DNA of 59,698 nucleotides, the filler included. It is 6 parts of 6 records of this genome, joined end to end, with 100 filler letters (N's around TTAATTAATTAA, not from the genome) between each part and the next. Parts side by side here need not be neighbours in the genome. Positions count along the whole stretch, not along the records: positions 10,798 to 27,380 come from SRR20825006_2858; 5 more parts are not named here. One strand, given 5' to 3'. The first letter of the stretch is position 1. Every line of letters starts with the position of its first letter. Shown one piece after another: positions 1 through 59,698 of the stretch. The translations under genes and the position numbers were made by a program. The notes below the pieces were generated by a model, which was given only the letters and a program-made list of their open reading frames with translations, had not been told where the DNA came from and did no database searches.

Positions 1-1137
1 ATTGCGGCCAAACTTGAAGGGGTTATTCGCAACGTGCTGGCGGCCAGCATTAATATCCAACCACGCGCGATTGAGCGGGTGACCGCAGAAAATTCCCTGC
101 GCGCCACAGGCAATGAAAAGCTCATTCACGGCATCGGCGCACTTGCGGGAGATACTGGCAGCGTGGAAACGGCGCTGAATGCGTTGCTCAATGGCGGGCG
201 TGTCACCGGCCTCGGCGGTATTCACAAAATACGCCAGATCATCTTTGAGCATTACCCGGCACTCGGTAATTGCCGACACGGCATTGGCCAGTGCCATTTG
301 CACATTGGGGTCTTTGGCTGCGCGTGCACCATCGTTCAAACCCACGCGATTGCGATTCACCTCAACGTAGCTGTCTACCACACCCTGCAGGGCGCCAATG
401 GACGAGCAGGCAACCGCGCGAGTGAAAATCTGGCCAAAGGGCAAACGGAAAATAGCATTGGTGTTTTCCTTACAACCCGGATTGTCGCCGCTAAAACCGT
501 CCGCACTGCGGTGGGTGCGGTACTCAGGTACAAACACCGGTTCTTTGATCACGATGTCGTTCGAGCCCGTTCCCTGAAGGCCGCTCACATCCCAGTTATC
601 GACGATGTCATAGTCACCCAACGGCACCAAAAAGGTCCGGTAGTCAGGGGCTTCGCCGTCGGCCGCGGGTGGCACCATGCCCCCCAAAAACGCCCACTTA
701 CAGTGCTTGGAACCCGAGGAAAAACCCCAGTGTCCAGAGAGCATATACCCCCCTTCGACACGTTTTACCTTACCCACTGGCATATATGAGGACGAGATCA
801 ACGTGGAATCGTCGTCGCCCCACACATCTTGCTGTGCGCGGTCGTCAAACATACCCAGCTGCCAATTGTGGATAGCGACTACGCCCAGTACCCACGCGGT
901 CGACATGCAGCCCTCGGCAAGAGTTTGCTGCACATCAAAAAATTGCTGGGGAGGAAGCTCATAGCCGCCGTAGCGGGCGGGCTGCATAATCTTGAAAAAT
1001 CCGCTGCGCTGCATCTCGGCAATGGTGGCATCCGGCAGGCGACCCAGTGACGCTGCCTCGCCTTGACGCTCAAGCAGGGCGGGAACCATGGCGCGGGCGT
1101 CGAGCAACAGCTGTTTACTACGGTTAAAATCACTCAT
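1..1137 (-). CDS. hsaA: Flavin-dependent monooxygenase oxygenase subunit, HsaA/TesA1-like (3-HSA hydroxylase); 3' end runs off the window
   Basis: Not in the ORF track because no stop is inside the window. Manual translation from ATG 1137 gives MSDFNRSKQLLLDARAMVPALL...SGFFKIMQPARYGGYE...LAEGCMSTAWV...HNWQLGMF...QQDVWG...ISSSYMP...WGFSSGSKHC...AGRQHVANNP. This is an acyl-CoA-dehydrogenase-fold hydroxylase, directly downstream of hsaC and kshA. Confidence 0.88.
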   Translation of the reverse strand, partial: MSDFNRSKQLLLDARAMVPALLERQGEAASLGRLPDATIAEMQRSGFFKIMQPARYGGYELPPQQFFDVQQTLAEGCMSTAWVLGVVAIHNWQLGMFDDRAQQDVWGDDDSTLISSSYMPVGKVKRVEGGYMLSGHWGFSSGSKHCKWAFLGGMVPPAADGEAPDYRTFLVPLGDYDIVDNWDVSGLQGTGSNDIVIKEPVFVPEYRTHRSADGFSGDNPGCKENTNAIFRLPFGQIFTRAVACSSIGALQGVVDSYVEVNRNRVGLNDGARAAKDPNVQMALANAVSAITECRVMLKDDLAYFVNTAEAGDTPAIEQRIQRRFHAASISRKCADAVNELFIACGAQGIFCGHPLNRAWLDINAGRQHVANNPFKFGRN

Positions 1138-1158
1138 TATTTTCTACCTCAATTCTTG

Positions 1159-2052
1159 CTAGTTGTCGGCGTGCTGCCAGTGATGGCCCCACTGTGAGGG
1201 GCGCGTACTAAAGGTGGGGCGGTAGTGCTGCCAATCCAGCTGCAATCCGCCGCAGCCAAACTCAATCGCAAAACCGCCTGGGCTATTTACATACACCGAT
1301 ACCATCTGGTCGTTGCAGTGTTTGCCCAGCGACGCGGCCACACCAACGTTGTGGCTGCGGCAACGGTCCATAAACAGTCCCAGTTGATCGAGGTCTGGCA
1401 CCTCAAACATCAGGTGCACACAGCCACTCGCCGCCGGATTCGGGTCTTGGTAAATGGCCAGGCTGTGGTGCCGGGGGTTATCGACATGAAGAAAGTGCAG
1501 GCCCTGCTCGCCCAGCTGCATGGAATCGGTAAACTCAAAACCCAGCAGCCTGTGATAAAAATCGATACAGGCGTCAAACTCTCGGGTTGGCAACACATAG
1601 TGCCCCAGCCCCATGTCGCCGTTGAAGCCGGTTTCAAACGCTGGCACGCCGACCTCGCTTTGCAAGGCTAAACAGTCCAGCGCGCAGCTTTTCACCAGTT
1701 CAACTCGCTGACCGCTGGGGTCGTTAAGGGCCAGTCCGTCACGTATTTTACGCTGCGCACATGCCGCCTCGCTTAGGCGGCTGACGTGCACGCGCTGCTC
1801 GGCCAAACGCTTACTCAGTGCCTCCAAGTCCTCATCGGCGGCAAGCTCCCAGCCCGCTGTATGAAAGCGCTCACGCTCGCCGTGCACGACAGCCACTCGC
1901 CAGCAGTAAGCGTCCATTTTATAGAGGTCCCAGTCCGCCGAGCGACCCGCCGCCTGCAGGCCAACAACCTGAGTGAGAAAGTGCGCCCACTGGGCGGTGT
2001 CACGGGTCTCGATCAGCACATAACCGAGAGCGTTAATGCGTGTCAGTGACAT
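1159..2052 (-). CDS. hsaC: Type I extradiol ring-cleavage dioxygenase (HsaC/TesB/BphC family)
   Basis: LGYV N-terminus, GLGHYVL, RHHSLA, HLMFEV and GKHCNDQMVSVYVNSPGGFAIEFG (His-His-Glu Fe ligands). Start overlaps the kshA stop (TAATG). Confidence 0.88.
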   Translation of the reverse strand: MSLTRINALGYVLIETRDTAQWAHFLTQVVGLQAAGRSADWDLYKMDAYCWRVAVVHGERERFHTAGWELAADEDLEALSKRLAEQRVHVSRLSEAACAQRKIRDGLALNDPSGQRVELVKSCALDCLALQSEVGVPAFETGFNGDMGLGHYVLPTREFDACIDFYHRLLGFEFTDSMQLGEQGLHFLHVDNPRHHSLAIYQDPNPAASGCVHLMFEVPDLDQLGLFMDRCRSHNVGVAASLGKHCNDQMVSVYVNSPGGFAIEFGCGGLQLDWQHYRPTFSTRPSQWGHHWQHADN

Positions 2053-3128
2053 TACTCTGACCCCGCCTGAGCGTGGGGATACTTGATTCGCGTTTCGTGC
2101 TCTTTCAGCGCGGTGATGTTATCCGGGATGTCCGCAACGTCCATATAGAACTGACTGTACCACTTGCGCAGCATATTAATCGGGCCGTCGCCGTCGCACA
2201 TTAGTGGGTTATCAATGCGAACTTTGTTGTTCCAAATTTCAACGTCCTGCACGAAGGAGTCGACCGACATCTGCGTGTAGGCCTGCACTAAGGCGGTATT
2301 TTCCTCTTCACTCAGGCTGGGGTCTTTCTTAACCATGACGCCTAAGCGAATGATGAATTCTTCCATGTTTACCGGCACGTGGCTCACCAGCAGGTGGGTC
2401 GTGACTTCGCGCCCGTCCATCGAACCGACCATGGTGGTGGTCATATACGCGGGCCCTTCGTAGGTCGCAACGGAGGTAAAGCCCTGGCCCTCGTCGGCCA
2501 GAATATCGTGACCACCCGACATCACCTGCGTGTAGGTGTGCCCGTCTTGAATGTTTTTGAAGGTCTGCACTTGGGAGTAGTGAACAGGGCCAAAGTGCGC
2601 CATATCGGCCATGTTATCGACCAGCTCACGGCAGTTGGAGTGAATGGTAAATTCGGCAATATTCCAATCGGACCACTCGCCAGAAAAATAATCACTGTTG
2701 CGGCGTGGACGCTGCTCGGGAATGGGTGGGTGACCCTCCGGATCGTGCCAGACAAAGGCGAGGCCGTTTTCTTCCATAACCGGCATCGAGGGAATCACTG
2801 CTTTCGGGGGAATGCGGTCGGCATAGGGGATATCGTCACACACCCCATCGCCACCCCAGCTCCACTCATGGAAGGGGCAGCGCAGCGAGTTTCCGCACAC
2901 TTTGCCACGACTCAAGTCCGCCCCCATATGCGGGCAATACGAGCCGACGACAAATAGCTCGCCGCTCTCCTCTCCGCGAAACGCGACCCATTTACTGCCA
3001 AAATAATTTAATGCCGTAGGCTCGCTGCCAAAACTGCTGGCTTTACCCAGACAATGCCAGCCCCTCGCGTAGCGCTCTGGCAGGGGCTTGGTTTCGATGA
3101 TGTAGGGTTCGCGCAGGGGCTTGTTCAT
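2052..3128 (-). CDS. kshA: 3-ketosteroid-9-alpha-hydroxylase Rieske oxygenase subunit
   Basis: RYARGWHCLG, Rieske CPHMG...CPFHEW, mononuclear Fe motif DNMADMAHFGPVH, QDVEIWNNK...DGPI...RKWYSQFY typical of KshA. Confidence 0.9.
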   Translation of the reverse strand: MNKPLREPYIIETKPLPERYARGWHCLGKASSFGSEPTALNYFGSKWVAFRGEESGELFVVGSYCPHMGADLSRGKVCGNSLRCPFHEWSWGGDGVCDDIPYADRIPPKAVIPSMPVMEENGLAFVWHDPEGHPPIPEQRPRRNSDYFSGEWSDWNIAEFTIHSNCRELVDNMADMAHFGPVHYSQVQTFKNIQDGHTYTQVMSGGHDILADEGQGFTSVATYEGPAYMTTTMVGSMDGREVTTHLLVSHVPVNMEEFIIRLGVMVKKDPSLSEEENTALVQAYTQMSVDSFVQDVEIWNNKVRIDNPLMCDGDGPINMLRKWYSQFYMDVADIPDNITALKEHETRIKYPHAQAGSE

Positions 3129-3151
3129 GGCGGCTGTCCTCTGTGTTCGCT

Positions 3152-3172
3152 GTTGTCACCACTTGTGACAAC
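3152..3172. promoter_or_regulatory. Perfect 8-bp inverted repeat in the kshA leader (candidate operator or RNA hairpin)
   Basis: GTTGTCAC-CACTT-GTGACAAC. Confidence 0.45.
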
Positions 3173-3183
3173 TCATGGCACAC

Positions 3184-3225
3184 AGAGTAAGGGGCGCCCC
3201 GCTACTGGAATTTGATATAGATCAA
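3184..3225 (-). promoter_or_regulatory. FNR/Anr-type box with class II promoter geometry upstream of kshA
   Basis: TTGAT-ATAG-ATCAA at 3212-3225 is the exact TTGAT-N4-ATCAA consensus. Minus-strand -10-like TACTCT at 3189-3184 implies +1 near 3177, which places the box centre at -41.5. Confidence 0.65.
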
Positions 3226-3282
3226 CTGCGCTCAGCTGCCCATCCGAATGGACGACCTCCAAAAAGACGAGTCGAACACCGC

Positions 3283-3858
3283 CTATTCCGGGGCGATCAG
3301 GCTGATCGCACCGCGGATGTCTCCCACCGCATAGCCCGTCGCACGGTCTTGGGGATAGCGTTCAGACAAGGCTTTTACTACCGGTGGCGCCAAATTGCTG
3401 CCGTGGCAATTCACGCATAAACCTTCCACGCCTTGCGCCTTCATAAAGCGATAGCGACCAGCCTGCCATTGGCCATCGTTTAGCGCCGCGACCGCCTCTC
3501 CCTCAGCCTTACGCCGCTCAAAATCTTCGAGCACGCCGCGCTCATAGGCGTCGGGCACCGCATTGGGGTTGCGCGCTTTGAGGCTGACTCGCTTAACTGT
3601 CCAGCCCGTGTCCTGGCTAATTTGCGCGGCAATGGCCGGTGCAATATCCGCACATACGTTGATGGCATGGGCAAAGCCTCCCGACTTCACTGCTGCCTGC
3701 AACTGCGGCTTCAAGGTGGCACCAAAGCGCTTCACGATAGGCAGGGCCTGCGCTTGCATTTCAGCAGCACTGGGCTGGGTCGGTTGCTGGGGCTCGGCGA
3801 TGGCCGATACGGCGAGAGAGCCAGCGAGTATGGCGATGAGGGATGTTTTAACAGACAT
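3283..3858 (-). CDS. Periplasmic c-type heme protein, DUF3365/Tll0287-like
   Basis: Signal peptide; AINVC, KRVSLKARNPNAVPD, RFMK, CVNCHG, DRATGYAVGDIRGAISL. Start taken at MSVK. Confidence 0.8.
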   Translation of the reverse strand: MSVKTSLIAILAGSLAVSAIAEPQQPTQPSAAEMQAQALPIVKRFGATLKPQLQAAVKSGGFAHAINVCADIAPAIAAQISQDTGWTVKRVSLKARNPNAVPDAYERGVLEDFERRKAEGEAVAALNDGQWQAGRYRFMKAQGVEGLCVNCHGSNLAPPVVKALSERYPQDRATGYAVGDIRGAISLIAPE

Positions 3859-3944
3859 AGACGCGCTCCGAGGTGACATGCCCCACCATTATCGCCGTTT
3901 AGGCGAGCAAGTGGGCGGGACATATCGTCGCAGTGACGCCGGAG

Positions 3945-6272
3945 CTACCAGTTAAAGCGCAGCGATCCGTATACCTGGCGTCCAGGGTTTTGCTGAGCAT
4001 AGTAGGTTCCCGGGAACAGCACCGAGTCTATCACCTGATTCTGAGTGCGCTCATCGCTCGCATTCTTCACACCCACGGTGGCACTCCACCACTCATCTGC
4101 GCTGGCAAGCGACAGGCGCAAATTAAGCTTGGTGTTAGCAGGTACACGGGTGTTGTCGTCGAGGTCGACATCGGTGTATTGCTCACCTTGATGGATGATA
4201 TCCGCCGCGATATTCACACTGAAGGCATCGCCCAGCGTAAAGTGCAGGCTGGGGCTCAGTGTCGCGCTCACTTCGGGGGCAAAGGCGATGCGCTCGCCAC
4301 TGAGGTCCTGGCGCTGATCAATGCCATCCGTGACCGGCGCGGGCGCGCCTTGATACTCGTCGTAGCGCGCATCAAGTAAGCCCAACGACCCCGACATTGA
4401 CAGCGGCTCCCAGGGCGTCAGCCACTGCCAATCCACCTCCAGGCCCTGCGAGGTTGCCGTAGCGGCATTACTAACGTCGAAGAACACGCCATTAAATGCC
4501 AGGACCTGTAGGTCTTCAAACTCGGTGCGGTACAAGGTGGCATTCACGCTGAGACTGCGGTCGAAGAAACGCCCCTTGATTCCCAGCTCCGCCGTGGTTG
4601 CATTTTCGTCGTCGAACTCGATGTCTTCGCCGGTGAACGAGATAGCATTGAAACCGCCGCTTTTAAAACCGCGACTCACGGTTGCAAAGACATTGGTTTC
4701 TTCGCTCAGGTAGTACATAACAGAGAGTTTGGGCGACACGTCGCGTTCGTTGCGCTCGAGCCCACGCTTGTTGTAGTCCTGGGTATCCAGTAACAGCGGC
4801 GTGACACAGGCCAACGCGGGCAGCATGGTGGTACTGCTACAGGCCGACTCTCCCAAACTATCAATGTGCTTGTCTTCGCGGTTAAAGCGCAGCCCCGGTG
4901 TCACCACCCAGTTATCGCCAAGGCTCAAACTGAATTGACCAAACAGCGCCAGCGACTCGGTGTTTTGCAAGTAGTGAAAACGGAAATGATCGTCGGTGGT
5001 TGTTTGCGCCAGTAGTCGTAGCGCGGGCAGCAAGATCGCATCACTGCCTGCCATTTGTTGGGCGTCGTCGGTTCCCAGCCAGCTGCCGATGTCATCCCCT
5101 AATTGGAGCTTGGCATTAAGTTCGTAGTCCGACTCGAAGTAGAACAATCCAGCGACAAACTGCAAGTCATTCCCCAGGCCAAACAAGCTTTCGGCGTTAC
5201 CCGTAAAGCGCCATTCCAGGGTGTCCTGACGGTAGTCCTCGCGGTTAAACAGGGTGAGCAAATCTGCCGGTGAAACATCCATATCCTGGTCTTGCTCAAC
5301 AAAAAAGTCGCTGCGCCCCAATACGGCAACCATATTCAAGTCGCGCAGTGCGCCAACTTCGCCAAAGCTGTATGACAACTTGGCGCTGTAGGTTGTTGAC
5401 CCTTTCTCCAGCTCGCCGTCTCGGTTCATGCTAGTGGTGAAGTCTTCCGGGTCATCTTCAATATTGGCATCAAAGTCGGCCAGATAGTCGCGCGTATCCG
5501 CATCCAGTGCTTTTAGCTGCTTCGGCCAATAGGCCATTTCGGTTTGTGACTCCAGCGCAATGAGCTCGATCTCCATGGCGTCGCTGGGAACAAACAGCAG
5601 CTTTAAGCGCTGAGCATCCTGCTCAGAAGCCTCTTGGTCGCGCCCGCTAAACTGATTATGCAATTGGCCGTCGCGCTGGGTATCCATCGCGGCAAAACGA
5701 AGGCCGAACCAATCGTTGACCATGCCCCCTGCACCCACCTCGACTCGCTGTTCACCAAACTCGCCTGCGCGCAGCTCGGCGTTGGCGCTGAACGCCTCGG
5801 TGACGGGACGGCTGAATACGTTGAAAACACCTGACACGGTATTCTTACCAAACAGCGTGCCCTGTGGGCCGCGCAACACTTCAACGCGACCGACATCAAA
5901 CATGCCTTCGGTAAAATAACCGGCCCGCCCCATAAACAGCTCGTCTTGCACCAGCCCCACGGAGCTTTCAAAACTCGGATTAAAGGTATTGGTGCCGAAA
6001 CCGCGAATAAAAATCTGCGGAGAACCGGGGTCGTTATCGTCCATGCGAACATTGGGAACAAAAACCGACAGTTCCTGCAAATCGCCGATTGCGGCATCCT
6101 GCATAAACTCGCCGTCGACAGCGGTCACCGAAATAGGCACGTCCTGCAGACTCTGCTCGGTTTTTTGCGCGGTGATAATCACCTCTTCCAAGACCCGCGG
6201 CTGAGCCTGCACGACGCCAGCCGAGGCAATACCAACCATACACAGCAGAGGGCGAATAAATGCGGATTTCAT
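3945..6272 (-). CDS. TonB-dependent receptor
   Basis: Signal peptide, TonB box LEEVIITAQK, plug motif RVEVLRGPQGTLFGKN, C-terminal GRQVYGSLRFNW. Confidence 0.93.
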   Translation of the reverse strand: MKSAFIRPLLCMVGIASAGVVQAQPRVLEEVIITAQKTEQSLQDVPISVTAVDGEFMQDAAIGDLQELSVFVPNVRMDDNDPGSPQIFIRGFGTNTFNPSFESSVGLVQDELFMGRAGYFTEGMFDVGRVEVLRGPQGTLFGKNTVSGVFNVFSRPVTEAFSANAELRAGEFGEQRVEVGAGGMVNDWFGLRFAAMDTQRDGQLHNQFSGRDQEASEQDAQRLKLLFVPSDAMEIELIALESQTEMAYWPKQLKALDADTRDYLADFDANIEDDPEDFTTSMNRDGELEKGSTTYSAKLSYSFGEVGALRDLNMVAVLGRSDFFVEQDQDMDVSPADLLTLFNREDYRQDTLEWRFTGNAESLFGLGNDLQFVAGLFYFESDYELNAKLQLGDDIGSWLGTDDAQQMAGSDAILLPALRLLAQTTTDDHFRFHYLQNTESLALFGQFSLSLGDNWVVTPGLRFNREDKHIDSLGESACSSTTMLPALACVTPLLLDTQDYNKRGLERNERDVSPKLSVMYYLSEETNVFATVSRGFKSGGFNAISFTGEDIEFDDENATTAELGIKGRFFDRSLSVNATLYRTEFEDLQVLAFNGVFFDVSNAATATSQGLEVDWQWLTPWEPLSMSGSLGLLDARYDEYQGAPAPVTDGIDQRQDLSGERIAFAPEVSATLSPSLHFTLGDAFSVNIAADIIHQGEQYTDVDLDDNTRVPANTKLNLRLSLASADEWWSATVGVKNASDERTQNQVIDSVLFPGTYYAQQNPGRQVYGSLRFNW

Positions 6273-6322
6273 CAATAATTTCCTTATTAGCAGCAGCTAG
6301 CTAAGCGGTTTAGCACGCCGTA

Positions 6323-7714
6323 TTAGTTGCGCATGCGCGTCCCAAAAACAGAGGCCAGATGACCATTCAAAAAGCGCCCATCGGGATCGAGTTCTTCACG
6401 CAGCGCCGTAAAGTCCTGCCACTGGGGATATAGCTTGGAAAGCTGCGCCGCATTCAGACTATGCAGTTTCCCCCAGTGCGGACGGCCTTCATACTTCCAG
6501 AATATGGGCTCAACTGCGGCGAAGAAATTATGGTAGTCCAGCTCGTAAGACTGGTGCACAGAGATCGCGCAGCCGTCGCGACCGCTGAACATTGACAGCG
6601 GTATATCATCGGCCTTGATATAGCGGTACTCCAGCGGCAAAAAGCTGTTCAAGTTCTTCTTGCGCACCAGTGCCATGATCTCTCGCAAGCAATCCGGGCC
6701 AGCCTCGGCGGGCACGGTGTACTCCATTTCGTTAAACCGCTGATCGCGCACATTGGCAAACACCTTGTATGACTGGTCGATCACGTCGGGAAAATCCATC
6801 TGCTTAGCCAGCGTATTCACCAGCGATGCCCGAGCATTCGGAAAGCCCCCTGCGTATTTATGCACATTGCGCAACAAGCTCACTTTGTCGCCATCACCAC
6901 CGCCCTCTTTGGGCAGCGTGTTCGGATCGTTAGTTTCGTTCAGTGTCACGCACAGCGAAACATCCGAATGCAGTATGGGAATAAATTCAAAGCGATCATT
7001 CTCTTTGCGCAAGCGGTCTACATCTTCGAGCAATTCGTTGGTGTCCTGCACCCAGGTTTGCTCATGTACGCGGAACGGTTGCCGGTTTTTCATGCGAATG
7101 CGGGTAATTACCCCCAAGGCGCCCAACGAAACGCGAGCGGCGGAGAAAATCTCAGGATTATTTTCCGCATCGCAATCGAGTACGTCACCACTGGCGGTAA
7201 TTAAGCGCAGACCGCTGACATACGCCGAATAGGAACCGTAGTCGATGCCGGTTCCATGGGTAGACGTTGCAATGGCTCCCGCCAGCGTTTGGTAGTCAAT
7301 ATCCGCCATGTTGACCAGCGCCTGTCCCGCCTCATGCAGGGGCTGCCCCATCTGCGACATGGGCGTTCCCGCCCAAAATTCCGCTTCCAGGGTGTCAGGG
7401 TTATGGCCGATCATGCCCGTCAGTTGCGCCAGTGACACCAGCGTGCCATCGGTCGGAACCAACGCAGAGAAGGAGTGTGAGGCCCCAACCGGCCGCACCA
7501 CGCCGCGGCTGTTTTCCAGCAAGTCGGCAATGGCCGCTTCGCTGGTGGGCGCGACCCGTTGCGCGGGAATACAGCGCTGGCCACCGGACCAGTTCGACCA
7601 CGGAATCAGTCTTCGACGCCGCGCGGCCGCCGATACGGGGCTCCAACTTGTCACCGCACCCAGGGCGGCGGCCGTTGAGAGTTGCTTAAGAACGGTTCTG
7701 CGAGTAACAGCCAC
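6323..7714 (-). CDS. Tat-exported FAD-linked oxidoreductase, ALO/gulonolactone oxidase family (SphC-like)
   Basis: Twin-arginine TRRTVLK; WSNWSG; PVGASHSF (covalent-FAD His); GALGVI; NEMEY; RPHWGK. Confidence 0.85.
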   Translation of the reverse strand: MAVTRRTVLKQLSTAAALGAVTSWSPVSAAARRRRLIPWSNWSGGQRCIPAQRVAPTSEAAIADLLENSRGVVRPVGASHSFSALVPTDGTLVSLAQLTGMIGHNPDTLEAEFWAGTPMSQMGQPLHEAGQALVNMADIDYQTLAGAIATSTHGTGIDYGSYSAYVSGLRLITASGDVLDCDAENNPEIFSAARVSLGALGVITRIRMKNRQPFRVHEQTWVQDTNELLEDVDRLRKENDRFEFIPILHSDVSLCVTLNETNDPNTLPKEGGGDGDKVSLLRNVHKYAGGFPNARASLVNTLAKQMDFPDVIDQSYKVFANVRDQRFNEMEYTVPAEAGPDCLREIMALVRKKNLNSFLPLEYRYIKADDIPLSMFSGRDGCAISVHQSYELDYHNFFAAVEPIFWKYEGRPHWGKLHSLNAAQLSKLYPQWQDFTALREELDPDGRFLNGHLASVFGTRMRN

Positions 7715-7716
7715 AA

Positions 7717-8082
7717 CTATTCTCCCTGTACACCAGCCATCAGTTCGATCAGTGCGACAAAGTCATCCTCTGAGCACTGAGGACACATGCCCATCGGCGG
7801 CATGGAATTAAAGCCATCTATGCTGTGATCCAACAGGGTGTCCATCCCCTTGGCCATTCGCGGCGCCCAGGCCTGGACATCACCACTGATCGGCGCGCCG
7901 GTACCGGCAACACCGTGGCAATTCATGCAGGAGCTTTCGTAGGTACGGCGCAACACCGGGTCGTTAATTTGTAGCGCTGCAATCGGTGCGGCTGCCTCGG
8001 CGGCACTTTCACCCGTTTCTGAACTGCAGGCAACCAGGCCGGAAAAACCGGCAAGCAGCAGCAATGCGATACGTTTTTTCAT
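7717..8082 (-). CDS. Cytochrome c5-family lipoprotein (SphB-like)
   Basis: Lipobox LVAC; CMNCHG; GAP...W; MPPMGMCPQC. Confidence 0.85.
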   Translation of the reverse strand: MKKRIALLLLAGFSGLVACSSETGESAAEAAAPIAALQINDPVLRRTYESSCMNCHGVAGTGAPISGDVQAWAPRMAKGMDTLLDHSIDGFNSMPPMGMCPQCSEDDFVALIELMAGVQGE

Positions 8083-8122
8083 TGTTTTTTCCTCTTAGTC
8101 CGCCGGGGTGCTCGCCAGCGCG

Positions 8123-9406
8123 TCAAACGTTTTGCGACATTACCGGCCACTGGTCGATGATTTTGCCACCGCGCAGTACCAGTAGATCGCCAAATTCAAG
8201 TAGCACACTCTCGCTAATCATCGGCCTTAAGAACACGTGGTCATCCACCTGCAAATTGGTTGCCGGGGAGCCATTGACGATTTCCTGGTTGGCGCTGTGG
8301 CCAAAGTTAGCGTTAAATTGCAGCCCCTGCGGCGCTTCGTAGTCTGCGCGCCAATAGCCGCCGTAAACGAAATACGTCTGGCGCTGATTGACATCCCACC
8401 ACGAGAAAATAGCCGACTTATCGTCCAGTGCAGGCAGGCGAATTGGCCCTTCTGCCTTGAGCACCGGCGTGGCAATAAACGCCGCGGGCCGATGCCCTTC
8501 CAGGGTGGCAAGATCGTAGTGGCTGGGCTTGAGCAGCGCCGTTCCCACACTCACTTCGGTACTCAATGATTCCCGCTCGTGCAGGCGATAACTCGGACTG
8601 CCGCCAGTATTTAAGGTAAGACTGCCCTGCCACATCGCCGGGTAGCGTTGCCGGGCGAGGTCAACATAGTGTTGATAGCTTGCCATGGCTTTATCGAGCA
8701 GCTCCTCGGGGCTACCCAAAATACCCGGCACACCCGCGCCAACATGGGCGTCGTAACCCATAAAGCCGCTAAAGGTCAGTTGCTCGGGGTGAGCGTGGAT
8801 CAGGTCTAGAATAGCGATCAGCGCCTCATCACTATCAACACCACCGCGATGAAGGCCAACGTCGATCTCAACGTTTACCAACATGGAGGTACCCAAACGG
8901 TTTGCCAGCTCCAGGTATTGTTGCAGCCGCTGTGGGGTATCTATTAACCACTGCAGCTGGCGAGAGGGGTCAAAACTACCGCGATGGCGCGCGTAAAATT
9001 CCTCGGCCGACTTAACGGGCAATGGCTTACCCAGCAGTAGATCAGCGTCGGGGATATTTCGTGCATCGTGATTTAAAAAGGGTTGGTGGAAACTCATGAA
9101 TCGCTTACTCCCCGACTTGGCTGACACATAGTCAAGGAGCTTCATGCTGGGCAGTGACTTTTCTACAATGCGATAGTGCTTGCCGGTTTTGGCCAGACTG
9201 TCGGTGACCAAGGCCAGGTTATAGTCAACGCGATCCAGGTCTATCACCATCACCGGGCGCATAGGACCATTGCGCTGTAACTCGTCGTTAAGGCGGCGAA
9301 AATAGGCGTTATAAGGCTCGCCGTTGTCACCGGGGCGCAACCACAAGCCGCCCAGCCCTGCCGCCATTGTGGCGCCAGCGGCCGCTAATACCCGGCGGCG
9401 CTTCAT
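8123..9406 (-). CDS. DSD1/alanine-racemase-fold PLP-dependent enzyme with Tat-like signal (SphD-like)
   Basis: Start taken at MKRRRVLAAAG (ATG 9406, GGA upstream); PVMVIDLD, RIVEKS (PLP Lys), VEIDVGLHRGG, GFMGYDAH, TGGSPSY. Confidence 0.8.
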   Translation of the reverse strand: MKRRRVLAAAGATMAAGLGGLWLRPGDNGEPYNAYFRRLNDELQRNGPMRPVMVIDLDRVDYNLALVTDSLAKTGKHYRIVEKSLPSMKLLDYVSAKSGSKRFMSFHQPFLNHDARNIPDADLLLGKPLPVKSAEEFYARHRGSFDPSRQLQWLIDTPQRLQQYLELANRLGTSMLVNVEIDVGLHRGGVDSDEALIAILDLIHAHPEQLTFSGFMGYDAHVGAGVPGILGSPEELLDKAMASYQHYVDLARQRYPAMWQGSLTLNTGGSPSYRLHERESLSTEVSVGTALLKPSHYDLATLEGHRPAAFIATPVLKAEGPIRLPALDDKSAIFSWWDVNQRQTYFVYGGYWRADYEAPQGLQFNANFGHSANQEIVNGSPATNLQVDDHVFLRPMISESVLLEFGDLLVLRGGKIIDQWPVMSQNV

Positions 9407-9527
9407 AGCCTGCCTTCCTGAAATTGCCCGAACGTCCACACTGTATTCATTATTATCATTGCCTCTCCGTTGCTGGCTGCACAAGGGGTAGTTAGTGCAT
9501 AGCATAGCTCGCTCTGACAAGGGCATC

Positions 9528-9562
9528 TTGACCTTAATGCCTGGAAATTGACCCAACTGTCC
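9528..9562 (-). promoter_or_regulatory. Tandem direct repeat with 20-bp period, candidate AraC-family binding site
   Basis: Minus strand reads GACA-GTTG-GGTCAA and GGCA-TTAA-GGTCAA (TTGACC at 9528 and 9548 on +), between the divergent PLP enzyme and AraC genes. Confidence 0.4.
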
Positions 9563-9636
9563 ACGGTTGGCAGATGATCAGCGCGCCGGACTGTAGTACC
9601 TTAAGGCAACGATTCACAGTTCACACACGCCAAACC

Positions 9637-10686
9637 ATGCACAAGGCCAGCCCAGACAACGATGCAATGCAGTACACCGTTGCGGTGCACTTCCTGCGAT
9701 TGCTCACCGATTACTGCGACGCTAACGGTCTGCCTGCCTCACAGCTACTGGAAAGCCACGGCCTGCCTGTTGAACTGCTGGAACAACCCGAAAAACGCAT
9801 CCCCTACCTCTGTTATGCAAGCATGCTCGACAGTGCCGCAGCGCAGTTGCGCGACCCGCACCTGGGCTTGCATATGGGCCAGTTCGTGCGACCAGGACAT
9901 GTGGGGGTGGGCGCGCTGGCGCAGTTCGCCTGCGCCAATGTAGAACAGCAAGTACAGCGCTTAGTGCGTTACTCGGGTTTAGATTACGACGCTTTCCGGG
10001 ACGAGGTGGTGCACGAAAACGGCGATGTTGTGCTGCGCTGGCATTGTCTGTTGCCGCCGGAAATCGCCCTTAGCCACCACCATGCCGAGCTCAACTTCGC
10101 CGTTGTCAAAACCCTTGCTCCTCAGTTTACCGGCAGCGATATTCGCGCCACGTGGATCCGGTTTCGGCATCCAGCACCGGAAGACAGCGAAGAATTGCAA
10201 CGCTTCTTCGGCTGCCCGGTATATTTCGATGCCGACGTCGACAGCCTCGCCTTCCCGGAGGCGGCACTGGATTTGCCGATACAAATGGCCAATGTTCAGG
10301 CGCTGGCCATGCTCGACGACATTTGTGAACAACAACTGAAGCAGCTAAGCCGGGCGCAGCCGCCGCAATGGCTGAAAGATTGCAAACGCAGCATTGCCGA
10401 GCAACTGCATAACGGCACCCCGGACCTAAGCCACGTCGCACAGAAACTGGAGGTCAGCCCACGCAAGCTGCGGCGCCTGCTGGCTGAGCAAGAGCTGAGC
10501 TTTCGGCAATTGATCGACGAACTGCGTCAAACCCTGGCCGAGCAGTATATGGCTGACCCGGAACTGAGCCTGGCGGATGTCGCAGCACTGCTGGGGTTCT
10601 CAGAACAAAGCGCATTCCAGCGCGCCTATCGCCGCTGGACAGGCGAGTCACCGGGGAAAAGTCGCCGCTCGGCGCGCAGTGAATAA
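9637..10686 (+). CDS. AraC/XylS-family transcriptional regulator (SphR/OruR-like subfamily)
   Basis: N-terminal sensor domain with LGLHMG and FFGCPVYF; C-terminal double HTH LSLADVAALLGFSEQSAFQRAYRRWTGESP. Start uncertain (9574, 9637 or 9664). Confidence 0.92.
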   Translation: MHKASPDNDAMQYTVAVHFLRLLTDYCDANGLPASQLLESHGLPVELLEQPEKRIPYLCYASMLDSAAAQLRDPHLGLHMGQFVRPGHVGVGALAQFACANVEQQVQRLVRYSGLDYDAFRDEVVHENGDVVLRWHCLLPPEIALSHHHAELNFAVVKTLAPQFTGSDIRATWIRFRHPAPEDSEELQRFFGCPVYFDADVDSLAFPEAALDLPIQMANVQALAMLDDICEQQLKQLSRAQPPQWLKDCKRSIAEQLHNGTPDLSHVAQKLEVSPRKLRRLLAEQELSFRQLIDELRQTLAEQYMADPELSLADVAALLGFSEQSAFQRAYRRWTGESPGKSRRSARSE

Positions 10687-10697
10687 GCCCGGGCGTG

Positions 10698-10797
10698 NNN
10701 NNNNNNNNNNNNNNNNNNNNNNNNNNNNNNNNNNNNNNNNNTTAATTAATTAANNNNNNNNNNNNNNNNNNNNNNNNNNNNNNNNNNNNNNNNNNNN
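10698..10797. other. Artificial contig-join linker
   Basis: N-run + TTAATTAATTAA (stops in all six frames) + N-run; composition changes across it. Confidence 0.99.
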
Positions 10798-10808
10798 GTC
10801 CACACAAA

Positions 10809-10833
10809 GATACTGAAACAAGTTCAGTATGAC
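10809..10833. repeat. REP-like extragenic palindrome
   Basis: GATACTGAAACAAGTTCAGTATGAC: hairpin with ATGAC foot, located at a contig end. Confidence 0.5.
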
Positions 10834-11132
10834 CGCCCAGTTTATTAAGGTGATCTAGATATTTTCCACCACCGAATTACATACCATGTATAACTCTGAC
10901 TTGAGGCAATAAGCTCTTTCAAGTCTTTAGTGAAGCTGTGACTTAAAAAAATCTTTAAACATGAAGTCTCAGATTCCTTTCCTCGTCTGAAATGGCCTTA
11001 CTAAAACTAAGGCAATACATCGTTCTCTGAAAATGGAGTCTCTCCGCTGGAGTTACGCTCGTTAATTCATACAAACACTTTTTTATAAGATTATCTTAAG
11101 ATTTAAAGGAAATAAGTACTCTACCCTTTAAC

Positions 11133-11165
11133 AAAAAAAAGGCTGCAGATTATTAATCTGCAACC
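11133..11165 (-). terminator. Intrinsic terminator of the OmpA/PD40 gene
   Basis: Minus strand GGTTGCAGAT-TAATA-ATCTGCAGCC followed by T8. Confidence 0.8.
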
Positions 11166-11213
11166 CGTTCAGGAGTGACCGTTAAGGTCTCCAGTCTCGT
11201 TAAATTTGTTCGT

Positions 11214-14063
11214 TTAGAATGAAAGCCCTGCTCTAAGCATTATTCCAGAAGTCCCTCCGCCTGATTGCAGACCAATACCTCCAGAGATAAACTTAAATTT
11301 AGCACGAGCTCCTAGCTCTAGCCAGCTTGGTGCTGTAGCATTAGATATAATTCTATCACCATTGCCCTGTGCTTTGTTTGTAGCTTTAAAGTCAACTAAG
11401 CTTAAAGCATTCCAATGATACGATGCATAAGGAGATATTTTGATCTCGCTCACCTTCATATTATATCTTACTCTAGCCATTAACGGAACGCCAATTCCTA
11501 TTAGATAACTATCAATCTTATTCCCTGTTGCTGGAAAATCCGTAGTTGTTTTGTTATAAACCATGTAAGCACTCAGGCCGTAATCAAAAGAAAGAGGCAG
11601 TTTGGTAAGACTACTGATGTCTTTAAAGCGATTCCATTCTACTCCTCCACCGATTGCATCACCTAAAAAGTAGCCCCAAAAATTACGCTCGCCTTTACCT
11701 GAAGCAGAAAACAGTGCAACGCCTGCTCCTTTTACTTGTGTATAGCCATGTGAGCCACCACCAGTATGCGTTAAGAAAGAAATACTTGTGCCACTAAAAG
11801 CGCTTATATCATCTCCTGCTGAATCAATAAACCATGCTTCTGAGAGGCTATTAGAAGAACTTCTCTTTCTTGTATTGGTGTTGCGAGTGTTTGTGGTTGC
11901 AACAGTATTTGAATTATAGTTGTTGTTATCATAACAAGCAGCACCTTTTGGTATACCTCCAGCAATTGCAGCCTGACGATATAATTCATACAGATTCTCA
12001 CTAGAAGCTTCTTTTTCAACTTGTTCTGCAAGTAACCCACCGGTGCCTTCTTGGCTACCGCTACTTAGTACTTTCACTTCAACACGACGGTTTTCTTGGC
12101 GGCCTTCAGCGGTTTCGTTTGTTGCTCGAGGATCATTCTCTCCATATCCTTTTGCAGAAATTCTCGCACTAGAAATCCCTTTATTAATTACATAATTAAC
12201 TACAGATTCTGCACGTGCTTGGCTCAATTCCATGTTAGTATCATCAGAACCAACGTCATCCGTGTAACCACCGATTTCGATAACTAGAGTTGATTGAGTC
12301 ATGATATCGAATAAACGGTCTAGCTCTTGCTGACTTTCATCTCGTAGATTTGCACTACCAGTATCAAAGTAGATATTCTCAAGAACGATGCGAGCGCCTT
12401 CGTTAGCTTCAGTAAGAGAGATATCTTTGCGAACTTCTTTGTAGCCTGAATTATCTTCTAAAAAGCTCATTCTAGATCTACGAATGGCATCATTCAAATC
12501 TGCTTGAGCTTTATTCATCTCTTTACTTAGCTCTGATAAACGGTCGTATTGATCATCTAAATTTGAGGAGTTTGATGAAATGAGGATCTCGTATTCATTC
12601 TTACTGTCATCAATTCTTTTGAGTGCATTTCGCATTCTAAATAACTCTGGCCCTAGCTTTTCTGAGAACGCTATAGAATCTTCAACCATGGTTTTCAAAT
12701 CTAACATTTCAGACTGAAACAGATAACCTTTTTGGTTTGCTGTGATTAGATATCTTCTCCCAAATGGTAAGTTGATAAGATAATCTCCAGTTCTAGAGTT
12801 ACTAGTTGCATATCCCAACTGCTCACCTGTATCAAAATCTGTCCAAAATAATGTCGCAGCAATTAAGCTATCGTTTTGATTGGTAATACTTCCGTAGATA
12901 CTTACTACTGGATCTGGACGCATATCTGCAGGTAAAATCAATCTGAAGATGTCATCATCACCAAAACCATCATTTCCCTCACCTGTTGTACTCCTTGTAA
13001 AATAGGCTACCGTTCCTGACGCCGGTATTGTCAAATCTTCATCGTTTACAACTGAGTTTATATTCTTACCCAAGTTTACAGGGGTAGTCCAGTTCTCCCA
13101 TCCATCGCCTATTCTTCGTGTAACAAACACATCTTGACCTCCAAATCCTGCGTGTCCATCTGAAGAGAAATATAAAGTTCTGCCATCAGCGTTTAAAAAT
13201 GGCCACACTTCGCTTTTTGGGGTGTTAATTACGTTAGAAATTGGCTTAGGGGTTGTCCAAGCTCCATTCTGTAAATGGGTGATATAAATATCCGTCTCGT
13301 AATCTGCATCCTCTTCGCTCTTGCGATCTTTGTATGCTACAAATATTAAAGTTTTCCCGTCTGGCGAAAGGTTAGCCATCGACTCCCATTCATCTGAGTT
13401 CACATCTCCACCCATATTACAAGGAGTGGTCCATCTATCACCTACTTTAGCGCTATAAAAAAAATCGCCGCCGCCGAAACGACCTTCGTAGTTTCCAAAA
13501 ACGATTGCTGTATTTCCATCAGCTGACATAGATAAAATCCCCTCGTGGCTATCAGTGTTAATAGTTGAGCCCATATTTAATGGCTTTCCCCAATTACCAT
13601 CACTCTGTTTGTTAGTATACCAAACATCACCGCCTCCAAATCCATTATCACGGTCTTTGGAATAGAAATACATTTTATTTCCATCTGACGAAATTCGTGG
13701 AAGTATTTCTCCAAGGCTAGAATTTATATTCGCTCCTAAATTCTCAATGTAAACATCTTCTTCTGGACCTTTTAATAGATTTATAATGGTATTCACATCT
13801 GCCTTTTTCGCTTTTGGATATTTATCGCGATATGCCTCATACATAGATATCGCTTTATCCCATTCTTTAAGTGCGGTATAACTTTTACCAGCCCACAGAT
13901 AAAATTCTGGATCTTTGACAGCCGCTTGTTCATATTTATTAGCAGCCTGTTTATACTTTCCGCTATCGTATAAATCGCTCGCACTTTGAGCCGATAGCGA
14001 GTTTGTGTATGTGGCGATTAGAATTGCAAAGAGCATTCCTAAGCCGATTCTATTAATTTTCAT
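11214..14063 (-). CDS. Exported TPR / PD40-repeat / OmpA-C peptidoglycan-binding protein (PorE-like architecture) with an extra C-terminal beta-rich domain
   Basis: Signal peptide; TPR-like helices; repeated INS/INT...P...DG.T.YF.S.R..GFGG.D PD40 motifs; NIYFDTGSA...IGGYTD...NMELSQARA...GRQENRRVEV; about 200 aa amphipathic tail ending GLSF. Confidence 0.85.
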   Translation of the reverse strand: MKINRIGLGMLFAILIATYTNSLSAQSASDLYDSGKYKQAANKYEQAAVKDPEFYLWAGKSYTALKEWDKAISMYEAYRDKYPKAKKADVNTIINLLKGPEEDVYIENLGANINSSLGEILPRISSDGNKMYFYSKDRDNGFGGGDVWYTNKQSDGNWGKPLNMGSTINTDSHEGILSMSADGNTAIVFGNYEGRFGGGDFFYSAKVGDRWTTPCNMGGDVNSDEWESMANLSPDGKTLIFVAYKDRKSEEDADYETDIYITHLQNGAWTTPKPISNVINTPKSEVWPFLNADGRTLYFSSDGHAGFGGQDVFVTRRIGDGWENWTTPVNLGKNINSVVNDEDLTIPASGTVAYFTRSTTGEGNDGFGDDDIFRLILPADMRPDPVVSIYGSITNQNDSLIAATLFWTDFDTGEQLGYATSNSRTGDYLINLPFGRRYLITANQKGYLFQSEMLDLKTMVEDSIAFSEKLGPELFRMRNALKRIDDSKNEYEILISSNSSNLDDQYDRLSELSKEMNKAQADLNDAIRRSRMSFLEDNSGYKEVRKDISLTEANEGARIVLENIYFDTGSANLRDESQQELDRLFDIMTQSTLVIEIGGYTDDVGSDDTNMELSQARAESVVNYVINKGISSARISAKGYGENDPRATNETAEGRQENRRVEVKVLSSGSQEGTGGLLAEQVEKEASSENLYELYRQAAIAGGIPKGAACYDNNNYNSNTVATTNTRNTNTRKRSSSNSLSEAWFIDSAGDDISAFSGTSISFLTHTGGGSHGYTQVKGAGVALFSASGKGERNFWGYFLGDAIGGGVEWNRFKDISSLTKLPLSFDYGLSAYMVYNKTTTDFPATGNKIDSYLIGIGVPLMARVRYNMKVSEIKISPYASYHWNALSLVDFKATNKAQGNGDRIISNATAPSWLELGARAKFKFISGGIGLQSGGGTSGIMLRAGLSF

Positions 14064-14160
14064 TTTTTGTACTCCTGAGTTGAACTACCAACTGCATTAT
14101 TCCGCACACTGATAGCTAATTATTAATGACGGTTTAATATTGCTCAGTAGAGCACGGCTT

Positions 14161-14184
14161 TAAATACCCGAATTAGGGTATTTA
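14161..14184. promoter_or_regulatory. Perfect 9-bp inverted repeat in a divergent intergenic region (candidate TF operator)
   Basis: TAAATACCC-GAATTA-GGGTATTTA. Confidence 0.5.
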
Positions 14185-14350
14185 TGGAGTACAGCGAATT
14201 AGGCTCGAAGTAATAATGATGACTACTCGTTACATAAATACTTCGAGAATCTCCCATTCTCTCTCTATTTTAATTAAAAACATCAATTTTAGATAATTTG
14301 CACTTCCTGTTCGCAATTAATCGCGCCGTTTCTGTATCTTATATATCTAA

Positions 14351-14896
14351 ATGAATTTATTTCGTTCAAATATCCCCAAAATCTATGTAACGCTTACGCT
14401 CTTAATAAGCTTTGCGCTGCATTTTATGCAACCGGTTAGCGAGTCGGCTAAGCATTCTGCGTTTACATCGTGGTTAGGTACCCATCTAGTTAACGATGAC
14501 GATGCGAATGTGCGTAAACAACTAAAAGAGTTGGGGAATTCTACGGATGAGTTAGAAGCGATTATTAGAAAGGCTTCTGAACTTGTTACAACGAATGCAG
14601 AAGACTTCGAACTTGATTTTCAGAAGTCTGATCAGAATGAAATATTCAAACTTTTGCTTACTGAGTGGAATTCTTATATGGATTCTCAACAAGGTATGGC
14701 GAAAGGGGTTGTTATTACCTCTCTAAAATCAAATGCTATTCAGCAGAATGATGGTAAAACACTTTTTAAAACAACTTTTCCTGATGTAAACTCACACAAA
14801 GTTTACCTTTCAAACTCCATTCGCTTTCAAAAGGCTTTATCAGTTAGTTCTACTACTGAACCTCTTGCCTTTGGGATTGCTATAGGCGCCCCATAG
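14351..14896 (+). CDS. Hypothetical secretory/membrane protein upstream of secD (candidate translation-arrest monitor peptide)
   Basis: 181 aa; hydrophobic segment IYVTLTLLISFALHFM near the N-terminus; ends PLAFGIAIGAP-stop. Confidence 0.7.
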   Translation: MNLFRSNIPKIYVTLTLLISFALHFMQPVSESAKHSAFTSWLGTHLVNDDDANVRKQLKELGNSTDELEAIIRKASELVTTNAEDFELDFQKSDQNEIFKLLLTEWNSYMDSQQGMAKGVVITSLKSNAIQQNDGKTLFKTTFPDVNSHKVYLSNSIRFQKALSVSSTTEPLAFGIAIGAP

Positions 14897-15058
14897 CACC
14901 CAATAAGTAACTTCAGGTATATTTATGAGAGCAGTTACTATATATAGCTTGCTCTACTTAATTTCTAGTTCCATAGAGAATCTAGCTGTTGCCTGATATT
15001 CTTATTCTCTTTCGAATTTATTTTTAAAACTAATATTTAACATATAATCTAATACACC

Positions 15059-16870
15059 ATGCAAGGAAACGGATTCAAAATTGGCCTTATAGTAGCTTTT
15101 GTGGCCATGACTCTCTACTACCTGTATCCAACCGTAATCTGGGGATTGGAACAGAAACAAATAAGCGAGCTCACTACTGAAGAGAGCGCTCAATATGAAC
15201 TTGAAAATGCAGAACGCTTAAAAAGCATTAAAGAGAAAACGCTTAATCTTGGTCTTGATCTCCAAGGTGGTATGCACGTAACTCTTGAAGTTGGTACACC
15301 TCAACTTGTTCTTGAATTATCTGGAGCTGATCGTGACAGTGTTCTTAACAATGTTGTTGCAGAAGCTCGTGTAAATGCATTAGCAAACGACACTGACTTT
15401 ATCGACGAAATGCTAGTTGCTTATGAAAATCGCGATGCTAACGCTCGTTTAAGCCGTTACTACCGTAATGATGCAGCAAGTATTACGCGCCGTTCTACCA
15501 ACGATGAAATAATCACTTTTCTTAAAGCTCAGCGTACAGAAGCGTTAAATAGAGCTATTGAAATTATTAGAACTCGTGTGGATCGCTTTGGTGTAACTGA
15601 GCCTTCCATCATTAAACAAGGAAACGACCGTATTGTGGTTGAACTTCCTGGTGTAGATGACAAAGAACGTGTTCGTAACCTACTAAAAGGAACTGCTCGT
15701 CTTGAATTTAGATTAGCTGCTGATGGAAAAGACTTTCTATCATTTATCCAAAAAGTATACGACTACTACTCTCAAGTACCTGAAGCTGGTGCTGACAGTT
15801 TAGAACAAGCTTTTTCTAATCCATTGATGGATGCATTAACTCCAGGCGACAATTCTTATGTTCTTGGCTACGCCCAAGATGCCGATACATCTCGTGTAAT
15901 GGCTTTGATTAAAGATCCTGCTGTTCAGAGAATGTTACCTAGAAACACTACGGTTATGTGGGGTGCAAAACCTACTAGAAATAGTTCTGGAGCAAGCATT
16001 GGTTATCCTCTATACGGTGTAAGAACTCAAGTAGAATTAACTGGTGATGTTATTGAAGAAGCGAGCGTACAGTTCGACCCTGCTACCAACGTACCTGAAG
16101 TTTCTATGTCGATGAACGCTGCTGGCGCTCGTCGCTGGGGAATCATCACTGGTGCAAACATTGACAAGCCTGTTGCTGTTGTTCTTGATGGCTACGTTTA
16201 TACTTATCCAAACGTGAACACAAAAATTACTGGCGGCCGTTCTACAATTGAAGGAATGGAAAATGTTCAAGAAGCTGATGACCTTGTAAACATTCTTCTT
16301 TCTGGTGCTCTTCCAGCTCCTCTTGAAATTCTAGAAGAACGTACTGTAGGCGCAACCCTTGGTGAAGCTTCTATTAATGCAGGTTTAAACTCTGTATTTA
16401 TTGGTTTAGGTATCGTAGCCATTTTTATGATTGTTTACTACCGCACTGGTGGTGCAGTAGCCGATATCGCATTGCTACTTAATATTGTATTTATACTTGG
16501 TATTCTAGCTGGCTTCAGAGCTACGCTAACACTTCCTGGTATTGCTGGTATCGTATTAACAATTGGTATGGCGGTAGATGCCAACGTACTAATATTTGAT
16601 CGTATTAGAGAAGAGCAACGTAGTGGAAAAACTATGAAAGCTGCCATCTCGGCGGGTTACTCAAATGCAATGAGCGCAATTATTGATGCCAACGTAACCA
16701 CAGGTTTTGTGGCAATTATTCTACTGAGTTTTGGAGTAGGCCCAATTAAAGGCTTTGCTGTAACTCTATTAGCTGGTATTTGCTGCTCACTATTTAGCGC
16801 AATCATTATTACACGTGTAGTAATCGATTACTTAACTCGCAACAAAGCCGATGCTGTTAGCTTCGGTTAA
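15059..16870 (+). CDS. secD: Protein translocase subunit SecD
   Basis: LNLGLDLQGG, RVDRFGVTEP, IVVELPG, GALPAP, TLPGIAGIVLTIGMAVDANVLIFDRIRE. Confidence 0.97.
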   Translation: MQGNGFKIGLIVAFVAMTLYYLYPTVIWGLEQKQISELTTEESAQYELENAERLKSIKEKTLNLGLDLQGGMHVTLEVGTPQLVLELSGADRDSVLNNVVAEARVNALANDTDFIDEMLVAYENRDANARLSRYYRNDAASITRRSTNDEIITFLKAQRTEALNRAIEIIRTRVDRFGVTEPSIIKQGNDRIVVELPGVDDKERVRNLLKGTARLEFRLAADGKDFLSFIQKVYDYYSQVPEAGADSLEQAFSNPLMDALTPGDNSYVLGYAQDADTSRVMALIKDPAVQRMLPRNTTVMWGAKPTRNSSGASIGYPLYGVRTQVELTGDVIEEASVQFDPATNVPEVSMSMNAAGARRWGIITGANIDKPVAVVLDGYVYTYPNVNTKITGGRSTIEGMENVQEADDLVNILLSGALPAPLEILEERTVGATLGEASINAGLNSVFIGLGIVAIFMIVYYRTGGAVADIALLLNIVFILGILAGFRATLTLPGIAGIVLTIGMAVDANVLIFDRIREEQRSGKTMKAAISAGYSNAMSAIIDANVTTGFVAIILLSFGVGPIKGFAVTLLAGICCSLFSAIIITRVVIDYLTRNKADAVSFG

Positions 16871-16905
16871 TAACAAGACATTAAAACGATTTAAAGGAAT
16901 ACATT

Positions 16906-17817
16906 ATGAGATGGTTTGAATCACCAAACATTAATTTTGTAGGTAACAGAAAGGTTGCCTACATAGTATCAACTATTTTAGTTTTGATATCTATAGGTGC
17001 CATAGTTACAAAAGGGCTACAATACGGAATCGATTTTAAGGGTGGTAAAGAAATTATCCTTAAGTTCGACCAACCAATTGACGCCACAAAGATACGAGAT
17101 GTACTGTCTGAGCCCTTAGGCTCTGCACCAGAAGTAAAGCTTTTTGGTTCTGATAGCGAAGTACTTATCCGTACCGAAAACTTGTCGGATATGGATGTAA
17201 TTGAGAACATAATTGTTACAACTTCACAAACGGCTTATCCCGGCTACAAAGTAACCGTAGAGAAGTCTGATAAGGTAGGGCCTAAGTTTGCAGAAGATCT
17301 CAAAGCGAGTGCTTTGGAATCGGTAATCTATGCCATTGCCATTATCTTCTTCTACATTTTAATTCGATTCCGTAATTGGACATTCTCCGCTGGTGCGGTA
17401 CTCGCTCTGATGCATGATGTTATCATCACATTAGGAGCTTTTACCATTCTCAGCAGCTTTGTTAGTTTCAGTCTTTTAATCGATCAAAATATAATCGCTG
17501 CTTTCTTAACTATTGTGGGTTACTCGCTCAACGACACCGTGGTTGTATACGATAGGATTAGAGAAAATAGCAATGTTCACAAAGGAATGGATTATATTCC
17601 GATGGTTAATAAAAGTCTAAACGACACTTTAAGCCGAACTGTAATCACTTCATTAACTACCTTGTTTGTGGTTCTTGTGCTGTTTATTTTCGGGGGTGAG
17701 GTGTTAAAAGGATTTTCTTTTGCCCTTATAATCGGTATTGTTCTTGGTACATATAGTTCTTTATTTGTTGCCAGTGCATTAGTGGTAGAACTTGAAGCCA
17801 AAACAAAGAAATCCTAA
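16906..17817 (+). CDS. secF: Protein translocase subunit SecF
   Basis: GIDFKGG, VGP, HDV, GYSLNDTVVVYDRIRE, TLSRTVITS, GTYSS. Confidence 0.97.
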   Translation: MRWFESPNINFVGNRKVAYIVSTILVLISIGAIVTKGLQYGIDFKGGKEIILKFDQPIDATKIRDVLSEPLGSAPEVKLFGSDSEVLIRTENLSDMDVIENIIVTTSQTAYPGYKVTVEKSDKVGPKFAEDLKASALESVIYAIAIIFFYILIRFRNWTFSAGAVLALMHDVIITLGAFTILSSFVSFSLLIDQNIIAAFLTIVGYSLNDTVVVYDRIRENSNVHKGMDYIPMVNKSLNDTLSRTVITSLTTLFVVLVLFIFGGEVLKGFSFALIIGIVLGTYSSLFVASALVVELEAKTKKS

Positions 17818-17839
17818 AGTATAAATTAACAAGGAAGAT

Positions 17840-18184
17840 ATGAGCTTTAATACGTCTGAACGTTACAATAGTGTAGTTATCGAATTTAAAGGTAACGTAA
17901 TGGGTGGCCCGGATGCGGTTAGCCTGAACGAAAAACTTCATGAGCTAATCGACGCTGGGAAAAACAACATTGTTGTAGATCTTGGTAAGGTAAAGTTTAT
18001 GAATTCTTCTGGACTTGGAATGCTGATTGGCGCGCTAACAACCATGCGGAAAGCTGGTGGCGACCTTCGCATTGCAAATGCAACCGATAAAATCGAAAGC
18101 TTACTTATTGTTACTAAGCTTATCACAGTGTTCAAGCACTTTAAATCGGTTGAAGAAGCTGCTGAATCATTCAACGAAGCTTAA
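17840..18184 (+). CDS. STAS-domain anti-sigma-factor antagonist (RsbV/SpoIIAA-like)
   Basis: IVVDLGKVKFMNSSGLGMLI. Confidence 0.9.
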   Translation: MSFNTSERYNSVVIEFKGNVMGGPDAVSLNEKLHELIDAGKNNIVVDLGKVKFMNSSGLGMLIGALTTMRKAGGDLRIANATDKIESLLIVTKLITVFKHFKSVEEAAESFNEA

Positions 18185-18199
18185 ATGATTCGTTTCTAA

Positions 18200-19534
<1,335 letters not shown>

Positions 19535-19581
19535 GCCGGTGAAATCTTTTCTTCGGAAATGAGCTTTCTGAGTTTTTAATT

Positions 19582-19615
19582 AAAGTCTCATCCTCAAAAG
19601 GGTGAGACTTTTTTT
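19582..19615 (+). terminator. Intrinsic terminator after purA
   Basis: AAAGTCTCATCCT-CAAA-AGGGTGAGACTTT followed by a T-run. Confidence 0.8.
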
Positions 19616-19705
19616 GCGTAATACTTGAGGTTTACCTTCTGAATTAGCTCCACTCAAGTGAAGATTATAACCGCAATTGATTAATACTTCTCGTTATTCC
19701 TCCCC

Positions 19706-19730
19706 AGATTCCTGCCTTCGCAGGAATGAC
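19706..19730. repeat. REP-like extragenic palindrome
   Basis: AGATTCCTGC-CTTC-GCAGGAATGAC; same GAT...ATGAC frame as 10809-10833. Confidence 0.55.
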
Positions 19731-19890
19731 AGGTTTCGGATAAAAGATGACATATGAATTTTAGGAAGAAGCTTTTAGCTAAATAGCTTACATAAAAGCA
19801 ACATTTAAAATCTAAAATTCATAATTCAGAATCCCTACTCTTCTTTGCGTAGCACTGCTAAATAATTATGGCCGAGTACTTTTCAAAAAC

Positions 19891-21048
19891 TCACTTCCCT
19901 TCCAACCAAGAATACGGATAACTAGGATCGTCTAAACGCATTCCTTCCTCAGTTACAAAAAGCGGCTTAAAGGTATCTATCATCACGGCGTATTCATCCG
20001 TTGCTTCAGCACCAATACTTGCCTCCGCTTTTCCTGGATGCGGCCCATGAGGAATACCTCCAGGATGAAGGGTAATACTCGCGAAATCCATTCCTTTTCT
20101 ACTCATAAAATCGCCTTCAACGTAGTAAAGCATTTCGTCTGAATCTACATTGGAGTGATTATAAGGTGCAGGAATAGCGTCAGGATGATAATCGAATTTA
20201 CGCGGACAAAAACTACACACCACATAGTTATTAGCTGCAAAAGTTTGATGAACGGGCGGCGGCTGATGCACTCTCCCCGTAATCGGCTCAAAATCTTTAA
20301 TGTTGAAAATCCATGGATACAAATAACCATCCCAACCAACTACATCCAGCGGATGATGATCGAACCAATAGTGATGCATCCTCCCTCCTTTTTTTATACG
20401 AACTTCAAATTCGCCTTTCTCTTCGAAGTACAATTGTTCGGAAGGAAGCCGAAAATCTCGTTCACAAAACGGAGAATTTTCCATCAATTGTCCCATATCG
20501 GAAAGGTAACGTTTTGGAAATCCAATGGGCCCCGTTGAATCTACACACAGAAACCGATTTTCGGTGGTTTCAAAATTCATTTGGTACGTGGTTCCTCGAG
20601 GAATGTAAATGTAATCGCCATATTCAAAATCGAGTCGACCGAAATTAGTCTGGACATGGCCTTTTCCTTCATGGATAAACAATAGTTCGTCGTGCTCTCC
20701 ATTTCGATAGAAATAATTCATAGAATCGGTTGGGCGAGCCACCCCAATTTGAACATCGTTATTGAACATAAGCACTTTTCTGGCTGTAATGGAGTCTCCG
20801 CCAGCAGGAACATCCTTCGTTTTAAGATGCCTATGTCTCAACATCTGATTATCTGTCGCTTTTATCTCAATAACCTCGCCTGCCTCAATCCTAAGAACTC
20901 TCGTAGGCATGTGATAGTGATAAAGGAGCGAACTATTTCCATGAAATCCTTCAGCCCCAAAAAGCTCTTCGGTAAAAAGCTCACCATCTGGGCGTCGAAA
21001 AACGGTATGCCTCTTATGAGGAATGGTTCCTAAAGAATGGTAATACAT
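19891..21048 (-). CDS. hmgA: Homogentisate 1,2-dioxygenase
   Basis: HPLDVVGWDG, RVHQPPPVHQTF, PYNHSNVDSDE, HPGGIPHGP. Confidence 0.95.
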   Translation of the reverse strand: MYYHSLGTIPHKRHTVFRRPDGELFTEELFGAEGFHGNSSLLYHYHMPTRVLRIEAGEVIEIKATDNQMLRHRHLKTKDVPAGGDSITARKVLMFNNDVQIGVARPTDSMNYFYRNGEHDELLFIHEGKGHVQTNFGRLDFEYGDYIYIPRGTTYQMNFETTENRFLCVDSTGPIGFPKRYLSDMGQLMENSPFCERDFRLPSEQLYFEEKGEFEVRIKKGGRMHHYWFDHHPLDVVGWDGYLYPWIFNIKDFEPITGRVHQPPPVHQTFAANNYVVCSFCPRKFDYHPDAIPAPYNHSNVDSDEMLYYVEGDFMSRKGMDFASITLHPGGIPHGPHPGKAEASIGAEATDEYAVMIDTFKPLFVTEEGMRLDDPSYPYSWLEGK

Positions 21049-21089
21049 GACAATAAATTAAGAATGAAAAGTTTGAAATCAAGAATTCA

Positions 21090-22226
21090 CTACAGGTTTC
21101 CTCTCAAGTCCTGCTCTCGCTCAATAGCTTCGAATAAGGCTTTAAAGTTACCTTTTCCAAAACCGCGTGCGCCTTTTCTTTGAATGATTTCATAGAAAAG
21201 CGTTGGTCGATCTACAACTGGTTTGCTAAATATTTGCAATAGATAACCTTCATCATCACAATCAACAAGGATACCAAGTTCAGCTAATTTATCAATGGGC
21301 TCATCAATTTTGCCCACTCGTTCTTCAAGCTCGTCGTAATAACTTGTGGGAATGGCTAAAAACTCGAGTCCTCGTTCTCTTAGCTTTGTGACGGTTTCGA
21401 TAATATCCCCTGTCAGAAGCGCTAAATGCTGAACTCCTGGCCCTTCAAAAAAGTCGAGATATTCTTCGATTTGCGATTTCTTAGCACCATCAGCAGGCTC
21501 ATTAATTGGGAATTTTATCATTCCACGCCCACCAGCCATCACTTTACTCATAAGCGCAGAATATTCCGTAGAAATATCTTTGTCATCAAAGCTGATGTAT
21601 TGCGTAAAGCCAAGCACATCACGATAAAAGGCCACCCAATCATCCATCTTTCCTAGTTCAACATTTCCAACACAATGATCTACAAATTGAATACCTACTG
21701 AACTAGATTTCAGTGTGCTTTCTTTTGCCGCATACCCTGGAAGAAAAATTCCATTATACTCTGAACGGTTTATGAAGGTATGAATCACATCTCCGTATGT
21801 TTTAATAGCTGCTTTGCGAATGGTTCCTGTTTCGTCTGAAATGCTATGAGGAGCTTCCACGGCAACAGCCCCACGCTTAACACTTTCATTAAAAGCGCGA
21901 TCTACATCTTCAACATGCATCGCAATATCCTTTATTCCATCACCATGTTTATGAATAAATTCCGAAATAGGCGAAGAGCTATTTAACGGAGCTGTAAGTA
22001 CAAATCGGATATTTCCTTGTTCCAAATAGAAGGAAGATCGATCTCGAACTCCCGTTTCTAAACCCGAATATGCTTTTAACTCGAACCCAAACATAGTCAT
22101 GTAATAATGAGCGGCTTGCTTAGCGTTACTCACATAGTGCTCGATGTAATCTACATCTTGTAAGCCAAGATGATCATCAAACTTTTCTTCTATGGGGCGT
22201 TTTAAAACATCTAGTAACTCAGCCAT
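21090..22226 (-). CDS. hppD: 4-hydroxyphenylpyruvate dioxygenase
   Basis: HGDG, DHCVGNV, KSQIEEY, GVQHLAL, GYLLQIF, EIIQRKG..GFGKGNFKALFEAIEREQ. Confidence 0.97.
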   Translation of the reverse strand: MAELLDVLKRPIEEKFDDHLGLQDVDYIEHYVSNAKQAAHYYMTMFGFELKAYSGLETGVRDRSSFYLEQGNIRFVLTAPLNSSSPISEFIHKHGDGIKDIAMHVEDVDRAFNESVKRGAVAVEAPHSISDETGTIRKAAIKTYGDVIHTFINRSEYNGIFLPGYAAKESTLKSSSVGIQFVDHCVGNVELGKMDDWVAFYRDVLGFTQYISFDDKDISTEYSALMSKVMAGGRGMIKFPINEPADGAKKSQIEEYLDFFEGPGVQHLALLTGDIIETVTKLRERGLEFLAIPTSYYDELEERVGKIDEPIDKLAELGILVDCDDEGYLLQIFSKPVVDRPTLFYEIIQRKGARGFGKGNFKALFEAIEREQDLRGNL

Positions 22227-22272
22227 GATCTTCTCTTTGTCTAATTTCTAATTTATTAGCTTAAAGTATAAA

Positions 22273-22409
22273 AAAAAGCGCTTCCATGCAGTAATTCTAC
22301 TATCTTGATTCATAAAATTATGTAATACTGAAACATTCAATAAATCTGATAACTTTATAAAGTGAACTTCCCTTTTTAAATTCTCGTTGGATATTAAAAA
22401 GCGCTTCCA
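22273..22409. promoter_or_regulatory. Two identical 14-bp sites in the hppD/paaA divergent promoter region (candidate LacI-type operators)
   Basis: AAAAAGCGCTTCCA at 22273-22286 and 22396-22409; palindromic core AAGCGCTT. Confidence 0.6.
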
Positions 22410-22429
22410 AAAAAATTGTATATTTAGAT

Positions 22430-23374
22430 ATGGACACACAAAAACAATTAGACGACTTTCAAGCCCGTATTGACGCTGGTGAAAAAATTGAACCCAAAGA
22501 TTGGATGCCTGAACGCTATCGGCAGCAACTTATTCGTATTTCAAGTCAGCATGCTCATTCTGAAATTGTAGGAATGCTTCCGGAAGGAAATTGGATTCAG
22601 CGTGCGCCTTCTTTAAAGCGGAAATTAGTATTACTTGCCAAGGTTCAAGACGAAGCTGGCCATGGTCTATATTTATATAGTGGAACGGAAACACTCGGAA
22701 TTAGCCGTGACGAAATGGTTCGTCAATATCTATACGGCAAAGCTAAATATTCGAGTATTTTCAACTATCCAACGCTTAGTTATGCTGATGTGTGCGTAAT
22801 TGGATGGCTTGTTGATGGTGCTGCCATCGTAAATCAAACAATGTTGGCGCATTCTTCCTATGGTCCTTATTCTCGTGCAAACCTTAGAATTTGTCGTGAA
22901 GAAAGCTTCCACAAAAAACAGGGTTACGAAATGGTAGCTCGTATGATGGAAGGAACACCCGCTCAGCGAAAAATGGTACAAGAGTCTGTTGATAGACTTT
23001 GGTGGGCTACATTAATGATGTTTGGACCAAACGATTCAGAATCTCCGAACAGCGCCGAACTCATCAAATGGCAAGTAAAGCTAAAAACCAATGATGAGCT
23101 ACGTCAGCATTTTGTAGATCGCGTTGTGATGGAAGCCGATGCTATTGGTGTAACTTTCCCCGACCCTGATTTAAAATTTGATGAAGAAACGGGACATTGG
23201 AATTTCGGTGAAATCCCTTGGGATGAATTTTGGGATGTTGTGAAAGGAAATGGCGTTATGAATCGTGAACGTATTAAATCACGTCGAAACGCCTACGAAA
23301 ACGGTGCATGGGTTCGCGAAGCTGCATTAGCTTACGCTCGAAAAAAGAGACTCAAAGAAGAAAAGGCATCGTAG
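22430..23374 (+). CDS. paaA: 1,2-phenylacetyl-CoA epoxidase subunit A
   Basis: [39 protein letters not shown]. Confidence 0.97.
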
Positions 23375-23443
23375 TTAGAAATCAATTACAAAATTCAGAA
23401 TCTCGTATTCTGAGTTCTTAGAAGTTTAAAACAAAATTGAACA

Positions 23444-23752
23444 ATGGCAGATAATCATTCAAATAATAATTCAGAATGGCCTCTCTGGGAGGTTTTCACT
23501 CAACCGAAATCAGGAAAGCCTCACGAACACGCAGGCAGTTTACATGCTGTAGATGCCGAAAACGCTCTTCAAAATGCTCGCGATGTATACTCTAGGCGAA
23601 ATGAAGGTGTTAGTATTTGGGTAGTTCCATCTGACCAAATCACCGCTTCTACCCCTGAAGATATGGGGCCGTTTTTCGATCCTGCGAGTGATAAACCTTA
23701 TCGACATCCTCAATTTTATAGTGTTCCTAGAGCCGTTAAAAAAAGATCTTAA
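23444..23752 (+). CDS. paaB: 1,2-phenylacetyl-CoA epoxidase subunit B
   Basis: WPLWEVF, HAGSLHA, ARDVYSRRNEGVSIWVV, KPYRHP. Confidence 0.96.
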   Translation: MADNHSNNNSEWPLWEVFTQPKSGKPHEHAGSLHAVDAENALQNARDVYSRRNEGVSIWVVPSDQITASTPEDMGPFFDPASDKPYRHPQFYSVPRAVKKRS

Positions 23753-23817
23753 GTTTTGTTATTAGTGACCTCGTAATTACTGATCGCTACTAACTTTTAT
23801 GTTTTGAATTACTATTT

Positions 23818-24600
23818 ATGACAACAACCGACAAATTATCCAATCAAGAAGCTTTTATAACTTACTTACTCCGTTTAGCTGACGACCGCTTAATTCTTGG
23901 TCAACGTATTTCTGAGTGGTGTGGCCATGGTCCTGAACTTGAAGAAGATTTGGCTCTTGCCAATATTGCTCTCGACCTCATAGGCCATGCATCCGCATTA
24001 TACGAATTAGCTGGAATTGTTGAAGGTGAAGGCCACGACGAAGACCATTTCGCTTATTTCCGTGATGATGCCGACTTCACCAATTTGCAGCTTTGCGAAC
24101 TCCCAAACGATGACTTCGCGTTTACGATTGCTCGGCTCTTCCTATTTAGTGCTTTTGGTTATTTCCTCTATGAAGAACTTCAGAATGCTTCTAATCCACA
24201 GTTTAAAGGAATGGTAGAGAAACACTTTAAAGAAGTGAAATACCACCTTCGGCATTCGCGGGATTGGGTACTCCGTTTAGGAGATGGAACAGACGAAAGT
24301 CACAAACGCATTCAAGATGCATTTGACGAAATTTGGATGTACGTGGGTGAACTATTTTTTATGGATGAAGTGGACGAAATCGTACGGAATGATGGCAACG
24401 GTGTAAACTTGGCTTCTTTCTACTCAAACTGGAAAGCACTTGTGGAAAACACCCTCGACGAGGCAACAATTACAGTTCCAGATTGGGAGCAATTTATGAT
24501 GAAAGGAAGTCGAAATGGAATGCATACCGAACACCTTGGACATATGCTTTCAACTATGCAATTTTTGAGACGTTCTCACCCAGATGCCGTTTGGAAGTGA
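23818..24600 (+). CDS. paaC: 1,2-phenylacetyl-CoA epoxidase subunit C
   Basis: LILGQRISEWCGHGPELEEDLALANIALD, KEVKYH, RLGDGTDES, HTEHLG. Confidence 0.96.
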   Translation: MTTTDKLSNQEAFITYLLRLADDRLILGQRISEWCGHGPELEEDLALANIALDLIGHASALYELAGIVEGEGHDEDHFAYFRDDADFTNLQLCELPNDDFAFTIARLFLFSAFGYFLYEELQNASNPQFKGMVEKHFKEVKYHLRHSRDWVLRLGDGTDESHKRIQDAFDEIWMYVGELFFMDEVDEIVRNDGNGVNLASFYSNWKALVENTLDEATITVPDWEQFMMKGSRNGMHTEHLGHMLSTMQFLRRSHPDAVWK

Positions 24601-24603
24601 AAT

Positions 24604-24658
24604 AGTATTTAGTACTGAGTATAGAGTAGTTAGTATTGAGATATTAGTTTTAGTATCT
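24604..24658 (+). repeat. Degenerate 7-bp tandem repeat (about 8 units)
   Basis: AGTATTT AGTACTG AGTATAG AGTAGTT AGTATTG AGATATT AGTTTT AGTATCT. Confidence 0.6.
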
Positions 24659-24703
24659 CGTTCAAAAATTTAAACCAGTCCATTAGTATCTGATTGACAC
24701 TAA

Positions 24704-25213
24704 ATGCCAGTTAAAGAAACACATACTAAAGAGCAGATTTGGGAATATATCCGAGAGGTCACTGATCCTGAAATTCCTGTGCTTAATATTATTGAGATGG
24801 GAATTGCCCGAAGTGTGGATATAGATAGCGATGGAAAGGTTCTAGTTAAAATTACCCCAACATATTCTGGTTGCCCTGCGATGAGTGCCATTGAAAATAT
24901 GGTTCGGGAAAAGCTGGAAGAAAAACGAGTAGAAGCATTTGATGTGCAACTAGATTATTCTGAAGCATGGACCACCGACTGGATGACGGAAGAGGCAAAA
25001 GCCAAATTGAAAGATTATGGAATTGCTCCACCAGAAAAATCGACAAGTGATGATGATTTCTTGAACAGCCTCTCAGCCACTAAAATTGTCCCATGTCCTT
25101 TTTGTGATTCTTTTGAAACAGAACTTCAAAGTCAATTTGGATCAACCGCTTGTAAATCGCAATATTTTTGCAATTCCTGTCATCAACCATTTGAACACTT
25201 TAAGTGTATTTAA
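24704..25213 (+). CDS. paaD: 1,2-phenylacetyl-CoA epoxidase subunit D (PaaD/PaaJ, SufT-like)
   Basis: VTDPEIP, TPTYSGCPAM, WTTDWM, YGIAPP, FGSTACK...PFEHFKCI. Confidence 0.95.
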   Translation: MPVKETHTKEQIWEYIREVTDPEIPVLNIIEMGIARSVDIDSDGKVLVKITPTYSGCPAMSAIENMVREKLEEKRVEAFDVQLDYSEAWTTDWMTEEAKAKLKDYGIAPPEKSTSDDDFLNSLSATKIVPCPFCDSFETELQSQFGSTACKSQYFCNSCHQPFEHFKCI

Positions 25214-25304
25214 ACAGCGCCGATATGAGTTTAAACTTAGAAATCACTTTTTGTAGTCGCTCAAATAAATTTACATTTCTATAAATCGAATTAAATTCAA
25301 GCTT

Positions 25305-25676
25305 ATGAAATCTCACATTCTTTCAATCGCCTTGGTTTCTCTCCTGTTTTCAATCACTGGATTTTCCCAAACATTGATACAAAAAGAAACAAATATAGAT
25401 ACTTCTGACCTTCACTTTTTACCCAGTTCTACGACTGATTTTGTAGCGAATTTTTCTACAAAAACTTCCCTAAAAAAAACCGATAACAAAAAAAACAGCT
25501 TCCTTTTAGGAACAGGTTATTTACTCCAAGGTTTAAAATTCAGTTCGGTTATTGACCAGTTTAATGCTACTGCTCCTTTTGATGCTCGTGGATTTGAGCC
25601 TGCCTCATTTAGCTCTTATTCGGATCTTATTGAAACCAATTATTTACTTCTGAATCCTACAAAGCCCGTAAAATGA
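25305..25676 (+). CDS. Hypothetical secreted protein
   Basis: Signal peptide ending GFS-Q; stop overlaps the paaG start (ATGA). Confidence 0.6.
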   Translation: MKSHILSIALVSLLFSITGFSQTLIQKETNIDTSDLHFLPSSTTDFVANFSTKTSLKKTDNKKNSFLLGTGYLLQGLKFSSVIDQFNATAPFDARGFEPASFSSYSDLIETNYLLLNPTKPVK

Positions 25677-26464
25677 GTCAACAATTTATTACTTCCTCTT
25701 TAGAATCTGGCGTCCTTAAAATCGTTCTTAATCGCCCTGACAAACTAAACAGTTTTAATTACGGAATGGCTGAAGAAGTTCAAGATGCATTTATCGAAGC
25801 CGCTTCAAACACTGAAGTTCGTTGCGTTTTACTTACAGGAATGGGACGTGCTTTTTGCGCAGGTCAGGATTTGGAAGAAGTTGTTGAAATTGGAAAAGAC
25901 CCAACTCGCAAGTTAAGCGAAGTGGTTCATCACACCTACAATCCAATTATAAAAGCTATCCGGAATTTGGAGAAGCCAGTAATCTGTGCAGTTAATGGTA
26001 CAGCTGCTGGCGCTGGCGCCAATATTGCCCTTGCCTGCGATATGGTTATTGCTAACGAAGACGCCAAATTCATTCAATCATTTTCAAATATTGGTTTGAT
26101 TCCTGATAGCGCTGGAACATACATTTTACCTCGTTTAATAGGTTTAGCGAGAGCAACAGAGCTTACATTTACCGGACGTCCAGTTAAAGCTCCTGAAGCT
26201 GTTGCTATGGGAATGATTTATAAATCTGTTCCCGCTGAAGAATTAATGGATGAAACTATAACACTATGTAAACATTTGGCGAACATGCCAACATACGGCC
26301 TAGGACTTACAAAACGAGGGTTTAATGCTGGTTTCAGTAATTCCCTTGAAGAACAAATGGAACTCGAAGCTGAGCTCCAAGCAAAAGCAGGTGCTTCAAA
26401 AGATTACAACGAAGGAGTGCAAGCATTTCTAGAAAAAAGAAAACCTAAATTCACAGGGAGTTAA
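25673..26464 (+). CDS. paaG: Crotonase-family 2-(1,2-epoxy-1,2-dihydrophenyl)acetyl-CoA isomerase
   Basis: LNRPDKLNSFN, RAFCAGQDL, AVNGTAAGAGANIALACD, IGLIPDSAG; paa context. Confidence 0.88.
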   Translation: MSQQFITSSLESGVLKIVLNRPDKLNSFNYGMAEEVQDAFIEAASNTEVRCVLLTGMGRAFCAGQDLEEVVEIGKDPTRKLSEVVHHTYNPIIKAIRNLEKPVICAVNGTAAGAGANIALACDMVIANEDAKFIQSFSNIGLIPDSAGTYILPRLIGLARATELTFTGRPVKAPEAVAMGMIYKSVPAEELMDETITLCKHLANMPTYGLGLTKRGFNAGFSNSLEEQMELEAELQAKAGASKDYNEGVQAFLEKRKPKFTGS

Positions 26465-26465
26465 A

Positions 26466-26837
26466 ATGAAACTCATTCTCAAACTTGAACAAACGGCTCT
26501 TTTTCTATTTTCCATCATTCTGTTTTCTGAAATCTCAGACTTGCCTTGGTATTTTTACGCAGTATTGTTTTTTGTACCTGATGTTTCCTTTATCGCTTAT
26601 GCTATAAATTCAAAAATTGGTGCCGTATTCTACAATCTACTTCACCATCAAGGTATCTGGATTATGGTTGCCGTTTTGGGCTTTTACGCCGAACTCGAGT
26701 GGCTCTTAGGGCTTGGAATAGTATTTATAGGACATGCCGCTTTCGATCGCCTCTTCGATTATGGGCTTAAGTACTCGGATAGTTTTAAGCATACTCATTT
26801 AGGCGTTATTGGTAAAAACTCCACTACTGAAAAATAA
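26466..26837 (+). CDS. DUF4260-family membrane protein
   Basis: LKLE, PDVS..AY, YNLLHH, H..FDR.FDYGLKY.DSFKHTHLG. Confidence 0.8.
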   Translation: MKLILKLEQTALFLFSIILFSEISDLPWYFYAVLFFVPDVSFIAYAINSKIGAVFYNLLHHQGIWIMVAVLGFYAELEWLLGLGIVFIGHAAFDRLFDYGLKYSDSFKHTHLGVIGKNSTTEK

Positions 26838-26845
26838 AGATTCGT

Positions 26846-27049
26846 ATGAAAACTCAAACTATCATCACTTGCCCAAACTGTTCCACAACTCATTCGGCAA
26901 CTATGCCAACCGTTAGTTGCCAGTTCTTTTGGGAATGCCCTAGTTGTAATTCAATAGCAAAGCCAAAAAGTGGTGATTGTTGTGTTTTCTGCTCCTATGC
27001 TGAAGATAAATGCCCTCCAATGCAATCTGGCACAGGTTGTAGCTGCTAA
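26846..27049 (+). CDS. GDCCVxC domain-containing small Cys-rich protein
   Basis: ITCPNC...MP...CQFFWEC..C...KPK.GDCCVFCSY...CPP. Confidence 0.85.
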   Translation: MKTQTIITCPNCSTTHSATMPTVSCQFFWECPSCNSIAKPKSGDCCVFCSYAEDKCPPMQSGTGCSC

Positions 27050-27179
27050 TTATTATTTAATAGAAGTTAAAGTTTGTTCTATTTACATATTGTAACCGTC
27101 TCACTTTGGGTTAATCCAAGGATTCTAGTTACAATCGACCTAACTAACACAGCACAACTTTAAATCAATAAACTAACTC

Positions 27180-27380
27180 ATGACAAAGTATTCTATACGT
27201 ATCGTTTCTGCTTTTCTATTAGTCTTTAGTTTTGTTGGAACCCTCGCTGTACAGGCTCAATCTGATATCTTCGAAAAACTCGAAGAAATTGCCATCATTG
27301 ATCAAAAAGTGATGATGCCTATGCGCGACGGAACTCGACTAGCTACCGACATTTATCGTCCTAAAGGGGACAAAAAAGTT
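27180..27380 (+). CDS. CocE/NonD-family hydrolase, N-terminal fragment (cut by contig end)
   Basis: Signal peptide followed by VMMPMRDGTRLATDIYRP. Confidence 0.8.
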
Positions 27381-27480
27381 NNNNNNNNNNNNNNNNNNNN
27401 NNNNNNNNNNNNNNNNNNNNNNNNTTAATTAATTAANNNNNNNNNNNNNNNNNNNNNNNNNNNNNNNNNNNNNNNNNNNN
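27381..27480. other. Artificial contig-join linker
   Basis: N-run + TTAATTAATTAA + N-run. Confidence 0.99.
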
Positions 27481-27486
27481 GACGCC

Positions 27487-27550
27487 AACCGGGGCTAACG
27501 CCCATCGGCTCATCGTTGTCATTCGGGATACGACTCAATCAACAGGCTGC
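27487..27550 (-). repeat. Dispersed repeat / REP-like element at contig end
   Basis: Reverse complement of 27525-27550 (GCAGCCTGTTGATTGAGTCGTATCCC) matches 38325-38350 at 22/26. Adjacent ATGAGCCGATGGGCG resembles GTGAGCCGTTTGGGCG at about 38203. Confidence 0.55.
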
Positions 27551-27724
27551 CAATTCAGATTACCAGCACGTCTAGTGCCAATGTCGTAGAAATTGCCCTT
27601 CGACATTCACGTCCGACGATCCGTTGCAAAAACCAAACGAAAAAGCCCACTCAACTCCGTCTCCGGCGATGAGTGGGCTGGGGTTTGCTCGATTGAACTT
27701 CAGCGATCAGTCGAATTTCAGCGG

Positions 27725-30562
27725 TCAATCAATGAACACAAATTCGTTCGCGTTGAACAACACCAAGCACATGTCCGCGATCGCTCGCGTTTTCGCGTCG
27801 ACCTCCCAAGGCTTCAAATCGCTCTGGTAGTCCTCGAATGATGGCAACCACTCCGTGTACTCAAACGGACGCCCCGAAAACTCTTCCACCAAAGAGCGCG
27901 TGATCTCGGTGGGATAAGTTCGCGGCTTCGGTTTGATGTCAGAGTGATACTCCGTCATGTCCTTGATGTAGCGTTTCATTCGCTGCATCTGCGAATCAGT
28001 CGGCAAACGCCCCAACGTCAACTCAAAAGCCCGATTGATTTGATCAGTCAACTGGTCCGCTTCCCGTTGCAGACGCACCGACATCGCAATCGAACGATCG
28101 GTCATCACATCGCTATTGAGCAACGTGAACGCTTGCGGCGAAACCGAAGCAGCGTCGCGAAGGTCTGCGGAGTCGTTTGGATTGGGTTTGTTCAACACTT
28201 CCAAGAACGGATCCGCTTGTCCACGAACGCGGTACGAATAGATCGATCGACGATTCCGTTCTTCCGGCGTCCGCGATGGCAAATACGCGGGCGCGATTGA
28301 GAATTGAATCATTCGCGGTTCCAACGCGACTTCCATGTTGATCTCGGGTCGCGCTGGCAAACCACCGATTTCCGGATTCAACTCACCCGTGACAGCCAAC
28401 AAGCTATCTCGAATTTCTTCCGCTGTCATTCGGCGTGGTGAGAATCGGGCAAACCAAGTGTTGTCTGGGTCTTGGTCCGCATTCGGATGCTCCGTGCTAC
28501 GACGGTACGCGTCGGACTTCAAAATCAGGCGGTGCATTGACTTGATCGACCAACCACTGTCTACAAACTTGTCAGCCATCCAGTCGAGCAATTCGGGATG
28601 CGTTGGCGCAGAACCTTTGACGCCAAAATTGTTTGGCGTGGCAACGATGCCGCGTCCAAAGTGGTACTGCCAAATTCGGTTGACGATCGACCGCGTGCTC
28701 ATTGGGTTGTCAGGATGGGCAATCCACTTCGCCAATCCCAACCGGCGCCCGTTAAGCGTATCCGGTAAAGCGTAAGGATCATCGTCGGGAGCACCTTCGA
28801 CGGGCAGATTGCAACCGCTCAGCACACCCGGTGTCACAGGGTCGCCAGGTGCGGCCAACGATCCACCGTTGAAGATAAACGACTCTGGCCGCCAATCTTC
28901 TTTGATCTTTTCCGGTGCACGCAATTTGCGAGCGTTCATCCAGGTGTCTTGCGCGTTGACGACGGTTTGGACCATCGGCTGATATCGTTCCAGACGTCGA
29001 TTCCAAATCCAAACGTCTTGCTCGCGAACTTTCAATCGTCCCTGTTCCATTTCGCTCAGTCCGACCGCACGCGGGGGCTTTTCCGCATCCGGGTCGTCCT
29101 TGCGAGCGTTCAGATCCTTGTACTCTTTCCCGTGTTCCTCGTACCACTTGCGAGCCGCTTCTTCCCGCTGGCGAGTCAAGCGATCCGCACGCGTTTTTGC
29201 GTATTCGTACAAGGCCTGTGTTTGCTGCTTTCCTTCTTCGAAACCGGCCAAGTTTTCTTCGGGCAAGAAGGGAGCTTCCGCTTCAACCGGTTGAGCCGTC
29301 GAAACCGCTGCGTACATTCGGTAGTAATCCTGCGTCGGCACAGGATCGAACTTGTGATCGTGACACTTGCAACAACGCATCGGCATCGAAAGGAACGACT
29401 GGCCAATGCTGTGCACCATGTCGTCTCGCAAGATCTGACGGGCTTCTTCGAGAGGCACCATGGCGGTGTCCCAAGGTCCCATTCGCAGGAACCCAGTCGC
29501 GATCAAAGCCTCAACGCGATCCGGATCATCGACCGGCTTATCGGCATGCAGCTCATCGCCCGCGATTTGTTCAATGATGAATTCGTTGTACGGTTTGTCT
29601 TCGTTCAAACTGCGAATGACATAGTCGCGGTATCGCCAAGCGTTGGAGCGTTCGTAGTCGTTCGAGAAACCACCCGTGTCGGCATAACGCACCACGTCCA
29701 ACCAGTGTTGAGCCCAGCGTTCACCGTAGTGCGGACTGGCAAGCAACTCCTCAATCAAATCGTCCCAGGCCGCTTCTGAATCCTTTTCCCAAGCCGACAA
29801 GAACTCGCGTTTCTGGGTGGGAGTCGGTGGCAAACCCAACATGTCAAAGTAGACACGGCGGAGCAACGTATTGGGATCGGCATCCGGCGCTGGTTCCAAA
29901 CCCTTCTCATCCAATTTTGCGTTGACGAACCCATCCACGCTGTCGTGCTCGAACTCCGTTCGACGCGGAAGGAATCCCCACACTTCGTCTTTGTTGTATC
30001 GACGATACGTCCACTCATCGCCTTGACCGCCACTGGTCGCCATCAGCACGCCGTCCTCGTTCTCCGCGACCATCGACTCTTCGTCGCGAATTTCTTTTTG
30101 GCGTTCTTCGCTTGGCCATGGAGCCCCGGCGTCGATCCACATGCGAACGATTTCGATTTGCTTTTCGTTCAGCCGGTCGTTTTCTTTGGGTGGCATTTCC
30201 AAGCCATCCCAGTTGACCGCCCAAAAGAACGGGCTGTCTTCGGCATTGCCAGGAATGATGGCGGCTTCTTCCGATTCACCACCCCGCAACAACGCATCTC
30301 GAGTGCGAACGTCATAGTCGCCTTTGATGTCGTCCGCATCAGTGCCATGACATCCCAAGCACTTTTCAGTCAGCAATGGCATGACCTTCAGCGTGAACAG
30401 ACGCTCGATATCTTCCGCGGAATGATTGGCGTCGCCGGCGGCATGAATCGCTTCTTCGGCGTGTACGTTCGCGCCGCCGTGCGACAGAAGCAATCCGCCG
30501 CCGAACAGGAGTCCAGCAAATGATGCAGTGAGAACTTGCATCCATGAATCACGGTTTTCCAT
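27725..30562 (-). CDS. Planctomycete cytochrome c (PSCyt1) / DUF1549 / DUF1553 (PSD1) protein
   Basis: CLGCHG; LLRRVYFDMLGLPP, SPHYGERWAQHWLDVVRYADT, CCKCHDHKFDP; VNRIWQYHFGRGIV, PTHPELLDW. Start taken at MENRD (overlaps upstream stop). Confidence 0.92.
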   Translation of the reverse strand: MENRDSWMQVLTASFAGLLFGGGLLLSHGGANVHAEEAIHAAGDANHSAEDIERLFTLKVMPLLTEKCLGCHGTDADDIKGDYDVRTRDALLRGGESEEAAIIPGNAEDSPFFWAVNWDGLEMPPKENDRLNEKQIEIVRMWIDAGAPWPSEERQKEIRDEESMVAENEDGVLMATSGGQGDEWTYRRYNKDEVWGFLPRRTEFEHDSVDGFVNAKLDEKGLEPAPDADPNTLLRRVYFDMLGLPPTPTQKREFLSAWEKDSEAAWDDLIEELLASPHYGERWAQHWLDVVRYADTGGFSNDYERSNAWRYRDYVIRSLNEDKPYNEFIIEQIAGDELHADKPVDDPDRVEALIATGFLRMGPWDTAMVPLEEARQILRDDMVHSIGQSFLSMPMRCCKCHDHKFDPVPTQDYYRMYAAVSTAQPVEAEAPFLPEENLAGFEEGKQQTQALYEYAKTRADRLTRQREEAARKWYEEHGKEYKDLNARKDDPDAEKPPRAVGLSEMEQGRLKVREQDVWIWNRRLERYQPMVQTVVNAQDTWMNARKLRAPEKIKEDWRPESFIFNGGSLAAPGDPVTPGVLSGCNLPVEGAPDDDPYALPDTLNGRRLGLAKWIAHPDNPMSTRSIVNRIWQYHFGRGIVATPNNFGVKGSAPTHPELLDWMADKFVDSGWSIKSMHRLILKSDAYRRSTEHPNADQDPDNTWFARFSPRRMTAEEIRDSLLAVTGELNPEIGGLPARPEINMEVALEPRMIQFSIAPAYLPSRTPEERNRRSIYSYRVRGQADPFLEVLNKPNPNDSADLRDAASVSPQAFTLLNSDVMTDRSIAMSVRLQREADQLTDQINRAFELTLGRLPTDSQMQRMKRYIKDMTEYHSDIKPKPRTYPTEITRSLVEEFSGRPFEYTEWLPSFEDYQSDLKPWEVDAKTRAIADMCLVLFNANEFVFID

Positions 30563-32222
30563 GTTCAACCATTTCCTTGATTTCTGTGGGGGAAAGAGCG
30601 GCGGCAAAAATTGCCAGCTCGTCCAAGCTGCCATTCAGGTTTCGAATGGCAAAATGTTCGTCGGGTTCCAAAGGTGTGGACCAATTCCCGATCGACGCCA
30701 TTCCAATTCGAGTGGTGCGAACGAGTTGGTGATCAGGGATGTGGTCCACACTCAGGACATCCCCGTTCAAATAATGTGTGGTCGTTGCGTTCTCAACGTC
30801 GTAAACCACCGCCAAGTGCAGCCATTGACCGCTGAGCGACGGATTCCAAAAGGATGGCGACAAAGCGACGTAGTGCGGTGGACCAACACTGGGTTGGTCT
30901 CCATTGGCTTCGGTCGATGCTCGGACCGAAAAATGAATCTCACCGGTATCGAGTATCTGCCAGTGAGGCTCGCCGAGCTGATAACTGTCCGTCAAAAACA
31001 ACGAGTTGTACCAACGGTCCAAACTGTCAATGCGAACCCAAGTCGCCATCGTGAGCGAACCGAATTCACCGGGAACGTTCACCCGAACCCGATCGCCAGG
31101 GCGTTTGAATTGAAGCGCCGGCTTGGCATCCCACCGGCCTCTCGTCACGGTGGCTCCAACAATCGCACCGTCCAAATCCGCGTTTCGTGGCACGGTGTCG
31201 TTCGTCAAGAACCGCTGGCCTTTCAGGGGCGAGTCCATCGCGAAATAGGCGATCAATCGCGAATCTTTGCGAAGCGTTTCGCTTGCCAGCCGCCATTGTT
31301 GGTAACGTTCGTTTTCCTGGGTTTCGGCGAGACGTTGCAATTCGGCCGCATCGACAAATCGCTCCGGGGTCATGGGCGAATCGATCAATCCAATCCCAAC
31401 GCCGCTTCGTCGTTGCAACGACTTTCCAGCGACGACCAATTGAGGCTGATCTTCATCGACCTGCAATTCGACTTCGCCGTCGAAGACCTGGACGTTGGAA
31501 CCCTCTTCGGAAACTTCTAAGCCGAATTCCGTACCGAGATCGACCACCTTCATGTCATTCGTTCGCACCACAAACCCGCGGGCTGCCGGCGGCACTTCCG
31601 CTCGGATGCGTCCGCGATGCATGATCGCTTCGGCGGCCGAGACCAATTCCATTTCAGCGGGTCCGTGCAGGACGACCGTCGCACCGTTCAAAAATTCAAT
31701 CTGGGCCCAGCCGGATTCCAAACGAACCGAGCCTGGGTTGAGAGCCGCGTTGACGCTGAGCGAGTGTGAAGTTGATCCGGACGCGTCATGGATGACCGCG
31801 TCTTTGGCATCGACCAACTGAGTGACGACTGCAACACCCGACGATGTCGGTTCGTCCGACAACGTTCGAACACTCGCTAGCGCGGTCTCGGCGACTGGAG
31901 CGGAGGGACGTGTTTCGAGTTGCACCCAGCGGAACGTGACCGCAATCAACAACGCGGCAGCGGAGGCGATCACCCATCGATAGATTTGTCGCTCGGACCG
32001 AACCTTTCGATCCGTTTCGGCAGGAACAACGCTAGCTCGATTCTTCGACGGTGCCGGTGTTCCGTCTTGCAAGGCGATTGTCATCATCTGCCAACGAGCA
32101 AACTTGGCCCGCGACTCTGGGTCACGCCGCAGCAATTCGTTCAACTGCTGACGATCGGCGGGATCAAGTGTTCCCTCTTCGCTGGCCAGCAACAGTTCTT
32201 CGATGGTTTTGGATGAACTCAA
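30549..32222 (-). CDS. FecR-like anti-sigma factor with C-terminal LamG/ConA-like domain
   Basis: N-terminal anti-sigma helix, TM segment, GFVVRT...VVDLGTEFG...QVFDGEV (FecR), WLHLAVVYD...LNGSLDELAIF (LamG). Confidence 0.88.
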   Translation of the reverse strand: MSSSKTIEELLLASEEGTLDPADRQQLNELLRRDPESRAKFARWQMMTIALQDGTPAPSKNRASVVPAETDRKVRSERQIYRWVIASAAALLIAVTFRWVQLETRPSAPVAETALASVRTLSDEPTSSGVAVVTQLVDAKDAVIHDASGSTSHSLSVNAALNPGSVRLESGWAQIEFLNGATVVLHGPAEMELVSAAEAIMHRGRIRAEVPPAARGFVVRTNDMKVVDLGTEFGLEVSEEGSNVQVFDGEVELQVDEDQPQLVVAGKSLQRRSGVGIGLIDSPMTPERFVDAAELQRLAETQENERYQQWRLASETLRKDSRLIAYFAMDSPLKGQRFLTNDTVPRNADLDGAIVGATVTRGRWDAKPALQFKRPGDRVRVNVPGEFGSLTMATWVRIDSLDRWYNSLFLTDSYQLGEPHWQILDTGEIHFSVRASTEANGDQPSVGPPHYVALSPSFWNPSLSGQWLHLAVVYDVENATTTHYLNGDVLSVDHIPDHQLVRTTRIGMASIGNWSTPLEPDEHFAIRNLNGSLDELAIFAAALSPTEIKEMVEHGKP

Positions 32223-32779
32223 GAGGCACCTCCGGTTGCCAAGCGACGTTCAATGCATTCAGCCAACTGCCGGCGGACTCGCATCAACGTCACGCGGACG
32301 TTCGAGCTTCCCTGACTCATGGCGTTGGCGATTTGATCGATGGTTTGGGATTCGAAGTAACGATCCTGGATCATTTGCCGACGCTTTTCCGGCAAAGAAT
32401 TCAAACACTCCGAAAGAGCGGACTGGATTTCGTGCAAACGTTCGGCCTCCGTCTCAACTTCCGTCGAAACCAATTCCGCAACGTCGGCATCGAGCAGCGA
32501 CGGGGCTCGGCGTTTGTCGCGCAGATTCGAAAGCACCTGCAAACGAGCGATTCCGAACGCCCAAGGCAAAAACGGCTTGCCGATTTGATAGTCCGCTTTG
32601 CGTCGCCAGAGCACCAAATTGGTTTCCTGCAACACGTCCGCGGCTCGGTTCGCGTCCCCCATCAACGATTGGATGTAGGCACCAATCCGAGGCTGATATT
32701 CCGTCACCAATTGCACAAAGTGCTCCTCCGCTGATTCAGCGGTCGGGCGGTTTGCGGCAGGATGGGAACGATCGGTCAT
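32219..32779 (-). CDS. ECF sigma-70 factor (Rhodopirellula/Verrucomicrobium type)
   Basis: ADVLQETNLVLWRR, FLPWAFGIAR, region 4 VRVTLMRVRRQLAEC; stop overlaps the fecR start. Confidence 0.92.
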   Translation of the reverse strand: MTDRSHPAANRPTAESAEEHFVQLVTEYQPRIGAYIQSLMGDANRAADVLQETNLVLWRRKADYQIGKPFLPWAFGIARLQVLSNLRDKRRAPSLLDADVAELVSTEVETEAERLHEIQSALSECLNSLPEKRRQMIQDRYFESQTIDQIANAMSQGSSNVRVTLMRVRRQLAECIERRLATGGAS

Positions 32780-32996
32780 GAACAGATTTTAATGGCGGGC
32801 ATTTTGGTCTCACTAGCAATTGCGGCGAGATTCCCGTTCGTTACAAAAAACCCGAGATTTTTCATGCGTTGTTCCTAAAAAAGCGGATTTCGGGGGAAAA
32901 CTGCCCGAACCTGCCTCTCAATCCACTCTCTTGGCATAGGTGAAGGCAGCCGGTCCCTCCGGTCAACAAAACCGTCCCGGCTGGTAAACTGCTCGA

Positions 32997-33446
32997 ATGA
33001 GAAACACTGCCCCGCTCGTCTACCCATCCGCCGTCGATCGTTGGCTGCTTGTTCTGCTGCTCGCCCCGATCTTCATGACCATCGCGTTCGCCGCGTATTT
33101 GTTGAACGAAGGCCGCGCCGATGAGGCCGGCACCATGATCCTGATGGCCGCTGCGATCGCCGCGGTGACCGGTGTGTTCACGATTCCATGCCGCTACACC
33201 TTGTTGGACGATGCTCTCTCGATTCGCTGCGGGCTGATCTGTTACCAAGTCGCCTACGCCGATATCACCGAAGCGATTCCCTCGTCGACTTGGATCAGCG
33301 GTCCGGCGATGTCACTGAAAAGGGTGATTGTTCGCACCGCCAAACGCGATCACATCCTTTCACCCGAAGAACGAGAACGCTTCATCGAGGAATTGATGGA
33401 CCGAGTTGCCCGATCGATGGATCCACGTGAATCAGAAACCAAGTAG
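32997..33446 (+). CDS. Membrane-anchored bacterial PH-domain protein
   Basis: YPSAVDRW, two TM segments, CRYTL...L.IRCG, SGPAMSLKRV, ILSPEERERF. Confidence 0.72.
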   Translation: MRNTAPLVYPSAVDRWLLVLLLAPIFMTIAFAAYLLNEGRADEAGTMILMAAAIAAVTGVFTIPCRYTLLDDALSIRCGLICYQVAYADITEAIPSSTWISGPAMSLKRVIVRTAKRDHILSPEERERFIEELMDRVARSMDPRESETK

Positions 33447-36400
33447 CCCGCTGAAACCGCACAGTCCCTCCCTGCCCAGCGACGCCGAACTTCCACCGGT
33501 CGATCTTGCACCAACGGATCCTGGACCGAGCGACGATGGAGCTGCTGGCGCCAATCGGCCCGTCGGAGCAACCGGTCCGGCCGATCCGCCGATCAAAATC
33601 GAATACCCGAGCGATTTGCCGATAACGGCCCATCGCGACGCGATTGTGGATCTGCTCGCCGAAAACCAAGTCCTGGTCGTGTGCGGCGAAACGGGCAGCG
33701 GCAAAAGCACGCAGCTTCCCAAGATGCTGCTCGATGCCGGTTTGGGTGAGCACGGCATGATCGGTCACACCCAACCCCGGCGTTTGGCCGCGCGCAGCAT
33801 CGCGACTCGCTTGGCGGAGGAAACTGAAACCAAGCTCGGTGGAGCGATCGGTTATCAAGTTCGCTTCGGAGATCAAACCAGCGATCGCACCAAGATCAAA
33901 CTGATGACCGACGGGATTCTGCTGGCGGAAACTCGAACCGATCGCGAGCTTCGAAACTACAGCGCGATCATCATCGACGAGGCCCACGAGCGTTCGCTCA
34001 ACATTGATTTCTTGATGGGCTACCTGCGGCAACTGATCGACCGTCGCCCTGAACTGAAAGTCATCATCACATCGGCGACGATCGACGCTGAACGCTTTGC
34101 CGAACACTTTGGCACCTATTCCGAAGAAGCCGCCAGCGATCCGGAAAACGAATCGAACGTCACTCCGGCTCCGATTCTGCAAGTCGAAGGCCGCGGTTAC
34201 CCAGTCGAACTGCGTTACTTGCCCTGGGAAGACATCGCCGGCGAAGACGCTGAGATCGACGGTCGTCATTACGATCTTTCGCGACACGTGATCGGCGGTC
34301 TCGATTCGCTCTCGCGAGACGGCAGCGGCGACACGCTGGTGTTCCTGCCCACCGAACGCGACATTCGCGAAGTCAGCCACCACGTCGCGGGCCACTACAA
34401 ACGGATGGGGCTGACCAACCGAGTCGAACTGTTGCCGCTGTATGCCCGGCTGCCTCAATCACAACAACAAGCGATCTTTCACCCCAGCGGCAACAAACGC
34501 CGGATCATTTTTGCAACCAACGTCGCGGAGTCATCGCTGACGGTTCCCGGGATCCGTTACGTGATCGATTCGGGAACGGCTCGTATCAGTCGCTACAGTG
34601 CGCGAACGAAGGTCCAGCGTTTACCTGTCGAAGCGATCAGCCGCGCCAGTGCCAACCAGCGTTCGGGCCGTTGCGGACGGGTCGGCCCCGGCATCTGCGT
34701 GCGACTCTACAGCGCCGAAGACTTTGAAACTCGCGACGCGTTCACGACTCCCGAGATCCGACGAACGAACCTCGCCAGCGTTGTGCTGCAGAGCAAAACG
34801 CTGCGTCTCGGTCGCCTGGAAGAGTTCCCGCTGATCGATCCACCCCGTGCCGAAGCCATCCGCGAAGGCATGCGAACGCTGCACGAACTGGGGGCCATCG
34901 ACGAAGACAAAGAACTCACGGAGATCGGTTGGCAACTCGGTCGTCTGCCCGTTGACCCGCGAGTCGGCCGCATCCTGATCGCTGCGAAAGAGATGGGAGT
35001 GCTGCCGGAAGTCCTTCCGATTGCCGCGGCGATGGAAAATCCCGATCCGCGTGATCGGCCACCTGAGAAGCGTGCCGCCGCTGACGAAGCTCATACGGCG
35101 TTCAAAGATCCTGAAAGTGACTTCCTTTCGCTGCTACGACTTTGGCGTTTCTACGACACGATGCGTAGCGATCACAGCCGTGGAAAGCTCACGCGGATTC
35201 TTCGCAAGAACTTTTTGTCGCCCACGCGAATGCGAGAGTGGTCGGACGTCTATCGACAACTCAAAGAGATGTCGGCATCGATTGGCGAAAACAAACGTCG
35301 CTCCAAAAACAAATCGTCGACGTCCCGCGGATCCGTCGGAAAGATTCGCTACGCCGAGCTCGATCCAGCCAAAGCCGACCAAGAACAACCGGTCGTTGAT
35401 TCGGACAAGTACGCTCTGATTCATCAGGCATTGATGACCGGCTTACTGTCCGGGATCGCCATGGCCGGCGACAAGAACGAGTACACCGGTGCGGGCGGAC
35501 TGAAGTTGTTCCTGTGGCCCGGCAGTGGCATCTTCGAAGCCAAACCCAAATGGATCGTCGCCGCAGAATTGGTCGAAACGGCCAAGCAATACGCTCGCAC
35601 GTGTGCAAGGATCCAACCCGGATGGATCGAGGCCGTTGCGCCGCACTTGCTGAAGGCTTCCTACAGCGATCCACATTGGAGTCGCAAAAGTGGCGGTGCG
35701 TTCTGCTACCAGCGTCAATCGTTGTTCGGTTTGCCTGTCGTCGTCCGCCGGCGAGTCCCCCTGGCGCCCATCGATCCAGCAACCTCGCGGGATTTGTTGA
35801 TTCGCCACGGATTGGTCGAGAACGAATTGCCGACGACGGCGAAGTTTGTACGGCACAATCGACGCTTGATCGAATCGATCGAAAAACTCGCCGCGAAAAC
35901 CCGTCGACGCGACTTGGTGGTTGACGACTATTCTCTGTTGTCGTTTTACGCGTCGCGTTTACCCGAGGACGTTTGCGATCGACCGAGGCTGGAAAAGTTT
36001 GACCGTCAAAACCCGGCACCAGCCTGGGCATCCAAACTGAACGACGACGTCGCGCTGGCGGCCTGGTTGGCCGATCCTCCCGCAACGGATCCCAACGACG
36101 AGCATTCCGAAACGACGCCCTATCTGCGTCCACAAGACATCCTGTCCGTCGATTCCGTCGCGATCGCCGCTGACGCTTACCCCGATGAGTTCGCCGCCGG
36201 TTCGTCACGTTTGCCGCTTCAATATCACTTTCGTCCAGGAGCCGAGGACGACGGGGTTCACCTGACCATCCACGAAGCCGCGCTCCCGCAAGTCAGCGAC
36301 GACGCGCTGGGATGGTTGGTTCCCGGACTGCTGGAACCCAAGGTCATCGCGATGATCAAATCGTTGCCCAAACGATTGCGTCGCAACTTGGTTCCCGCCG

Positions 36401-37560
36401 CCGATGTCGCTGCCAGAGTGGTCGCCGAAATTTCTGACAAACGCGGGCAAGTCCCGTTCATGCCAACGCTATGCGAAGCGTTGACGCGTCACGCGGAAGT
36501 CCGAGTGGTTGAGTCCGATTTCCAAGACGAAAAACTTGAGCCTCATCTGCAGTTCCTCGTCAACGTCGTCGACGACACCGGCAACGTCATCGAGAAGACT
36601 CGTGGGGTCGACGCGGTCAAAGCCAAGCTTGGTTCACGAATCATCGACGACTCTGAAGTCGCCGCGGCAGCCAGCGGTCCGGAAGCGGATTGGTCACGCG
36701 AGAAGATGACATCGTTCGATCTGGACGTGCTGCCTCGCGAGGTCGTCCGCAAACGCGGCGGCGTGCAAGTCGCGCAGTACCCCGGACTGGTCGATCAAGG
36801 CGACTCGGTGTCCACCAAATTGTTCTCCGACGAAGCGACCGCCGAAAACGCCACGCGTCTGGGCATGATGCGACTCTTTGCAATCGCTTGTCGCAAAGAC
36901 CTGCGAGCCCAGGTTCGCCATTTGCCCGCCCTCGCGGACGCCAAAATCAAATTGGCACCGATTGTTTCCTCTGCCGTGATTGAAACGGCGCTCGCGGATC
37001 TGATCGCTCGCGTGGCTTTGGTCGAAAGTCAACCGTGTCGCAAGATGCCGGTGGTTCGAAAGCGAGCCGAGTTTGACGAACGCATCCAAATGGCGCCCCA
37101 GCGAATCGGAGAAGCCACACAAGACATCGCTGGATGGCTGGGCAAATTGACCGACGCGTACCACTCCATGCGTTGCCAATGGGAAGAATCCAGTTCCCCA
37201 AAAATGAACGACGTTCGCGTCGATGTCATGCAACAAATCGAATGGCTCGTCGCGGATCAATTCATTCAGTGGACACCATGGCAACACCTTCAACATCTGC
37301 CCCGATACCTGAGTGCGATCGCCTACCGTCTGGACAAAGCGTCCAGCGCAGCATCACGAGATGCGGAGGGACGGCAGTTGATCGATCGGTTGTGGCAACG
37401 TTGGTTGAGTGGTTTGCCGGAAGACCGCCGGGACCCGAAATCACAATGCACCAGCGAATTTCGCTGGTTGATCGAGGAACTCCGAGTCAGCCAATTCGCT
37501 CAGCCACTTGGCACGGCGGTGAAAGTCTCTGAGAAACGCTGCGAAAAGCTGTTAAGCTGA
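33406..37560 (+). CDS. hrpA: ATP-dependent RNA helicase HrpA
   Basis: GETGSGKST, TQPRR, DEAH, SAT, ATNVAESSLT, QRSGRCGR, C-terminal RWLIEELRVSQFAQ (DUF3418-like). Start may be GTG 33427. Confidence 0.96.
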   Translation: MPDRWIHVNQKPSSPLKPHSPSLPSDAELPPVDLAPTDPGPSDDGAAGANRPVGATGPADPPIKIEYPSDLPITAHRDAIVDLLAENQVLVVCGETGSGKSTQLPKMLLDAGLGEHGMIGHTQPRRLAARSIATRLAEETETKLGGAIGYQVRFGDQTSDRTKIKLMTDGILLAETRTDRELRNYSAIIIDEAHERSLNIDFLMGYLRQLIDRRPELKVIITSATIDAERFAEHFGTYSEEAASDPENESNVTPAPILQVEGRGYPVELRYLPWEDIAGEDAEIDGRHYDLSRHVIGGLDSLSRDGSGDTLVFLPTERDIREVSHHVAGHYKRMGLTNRVELLPLYARLPQSQQQAIFHPSGNKRRIIFATNVAESSLTVPGIRYVIDSGTARISRYSARTKVQRLPVEAISRASANQRSGRCGRVGPGICVRLYSAEDFETRDAFTTPEIRRTNLASVVLQSKTLRLGRLEEFPLIDPPRAEAIREGMRTLHELGAIDEDKELTEIGWQLGRLPVDPRVGRILIAAKEMGVLPEVLPIAAAMENPDPRDRPPEKRAAADEAHTAFKDPESDFLSLLRLWRFYDTMRSDHSRGKLTRILRKNFLSPTRMREWSDVYRQLKEMSASIGENKRRSKNKSSTSRGSVGKIRYAELDPAKADQEQPVVDSDKYALIHQALMTGLLSGIAMAGDKNEYTGAGGLKLFLWPGSGIFEAKPKWIVAAELVETAKQYARTCARIQPGWIEAVAPHLLKASYSDPHWSRKSGGAFCYQRQSLFGLPVVVRRRVPLAPIDPATSRDLLIRHGLVENELPTTAKFVRHNRRLIESIEKLAAKTRRRDLVVDDYSLLSFYASRLPEDVCDRPRLEKFDRQNPAPAWASKLNDDVALAAWLADPPATDPNDEHSETTPYLRPQDILSVDSVAIAADAYPDEFAAGSSRLPLQYHFRPGAEDDGVHLTIHEAALPQVSDDALGWLVPGLLEPKVIAMIKSLPKRLRRNLVPAADVAARVVAEISDKRGQVPFMPTLCEALTRHAEVRVVESDFQDEKLEPHLQFLVNVVDDTGNVIEKTRGVDAVKAKLGSRIIDDSEVAAAASGPEADWSREKMTSFDLDVLPREVVRKRGGVQVAQYPGLVDQGDSVSTKLFSDEATAENATRLGMMRLFAIACRKDLRAQVRHLPALADAKIKLAPIVSSAVIETALADLIARVALVESQPCRKMPVVRKRAEFDERIQMAPQRIGEATQDIAGWLGKLTDAYHSMRCQWEESSSPKMNDVRVDVMQQIEWLVADQFIQWTPWQHLQHLPRYLSAIAYRLDKASSAASRDAEGRQLIDRLWQRWLSGLPEDRRDPKSQCTSEFRWLIEELRVSQFAQPLGTAVKVSEKRCEKLLS

Positions 37561-37564
37561 TCGA

Positions 37565-38152
37565 ATGTCGCCCGCCGATCCCGCCGAAGACCAACCCACC
37601 GGCAAAAGCCAACCTCTCTGGAAACGCATTTTTCGCGTGGCGTTGCCCATCGTTTTGCTGGTCGGATGCTGGTTCGCGTTCCAAACCAGCGGCGAAGACC
37701 TGCGAGCAATGCACCAACGTCTGGGCTGGATCGCACCGGTCGTCACGGTGCCACTGCATGCCGTGATTGCTGCCGCCCCGGTTCCCTCCGATGTGATCGT
37801 GATTGCCAACGGAGGCCTGTACCCCTATCCATTCGCAGTTCTGCTTGGGTGGCTGGGATGGTTTCTCGGCTCGACACTGGAGTTCCTCACCATTCGTTTG
37901 CTCACTGGCGTCGAGTCCGCGGAAGATGCCCGCCGAAAAATGCCAACATGGTTATCCCGTTGGCCCGCCGGCAGCCCTTGGTTCCTTGTTCTCGGCCGGC
38001 AAATCCCAGGCGTGGGTGCTCACCTGACCGCCGGAGTCGCTGCGGCAGGCGGAGTCTCCCTGAAGCGATACTTGCTGTGGACCGCGGTCGCCATCGTCCC
38101 CGGCGCACTTCTGCTCTCCGCCATCGGTGCACACATGCTCGGCAGCGTTTAG
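37565..38152 (+). CDS. VTT / SNARE-associated (TVP38/TMEM64, DedA superfamily) membrane protein
   Basis: PVPSDVIVIANGGLYP, LGRQIPGV, multiple TM segments. Confidence 0.78.
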   Translation: MSPADPAEDQPTGKSQPLWKRIFRVALPIVLLVGCWFAFQTSGEDLRAMHQRLGWIAPVVTVPLHAVIAAAPVPSDVIVIANGGLYPYPFAVLLGWLGWFLGSTLEFLTIRLLTGVESAEDARRKMPTWLSRWPAGSPWFLVLGRQIPGVGAHLTAGVAAAGGVSLKRYLLWTAVAIVPGALLLSAIGAHMLGSV

Positions 38153-38324
38153 CCACACGGCACGAGCGAAGCAGGTACGCGGGAATGCCTGGGTGAAATC
38201 CCGTGAGCCGTTTGGGCGATCGCCTAGACGGCGGAATGTTTGGCTTTGTGCAGCGTATCGGTTCGCGCAAACTCCGTTGCTCGCCTTCTCCATTGCTCGA
38301 CTTCTCCCCATTGGGGCGGTCCTA

Positions 38325-38350
38325 GCAGGCTGTTGATTTAGTCGCATACC
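38325..38350 (+). repeat. Second copy of the dispersed repeat, cut by contig end
   Basis: GCAGGCTGTTGATTTAGTCGCATACC. Confidence 0.5.
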
Positions 38351-38450
38351 NNNNNNNNNNNNNNNNNNNNNNNNNNNNNNNNNNNNNNNNNNNNTTAATT
38401 AATTAANNNNNNNNNNNNNNNNNNNNNNNNNNNNNNNNNNNNNNNNNNNN
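38351..38450. other. Artificial contig-join linker
   Basis: N-run + TTAATTAATTAA + N-run. Confidence 0.99.
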
Positions 38451-39107
<657 letters not shown>

Positions 39108-39282
39108 AGGTTTTGGGTTGTTGGCTTCGATTTGATAAGGCTTGGACGATACGCAGGAACGGCAAAGTCGCGGCCGGCGCGTGCTCGACGTATTAAGCAG
39201 ATATGAAAAAAATTAAGGTGTTATTTTTGAATATTTTGGGGATTGATCGAACTCTATCACCGAATGGCAGGTCCGTAAAGCA

Positions 39283-39315
39283 GAAAAGAAAAGGCCCCGC
39301 GTTAGGCGAGGCCTC
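39283..39315 (-). terminator. Intrinsic terminator after trxA
   Basis: Minus strand GAGGCCTCGC-CTAAC-GCGGGGCCTT followed by TTCTTTTC. Confidence 0.7.
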
Positions 39316-39321
39316 TTGCTA

Positions 39322-39648
39322 TTACAGTGCGCTGTCAACGAAGTCGCACAGCTGCGACTTGGACAAGGCGCCTACTTTGGTGGCTTCAGCATTACCGCCT
39401 TTGAAGATCATCAGCGTTGGAATGCCACGAACACTGAATTTGGCAGGGGTTTCTGAATTGGCGTCAACGTCGATCTTGCAGATCTTGATCTTGCCAGCGT
39501 AATCGCCAGAGATCTCATCAAGGACCGGCGCGATCATTTTACAGGGGCCACACCACTCTGCCCAAAAGTCTACCAGTACTGGCAGATCGGACTTCAGCAC
39601 TTCTTCTTCAAAGCTGCTGTCGGTGACGTGAACGATGTTGTCGCTCAT
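39322..39648 (-). CDS. trxA: Thioredoxin 1
   Basis: [21 protein letters not shown]; located upstream of rho. Confidence 0.98.
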
Positions 39649-39800
39649 CTTGGTTCTCCAAGTTGATATCGTGATAACGGAATCGCGGATGATAACACAG
39701 CTCTAGACGCGATGTGAAAGCCATCAACATCGGCCTGCGCTGGCCAGCGTCGCCAGCGACCGCTATGCTAGCCGCCGTATCACTGACTAAGCTTAACGCC

Positions 39801-41069
39801 ATGCCGCGCCTACTCTACAGCCTGTTCTTCTACCTGATTTTACCACTGGTCCTGTTGCGGCTAGGCTACCGAGCACTGCGCGCGCCCGACTACCGCCGCC
39901 GCATCGGTGAACGCTTTGGCTTTGTCTCAGCGCCCGAGCAAACAGGGGGGCTGTGGGTACACGCGGTTTCCGTTGGCGAAAGCATCGCAGCCGCGCCGCT
40001 GATACAACACATGCTGGACCGACACCCAGAACTGCCCATTGTCGTCACCTGCATGACACCCACCGGCTCCAGCCGGATTCGCGCCATGTTTGGTCAACAG
40101 GTGCACCATGTCTACGCCCCCTACGACCTGCCTGGTGCTGTAGCCCGCTTCCTGCGCCGCACCCAACCGCGCGCGGCGGTCATTATGGAAACCGAGATCT
40201 GGCCAAATATGGTGCAAATGACAGCGAAGCGCGGCATTCCTGTTGTGCTCGCTAACGCCCGTCTCTCCGCGCGCTCAGCCAGAGGCTACCAACGCCTATC
40301 CGGACTGAGCCGGCCGGTGATAAAAGCCTTTAGCCGGATCGTCGCCCAGGGTCAGAACGACGCCGAACGCTTTCTGAACATTGGCGCCCACGCCGATCAA
40401 CTGCGCGTTTCAGGCAGCATCAAGTTTGATGTCGCCATTCCCGATACCCTGCGCCAACACGCGCGGCAGACGCGTGAGCAATTTGGCCAAGACCGTCCAG
40501 TGTGGATCGCCGCCAGCACCCACGACGGCGAAGACAGCATATTACTGGACGCCCATCAGCGCGCACTCAAACAACAACCCGATGCCCTGTTGGTATTGGT
40601 GCCCAGGCACCCCGAACGCTTTGACGCCGTCGCCAAGTTGGTGGCCGCCAAGGGCCTGCGCTGCCAGCGTCGCAGTACCGAGAGCGCCATATCCCCCGAC
40701 ACTCAAGTTCTGCTGGGCGATACCATGGGTGAACTACTGCTGCTTTTGGGCACCGCAGATATTGCCTTTATCGGTGGCAGCCTGGTGCCGCGCGGCGGCC
40801 ACAACAGTTTGGAAGCTGCTGCCTGGGGCTTGCCGGTACTGGCCGGCCCCAGCGACTTCAACTTTGCACAGATTAGTGAATTATTACAGACCGCTGGCGG
40901 CCTGAGCCTGCTAGACAGTGCCGAAAGCATCGCCGCTGAACTCATCGCCTTGTTTGCCGACAGCGAGATGAGAGAAACCCGCGGACGCAACGCCCTGGCC
41001 GTTGTCGAGGCCAACCGCGGCGCACTGGCAAAACTGATCGAGGAAGTTGAGGGCGCGCTAACTCGTTAG
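39801..41069 (+). CDS. waaA: 3-deoxy-D-manno-octulosonic acid transferase
   Basis: WVHAVSVGE, METEIWPN, NARLS, IAASTH.GE, LVPRHPERF, GDTMGEL, GGHN.LE. Start taken at MPRLLYS. Confidence 0.96.
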   Translation: MPRLLYSLFFYLILPLVLLRLGYRALRAPDYRRRIGERFGFVSAPEQTGGLWVHAVSVGESIAAAPLIQHMLDRHPELPIVVTCMTPTGSSRIRAMFGQQVHHVYAPYDLPGAVARFLRRTQPRAAVIMETEIWPNMVQMTAKRGIPVVLANARLSARSARGYQRLSGLSRPVIKAFSRIVAQGQNDAERFLNIGAHADQLRVSGSIKFDVAIPDTLRQHARQTREQFGQDRPVWIAASTHDGEDSILLDAHQRALKQQPDALLVLVPRHPERFDAVAKLVAAKGLRCQRRSTESAISPDTQVLLGDTMGELLLLLGTADIAFIGGSLVPRGGHNSLEAAAWGLPVLAGPSDFNFAQISELLQTAGGLSLLDSAESIAAELIALFADSEMRETRGRNALAVVEANRGALAKLIEEVEGALTR

Positions 41070-41078
41070 TGCGCCCTC
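41049..41078. terminator. Strong hairpin over the waaA stop, between convergent waaA and tolC
   Basis: GAGGGCGCGCTAA-CTCG-TTAGTGCGCCCTC; no clear U-tract. Confidence 0.4.
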
Positions 41079-41125
41079 CGAAAGGGAAAATTACGCGGCG
41101 GGAACCGCGTTAGCAGGCGGGAATA

Positions 41126-42562
41126 TCAGCGTTTGCCATTGCCGTTCAGCAATACTGCATCACCTTCCTGCAGCCACTGATTAAGCCCCTGCACATCCGC
41201 CGGGCTTAGAGTGCCAGCGTTCAGCTTGAGCTTGAGCATATCGACAACGTAGTCGTAGCGGGCGTTACTGTAGTCACGCAGTGCCGCATATAACTTGCGC
41301 TGGGCGTCCAATACATCAACCACGTTGCGCGTGCCGACATCGTAACCGGCTTCGGTCGCATCCAGGGCGCTACGCGCAGAGACAATATTCAGTTTGCGCG
41401 CCTTCACGGTTTGCACGGCAGTATTCACCGCAATGTGCTGGGCGCGCGTGCCGGCAATAACCTGGCGCTGCGTTAGCTGCGCGGTGTACTGCGCCGAATT
41501 GTATTGCTCGTAGGCTTGGCGGCGACCCGCACTAACGCCACCACCGGTAAACAGCGGCACCGTCAGCGTGACACGCAGGGCCTCAGTTTCATACTCACTG
41601 TCTGGCGGCACAGCAAAGGAACTGCTGGGGTTGAAACGCCGCGAGCCGTCCAGGTCTTCCTTGGTGTAGCTGAAGCTACCGCTAATCTTTGGCAAGTGCT
41701 CGCTCTTTTTCGCACGGGCATTTTCATAGGCGGAACCAGACGCCGCCGCTGCCACCTTAAGCTGGTAATTGTTCTTTAAAGCCATATCGACCCAGGCTGC
41801 GCGACTGGCAGGCAGTGGATTATCGATAGGGAAACTCTCTTTCAATGACCACAGCTTGCCGTGATCTTTGCCTGTAAGGGTAGTGAGGTTCTCGCGGGCG
41901 ATCGCCAGTGCGCCCTCAAAACCAAGGCGCTGAGCCACGGTAGAGTCGTATACCGCGCGCGACTCATGCACATCAGTAATCGCGATCAGGCCAACATCAA
42001 AGCGCTGCTGCGTTTGCTCAAGCTGGCGCTTGGCCGCGCGCTCTTCTGCACGCGAGGCATCGAGATTTTCCCGCGCCTTTAGCACTTCAAAATACGCTTC
42101 GGATACACGCACAATCAGCTCTTGCTGGTCATACGCCAACTGCGCCTTGGCGCGCTCGGTGACTTTTTGGCCCGCCTTAAAGCTGAACCACGCCGGCAGA
42201 TCAAAAATGGCCTGGCTCAGGCTCAAGGAGTAATTTTCCGTTTCCGAGCCGGTATGCACCTTCTGGTCAATTATCGACGTCGACCCACCACCGAAACCGC
42301 CACCGGAGAACGTTGTGCTCTTTGACTGCGAGTCGGTTTCGGTATCCTGGTAGTAGGCTTGGCCACTCAGCTGGGGTAACAGCGCTGAGCGACTGAGGTT
42401 TTCAGACTCCAGATCGGCGCGGTAGGTCGCCTCTGCGGCTTTTAACTGCGGATCGTTATTCACTGCAAGCTCGTAGACATCTAGCAATGTGTCGGCATGG
42501 GCGCCGGAAATACCCATAGCCAGTGCAACAGCTGCACTGAGAAAGTGACGTTTGGCAATCAT
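41126..42562 (-). CDS. tolC: TolC-family outer membrane channel
   Basis: Signal peptide, LLDVYELAVNNDP, RSALLPQ, RFDVGL, GYDVGTRNVVDVLDAQ. Confidence 0.93.
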   Translation of the reverse strand: MIAKRHFLSAAVALAMGISGAHADTLLDVYELAVNNDPQLKAAEATYRADLESENLSRSALLPQLSGQAYYQDTETDSQSKSTTFSGGGFGGGSTSIIDQKVHTGSETENYSLSLSQAIFDLPAWFSFKAGQKVTERAKAQLAYDQQELIVRVSEAYFEVLKARENLDASRAEERAAKRQLEQTQQRFDVGLIAITDVHESRAVYDSTVAQRLGFEGALAIARENLTTLTGKDHGKLWSLKESFPIDNPLPASRAAWVDMALKNNYQLKVAAAASGSAYENARAKKSEHLPKISGSFSYTKEDLDGSRRFNPSSSFAVPPDSEYETEALRVTLTVPLFTGGGVSAGRRQAYEQYNSAQYTAQLTQRQVIAGTRAQHIAVNTAVQTVKARKLNIVSARSALDATEAGYDVGTRNVVDVLDAQRKLYAALRDYSNARYDYVVDMLKLKLNAGTLSPADVQGLNQWLQEGDAVLLNGNGKR

Positions 42563-42682
42563 AGAGTTAACCTGTTCTGCTAACGGAGGGGCTGCGTCAG
42601 GCCCGCAGTGTATCAGACTCGTCCTATGCGAGAATGATTATTAAAAAATCTTATTGAATTAGAACGCAAATTCGGGAGCCTT

Positions 42683-43144
42683 GTGAAGACGCCGAACTAC
42701 CAAGTTGACCTCAACGCGCATCTCGCCGACTGTGAGATGAATTATCTGCGTTTGCAGAAGTTACTGCCCGACGCCCTTCAGGCCGGTGACGAGCTCTGCA
42801 TTGGGGTAGGCAATCACGCGCTCAATATTCGTGTGCGCGAGTGCGCGCCGTACACCAGCTTTCTCGACTTGCGGCTGGCCCAGGCAAAAACACAAGCCTG
42901 GGCCGCTATGTGCTTACAGGTGCGTATCTATCACGACGCAAAGCTTGCCGAGGTCAGTGGTGCCGAGCAGGTCTACGCCCTGCGGCAACGCTACGACTAC
43001 CCGAATAATAAAATGTTTCAACGCGACGAAAAGGCCCAGCTAAACCGCTTTCTTGGCGAATGGCTAAGCCAGTGCTTGCGGCACGGTCACCGGCACGACA
43101 GCGCCGTATTAGAAAAGGTCAGCGCGACCGGCACACAATTTTAG
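42683..43144 (+). CDS. yqiB: DUF1249 protein (YqiB)
   Basis: CEMNY.RL..LLP, PYT, VRIYHDAK.AEV, YDYPN.KM.Q.DEK.Q.N.FL.EWL. Confidence 0.9.
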   Translation: MKTPNYQVDLNAHLADCEMNYLRLQKLLPDALQAGDELCIGVGNHALNIRVRECAPYTSFLDLRLAQAKTQAWAAMCLQVRIYHDAKLAEVSGAEQVYALRQRYDYPNNKMFQRDEKAQLNRFLGEWLSQCLRHGHRHDSAVLEKVSATGTQF

Positions 43145-43266
43145 CAGCGAGACTGCAGTCGCAAATCACACATTTATTGTCGCGGGGCAACGCCCTCTGA
43201 TGGACTGCGTCTGGATTTGTGGCAACCCATACCGTATAAAAGCCGAAGATATTAACGAGGCTTACT

Positions 43267-44070
43267 GTGAACAGCGCCAACGCAACAGCGACTCCCGCTT
43301 TCTGCTTAGTGCAGATTACCGACTGCCACCTGGGCGCCAGCCCGGGCAGCTCGCTGTTGGGCATGGATACCGACCACAGCCTCGACGAAGTGCTCGCTTT
43401 GGTGCAACGCCAGCACCCACACATCGACATGCTGGTGGTCTCTGGCGACCTCTCGGGTGACAGCAGCGCCGCCGCGTATCAACGCCTCCTTCCCAAGCTC
43501 GAGGGGCTCGCGGACACGATTATATGGCTACCCGGCAACCACGACGAACCCGCCACCATGCACCAATGTGCGGGCGAGGCGCTGATGCCAAAGCAGGCGA
43601 CACTCGGCAACTGGCAGCTGTTATTTTTAAACTCGGCGGTTAGCGGCCAAGTAGGCGGTCATCTCGCTGAAAGTGAATTGGCGCTGTGCCGCCAGCACCC
43701 CTGCGACAGCAACACCTTAATCTTTGTTCACCACCACCTGAATAAGCTCGGTGCCGAATGGCTGGATGAGCAACTGATTGATAACGCCGATGCGCTGTTC
43801 GATATTCTCGACGACAAACCAGGCGTGGCGGCCATTGTATCCGGCCACGTACACCAAGCCTCCGCGCAGCGCCATCGCCAGCAACGCTTGCTGACGACGC
43901 CTTCAACCTGTATACAATTCGCGCCTGGCAGCCGCGACTTTGCCCTGGACGACCTAAACCCCGGCTACCGTTGGTTCGCCCTGCACACCGACGGCAACTG
44001 GCAGACAGGCGTGGAGCGCGTTAGCGGTGTGGAATTTACGGTAGATAAAACGGCAAACGGCTACGAATGA
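43267..44070 (+). CDS. cpdA: 3',5'-cyclic-AMP phosphodiesterase
   Basis: QITDCHL, SGDL, PGNHD, HHH, SGHVHQ, TPSTCIQF; yqiB-cpdA-yqiA-parE order. Confidence 0.93.
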   Translation: MNSANATATPAFCLVQITDCHLGASPGSSLLGMDTDHSLDEVLALVQRQHPHIDMLVVSGDLSGDSSAAAYQRLLPKLEGLADTIIWLPGNHDEPATMHQCAGEALMPKQATLGNWQLLFLNSAVSGQVGGHLAESELALCRQHPCDSNTLIFVHHHLNKLGAEWLDEQLIDNADALFDILDDKPGVAAIVSGHVHQASAQRHRQQRLLTTPSTCIQFAPGSRDFALDDLNPGYRWFALHTDGNWQTGVERVSGVEFTVDKTANGYE

Positions 44071-44654
44071 GCGCAACAGTCATTTATATACACGGCTTTC
44101 TCTCCTCCCCCCAATCACACAAAGCACAACTGGTTAAACACTACTTTGCCCAGCACCACCCGTCGGTCAGGCTGTGTATTCCCAGCATGCCCAACAACCC
44201 GGCAGGCGCCTTTGCCAAACTGGAGCAAGTGGTGGAAGAGGAACTGGCTGCAGCGCCGGACACCCTGGCACTTATCGGTAGCTCGCTGGGCGGCTTCTTC
44301 TCGACCGTACTGGCCGAGCGCCACCAGCTAAAAGCCGTGCTGGTCAACCCGGCGGTTACCCCGGGAGAGTGGGGAGAGCAGTTCATCGGTGAATACGACA
44401 ACCCCTATACCGGCGAGCATTTCAGCGTGACCGAAGAAGACCTCGCCTGCCTGCGCAGGCTAACGCCAGCCGACATTACACCCGGGCACTACTGGCTAAT
44501 GGTGCAAGAGGGCGACGAAACGCTGGATTACCGCCTTGCCGTGGCGGCTTATCACAACTGTAAGCAGCTCGTTGAGCCCGGCGGTGACCACAGCTTCGTG
44601 AATTTCGAAGCGCATTTGCCCGCAATAGTGGAATTTCTGGGCGTGGCTGGTTAA
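44067..44654 (+). CDS. yqiA: YqiA/YcfP alpha/beta hydrolase (esterase)
   Basis: YIHGFLSSPQS.KA, GSSLGG, NPAV, GDETLDY, GGDHSF. Confidence 0.92.
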   Translation: MSATVIYIHGFLSSPQSHKAQLVKHYFAQHHPSVRLCIPSMPNNPAGAFAKLEQVVEEELAAAPDTLALIGSSLGGFFSTVLAERHQLKAVLVNPAVTPGEWGEQFIGEYDNPYTGEHFSVTEEDLACLRRLTPADITPGHYWLMVQEGDETLDYRLAVAAYHNCKQLVEPGGDHSFVNFEAHLPAIVEFLGVAG

Positions 44655-44715
44655 CAATAGCCGACCCAAACCGATTCATTCACGGCGCCGCGATGCGGCC
44701 TCGCAGTGGTAGAGC

Positions 44716-45384
44716 ATGTCACAATACACCTCACAATCGATCGAAGTCCTCACTGGCCTTGAGCCTGTGCGCAAGCGTCCGGGCATGTACACCGACACCG
44801 CCCGCCCCAACCATCTGGCGCAGGAAATTATCGACAACAGCGTCGACGAAGCACTGGCCGGCCACGCCAGCCAGATCATCGTCACCCTGCACAACGATGG
44901 CTCGCTGAGCTGCGCCGACGACGGCCGCGGTATGCCGGTAGACATCCACCCGGAGATGGGCCTGCCAGGTGTCGAAGTGATTCTCTCCACCCTGCACGCC
45001 GGGGGTAAATTCTCCAACGACAACTATCAGTTCTCCGGCGGCCTCCACGGCGTGGGGGTATCGGTGGTCAACGCGCTGTCATCCCTACTGGAAGTCACCA
45101 TAAAACGGGACGGCCAGGTTCACCAGATGCGCTTTGCCAATGGCGACAAAGCCTCCGACCTGGAAGTCATCGACAGCTGCGGCAAGCGCAATACCGGCAC
45201 CCTGCTGCGGTTTTGGCCCGATGCCCAATACTTCGACAGCGCCAAGTTTTCCGTGCGCCGCCTCAAGCATGTGTTGCGTGCCAAAGCCGTACTCTGCCCG
45301 GGCCTGAAAGTTATTTTCAAAGATGAAACCGGCGAAGAGAGCGAGGAGTGGTACTACGAAGATGGCCTGCCCGACTACCTGGCC
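44716..45384 (+). CDS. parE: DNA topoisomerase IV subunit B (3'-truncated)
   Basis: IEVLTGLEPVRKRPGMYTDT.RPNHLAQE, DDGRGMP, LHAGGKF, RAKAVLCPGL. Confidence 0.97.
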
Positions 45385-45484
45385 NNNNNNNNNNNNNNNN
45401 NNNNNNNNNNNNNNNNNNNNNNNNNNNNTTAATTAATTAANNNNNNNNNNNNNNNNNNNNNNNNNNNNNNNNNNNNNNNNNNNN
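45385..45484. other. Artificial contig-join linker
   Basis: N-run + TTAATTAATTAA + N-run. Confidence 0.99.
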
Positions 45485-46494
45485 AATTCTTGTATGGTGT
45501 TATCACTAGTTCCTGCCCCAATTCCAAAACCGATAACGGTCATATCTGTTGGGCAATCTATATCTGTTAACTCATAGTCAGATGCATCTGTAAATACCAT
45601 TGCTTCTGGAACAGAGGTCTGTAATACTTGATAACCACATCTTGGGATAAAGGCACTTACCATACCTACTCCAGATTTTAAGCAGGCTTTAGTTGCTAGT
45701 ACTGTAGCTCCTATCTTACCATAACTACCACCAATAATTAAAGCGTGGCCAAATGTCCCTTTATGAGAAAACTTATGTCGCGGTTTATAAAGTTGTTGTG
45801 CTTCAGCTTTATTTATAAGTTGCATTTGAGATGGCGTCTCCATTAAGTACTGCCTATCTAAACCAATATCTATAACATCTAAGTCACCAACAAACGCACC
45901 AGTATCTGCTAAGAAAAATGGAAGTTTAGCACTTTGAAAAGCTATGGTGAAATTTGCCTTTATAACTTCATCTAAAGATTTTGTAGCTTCATCAACAAAT
46001 AAACCCGAAGGCACATCAATAGCTAAAGTAAACGCTCTACTTGCATTAATATGTTTTACTAAATTGGCAACCCAAGGTACTAACGGCCTGTTTAAACCAA
46101 TTCCAAAAATTGCATCAACAATAAAATCATTATGAGTTAGTTCTGGAAAATCGTCTTCAGATTTTAAAAGCTCTGGCCATTTATTAGTAAGCTCTTTATA
46201 CCTATCATAATTAATAAGAAAATCTTTAGATCGTTTATCACTGTAGTTAACAACAAAAGCTTTTACGTTGTAACCGTGTTCCAACAAATGTCTAGCAATG
46301 ACCAAACCGTCTCCACCGTTATTTCCTATACCGCAAAATATCTTTATTTCCATTTGCGCACCTTGTATACGCTGGTGTATTTGGTTAAACACTAAAGTAC
46401 CAGCGCGTTCCATTAACTCCGTAGAGGTTAAGGATTGGTTTTTTATGGTTAATTGGTCTGCTTCGTGAAGTTGTTTTGCCGTGAAAAGTTTCAT
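45485..46494 (-). CDS. nnr: Bifunctional NAD(P)H-hydrate epimerase/dehydratase (3'-truncated)
   Basis: LMERAG, CGIGNNGGDG, VDAIFGIG, IDVPSG, HKGTFGHALIIGGS. Confidence 0.94.
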
Positions 46495-46595
46495 TAATAC
46501 TGGGTTGGTTCTTAAAATTTAAAAGTAAGCAAAAGTTATGCAAAAATCTAACCTTTAAACTGCTCAACATTTTTAAAATCCTATGAAACAATGCT

Positions 46596-46603
46596 TACAT
46601 TTG
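46596..46603 (+). promoter_or_regulatory. Bacteroidota-type -7 promoter element for gcvT
   Basis: TACATTTG matches TAnnTTTG, 25 nt before the ATG. Confidence 0.6.
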
Positions 46604-46628
46604 CAAACTGAAAATTAATACACTATCA

Positions 46629-47711
46629 ATGAAAAATACAGCACTTACATCAATTCACGAAGCACTTGGCGCTAAAATGGTTCCGTTTGCAGGTTACAAT
46701 ATGCCAGTTTCTTATGAAGGCGTCACTATTGAACATGAAACTGTTAGAAAAGATGTTGGCGTTTTTGATGTTTCTCATATGGGTGAGTTTTTAATTTCTG
46801 GCCCAAATGCTTTGGAGTTAATACAAAAAGTAAGTACAAATGATGCCTCTAAACTTACAGATGGTAAAGCACAATACAGCTGCCTTACAAATACAGAAGG
46901 TGGTATTGTAGACGATTTGATTATTTACTGTCTAAATCCAGAAAAGTATCTTTTAGTTGTTAATGCTTCAAACATAGAAAAAGATTGGGATTGGATCTCT
47001 ATGCACAATACTATGGAGGCAGATATGAAAGATTTAAGCTCAGAATATTCTTTACTTGCAATACAAGGTCCTAAGGCTGTTGAAGCTATGCAATCGTTAT
47101 CACCATACGATTTAAGTAGTATAAAGTTTTACAATTTTGTGGTTGAAGAATTTGCAGGAATAGAGAATGTAATAATTAGTGCTACTGGGTATACTGGTAG
47201 TGGTGGTTTTGAGATTTACTGTAAAAATTCTGAAGTAGAACAAGTTTGGAATAATGTATTAGAAGCTGGTAAAGAATTTGGTATTAAGCCAATTGGTCTT
47301 GCAGCCAGAGACACCTTACGTCTTGAAATGGGTTATTGTCTTTATGGTAATGATATAGATGATACCACATCACCACTTGAAGCAGGTTTAGGTTGGATTA
47401 CTAAATTCACAAAAGACTTTATTAATAGTGATGCTCTTAAAGCTCAAAAAGCTGAAGGCCCACAACGCAAACTTATTGCGTTCGAGATTGAAGATAGAGG
47501 TATTCCAAGACAAGGTTATGATATTGTAGACGAAGCAGGAAATACAATTGGTATAGTAACATCTGGTACTATGTCTCCTTCTTTAAATAAAGGTATTGGT
47601 TTAGGTTATGTCCCTAGCAATATGTCTGGATTTGGAGAACCTATTTACATTCAAATACGTAATAAAGCTGTAAAGGCAACAATTGTAAAACTTCCGTTTT
47701 ACAAGGGCTAA
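46629..47711 (+). CDS. gcvT: Glycine cleavage system aminomethyltransferase T
   Basis: [48 protein letters not shown]. Confidence 0.98.
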
Positions 47712-47734
47712 GTAAGCTGTAAACTACATTTTAT

Positions 47735-48562
47735 ATCTCAGATTCTAAAAAAATATTAATTCTTGGAGGCAGTGGCTTTTTAGGTAATGCGCTCTATAGG
47801 GAACTACTACCCTATTTTAATACGCATGCTACCTATTATACAGACAATGCTACCTTTGAGTCTAACTTTAAATTTCACCAATGGGATTTAGAGTCTGAAG
47901 ATGTATCAATATTATTAGAGCAGGTTAAACCAAATGTTATAGTTTCTGCATTAAGAGGTTCTTTTGAGGCTCAGGTGCACCAACACCTGTCAATTATAAA
48001 TTACATTTTAAAAAACCCTTGCAAACTTATTTTCTTATCGTCTGCTAATGTGTTTGATGCCTTTACAAACTATCCGTCTTATGAATATGATAAAACATTA
48101 TCTGAAAGTGTGTATGGTAGATTTAAAATTAAGATTGAAAATGCACTGTTAAGACTGCCAAATAATAAATATAATATCTGTAGGCTTCCTATGGTTTTTG
48201 GGGCAAAATCTCCACGATTAATAGAACTTACAGAGCATTATAAAAATAATGTCCCTTTTGAGGTATTTCCTAACGTAGTAACTAATGCTACTACCCACAA
48301 AAAACTAACACAACAATTACACTATATAATTAATAGAAACCGTAAAGGAGTATTTCATTTGGGAAGTAAAGACTTAGTGCACCATGACGATTTAATACAG
48401 GATATTTGTAAAGAATTAAAGTTTGAAAACCCATTACTTAAAAGTGTATACAACTCAAACGAAGATCGTTATTTAGCTGTAATGCCAAAAGACAAACTAT
48501 TGCCTAAAAATTTACAGATGACAATTCAGGAAGTTATTAAAGACTCTGTAATCATCTCGTAA
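47735..48562 (+). CDS. RmlD-like NAD(P)-binding (sugar-nucleotide) protein; apparent non-canonical start
   Basis: Frame is open from 47723. ATC at 47735 gives (M)SDSKKILILGGSGFLG (GxxGxxG); later IFLSSANVFD and YGRFK (YxxxK). The ORF-track start at 47975 omits the Rossmann motif. Confidence 0.78.
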   Translation: MSDSKKILILGGSGFLGNALYRELLPYFNTHATYYTDNATFESNFKFHQWDLESEDVSILLEQVKPNVIVSALRGSFEAQVHQHLSIINYILKNPCKLIFLSSANVFDAFTNYPSYEYDKTLSESVYGRFKIKIENALLRLPNNKYNICRLPMVFGAKSPRLIELTEHYKNNVPFEVFPNVVTNATTHKKLTQQLHYIINRNRKGVFHLGSKDLVHHDDLIQDICKELKFENPLLKSVYNSNEDRYLAVMPKDKLLPKNLQMTIQEVIKDSVIIS

Positions 48563-48596
48563 TTAATTATTACCTTAACATTAAAATATATATACT

Positions 48597-48881
48597 ATGA
48601 AACTTACAGAACAACAAATAGAAAACGCATTAAAAGAATTAAAAGGTTGGGAATTTGGAGATGATGCCATTCATACATCTTTTGAGTTTAATAATTTTAA
48701 AGAAGCATTTAGTGTAATGACAAGAATAGCTTTTGAAGCAGAAGCACAACAACATCATCCAGAATGGACAAATGTTTATAATGAACTTTCTATAACGTTA
48801 AGTACACATGATGCTGGTGGCGTAACAGAAAAAGATATTGAGATGGCTAAAACCATTGAAGATATAATTGACGCAGACTAA
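48597..48881 (+). CDS. Pterin-4-alpha-carbinolamine dehydratase
   Basis: EAEAQQHHPEWTNVYN, LSTHDAGGVTEKD. Confidence 0.93.
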   Translation: MKLTEQQIENALKELKGWEFGDDAIHTSFEFNNFKEAFSVMTRIAFEAEAQQHHPEWTNVYNELSITLSTHDAGGVTEKDIEMAKTIEDIIDAD

Positions 48882-48911
48882 CCATACTTACATTTAATTA
48901 AACCCTAATTA

Positions 48912-50510
48912 ATGCCAAGAAACTATTTTAAAAGTGCCGTATATCTTGCGGTTGTAACATTATTATGCGCCTGTGCGTCCAAAACCACAAGGTATCTTAA
49001 TACAGAGGACAAAATGTACAACCCAATTTCTTTAGATACTTTAGGAAGTACTAAAGAGTACCAAAGTGTATACCTATATGGTAATGCAGGCAGCAATAAA
49101 AATGGTCCAGATGAGGCATTATTACAAAAGTTCCAACAGTTTACTAATCAACATTCAACCAAAGACGATTATTTAATTTTTCTTGGTGACAATGTGTATG
49201 CCAACAGGCTAAAAAAAGATAACAACAAGGAACAGTTAGACATGTTGTTAAATGTCTTTAAAACCTTTAATGGCACACCATTAATAATTCCCGGAGAAAA
49301 TGATTGGAATGATAATGGTGTTGAAGGTCTTGAAAAATTAGAAGACTACGTTGAAGAGTTTATGGGTAAAGATGAAAATTACCTTCCAGAAAATGGCTGT
49401 CCAATAGAAACTATTGATGTAAGTTTTAATACAGAAATCATTGTTATAGATACACAATGGTATATTGAAGATTGGAGCAAGCAAGCAGAATTTAATGCTA
49501 AATGTGAAATAAAAACTAGGGAGAAGTTTATAAAAGTTCTTACAGACGAAGTTAGAAAAGCAAGACACAAAAATGTGCTTTTAGTAATGCACCATCCTGT
49601 TTACTCTAACGGTATTTATGGCGGAGAAATTTCTAATGATATTCTATTTAACCCAAAACCAGAAAACTTATTCTTACCAACCATAGGTGCACCTTGGACG
49701 TTCATGAGAACTCAAGGAGGTTTGTCTAAACAAGATTTACTCAACCCTTTAATGAACGAGCTAATCTCTGAGGTTAAAACAATAGCAAGACAAGCACCCT
49801 TAATGTTTGTCTTATCTGCCCACGAACAATCTTTACAGTATATTATACAAGACAACCTACATCAAATTATTTCTGGTACGGGTGGAAAAAAAGAAGGTTC
49901 TAGACTAGGAAAGAACGGTCTTTATTCTTCTGGAAAAGCAGGATTTGCTGAGTTAAGATTATATGAAGACAGATCTTCAAGAGTTATTTTTTATGAGATA
50001 GATGAGAAAGAGAATATAGTTAAAGCTTTTGATAAAGAGGCCTTTGCCTCTCCAGAAGATTATGACCTCTCACAACTTCCTAAAACATACCCGAAAACAG
50101 TAAAAACAACAATTTATCCTCCAGAAGAAACTAAGGTAAGTAAACGCTATGAAGAGTTTTTTGGAGAACATTACCGCTATTTATACGGTAAGGAAATTGA
50201 AGCACAAGTAGTATTACTTGATACATTATATGGTGGTTTAAAAGTAGAACGTGCAGGCGGCGGAAACCAGACCCAATCTTTAAGATTGGTAGATAAGAAT
50301 GATAAAGAATACAACATGCGTGCAATTGCTAAAGATGCAGAACGCTTTTTACAATCATCTGGTTACAATGATTTAGATTCTGATGTGTATTTTGAAGACA
50401 CAATTCCTTTGGAAATTATTGAAGACTTTTATACAGCTTCTCATCCTTACGGTGCATTTGCCATACCAAAGCTGGCTGGTGCTATAAATTTAGGACACAC
50501 CCATCCAAAA
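48912..50510 (+). CDS. Lipoprotein with calcineurin-like metallophosphoesterase domain (degenerate motifs), 3'-truncated
   Basis: Lipobox LCAC; LGDNVY, IDTQW, MHHP; followed by GEHYR...GGGNQTQSLRL...HPY, as in large flavobacterial phosphoesterase fusions. Confidence 0.8.
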
Positions 50511-50610
50511 NNNNNNNNNNNNNNNNNNNNNNNNNNNNNNNNNNNNNNNNNNNNTTAATTAATTAANNNNNNNNNNNNNNNNNNNNNNNNNNNNNNNNNN
50601 NNNNNNNNNN
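50511..50610. other. Artificial contig-join linker
   Basis: N-run + TTAATTAATTAA + N-run. Confidence 0.99.
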
Positions 50611-50668
50611 TTTGGAATATTGGCGTTGTGAACAGCGGCGTGGGGTGTTCGCGTAATTACCAAAAAGG

Positions 50669-52171
50669 ATGGAATTCCAAGGCATGTTGATTGGCCAGCG
50701 GTGTAAAGCGTTTTCTTTGTCTGCCTGTTTACTGGCCGCTAGTGCTGTGGCGCCTTCTGTCGCCAGCGCAAAGCCTTGGATTGGGCCAAACGAGCTGGAT
50801 TTGCGCCACCATATTGAGTTGCTATCCAGCACCGGCATTATCACCGCGCCAACCACTCAATGGCCACTGATGTGGGGCAGTATTTTACCTGACCTGAAAC
50901 GCGCCCAAGCCCGTAAGATTAGTGGGCTGGAACGCCAAGCACTGGACGCTTTGCTAGCTCGCTTTGAACAGGAGCGCAAACCCTTTAGCGCCAGTATTGA
51001 ACTTGCTCACAGCGAGCAGGAACGTCGATTTTTAACCGGCTTCGGCGACAGCAACAATGCTCCCGAATACGGCGCTGTTTCCGCTGAATTTATGAGCAGC
51101 AGTTGGGCAGGAGAGTTGCGCCTCAGCTATGACATTCCCGATGCACCGCGCGAACACCGCCGGTTAGATGGCAGCTATCTTGCACGGGCCTTTGGCAATT
51201 GGGGCGTAACACTGGGCGCCATTGACCGCTGGTGGGGCGCCGGCTGGCAAAGCAGTTTGTTACTTTCCAACAATGCGCGGCCGGTTCCAGGCATTAGCCT
51301 GCAACGCAACCGCGCCCATGAATTTGAAACGCCGCTATTGAGCTGGCTTGGCCCTTGGCAACTGCAGGCCTTTGCCGGCCAATTGGAAGGGGAACGCGCA
51401 GTACCCGGTGCAAAATTATTGGGAATGCGCATAGCGGTCAAGCCCGCACATTGGCTGGAAATTGCCGCCAGCCGAACCGCCCAGTGGGGTGGCGATGGCC
51501 GCGATGAGAACTTTTCCAGTTTTAAGGATCTTATGCTGGGTAATGACAACCGCGGGGACGGCGGACTTACCCAGGAAAACGAGCCGGGCAATCAGCTGGC
51601 CGGTTTTGATGTAAAAATGCTGTGGGCGACGCCTTGGGGCAATCAAGGGGTTTACATCCAGCATATTGGCGAAGATGAAAGCGGAGCACAGCCGTCCCGA
51701 TTATTGCATTCATTCGGGATCAATGGACTGCTTACGGCTGGAAAACAGCGCCTGCATTGGTTTTACGAAGTTACTCGAACAACTGTCGGGGCCTTTATTG
51801 GTGAAGAACGCCCCAACGTCGCCTATGAGCACAGTATTTATAAATCGGGTTATCGCTATAAAGGCCGCGCTATTGGCGCTAGTACCGACAATGACAGCGA
51901 GCTGGATACCCTGGGTATTGACTGGATGCTGCCGAATCGGGGCATGGTGTCGCTGCGTTATTCTGATGTGACGCTTAATATTGATGGCGGCGGACAAGGC
52001 GCGGCTGGGCGCAGCCGTGGCGACGGCGACAGCATTGAGTTGAGTTATGAGCAGCGCTTTGGCGCCCTTCGCGCCAAGGTGGGTTACTTGAGTATTGATG
52101 ACGGGCTTCAGCTTTATAGCTATGACCATGGCATAGAAACTGCCTTTATTGAAGCCAGTTATCGCTGGTAG
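50669..52171 (+). CDS. wzi: Capsule assembly outer membrane protein Wzi
   Basis: LRHHIELL...QWPL.W, LDGSY, DRWWG.GW..SLLLSNNARP, RTAQWGG.GR, EPGNQLAGFD, GEDE. Start may be 50684. Confidence 0.92.
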   Translation: MEFQGMLIGQRCKAFSLSACLLAASAVAPSVASAKPWIGPNELDLRHHIELLSSTGIITAPTTQWPLMWGSILPDLKRAQARKISGLERQALDALLARFEQERKPFSASIELAHSEQERRFLTGFGDSNNAPEYGAVSAEFMSSSWAGELRLSYDIPDAPREHRRLDGSYLARAFGNWGVTLGAIDRWWGAGWQSSLLLSNNARPVPGISLQRNRAHEFETPLLSWLGPWQLQAFAGQLEGERAVPGAKLLGMRIAVKPAHWLEIAASRTAQWGGDGRDENFSSFKDLMLGNDNRGDGGLTQENEPGNQLAGFDVKMLWATPWGNQGVYIQHIGEDESGAQPSRLLHSFGINGLLTAGKQRLHWFYEVTRTTVGAFIGEERPNVAYEHSIYKSGYRYKGRAIGASTDNDSELDTLGIDWMLPNRGMVSLRYSDVTLNIDGGGQGAAGRSRGDGDSIELSYEQRFGALRAKVGYLSIDDGLQLYSYDHGIETAFIEASYRW

Positions 52172-52223
52172 GTATTGGAAAATCGCAGGCGCTACGTCGA
52201 CAAATAAATTTTAAGGGTGAAAT

Positions 52224-53363
52224 ATGGGTGTAAGGAAGCTAGCAGTTTGCGCACTGCTTGCCGCAACAGCGGGTTGTACAGTGGTGCCGGGAAGCACTAT
52301 GAGCCGCATGGGCTCTACTTGGTTTGACGAACCCGCTGAGAATTACGAACATGCAGAAATTGATATACAACATATAACTATTGATGCCACTTTATTAAGC
52401 CATTACATACAAAATAAAACCCCGAGTGCAAAGCCATATTCTCCCGAAATGGATCAAGCTTTAGCCGAATATCAATACCGAGTTGGCCCCGGCGATATAC
52501 TTACTATCACCGTGTGGGAGCATCCTGAACTGACCATTCCCGCCGGCTCGTTCCGAAACCCAGCTGACTCAGGAAACCAAGTCAAAGCGGATGGAACCGT
52601 GTTCTTTCCTTATGTAGGGGATATTTCTGTTGCTTCGTTAACGCTGCCAGAAATCACACAAAAAGTTCGCAGCCGATTACGCTCAGTGATAAAAAACCCA
52701 CAAGTTGATGTGCGCGTAGCCGACTTCCAAAGTCAAAAAATCTATATCAGCGGGGCAGTAAAAATGCCCGGTATTTTACCTATCACTAATAAACCATTGA
52801 CGCTGATTGACGCAGTGCAGCTTGCTGGCGGCCTTGACGATTCCGCAGCCTGGGACCGCTTAACCTTATCCAGAAATGGGAATCTTAAAACAATTTCTTT
52901 GCGTGAATTATTGCAACATGGGAAGTGGGATAATGACCTCATACTTAAGCATGGCGACGCGATCCATATACCCCATAACGACTTCGACAAGGTCTTTGTT
53001 TTAGGCGAGGTAAACCGTCCACATAGCCTTCCGATGGGTCGTGATGGACTCACGCTAGCAGAAGGCTTAAGTGCCGCCAATGGGATCAATGAAAACCGAG
53101 CAGATGGCCGCGGCATATATGTACTCCGCAACACTGGGATCGTACGCGACGACACGGGGCGACTGACTTATACAGGCACAGCATTCCACCTGAATGCCGC
53201 ACAAGCCACTGGATTTATGCTTGCTGACCAATTTCCTTTGCAGGCACGGGATGTTGTATATGTAGCACCAGCACCGATAACTCGATGGAACCGCTTCCTA
53301 AGCACATTGTTACCGAGCATTCTCATCACCGATAGCGTCAATGACCTTGAAAGTGGTAATTAA
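52224..53363 (+). CDS. wza: Polysaccharide export lipoprotein Wza
   Basis: Lipobox TAGC, YRVGPGDILTITVWEHPELT, FFPYVG, NPQVDV, DVVYV...RWNR. Confidence 0.95.
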   Translation: MGVRKLAVCALLAATAGCTVVPGSTMSRMGSTWFDEPAENYEHAEIDIQHITIDATLLSHYIQNKTPSAKPYSPEMDQALAEYQYRVGPGDILTITVWEHPELTIPAGSFRNPADSGNQVKADGTVFFPYVGDISVASLTLPEITQKVRSRLRSVIKNPQVDVRVADFQSQKIYISGAVKMPGILPITNKPLTLIDAVQLAGGLDDSAAWDRLTLSRNGNLKTISLRELLQHGKWDNDLILKHGDAIHIPHNDFDKVFVLGEVNRPHSLPMGRDGLTLAEGLSAANGINENRADGRGIYVLRNTGIVRDDTGRLTYTGTAFHLNAAQATGFMLADQFPLQARDVVYVAPAPITRWNRFLSTLLPSILITDSVNDLESGN

Positions 53364-53498
53364 GATGTTTTCTCCTAGGATACAGAAAATATCGATGCGG
53401 CCCACGCCACACCTCAGAGATCAGCAACTCCAACACAGCCAACCATTATAGTTTATTAATATTAGCCCTTACAAAAAAGCTACCTTATTGGCCCATAT

Positions 53499-55817
53499 AT
53501 GTCTGAAAAAAATTTATCACGCCAACCCACTTCGTCACACGAAAATAGCGATGAGATCGACATCATTGCACTTACTGGCATCCTATTAGAAAATAAAATA
53601 ACGATCATTTTCTTTACCATGCTCCTCACAATTACTGGCGTTATTTATTATTATTTTTCAGCGCCAATATATCGCGCAGACACCACAATCCAAGTAGAAG
53701 AAAAAACATCAAGTATGGCCGGACTGGGCGATATGGCAGACGCTTTCGGCACCAAATCTGGTGCAAATGCCGAAATTCAATTAATTAAAAGCCGCCGAAT
53801 TATTGGCAAAGCTGTTGACGAACTAAAACTAGACACCATTGCCATCCCGCAATATTTTCCTTTTATCGGCGAAACAATAGCTCGCCGACACCCTACATCA
53901 AGCCCCACCGAAAAACTTACAGGCCCTGCGAGTTTCATATCCAATACGTTTGGCTCAGTTATTGATAAAATTATTTCTGGTGACTTTGAAGGTATAGAGC
54001 GTACTCGCTATGCTTGGGGCGGTGAAATTATCGACCTAAAACACCTTACACTTCCCCAAAATACCTCTTCACCGATACTCACGCTCATTGCTAAAGGCGG
54101 TGGAAAATTCGCTGTATATGACAGAAACAATCAACTAATTATAGATGGCGAAACTGGCAAGACACTTCGATCTCAAACAGGCCATGAAATCTATATAAGC
54201 GAACTTAAAGCTCGACCAGGCACACGATTTATTGTTGGCATACGGAATAGGCTACATACGATCCTAGGATTTCAAGGTCGCCTAGGGGTAAGTGAAATAG
54301 GAAAAAACACTGGGATACTAACTTTAACATTTGAACACAAGGATCCGAGACTTGCTCGTCTTTTCCTAGAGGTCATTGCAGACGCTTATGTGAAACAAAA
54401 TATTGAACGGCAATCTGCTGAGGCTGCAAGAAGCCTAGAATTCCTAAAGGGACAGCTACCAGAACTTAAAAGGAACCTAGAGAAGTCAGAGCAAGAACTT
54501 AACCGGTACCAGGTGGAAGTTGGCTCAGTTAATATTAGCGCCGAAGCACAAGTACTTCTTGAGCAAGTTGTTGAAATCGAGTCAAGAATCGCTGAATTAC
54601 AGCTGCAGAAATCTGAGCTAGATCGCAAGTTTACTACTGGTCATCCGCAGTATGTTGCTTGGCAAGAGCAAATGAGAAATCTGAAAGCGCGCAAGGCGGA
54701 ACTGGATAGCAGGGTGCGAAATTTACCTAAAACTCAGCAAGAGGTGCTAGGCCTCACAAGAGATTTAGAGGTAGGCACTGAGATCTATACTCAAATGCTT
54801 AACAATATTCAGGAGCTAGATATTATTCGCGCCGGTACAGTTGGTAATGTTCGCATTATTGATGAAGCGGTAGTCAATACAGCGGCTCCCGTTAAGCCAA
54901 GAAGAAATTTTATTATCATGATTTCTACAGTGCTTGGCGTTTTCACAGGCATTGGCATTGTATTATTGCGTTCAATGCTCAATCGCGGCATCACTAATCC
55001 TGAGGATATTGAGGCTATTGGATTACCAGTTTACACCAGCATTCCTCTTTCCGATGAACAGCGTAAACTAGATGGCTCAGGAAAACGTCGCCAAGCCATT
55101 CGCAAGAAACAGAAGAACCAGCACCCACACGACTTGCTGGCCCACAAAAACCCGACGGATATCGCTATTGAAAGCCTGCGCAACCTGCGCACCAGCCTGC
55201 ACTTTGCCATGCTGGAAGCTGAAAACAATGTGATGATGATCTCCGGCCCCAGCCCCAATGTGGGTAAGTCGTTTGTTTCGGGTAACCTTGCGGCGGTAGT
55301 TGCCCAGGCGGGACAGCGCGTACTGCTAATCGATATGGACCTTCGCAAAGGCTATATGCACAAGATGTTTGACATGCAGCCAGATAACGGGGTGAGCGAC
55401 GTATTGGGCAAGCGCATTAGCGTTCAAGAAGCGATAAAACCGACACGCATTGGCGAGCTGTTTGTCATGCCTCGTGGGGTGATTCCTCCCAACCCGTCAG
55501 AATTATTGATGAGCCAGCAACTGACTGACCTGCTTAATGAAGTTAAAGAACAGTTTGATCTGGTTATTGTCGATACCCCGCCAATTATGGCCGTTACCGA
55601 TGCCGCCATTGTGGGCCGCCAGTGTGGCGTAACCATGATCGTTGCCCGCTTTGGCCTGAACCCGATTAAAGAGCTGGAAGTAACTAAACAGCGCTTCGAA
55701 CAAAACGGCATTACCGTGAAGGGCGTTGTCCTTAACGCCGTAGAGCGCCGTGCGTCGGGTTATGGCTACGGCTACGGGTATGGTTACTACCACTACGAAT
55801 ACAAGTCGGATAAGTAG
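53499..55817 (+). CDS. wzc: Polysaccharide co-polymerase / tyrosine autokinase Wzc
   Basis: DEID, PIYRAD, two TM segments, Walker A GPSPNVGKS, LIDMDLR, VIVDTPP, Tyr cluster GYGYGYGYYHYEY. Confidence 0.96.
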   Translation: MSEKNLSRQPTSSHENSDEIDIIALTGILLENKITIIFFTMLLTITGVIYYYFSAPIYRADTTIQVEEKTSSMAGLGDMADAFGTKSGANAEIQLIKSRRIIGKAVDELKLDTIAIPQYFPFIGETIARRHPTSSPTEKLTGPASFISNTFGSVIDKIISGDFEGIERTRYAWGGEIIDLKHLTLPQNTSSPILTLIAKGGGKFAVYDRNNQLIIDGETGKTLRSQTGHEIYISELKARPGTRFIVGIRNRLHTILGFQGRLGVSEIGKNTGILTLTFEHKDPRLARLFLEVIADAYVKQNIERQSAEAARSLEFLKGQLPELKRNLEKSEQELNRYQVEVGSVNISAEAQVLLEQVVEIESRIAELQLQKSELDRKFTTGHPQYVAWQEQMRNLKARKAELDSRVRNLPKTQQEVLGLTRDLEVGTEIYTQMLNNIQELDIIRAGTVGNVRIIDEAVVNTAAPVKPRRNFIIMISTVLGVFTGIGIVLLRSMLNRGITNPEDIEAIGLPVYTSIPLSDEQRKLDGSGKRRQAIRKKQKNQHPHDLLAHKNPTDIAIESLRNLRTSLHFAMLEAENNVMMISGPSPNVGKSFVSGNLAAVVAQAGQRVLLIDMDLRKGYMHKMFDMQPDNGVSDVLGKRISVQEAIKPTRIGELFVMPRGVIPPNPSELLMSQQLTDLLNEVKEQFDLVIVDTPPIMAVTDAAIVGRQCGVTMIVARFGLNPIKELEVTKQRFEQNGITVKGVVLNAVERRASGYGYGYGYGYYHYEYKSDK

Positions 55818-55838
55818 TACAGGCGCGGCCTGCGTATT

Positions 55839-56005
55839 GTAGGCCTTAGCCGCGACTGAGCTTAGTTTCCGTGCCGCTCGCTCCAGTCGCCCTCAGGCGG
55901 GCTGGCCACAGCACTCGCTCCACTCGCGGGCCACGCCGCTGTCCTACAAGAGCCTCACTACCCTACACCAAAACGCGCCAACCTAAGGAGCGGGCCTGAC
56001 CGCGA
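55839..56005. repeat. Degenerate cluster of GTAG-type REP elements
   Basis: GTAGGCCTTAGCCGCGA at 55839, GTCGCCCTCAGGCGGGCT at about 55886, GTCCTAC at about 55942 and AGGAGCGGGCCTGACCGCGA at 55986-56005; all match parts of 59142-59214. Confidence 0.65.
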
Positions 56006-56015
56006 CCAGTTCCGC

Positions 56016-56754
<739 letters not shown>

Positions 56755-56821
56755 AAGTCACCGGATTGCAATTAAGGCGGCAGATGGTATCGAATTCACC
56801 GAATACGAACAAGCGCGGCGC

Positions 56822-57112
56822 TCAGGCTTCTTCCCCTGTCTGGTAGAGATCGTCCCACTTGGGGTTAATACTGTCGATTAAGGCGGTTTTGCGGCGGTGG
56901 GAGTATTCCTTGATTTGTTTCTCTCGCATATAGGCCTGTTCGAGGTCTTCAAAAAGCTCAAAATACACGAGCTCGAATACCTCTTTGCGAATGTCGCCCA
57001 AGGCCTGGCGATAGTCATGGAGGTGTTGTCGTAAATTGGCGGCTACACCACTGTGCAGGCTGCCACTTTCTCGGTTCGCTAAAATATACACAGCAGGGAG
57101 CTGTTCTAACAT
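56822..57112 (-). CDS. Small GIY-YIG (UPF0213-like) protein with degenerate nuclease motifs
   Basis: PAVYILAN..SGSLHSGV, LVYFE, AYMREKQIK...RKTALI...NPKW.DL. Confidence 0.75.
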   Translation of the reverse strand: MLEQLPAVYILANRESGSLHSGVAANLRQHLHDYRQALGDIRKEVFELVYFELFEDLEQAYMREKQIKEYSHRRKTALIDSINPKWDDLYQTGEEA

Positions 57113-57357
57113 CGTAATCCCTTCCCTAGGTCGCTATCGTTTGCGTCTTATTGTTATGGTTGTACCGATCTCGTTTCCTTCCCTGGATACCGACACCAAT
57201 TCGTGGCGCGCGATAACGGTTCGGTACCGCAAGTAAAACTGATCATAAACAAAGCTCGCGCGCTATGTCACCCCTTGACAAAATTGTGAGAGCACCGCTG
57301 GGTTTGCGCTACACTGGCCCACGGCGAGCATTTCCCACCGCGGTACTGGAGGATAAT

Positions 57358-59100
57358 TTGTTGAAAGCGCACAAAACCTTGCTGACATTGCTTTGGTTAT
57401 GCCTGGGCAGTTTCGCCCACGCCAGCGACCCCCTTATTGTTCCGGAAGCGGCGAGCGGCTTCGGCCAAGTTAAGTCGGCGCGATACCAAACCGCAATGGC
57501 GGTTACCGCGAACCCTCATGCCAGTGACGCCGCGAAATGGGTGCTGCAAAAAGGTGGCTCCGCAGTCGACGCGGCCATTGCGGCGCAATTGGTGCTCGGT
57601 TTGGTTGAACCGCAGTCGTCTGGCATTGGCGGCGGTGCCTTTATGCTTCATTGGCAGGCACAGCGCGGGGTGCTGGAGAGTTGGGACGGCCGGGAAACCG
57701 CGCCCGCGACAGCAACGGATAGCTATTTTTTACAGGCCGATGGCGCGCCCATGCGTTTTTTCGACGCCGTGATTGGCGGCCGCTCGGTGGGCGTACCCGG
57801 CGTATTGGCAATGCTGGAATCTGCCCATCGCGCTCATGGCAAACTGCCTTGGGCGACACTGTTTGAGCCAGCAATTCGCCTCGCCGAGCAGGGTTTTGCG
57901 GTATCAGAACGCCTGCATATTTTGCTTGAGCGTATGCCTAAGGTGGCCGTAAACCCCTATATTCAACGCTACTTTTTTACGCGCGCAGACGGCGGTTGGC
58001 AGCCTAAGCCAGTGGGGCATGTACTGAAGAACCCCGCTTACGCTGCGACACTAGGTCGCATACAAAAATACGGCAGCGAGGACTTTTATCGCGGCAAGCT
58101 CGCCCAAGCCATCGTCGATGCCGTTCGCAATGACCCAAATAGTGCCGGTGAACTCACCCTGCAAGACATGGCGAATTACCGTGCGATTAAGCGCGAAGCA
58201 CTGTGCGCGCCCTTCCGGGAGTACTCGGTATGTGGCGCACCGCCGCCGTCGTCAGGGGCAACCACGGTACTGGCCATTCTGGGAATGCTAGACGCATACG
58301 AACAACGCCTGGGCTCGCGCGCCGATTGGCAGCACGGCTTTATTGAGGCCTCGCGCTTGGCCTTCGCCGACCGCAACCACTACGTGGGCGACCCAGACTT
58401 TGTCGAGGTGCCCAGCCAAGCAATGATAGACAGCGACTACCTGCGCCAGCGCGCAATGCTGATCGATAACGCCGCCGTCCTCACAGACGTGAAGCCCGGC
58501 AACCCGGCAGCAGCCCCCAAACGCCGCTCGGCCTCGTCGCCTGAACTCCCCTCCACCACCCATTTCAGCATTGTTGACCGCTGGGGAAATGTGGTGAGTA
58601 TGACCAGCAGCATTGAAACTGCCTTCGGCTCCCGCGTGATGGTAGGGGGTTTTCTACTGAACAATCAGCTCACGGACTTTTCATTCTCGCCGCTGAGCAA
58701 TGACGGGGCGCTGGTTGCCAACCGTGTTGCCGCTGGCAAACGGCCACGCTCGTCTATGGCTCCCACCATTGTGTTTAAAAACCAGCAACCTGTTTTGGCA
58801 CTGGGTAGCCCCGGTGGAGCACGCATTATCGACTATGTTGCGGCCAGCCTGTACCGCATCCTTGCGCTCAATATGCCCGTGGGCGAGGCCATCGCCGAAG
58901 GCCATATCATTGCGATGGGGCGTGGCGTGGAGATGGAGAGCGGCAAAGCCGACCCCGCCACGGTGGCACGGATGCGTGGCAGAGGCCACCCCGTGACACT
59001 GCGCGACCAAACCAGCGGCCTGCATGTTATTCACATCACCGAGCAGGGCTTACTGGGCGGTGCCGACCCCCGGCGCGAGGGCAGTATTGCTGGGTTTTAA
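57358..59100 (+). CDS. ggt: Gamma-glutamyltransferase
   Basis: GGSAVDAAIA, EPQSSGIGGG, DGRETAP, STTHFS (nucleophile Thr), LNNQLTDF, KRPRSSMAP, GSPGG, GGADPRR. Start set at TTG after GGAGG. Confidence 0.96.
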   Translation: MLKAHKTLLTLLWLCLGSFAHASDPLIVPEAASGFGQVKSARYQTAMAVTANPHASDAAKWVLQKGGSAVDAAIAAQLVLGLVEPQSSGIGGGAFMLHWQAQRGVLESWDGRETAPATATDSYFLQADGAPMRFFDAVIGGRSVGVPGVLAMLESAHRAHGKLPWATLFEPAIRLAEQGFAVSERLHILLERMPKVAVNPYIQRYFFTRADGGWQPKPVGHVLKNPAYAATLGRIQKYGSEDFYRGKLAQAIVDAVRNDPNSAGELTLQDMANYRAIKREALCAPFREYSVCGAPPPSSGATTVLAILGMLDAYEQRLGSRADWQHGFIEASRLAFADRNHYVGDPDFVEVPSQAMIDSDYLRQRAMLIDNAAVLTDVKPGNPAAAPKRRSASSPELPSTTHFSIVDRWGNVVSMTSSIETAFGSRVMVGGFLLNNQLTDFSFSPLSNDGALVANRVAAGKRPRSSMAPTIVFKNQQPVLALGSPGGARIIDYVAASLYRILALNMPVGEAIAEGHIIAMGRGVEMESGKADPATVARMRGRGHPVTLRDQTSGLHVIHITEQGLLGGADPRREGSIAGF

Positions 59101-59141
59101 GTCGTCATTATGGCTCGCGCGATAAACCAGCCGAGGATTTT

Positions 59142-59214
59142 GTAGGAGCGGGTCTGACCGCGATTGATTCCAATCCCTAGCGTTCGTTCTGGTCGCCCTC
59201 GGGCGGGCTCCTAC
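59142..59214. repeat. GTAG-type REP doublet (REPIN-like)
   Basis: GTAGGAGCGGGTCTGACCGCGA...TCGCCCTCGGGCGGGCTCCTAC with inverted GTAGGAGC/GCTCCTAC ends, between convergent ggt and mutM. Confidence 0.75.
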
Positions 59215-59257
59215 GAAAACACGCTACGCAATCAGGCAGGCCTCGCACTGCTCGCGG

Positions 59258-59698
59258 CTAGCGCTGGCAACGTGAGCAAAAAACGGTACTGCGCTGGGCC
59301 TGGCGGATTTCTTTTAGCGCCCCCGCGCAGGTTGGGCAGGGTAAGCCCGCGCGGCCGTACACTAGTAGTTCTTGTTTAAAGTAGCCGGGGCGGCCATCCC
59401 CGCCCACAAAATCTTTCAAGGTAGTGCCACCTTGGGCAATGGCTTTTTCCAACACTTGCTTTACGCACATGACCAGGCGCTGGTAGCGCGCTTTGCTGAT
59501 ACTGCCTGCCTCGCGGTCCGGGCGTATACCGGCCATGAACAGTGCTTCATTGGCGTAGATGTTACCCACGCCGACAACCACCCTGCCGTCCATCAACAGG
59601 GTTTTCACCGGAACCTTACGCCCCTTTGCTCGGCTGAATAGGTAGCCAGCATTAAAATCCTCGGACAGCGGCTCGGGGCCCAGGTGCGAAAGTAAGTG
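59258..59698 (-). CDS. mutM: Formamidopyrimidine-DNA glycosylase, C-terminal part (5' end outside the window)
   Basis: LGPEPL, KTLLMD...[12 protein letters not shown] (H2TH), GGTTLKDF, zinc finger CPTC...[10 protein letters not shown]. Confidence 0.97.

Follow-up and report, generated by a model that had tools for sequence, protein, structure and literature searches.

What is the small gene that immediately precedes secD and secF in this genome, and does it encode a leader peptide that halts the ribosome to report on protein export? The window, meaning the whole stretch of DNA analysed here (59,698 nucleotides, filler included), contains an open reading frame on the plus strand at 14351..14896, with an ATG start and a product of 181 amino acids. 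The original prediction described it as a new secretion-monitor leader. Export-reporting arrest peptides form a small and well-studied set, and each new motif among them has revealed another way to jam the ribosome. The current analysis suggests that this gene is likely to encode a Sec-targeted leader of the secD-secF operon that works as a stop-codon arrest peptide, and that it represents the Balneolales form, about 180 amino acids long and ending in G-A-P-stop, of the published class uDF_NAP-stop.

The upstream gene and its family

The upstream open reading frame (uORF) is separated from secD by a spacer of 162 nt (14897..15058, plus strand). The secD gene itself, presumably the regulated one, occupies 15059..16870 on the plus strand and encodes 603 amino acids, with the Pfam domains SecDF_P1_head, SecD_1st and SecD_SecF_C and a score of 431 bits to NCBIfam TIGR01129. 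It is followed on the same strand by secF (16906..17817; 303 amino acids; Pfam SecD_SecF_C, 193 bits; NCBIfam TIGR00966, 305 bits). These coordinates and family calls confirm the arrangement first described, a 181-residue frame directly upstream of secD and in the same orientation. The product of the uORF has the C-terminus ...SSTTEPLAFGIAIGAP; its final codons are ATA GGC GCC CCA, followed by a TAG stop codon at 14894..14896 (plus strand). No Pfam or NCBIfam family matched the uORF. In particular, Pfam gave no match to YajC (PF02699) at E values up to 0.1. YajC, a small protein whose gene precedes secD in E. coli, was ruled out as its identity, and the nearest genome carries a YajC gene (92.1 bits) on a different contig. 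The relatives are Balneola sp. and Balneolaceae metagenome-assembled genomes, in agreement with the Balneolota/Rhodothermota-like lineage named in the original prediction.

A profile of the uORF matched 168 of 201 genomes of the same order. All 70 loci examined have the homologue directly upstream of secD on the same strand, at a distance of 75-216 nt, so the predicted linkage to secD holds throughout, and 69 of them end in Ala-Pro-stop; related genomes are non-independent samples, and such counts overstate their statistical weight. The sole exception is read as a frameshift, because the ending PLASGIAIGAP-stop is present there in another frame. Five genomes were sampled from the 33 that the profile did not match, and all five contain a diverged or shortened uORF upstream of secD (120-181 aa) that ends in [G/N/R]AP-stop; in three of the five the middle domain is missing in part or for the most part. 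Outside the order, 13 of 13 genomes sampled from other orders of the same taxonomic class have a uORF of 167-200 aa upstream of secD with a GP- or AP-stop ending, and secD synteny is present in every genome of that class with an inspected locus. The Balneolales uORFs align with those of the other orders at an hhalign probability of 80% (E 1.6e-6). By sequence comparison, the homologous family of about 180 amino acids extends into related orders. The small gene upstream of secD and secF is a genuine gene, far beyond chance.

The protein can be divided into four parts. Residues 1-25 (14351..14425, plus strand) comprise a conserved basic n-region, M-x-x-F-R-x-H-I-x-R/K, and a hydrophobic helix. 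In the family alignment R5 is conserved at 82%, H7 at 66%, I8 at 71% and G20 at 81%, with K or R at position 10, and the hydrophobic stretch at residues 11-26 is kept across the family. The N-terminal hydrophobic segment originally proposed is modelled by AlphaFold2 as a helix at 3-25, behind the conserved basic residues R5 and K/R10. The N-terminus is predicted to be either a cleaved Sec signal or an N-in signal anchor.

The next part, residues 27-114 (14429..14692, plus strand), had been noted simply as a soluble middle. In AlphaFold2 models built on 73 sequences it becomes a confidently predicted four-helix domain (helices 27-44, 52-62, 68-81 and 95-114), for which export is expected. Mean pLDDT in blocks of ten residues is about 88-96 across residues 31-110, and W41 and W106 are conserved at 98% and 97%. 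Fold searches with this domain gave no match in the PDB with Foldseek at E values up to 0.001, and a wide VIA-align search gave a best Z of 7.2, to generic helical arrangements with no functional lead. From residue 121 to the C-terminus the block means fall to 46-70 and no secondary structure is predicted. This region includes the linker at 126-170 (14726..14860, plus strand), which relative entropy and low pLDDT mark as hypervariable and disordered. Its description as a Ser/Thr-rich spacer is true only mildly, as Ser and Thr make up 12 of the 45 residues here and 33 of 181 overall.

The last part, residues 171-181, reads PLAFGIAIGAP (14861..14893, plus strand) and is the putative arrest motif, P-[LMF]-x-x-G-[ITV]-[AS]-I-[GN]-A-P. 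The TAG codon directly follows the proline, as first reported. In the family alignment these are the most conserved 11 consecutive residues of the protein, with a mean relative entropy of 2.68 bits against 0.46 for residues 126-165 of the linker and 1.42 for the middle domain; the C-terminal peak of conservation that the arrest interpretation anticipates is present. The most constant positions are P171 (94%), I178 (93%), A180 (93%) and P181 (99%). A C-terminal Pro is found in 131 of 138 family proteins, 77 of which end in GAP and 45 in NAP, and the commonest longer ending is GIAIGAP (47 of 177). The residue at -3 alternates between G and N, with at least nine switches on the tree. Among background frames of at least 150 aa, counted in 400 kb of the nearest available relative's genome, only 5 of 244 end in Pro and none of 244 in Ala-Pro.

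Synonymous codons within the motif vary freely for I, G/N, A and P (for Pro, CCT 27, CCA 20, CCC 12 and CCG 7), and the constraint therefore acts on the peptide and not on the RNA. Selection acts on the C-terminus of the uORF at the amino-acid level. Among 66 distinct uORF ends, 49 have TAG as their stop codon, compared with 64 of the 244 background frames.

Relation to the uDF_NAP-stop class and other arrest leaders

Leaders of this general type were surveyed by Fujiwara, Tsuji, Yoshida, Takada and Chiba (2024, Nat Commun 15:2711; PMC10987492), who defined the class uDF_NAP-stop. It comprises 396 exported uORFs upstream of secDF that end in Pro-stop, in three orders of GTDB Bacteroidota (PMC10987492). 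A uORF was counted there when it encoded fewer than 300 aa of unknown function immediately upstream of secD or secDF in the same orientation, and class membership was assigned through the MMseqs2 clusters uSecDF_26, 4, 55, 61, 86 and 9 or an added Rhodothermales RAP/RGP set (PMC10987492). The genome list of that paper places Balneola and Gracilimonas under Bacteroidota; Rhodothermia; Balneolales (PMC10987492). One member of 125 aa halts the ribosome once its stop codon has entered the A site, as seen from the accumulation of peptidyl-tRNA and from toeprinting (PMC10987492). Translated in the E. coli PURE system it gives 30-50% peptidyl-tRNA; with B. subtilis ribosomes the share exceeds 50%, and the stop codon is needed (PMC10987492). 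Mutations at -3 and -1 lower the stalling of the tested member, whose -3 residue is Asn, and N123A reduces it (PMC10987492).

The present uORF agrees with this class in every testable feature; the assignment is made by these features, apart from the cluster membership used in the paper. It encodes 181 aa, lies 162 nt before secD on the same strand and belongs to no Pfam or NCBIfam family. Its basic n-region, its hydrophobic stretch at 11-26 and the AlphaFold2 helix at 3-25 provide the signal or transmembrane segment. About 150 residues separate the end of that helix (residue 25) from residue 181, where the class calls for a spacer of more than 30 residues, and long spacers resembling this one have been reported for Sec monitors too (PMC10987492). 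The ending is of the N-A-P type, with A180 and P181 at 93% and 99% in the family and G at -3 in this uORF, and its relatives, Balneola and Balneolaceae, belong to GTDB Bacteroidota. Shared with the class are thus the GTDB phylum Bacteroidota, a uORF of fewer than 300 aa that precedes secDF in the same orientation, a signal at the N-terminus, a long spacer and an x-A-P-stop ending, and 45 of 138 family proteins end exactly in N-A-P.

Differences can also be seen. This uORF ends in G-A-P, whereas stalling has been shown in print for Asn at -3, and it has 181 aa with a conserved, folded helical domain, whereas the tested representative has 125 aa. Loci L105 and L106, sampled from a different family within the phylum, have a short type (113-119 aa), which likewise ends in N-A-P-stop upstream of secDF but is seemingly unrelated beyond the last residues: the hhalign probability against the present family is 0.6%, and no homology is claimed.

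The uORF is a further member of a published class and not a new kind of leader. The novelty assumed in the original prediction does not stand, since Pro-stop secDF leaders of Bacteroidota were already published in 2024 (PMC10987492). Two of its other points, the lack of Arg in the motif and a possible stall at the stop codon in the manner of TnaC, agree with the published result for the class (PMC10987492). Literature searches for later work on the class returned nothing beyond the 2024 paper and its preprint; the portions seen of the LudP preprint and of the EMBO J 2025 paper do not treat it. Beyond the published class, the current work adds a homologous family of about 180 aa, the alternation of G and N at -3, a stop codon that is mostly TAG, and a secD gene without a Shine-Dalgarno sequence. 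The value of this family is as a large natural data set for the class: its more than 170 distinct, homologous sequences define an 11-residue motif in which Gly and Asn are interchangeable at -3 and TAG is preferred as stop.

Other arrest leaders share parts of this design. TnaC, the leader of the E. coli tryptophanase operon, stalls at its stop codon with Pro-tRNA in the P site and inhibits the release factor. It is a non-exported peptide of 24 aa that depends on free tryptophan, terminates at UGA (RF2) and blocks Rho loading. The likeness to the present uORF, for which the same state is presumed, lies in the stop-codon stall, the Pro-tRNA in the P site and the inhibited release factor; unlike TnaC, the uORF stops mostly at TAG (RF1), its presumed signal is translocation force, and the two sequences have no similarity. 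SecM (upstream of secA) and VemP (upstream of Vibrio secD2F2) are exported leaders with a long spacer, a C-terminal arrest motif and a translocase gene downstream, and the presumed logic is the same, in that arrest lasts until translocation pulls the chain. Both arrest in elongation and open a stem-loop that hides a Shine-Dalgarno sequence (PMC10987492), whereas arrest of the uORF would occur at termination, ahead of a secD gene that has no Shine-Dalgarno sequence (an SD-like core in 1 of 66 loci) and no predicted switch.

ApdA, ApdP and the RQH family share the position upstream of secDF and the presumed role, but their motifs resemble R-A-P-P, and they stall during elongation, when Pro-tRNA occupies the A site. 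No motif of this type (R/Q/H-[AG]-P-P, R-A-G-P or R-A-P-G) is present in the last 40 residues of the uORF, which contain neither Arg nor Pro-Pro. Another Pro-stop arrest peptide of Bacteroidota, uA_NSP-stop of Sphingobacteriaceae, has 100 aa, ends in N-S-P, arrests with its stop codon positioned in the A site and depends on -5, -3 and -1 (PMC10987492). The present uORF, for which arrest is predicted, differs from it in length and ending and in lying upstream of secD, whereas uA_NSP-stop lies upstream of secA. No uORF of the uA_NSP-stop kind was found upstream of secA in the nearest genome.

Proposed arrest at the stop codon and rival explanations

The interpretation of the exported, Pro-terminated product as an arrest peptide is supported at the sequence level by the peak of conservation over the last 11 residues and by the linkage to secD in 70 of 70 loci. 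By analogy with the class, the uORF probably stalls at its own termination; stalling at the stop codon that depends on -3 and -1 has been published for one other class member only (PMC10987492). In the proposed sequence of events, the signal or anchor (residues 1-25) would engage the Sec translocon while synthesis is ongoing. At TAG, which by the published toeprint of the class is the expected A-site codon of the stalled ribosome (PMC10987492), PLAFGIAIGAP would occupy the upper part of the exit tunnel while Pro-tRNA sits in the P site, and would slow the action of the release factor. The ribosome would then pause as a peptidyl-tRNA complex at the stop of the uORF, with the variable linker of about 45 residues spanning the exit tunnel and reaching the translocon. 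Translocation, perhaps together with folding of the exported helical domain, would pull the chain and end the pause, and the length of the pause would therefore report Sec or SecDF activity. A prolonged pause would raise the expression of secD and secF. For this particular sequence we infer that it stalls, that translocation relieves the stall and that secDF is affected at all.

The gene may instead encode an ordinary protein, exported or anchored in the membrane, such as a periplasmic accessory to SecDF; its C-terminal motif would then serve in binding, sorting or processing, and no stall would take place. The conserved and confidently folded domain at 27-114, with W41 at 98% and W106 at 97%, fits such a protein, and strict co-location with secD would suit a subunit or partner just as well. 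Two lineages, however, lack part of this domain and a third lacks most of it, and in all three both ends of the protein, the signal and the motif, are kept together with the position. The motif also ends exactly at the stop codon, with a final Pro in 131 of 138 proteins against 5 of 244 in the background, and forms the tip of a disordered, hypervariable tail; the fold searches offered no functional lead. Moreover, unrelated short uORFs of secDF elsewhere in the phylum end in N-A-P-stop, and one such peptide stalls (PMC10987492). An ordinary protein without a stall is for these reasons improbable. The middle domain is nevertheless conserved and confidently folded beyond the need of a mere spacer, and the uORF protein may therefore act in its own right.

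Two further explanations accept a slow termination but not a feedback on secDF. A stop-codon stall might tether the secD-secF mRNA at the translocon so that SecD and SecF are made at their site of insertion, much as the XBP1u pause targets its mRNA in eukaryotes. Tethering of this kind needs no RNA switch and fits the absence of both a Shine-Dalgarno sequence and a conserved structure, as well as the short spacer (75-216 nt) and the fact that secD and secF both encode membrane proteins. Yet SecD has its own N-terminal transmembrane segment for co-translational targeting, and the tested Sec and YidC leaders act as feedback regulators (PMC10987492), which makes tethering in place of feedback distinctly improbable. 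The other explanation is that Pro-stop causes only a generic slow termination without sensing, and that secD synteny is an operon relic. Peptide release after a C-terminal Pro is generally poor, as known from the literature on Pro-stop and SsrA tagging. The stalling of the class was only partial in the PURE assays, at 30-50% (PMC10987492). Against this, eleven residues and not Pro alone are conserved across the order, the -3 position alternates only between G and N through at least nine switches, secD synteny occurs in every inspected locus of the taxonomic class, and the -3 residue mattered in the tested class member (PMC10987492). Generic slow termination is accordingly highly improbable as the whole explanation, and a regulatory stop-codon arrest remains the preferred one.

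Possible coupling of a stall to secD

If the ribosome pauses at the stop codon of the uORF, the pause would have to be passed on to secD to raise its expression. In the published work, downstream induction was tested only for a gammaproteobacterial RGPP leader (PMC10987492). The spacer at 14897-15058 is AT-rich with more C than G (A52 C29 G17 T64); its sequence is poorly conserved among relatives, and no Shine-Dalgarno sequence or conserved structure was found in it. Only 1 of 66 loci has an SD-like core ahead of secD. Spacer folding is no better than that of shuffled sequences (z -0.44), and pairing between the stall site and the start of secD is no better than in controls (mean z -0.06). When the footprint of the stalled ribosome was masked, the predicted accessibility of the secD start rose by 0.011 on average and changed by more than 0.1 in 3 of 66 loci. 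An RNA switch of the SecM type was rejected on these four results, and, as secD lacks a Shine-Dalgarno sequence, the final step cannot be the exposure of one in the manner of SecM. The lineage makes no use of Shine-Dalgarno sequences, which sharpens the question of how a ribosome paused at a stop codon could activate a gene that begins 75-216 nt further downstream.

An attenuator based on intrinsic terminators is not general either. No terminator-like site was found in the spacer of this locus, and 6 of 66 spacers contain a terminator-like hairpin where 2.0 would be expected, with one clear site in a relative of the same genus. Contigs from RNA libraries of relatives, 90-96% alike, align to 14369-14631, 14747-14918, 14986-15207 and 15213-15379; none of them bridges the spacer, and contigs of this kind cannot show transcription or strand. 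There might be a separate promoter for secD within the spacer.

Base composition offers another lead. C exceeds G in the spacers of 66 of 66 loci of the order (median C/G 1.84), compared with 45 of 69 control spacers (median 1.22), and a rho gene is present. In other orders of the taxonomic class, C exceeds G in only 7 of 13 spacers and the bias is absent. A Rho-type composition is thus suggestive within the order and not in the others.

Since secD has neither a Shine-Dalgarno sequence nor a structure that could be opened, the paused ribosome may exert its effect directly on the transcript. A joint reading, tentative and unlikely to hold in all its parts, is that secDF in Balneolales and the taxonomic class around them is controlled by a route no known secretion monitor uses, for example by excluding Rho from the C-rich, G-poor spacer as TnaC does, with a stall specific to RF1 and a helical domain that supplies folding force or binds SecDF. 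If true, the RF1-specific stall would explain the retention of TAG, and a domain that folds or binds SecDF would make the leader report the activity of SecDF specifically and not that of Sec in general.

A minor observation concerns local structure in the spacers. A hairpin ending about 28-54 nt before the ATG of secD is the strongest local one in about half of the 66 spacers, and it was given no weight here.

The uORF upstream of secD-secF and its conserved ending

The uORF (14351..14896, + strand) opens with ATG and encodes 181 aa with the C-terminus ...SSTTEPLAFGIAIGAP, followed by TAG. The start of secD (15059..16870, +; 603 aa) lies 162 nt 3' of it, and secF (16906..17817, +; 303 aa) is next; the Pfam and NCBIfam identities of both are beyond doubt. 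The uORF itself has no above-threshold family in either database. YajC was ruled out as its identity, as YajC is encoded elsewhere in the nearest genome, G001. The features of the original prediction, namely the ORF, the downstream secD-secF and the C-terminal ending, are all present; its Ser/Thr-rich spacer is a mild enrichment, with 12 Ser or Thr among the 45 residues of the linker (126-170) against 33 of 181 in the whole uORF.

Directly 3' of secF is the gene of a STAS-domain protein (17840-18184, +; 114 aa, anti-sigma-antagonist type), followed by adenylosuccinate synthetase (18242-19534, +) and, beyond it, a protein that combines a homogentisate 1,2-dioxygenase N-terminal domain with a cupin domain (19891-21048, -). 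Divergent to the uORF is a 949-aa protein (11214-14063, -) that carries N-terminal TPR repeats, PD40 (WD40-like beta-propeller) repeats and, at residues 564-658, an OmpA domain; the approximately 290 residues beyond this domain, including an Asn/Thr-rich stretch, are without family match.

Four parts were resolved in an alignment of 177 distinct full-length family members. Residues 1-30 comprise a conserved basic n-region (M-x-x-F-R-x-H-I-x-R/K) and a hydrophobic segment (mean relative entropy 1.51 bits), and residues 31-125 form a moderately conserved domain in which W41 and W106 are nearly invariant (1.42 bits). A C-terminal conservation peak, proposed as a check in the original prediction, was found: the last 11 residues (171-181) exceed every other window of that length in conservation, at 2.68 bits against 0.46 bits in the hypervariable linker before them (residues 126-165). 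Their consensus is P-[LMF]-x-x-G-[ITV]-[AS]-I-[GN]-A-P, and GIAIGAP, the ending in the window, is the commonest (47/177). Among 138 stored family proteins, 131 end in Pro (GAP 77, NAP 45, HAP 4 and five others once each); the seven non-Pro endings belong to six fragments or odd sequences and one NAH.

In the AlphaFold2 model (73 sequences), residues 3-25 are predicted to be a helix and residues 27-114 a helical domain, the latter with confidence (pLDDT averaged over 10-residue blocks is about 88-96 across residues 31-110); disorder is predicted from residue 117 to the C-terminus. Fold searches with this model returned nothing informative. The n-region (14351-14380, residues 1-10) is conserved beyond the signal-peptide norm (R5 82%, H7 66%, I8 71%), and Gly20, midway along the hydrophobic helix, reaches 81%.

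Codon choice for Ile, Gly/Asn, Ala and Pro varies freely across 66 distinct uORF ends (Pro: CCT 27, CCA 20, CCC 12, CCG 7), which places the constraint on the peptide. The stop codon of these ends tends toward TAG (TAG 49, TAA 14, TGA 3); in 400 kb of G001, the 244 ORFs that reach 150 aa have TAA 145, TAG 64 and TGA 35. A C-terminal Pro occurs in five of the same 244 ORFs, and a C-terminal Ala-Pro in none of them. In a tree for which the motif was left out, position -3 has switched between G and N at least nine times and the stop codon has changed at least 13 times; TAG is found in 25 of 34 genera. As kin genomes are not independent samples, all these figures indicate a tendency and do not amount to a test.

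Distribution and relation to a published class

Five relatives, 181-183 aa long, came from a word-indexed protein search, one of them labelled as a Balneolaceae MAG protein; the closest relatives are labelled Balneola sp. and Balneolaceae MAGs. A profile of the window protein and these five matched 135 proteins at E <=0.001 among 1.84 billion representative proteins, nearly all of 170-200 aa, as well as 168 of the 201 genomes of the order around G001 and 129 of the 134 in the window's own family. Synteny was analyzed at 70 loci (the 30 best matches and 40 picked for diversity). The linkage to secD asked for in the original prediction holds in all 70, in which the homologue is the co-oriented neighbour immediately 5' of secD, at a distance of 75-216 nt, and 69 of the homologues end in Ala-Pro-stop. 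In the exception, L035 (G015:C1:1467340-1471400), a frameshift falls inside the linker of the uORF; the frame as annotated closes with ...KSGQFE, and ...PLASGIAIGAP-stop is present in another frame. Either the assembly is wrong at this point or the leader is broken. Of the 33 profile-negative genomes of the order, five were examined, together with G007 from the phylum survey, and all six have a uORF ending in [G/N/R]-A-P-stop upstream of secD. A richer family profile picks up all five sampled uORFs (E 1e-35 to 5e-4).

Fujiwara et al. 2024 (PMC10987492) screened 30,175 GTDB r202 genomes for uORFs of secA, secDF and yidC that were shorter than 300 aa, of unknown function, and with an N-terminal signal and a conserved C-terminus. 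Their class uDF_NAP-stop comprises 396 uORFs of secDF from 400 genomes, ending in Pro-stop and belonging to six clusters and three orders of Bacteroidota; Balneola vulgaris and Gracilimonas tropica are among the listed genomes, classified as Bacteroidota; Rhodothermia; Balneolales, and the R code adds Rhodothermales uORFs ending in RAP or RGP (PMC10987492). The original prediction was right in kind as to an arrest leader, but its claim of novelty does not stand, since the class was in print in 2024 (PMC10987492). Judged by its features, the uORF is filed as a further uDF_NAP-stop member, a long Balneolales form with a G-A-P ending. Literature searches found no work on the class later than the 2024 paper.

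SecD was searched in 141 genomes of the phylum, and the upstream regions were fetched for 60. In other orders of the taxonomic class that includes Balneolales, a uORF precedes secD at all 13 loci; its product measures 167-200 aa, is hydrophobic at the N-terminus and ends in ...PMGP, PLGP, ALGP, PQGP, PRAP or ARAP, and then comes the stop (TAG 10, TAA 2, TGA 1); hhalign matched these to the Balneolales family (probability 80%, E 1.6e-6). Among the remaining 46 loci, a P-N-A-P-stop uORF was found in only two (113 and 119 aa), from one family with fused SecDF. These have no detectable homology to the Balneolales family (hhalign probability 0.6%), and thus uDF_NAP-stop seems, from sequence comparison, to bring together two or more unrelated protein families with a shared ending. 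The uORF of the window belongs to the long family. The survey fits the published picture of the class.

Probable stalling at the stop codon and alternative explanations

One representative of the class has been assayed, a 125-aa protein with the construct label uSecDF_Echin_vietn (PMC10987492). Its peptidyl-tRNA amounted to 30-50% on E. coli ribosomes and exceeded 50% on those of B. subtilis; stalling required the stop codon, the toeprint placed this codon in the A site, and N123A (-3) and P125A (-1) weakened the stall (PMC10987492). Together with the anatomy and conservation of the uORF, these experiments with another member are best read as indicating that a Sec-targeted leader would pause the ribosome at its own stop codon. 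We infer that the pause would last until translocation pulls on the chain, and that its length would set secDF expression.

Alternatively, the product may be an ordinary exported protein or SecDF partner that causes no stall. The folded, conserved domain is in keeping with such a function, but the domain has been lost in lineages that keep both ends of the uORF: among the five sampled diverged uORFs, two are without the central helices and one is without most of the middle. Two further explanations concern the stall itself, which might serve to keep the secDF mRNA at the membrane, or might reflect merely slow termination after Pro, a generic effect.

Possible coupling of the proposed stall to secDF

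Coupling to secDF is the weak point of the proposed stop-codon pause, and by what route a stall at termination would act on secDF, in a lineage that lacks Shine-Dalgarno sequences, is a testable point. The secD gene has no Shine-Dalgarno sequence; a core resembling one precedes secD in just one of 66 loci, and over the whole set the stretch from -20 to -4 contains 47% A and 6% G. Predicted folding of the spacer in the window is no stronger than that of shuffled controls (z -0.44), no pairing was found between the stall site and the secD start region (mean z -0.06), and masking the footprint of a stalled ribosome left the predicted accessibility of that region unchanged (+0.011; >0.1 in 3/66). 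Six of the 66 spacers carry a terminator-like hairpin, where 2.0 would be expected, and there is none in the spacer of the window. In three relatives (loci L010, L011 and L025) the spacer has a hairpin of 9 bp and, after it, (C)ATTCTTAAT, about 39 nt 5' of the secD ATG, which scores as terminator-like; the stems differ in sequence from locus to locus.

In TnaC, a stall at the stop codon blocks Rho. The C-rich, G-poor spacers of the order recall such a stall: C exceeds G in 66/66 (median C/G 1.84), against 45/69 in control spacers of G001 (median 1.22), and rho is present in G001, where two stretches, C5:11699-12778 and C9:140769-142385, between them hold a full gene (591.9 bits, open frame 558 aa) and a shorter rho-like gene. 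The bias is absent, however, from the other orders of the taxonomic class (C exceeds G in 7/13), and this composition is a hint to the coupling. The second rho-like gene scores 422 bits, below the family cut-off, with an open frame of 418 aa.

No exported Pro-stop uORF was found before secA or yidC in G001, where an rpmH-rnpA-yidC cluster precedes secA on the opposite strand (L157, G001:C5:49831-54702). In a comparison of 20 loci, the first 26 nt of secD (15059-15084; ATGCAAGGAAACGGATTTAAAAT...) are almost nucleotide-invariant across genera, synonymous positions included, and the preceding spacer is unconserved. The box ATTCTTAATT is recurrent in the A/T-rich secD leaders of several genera.
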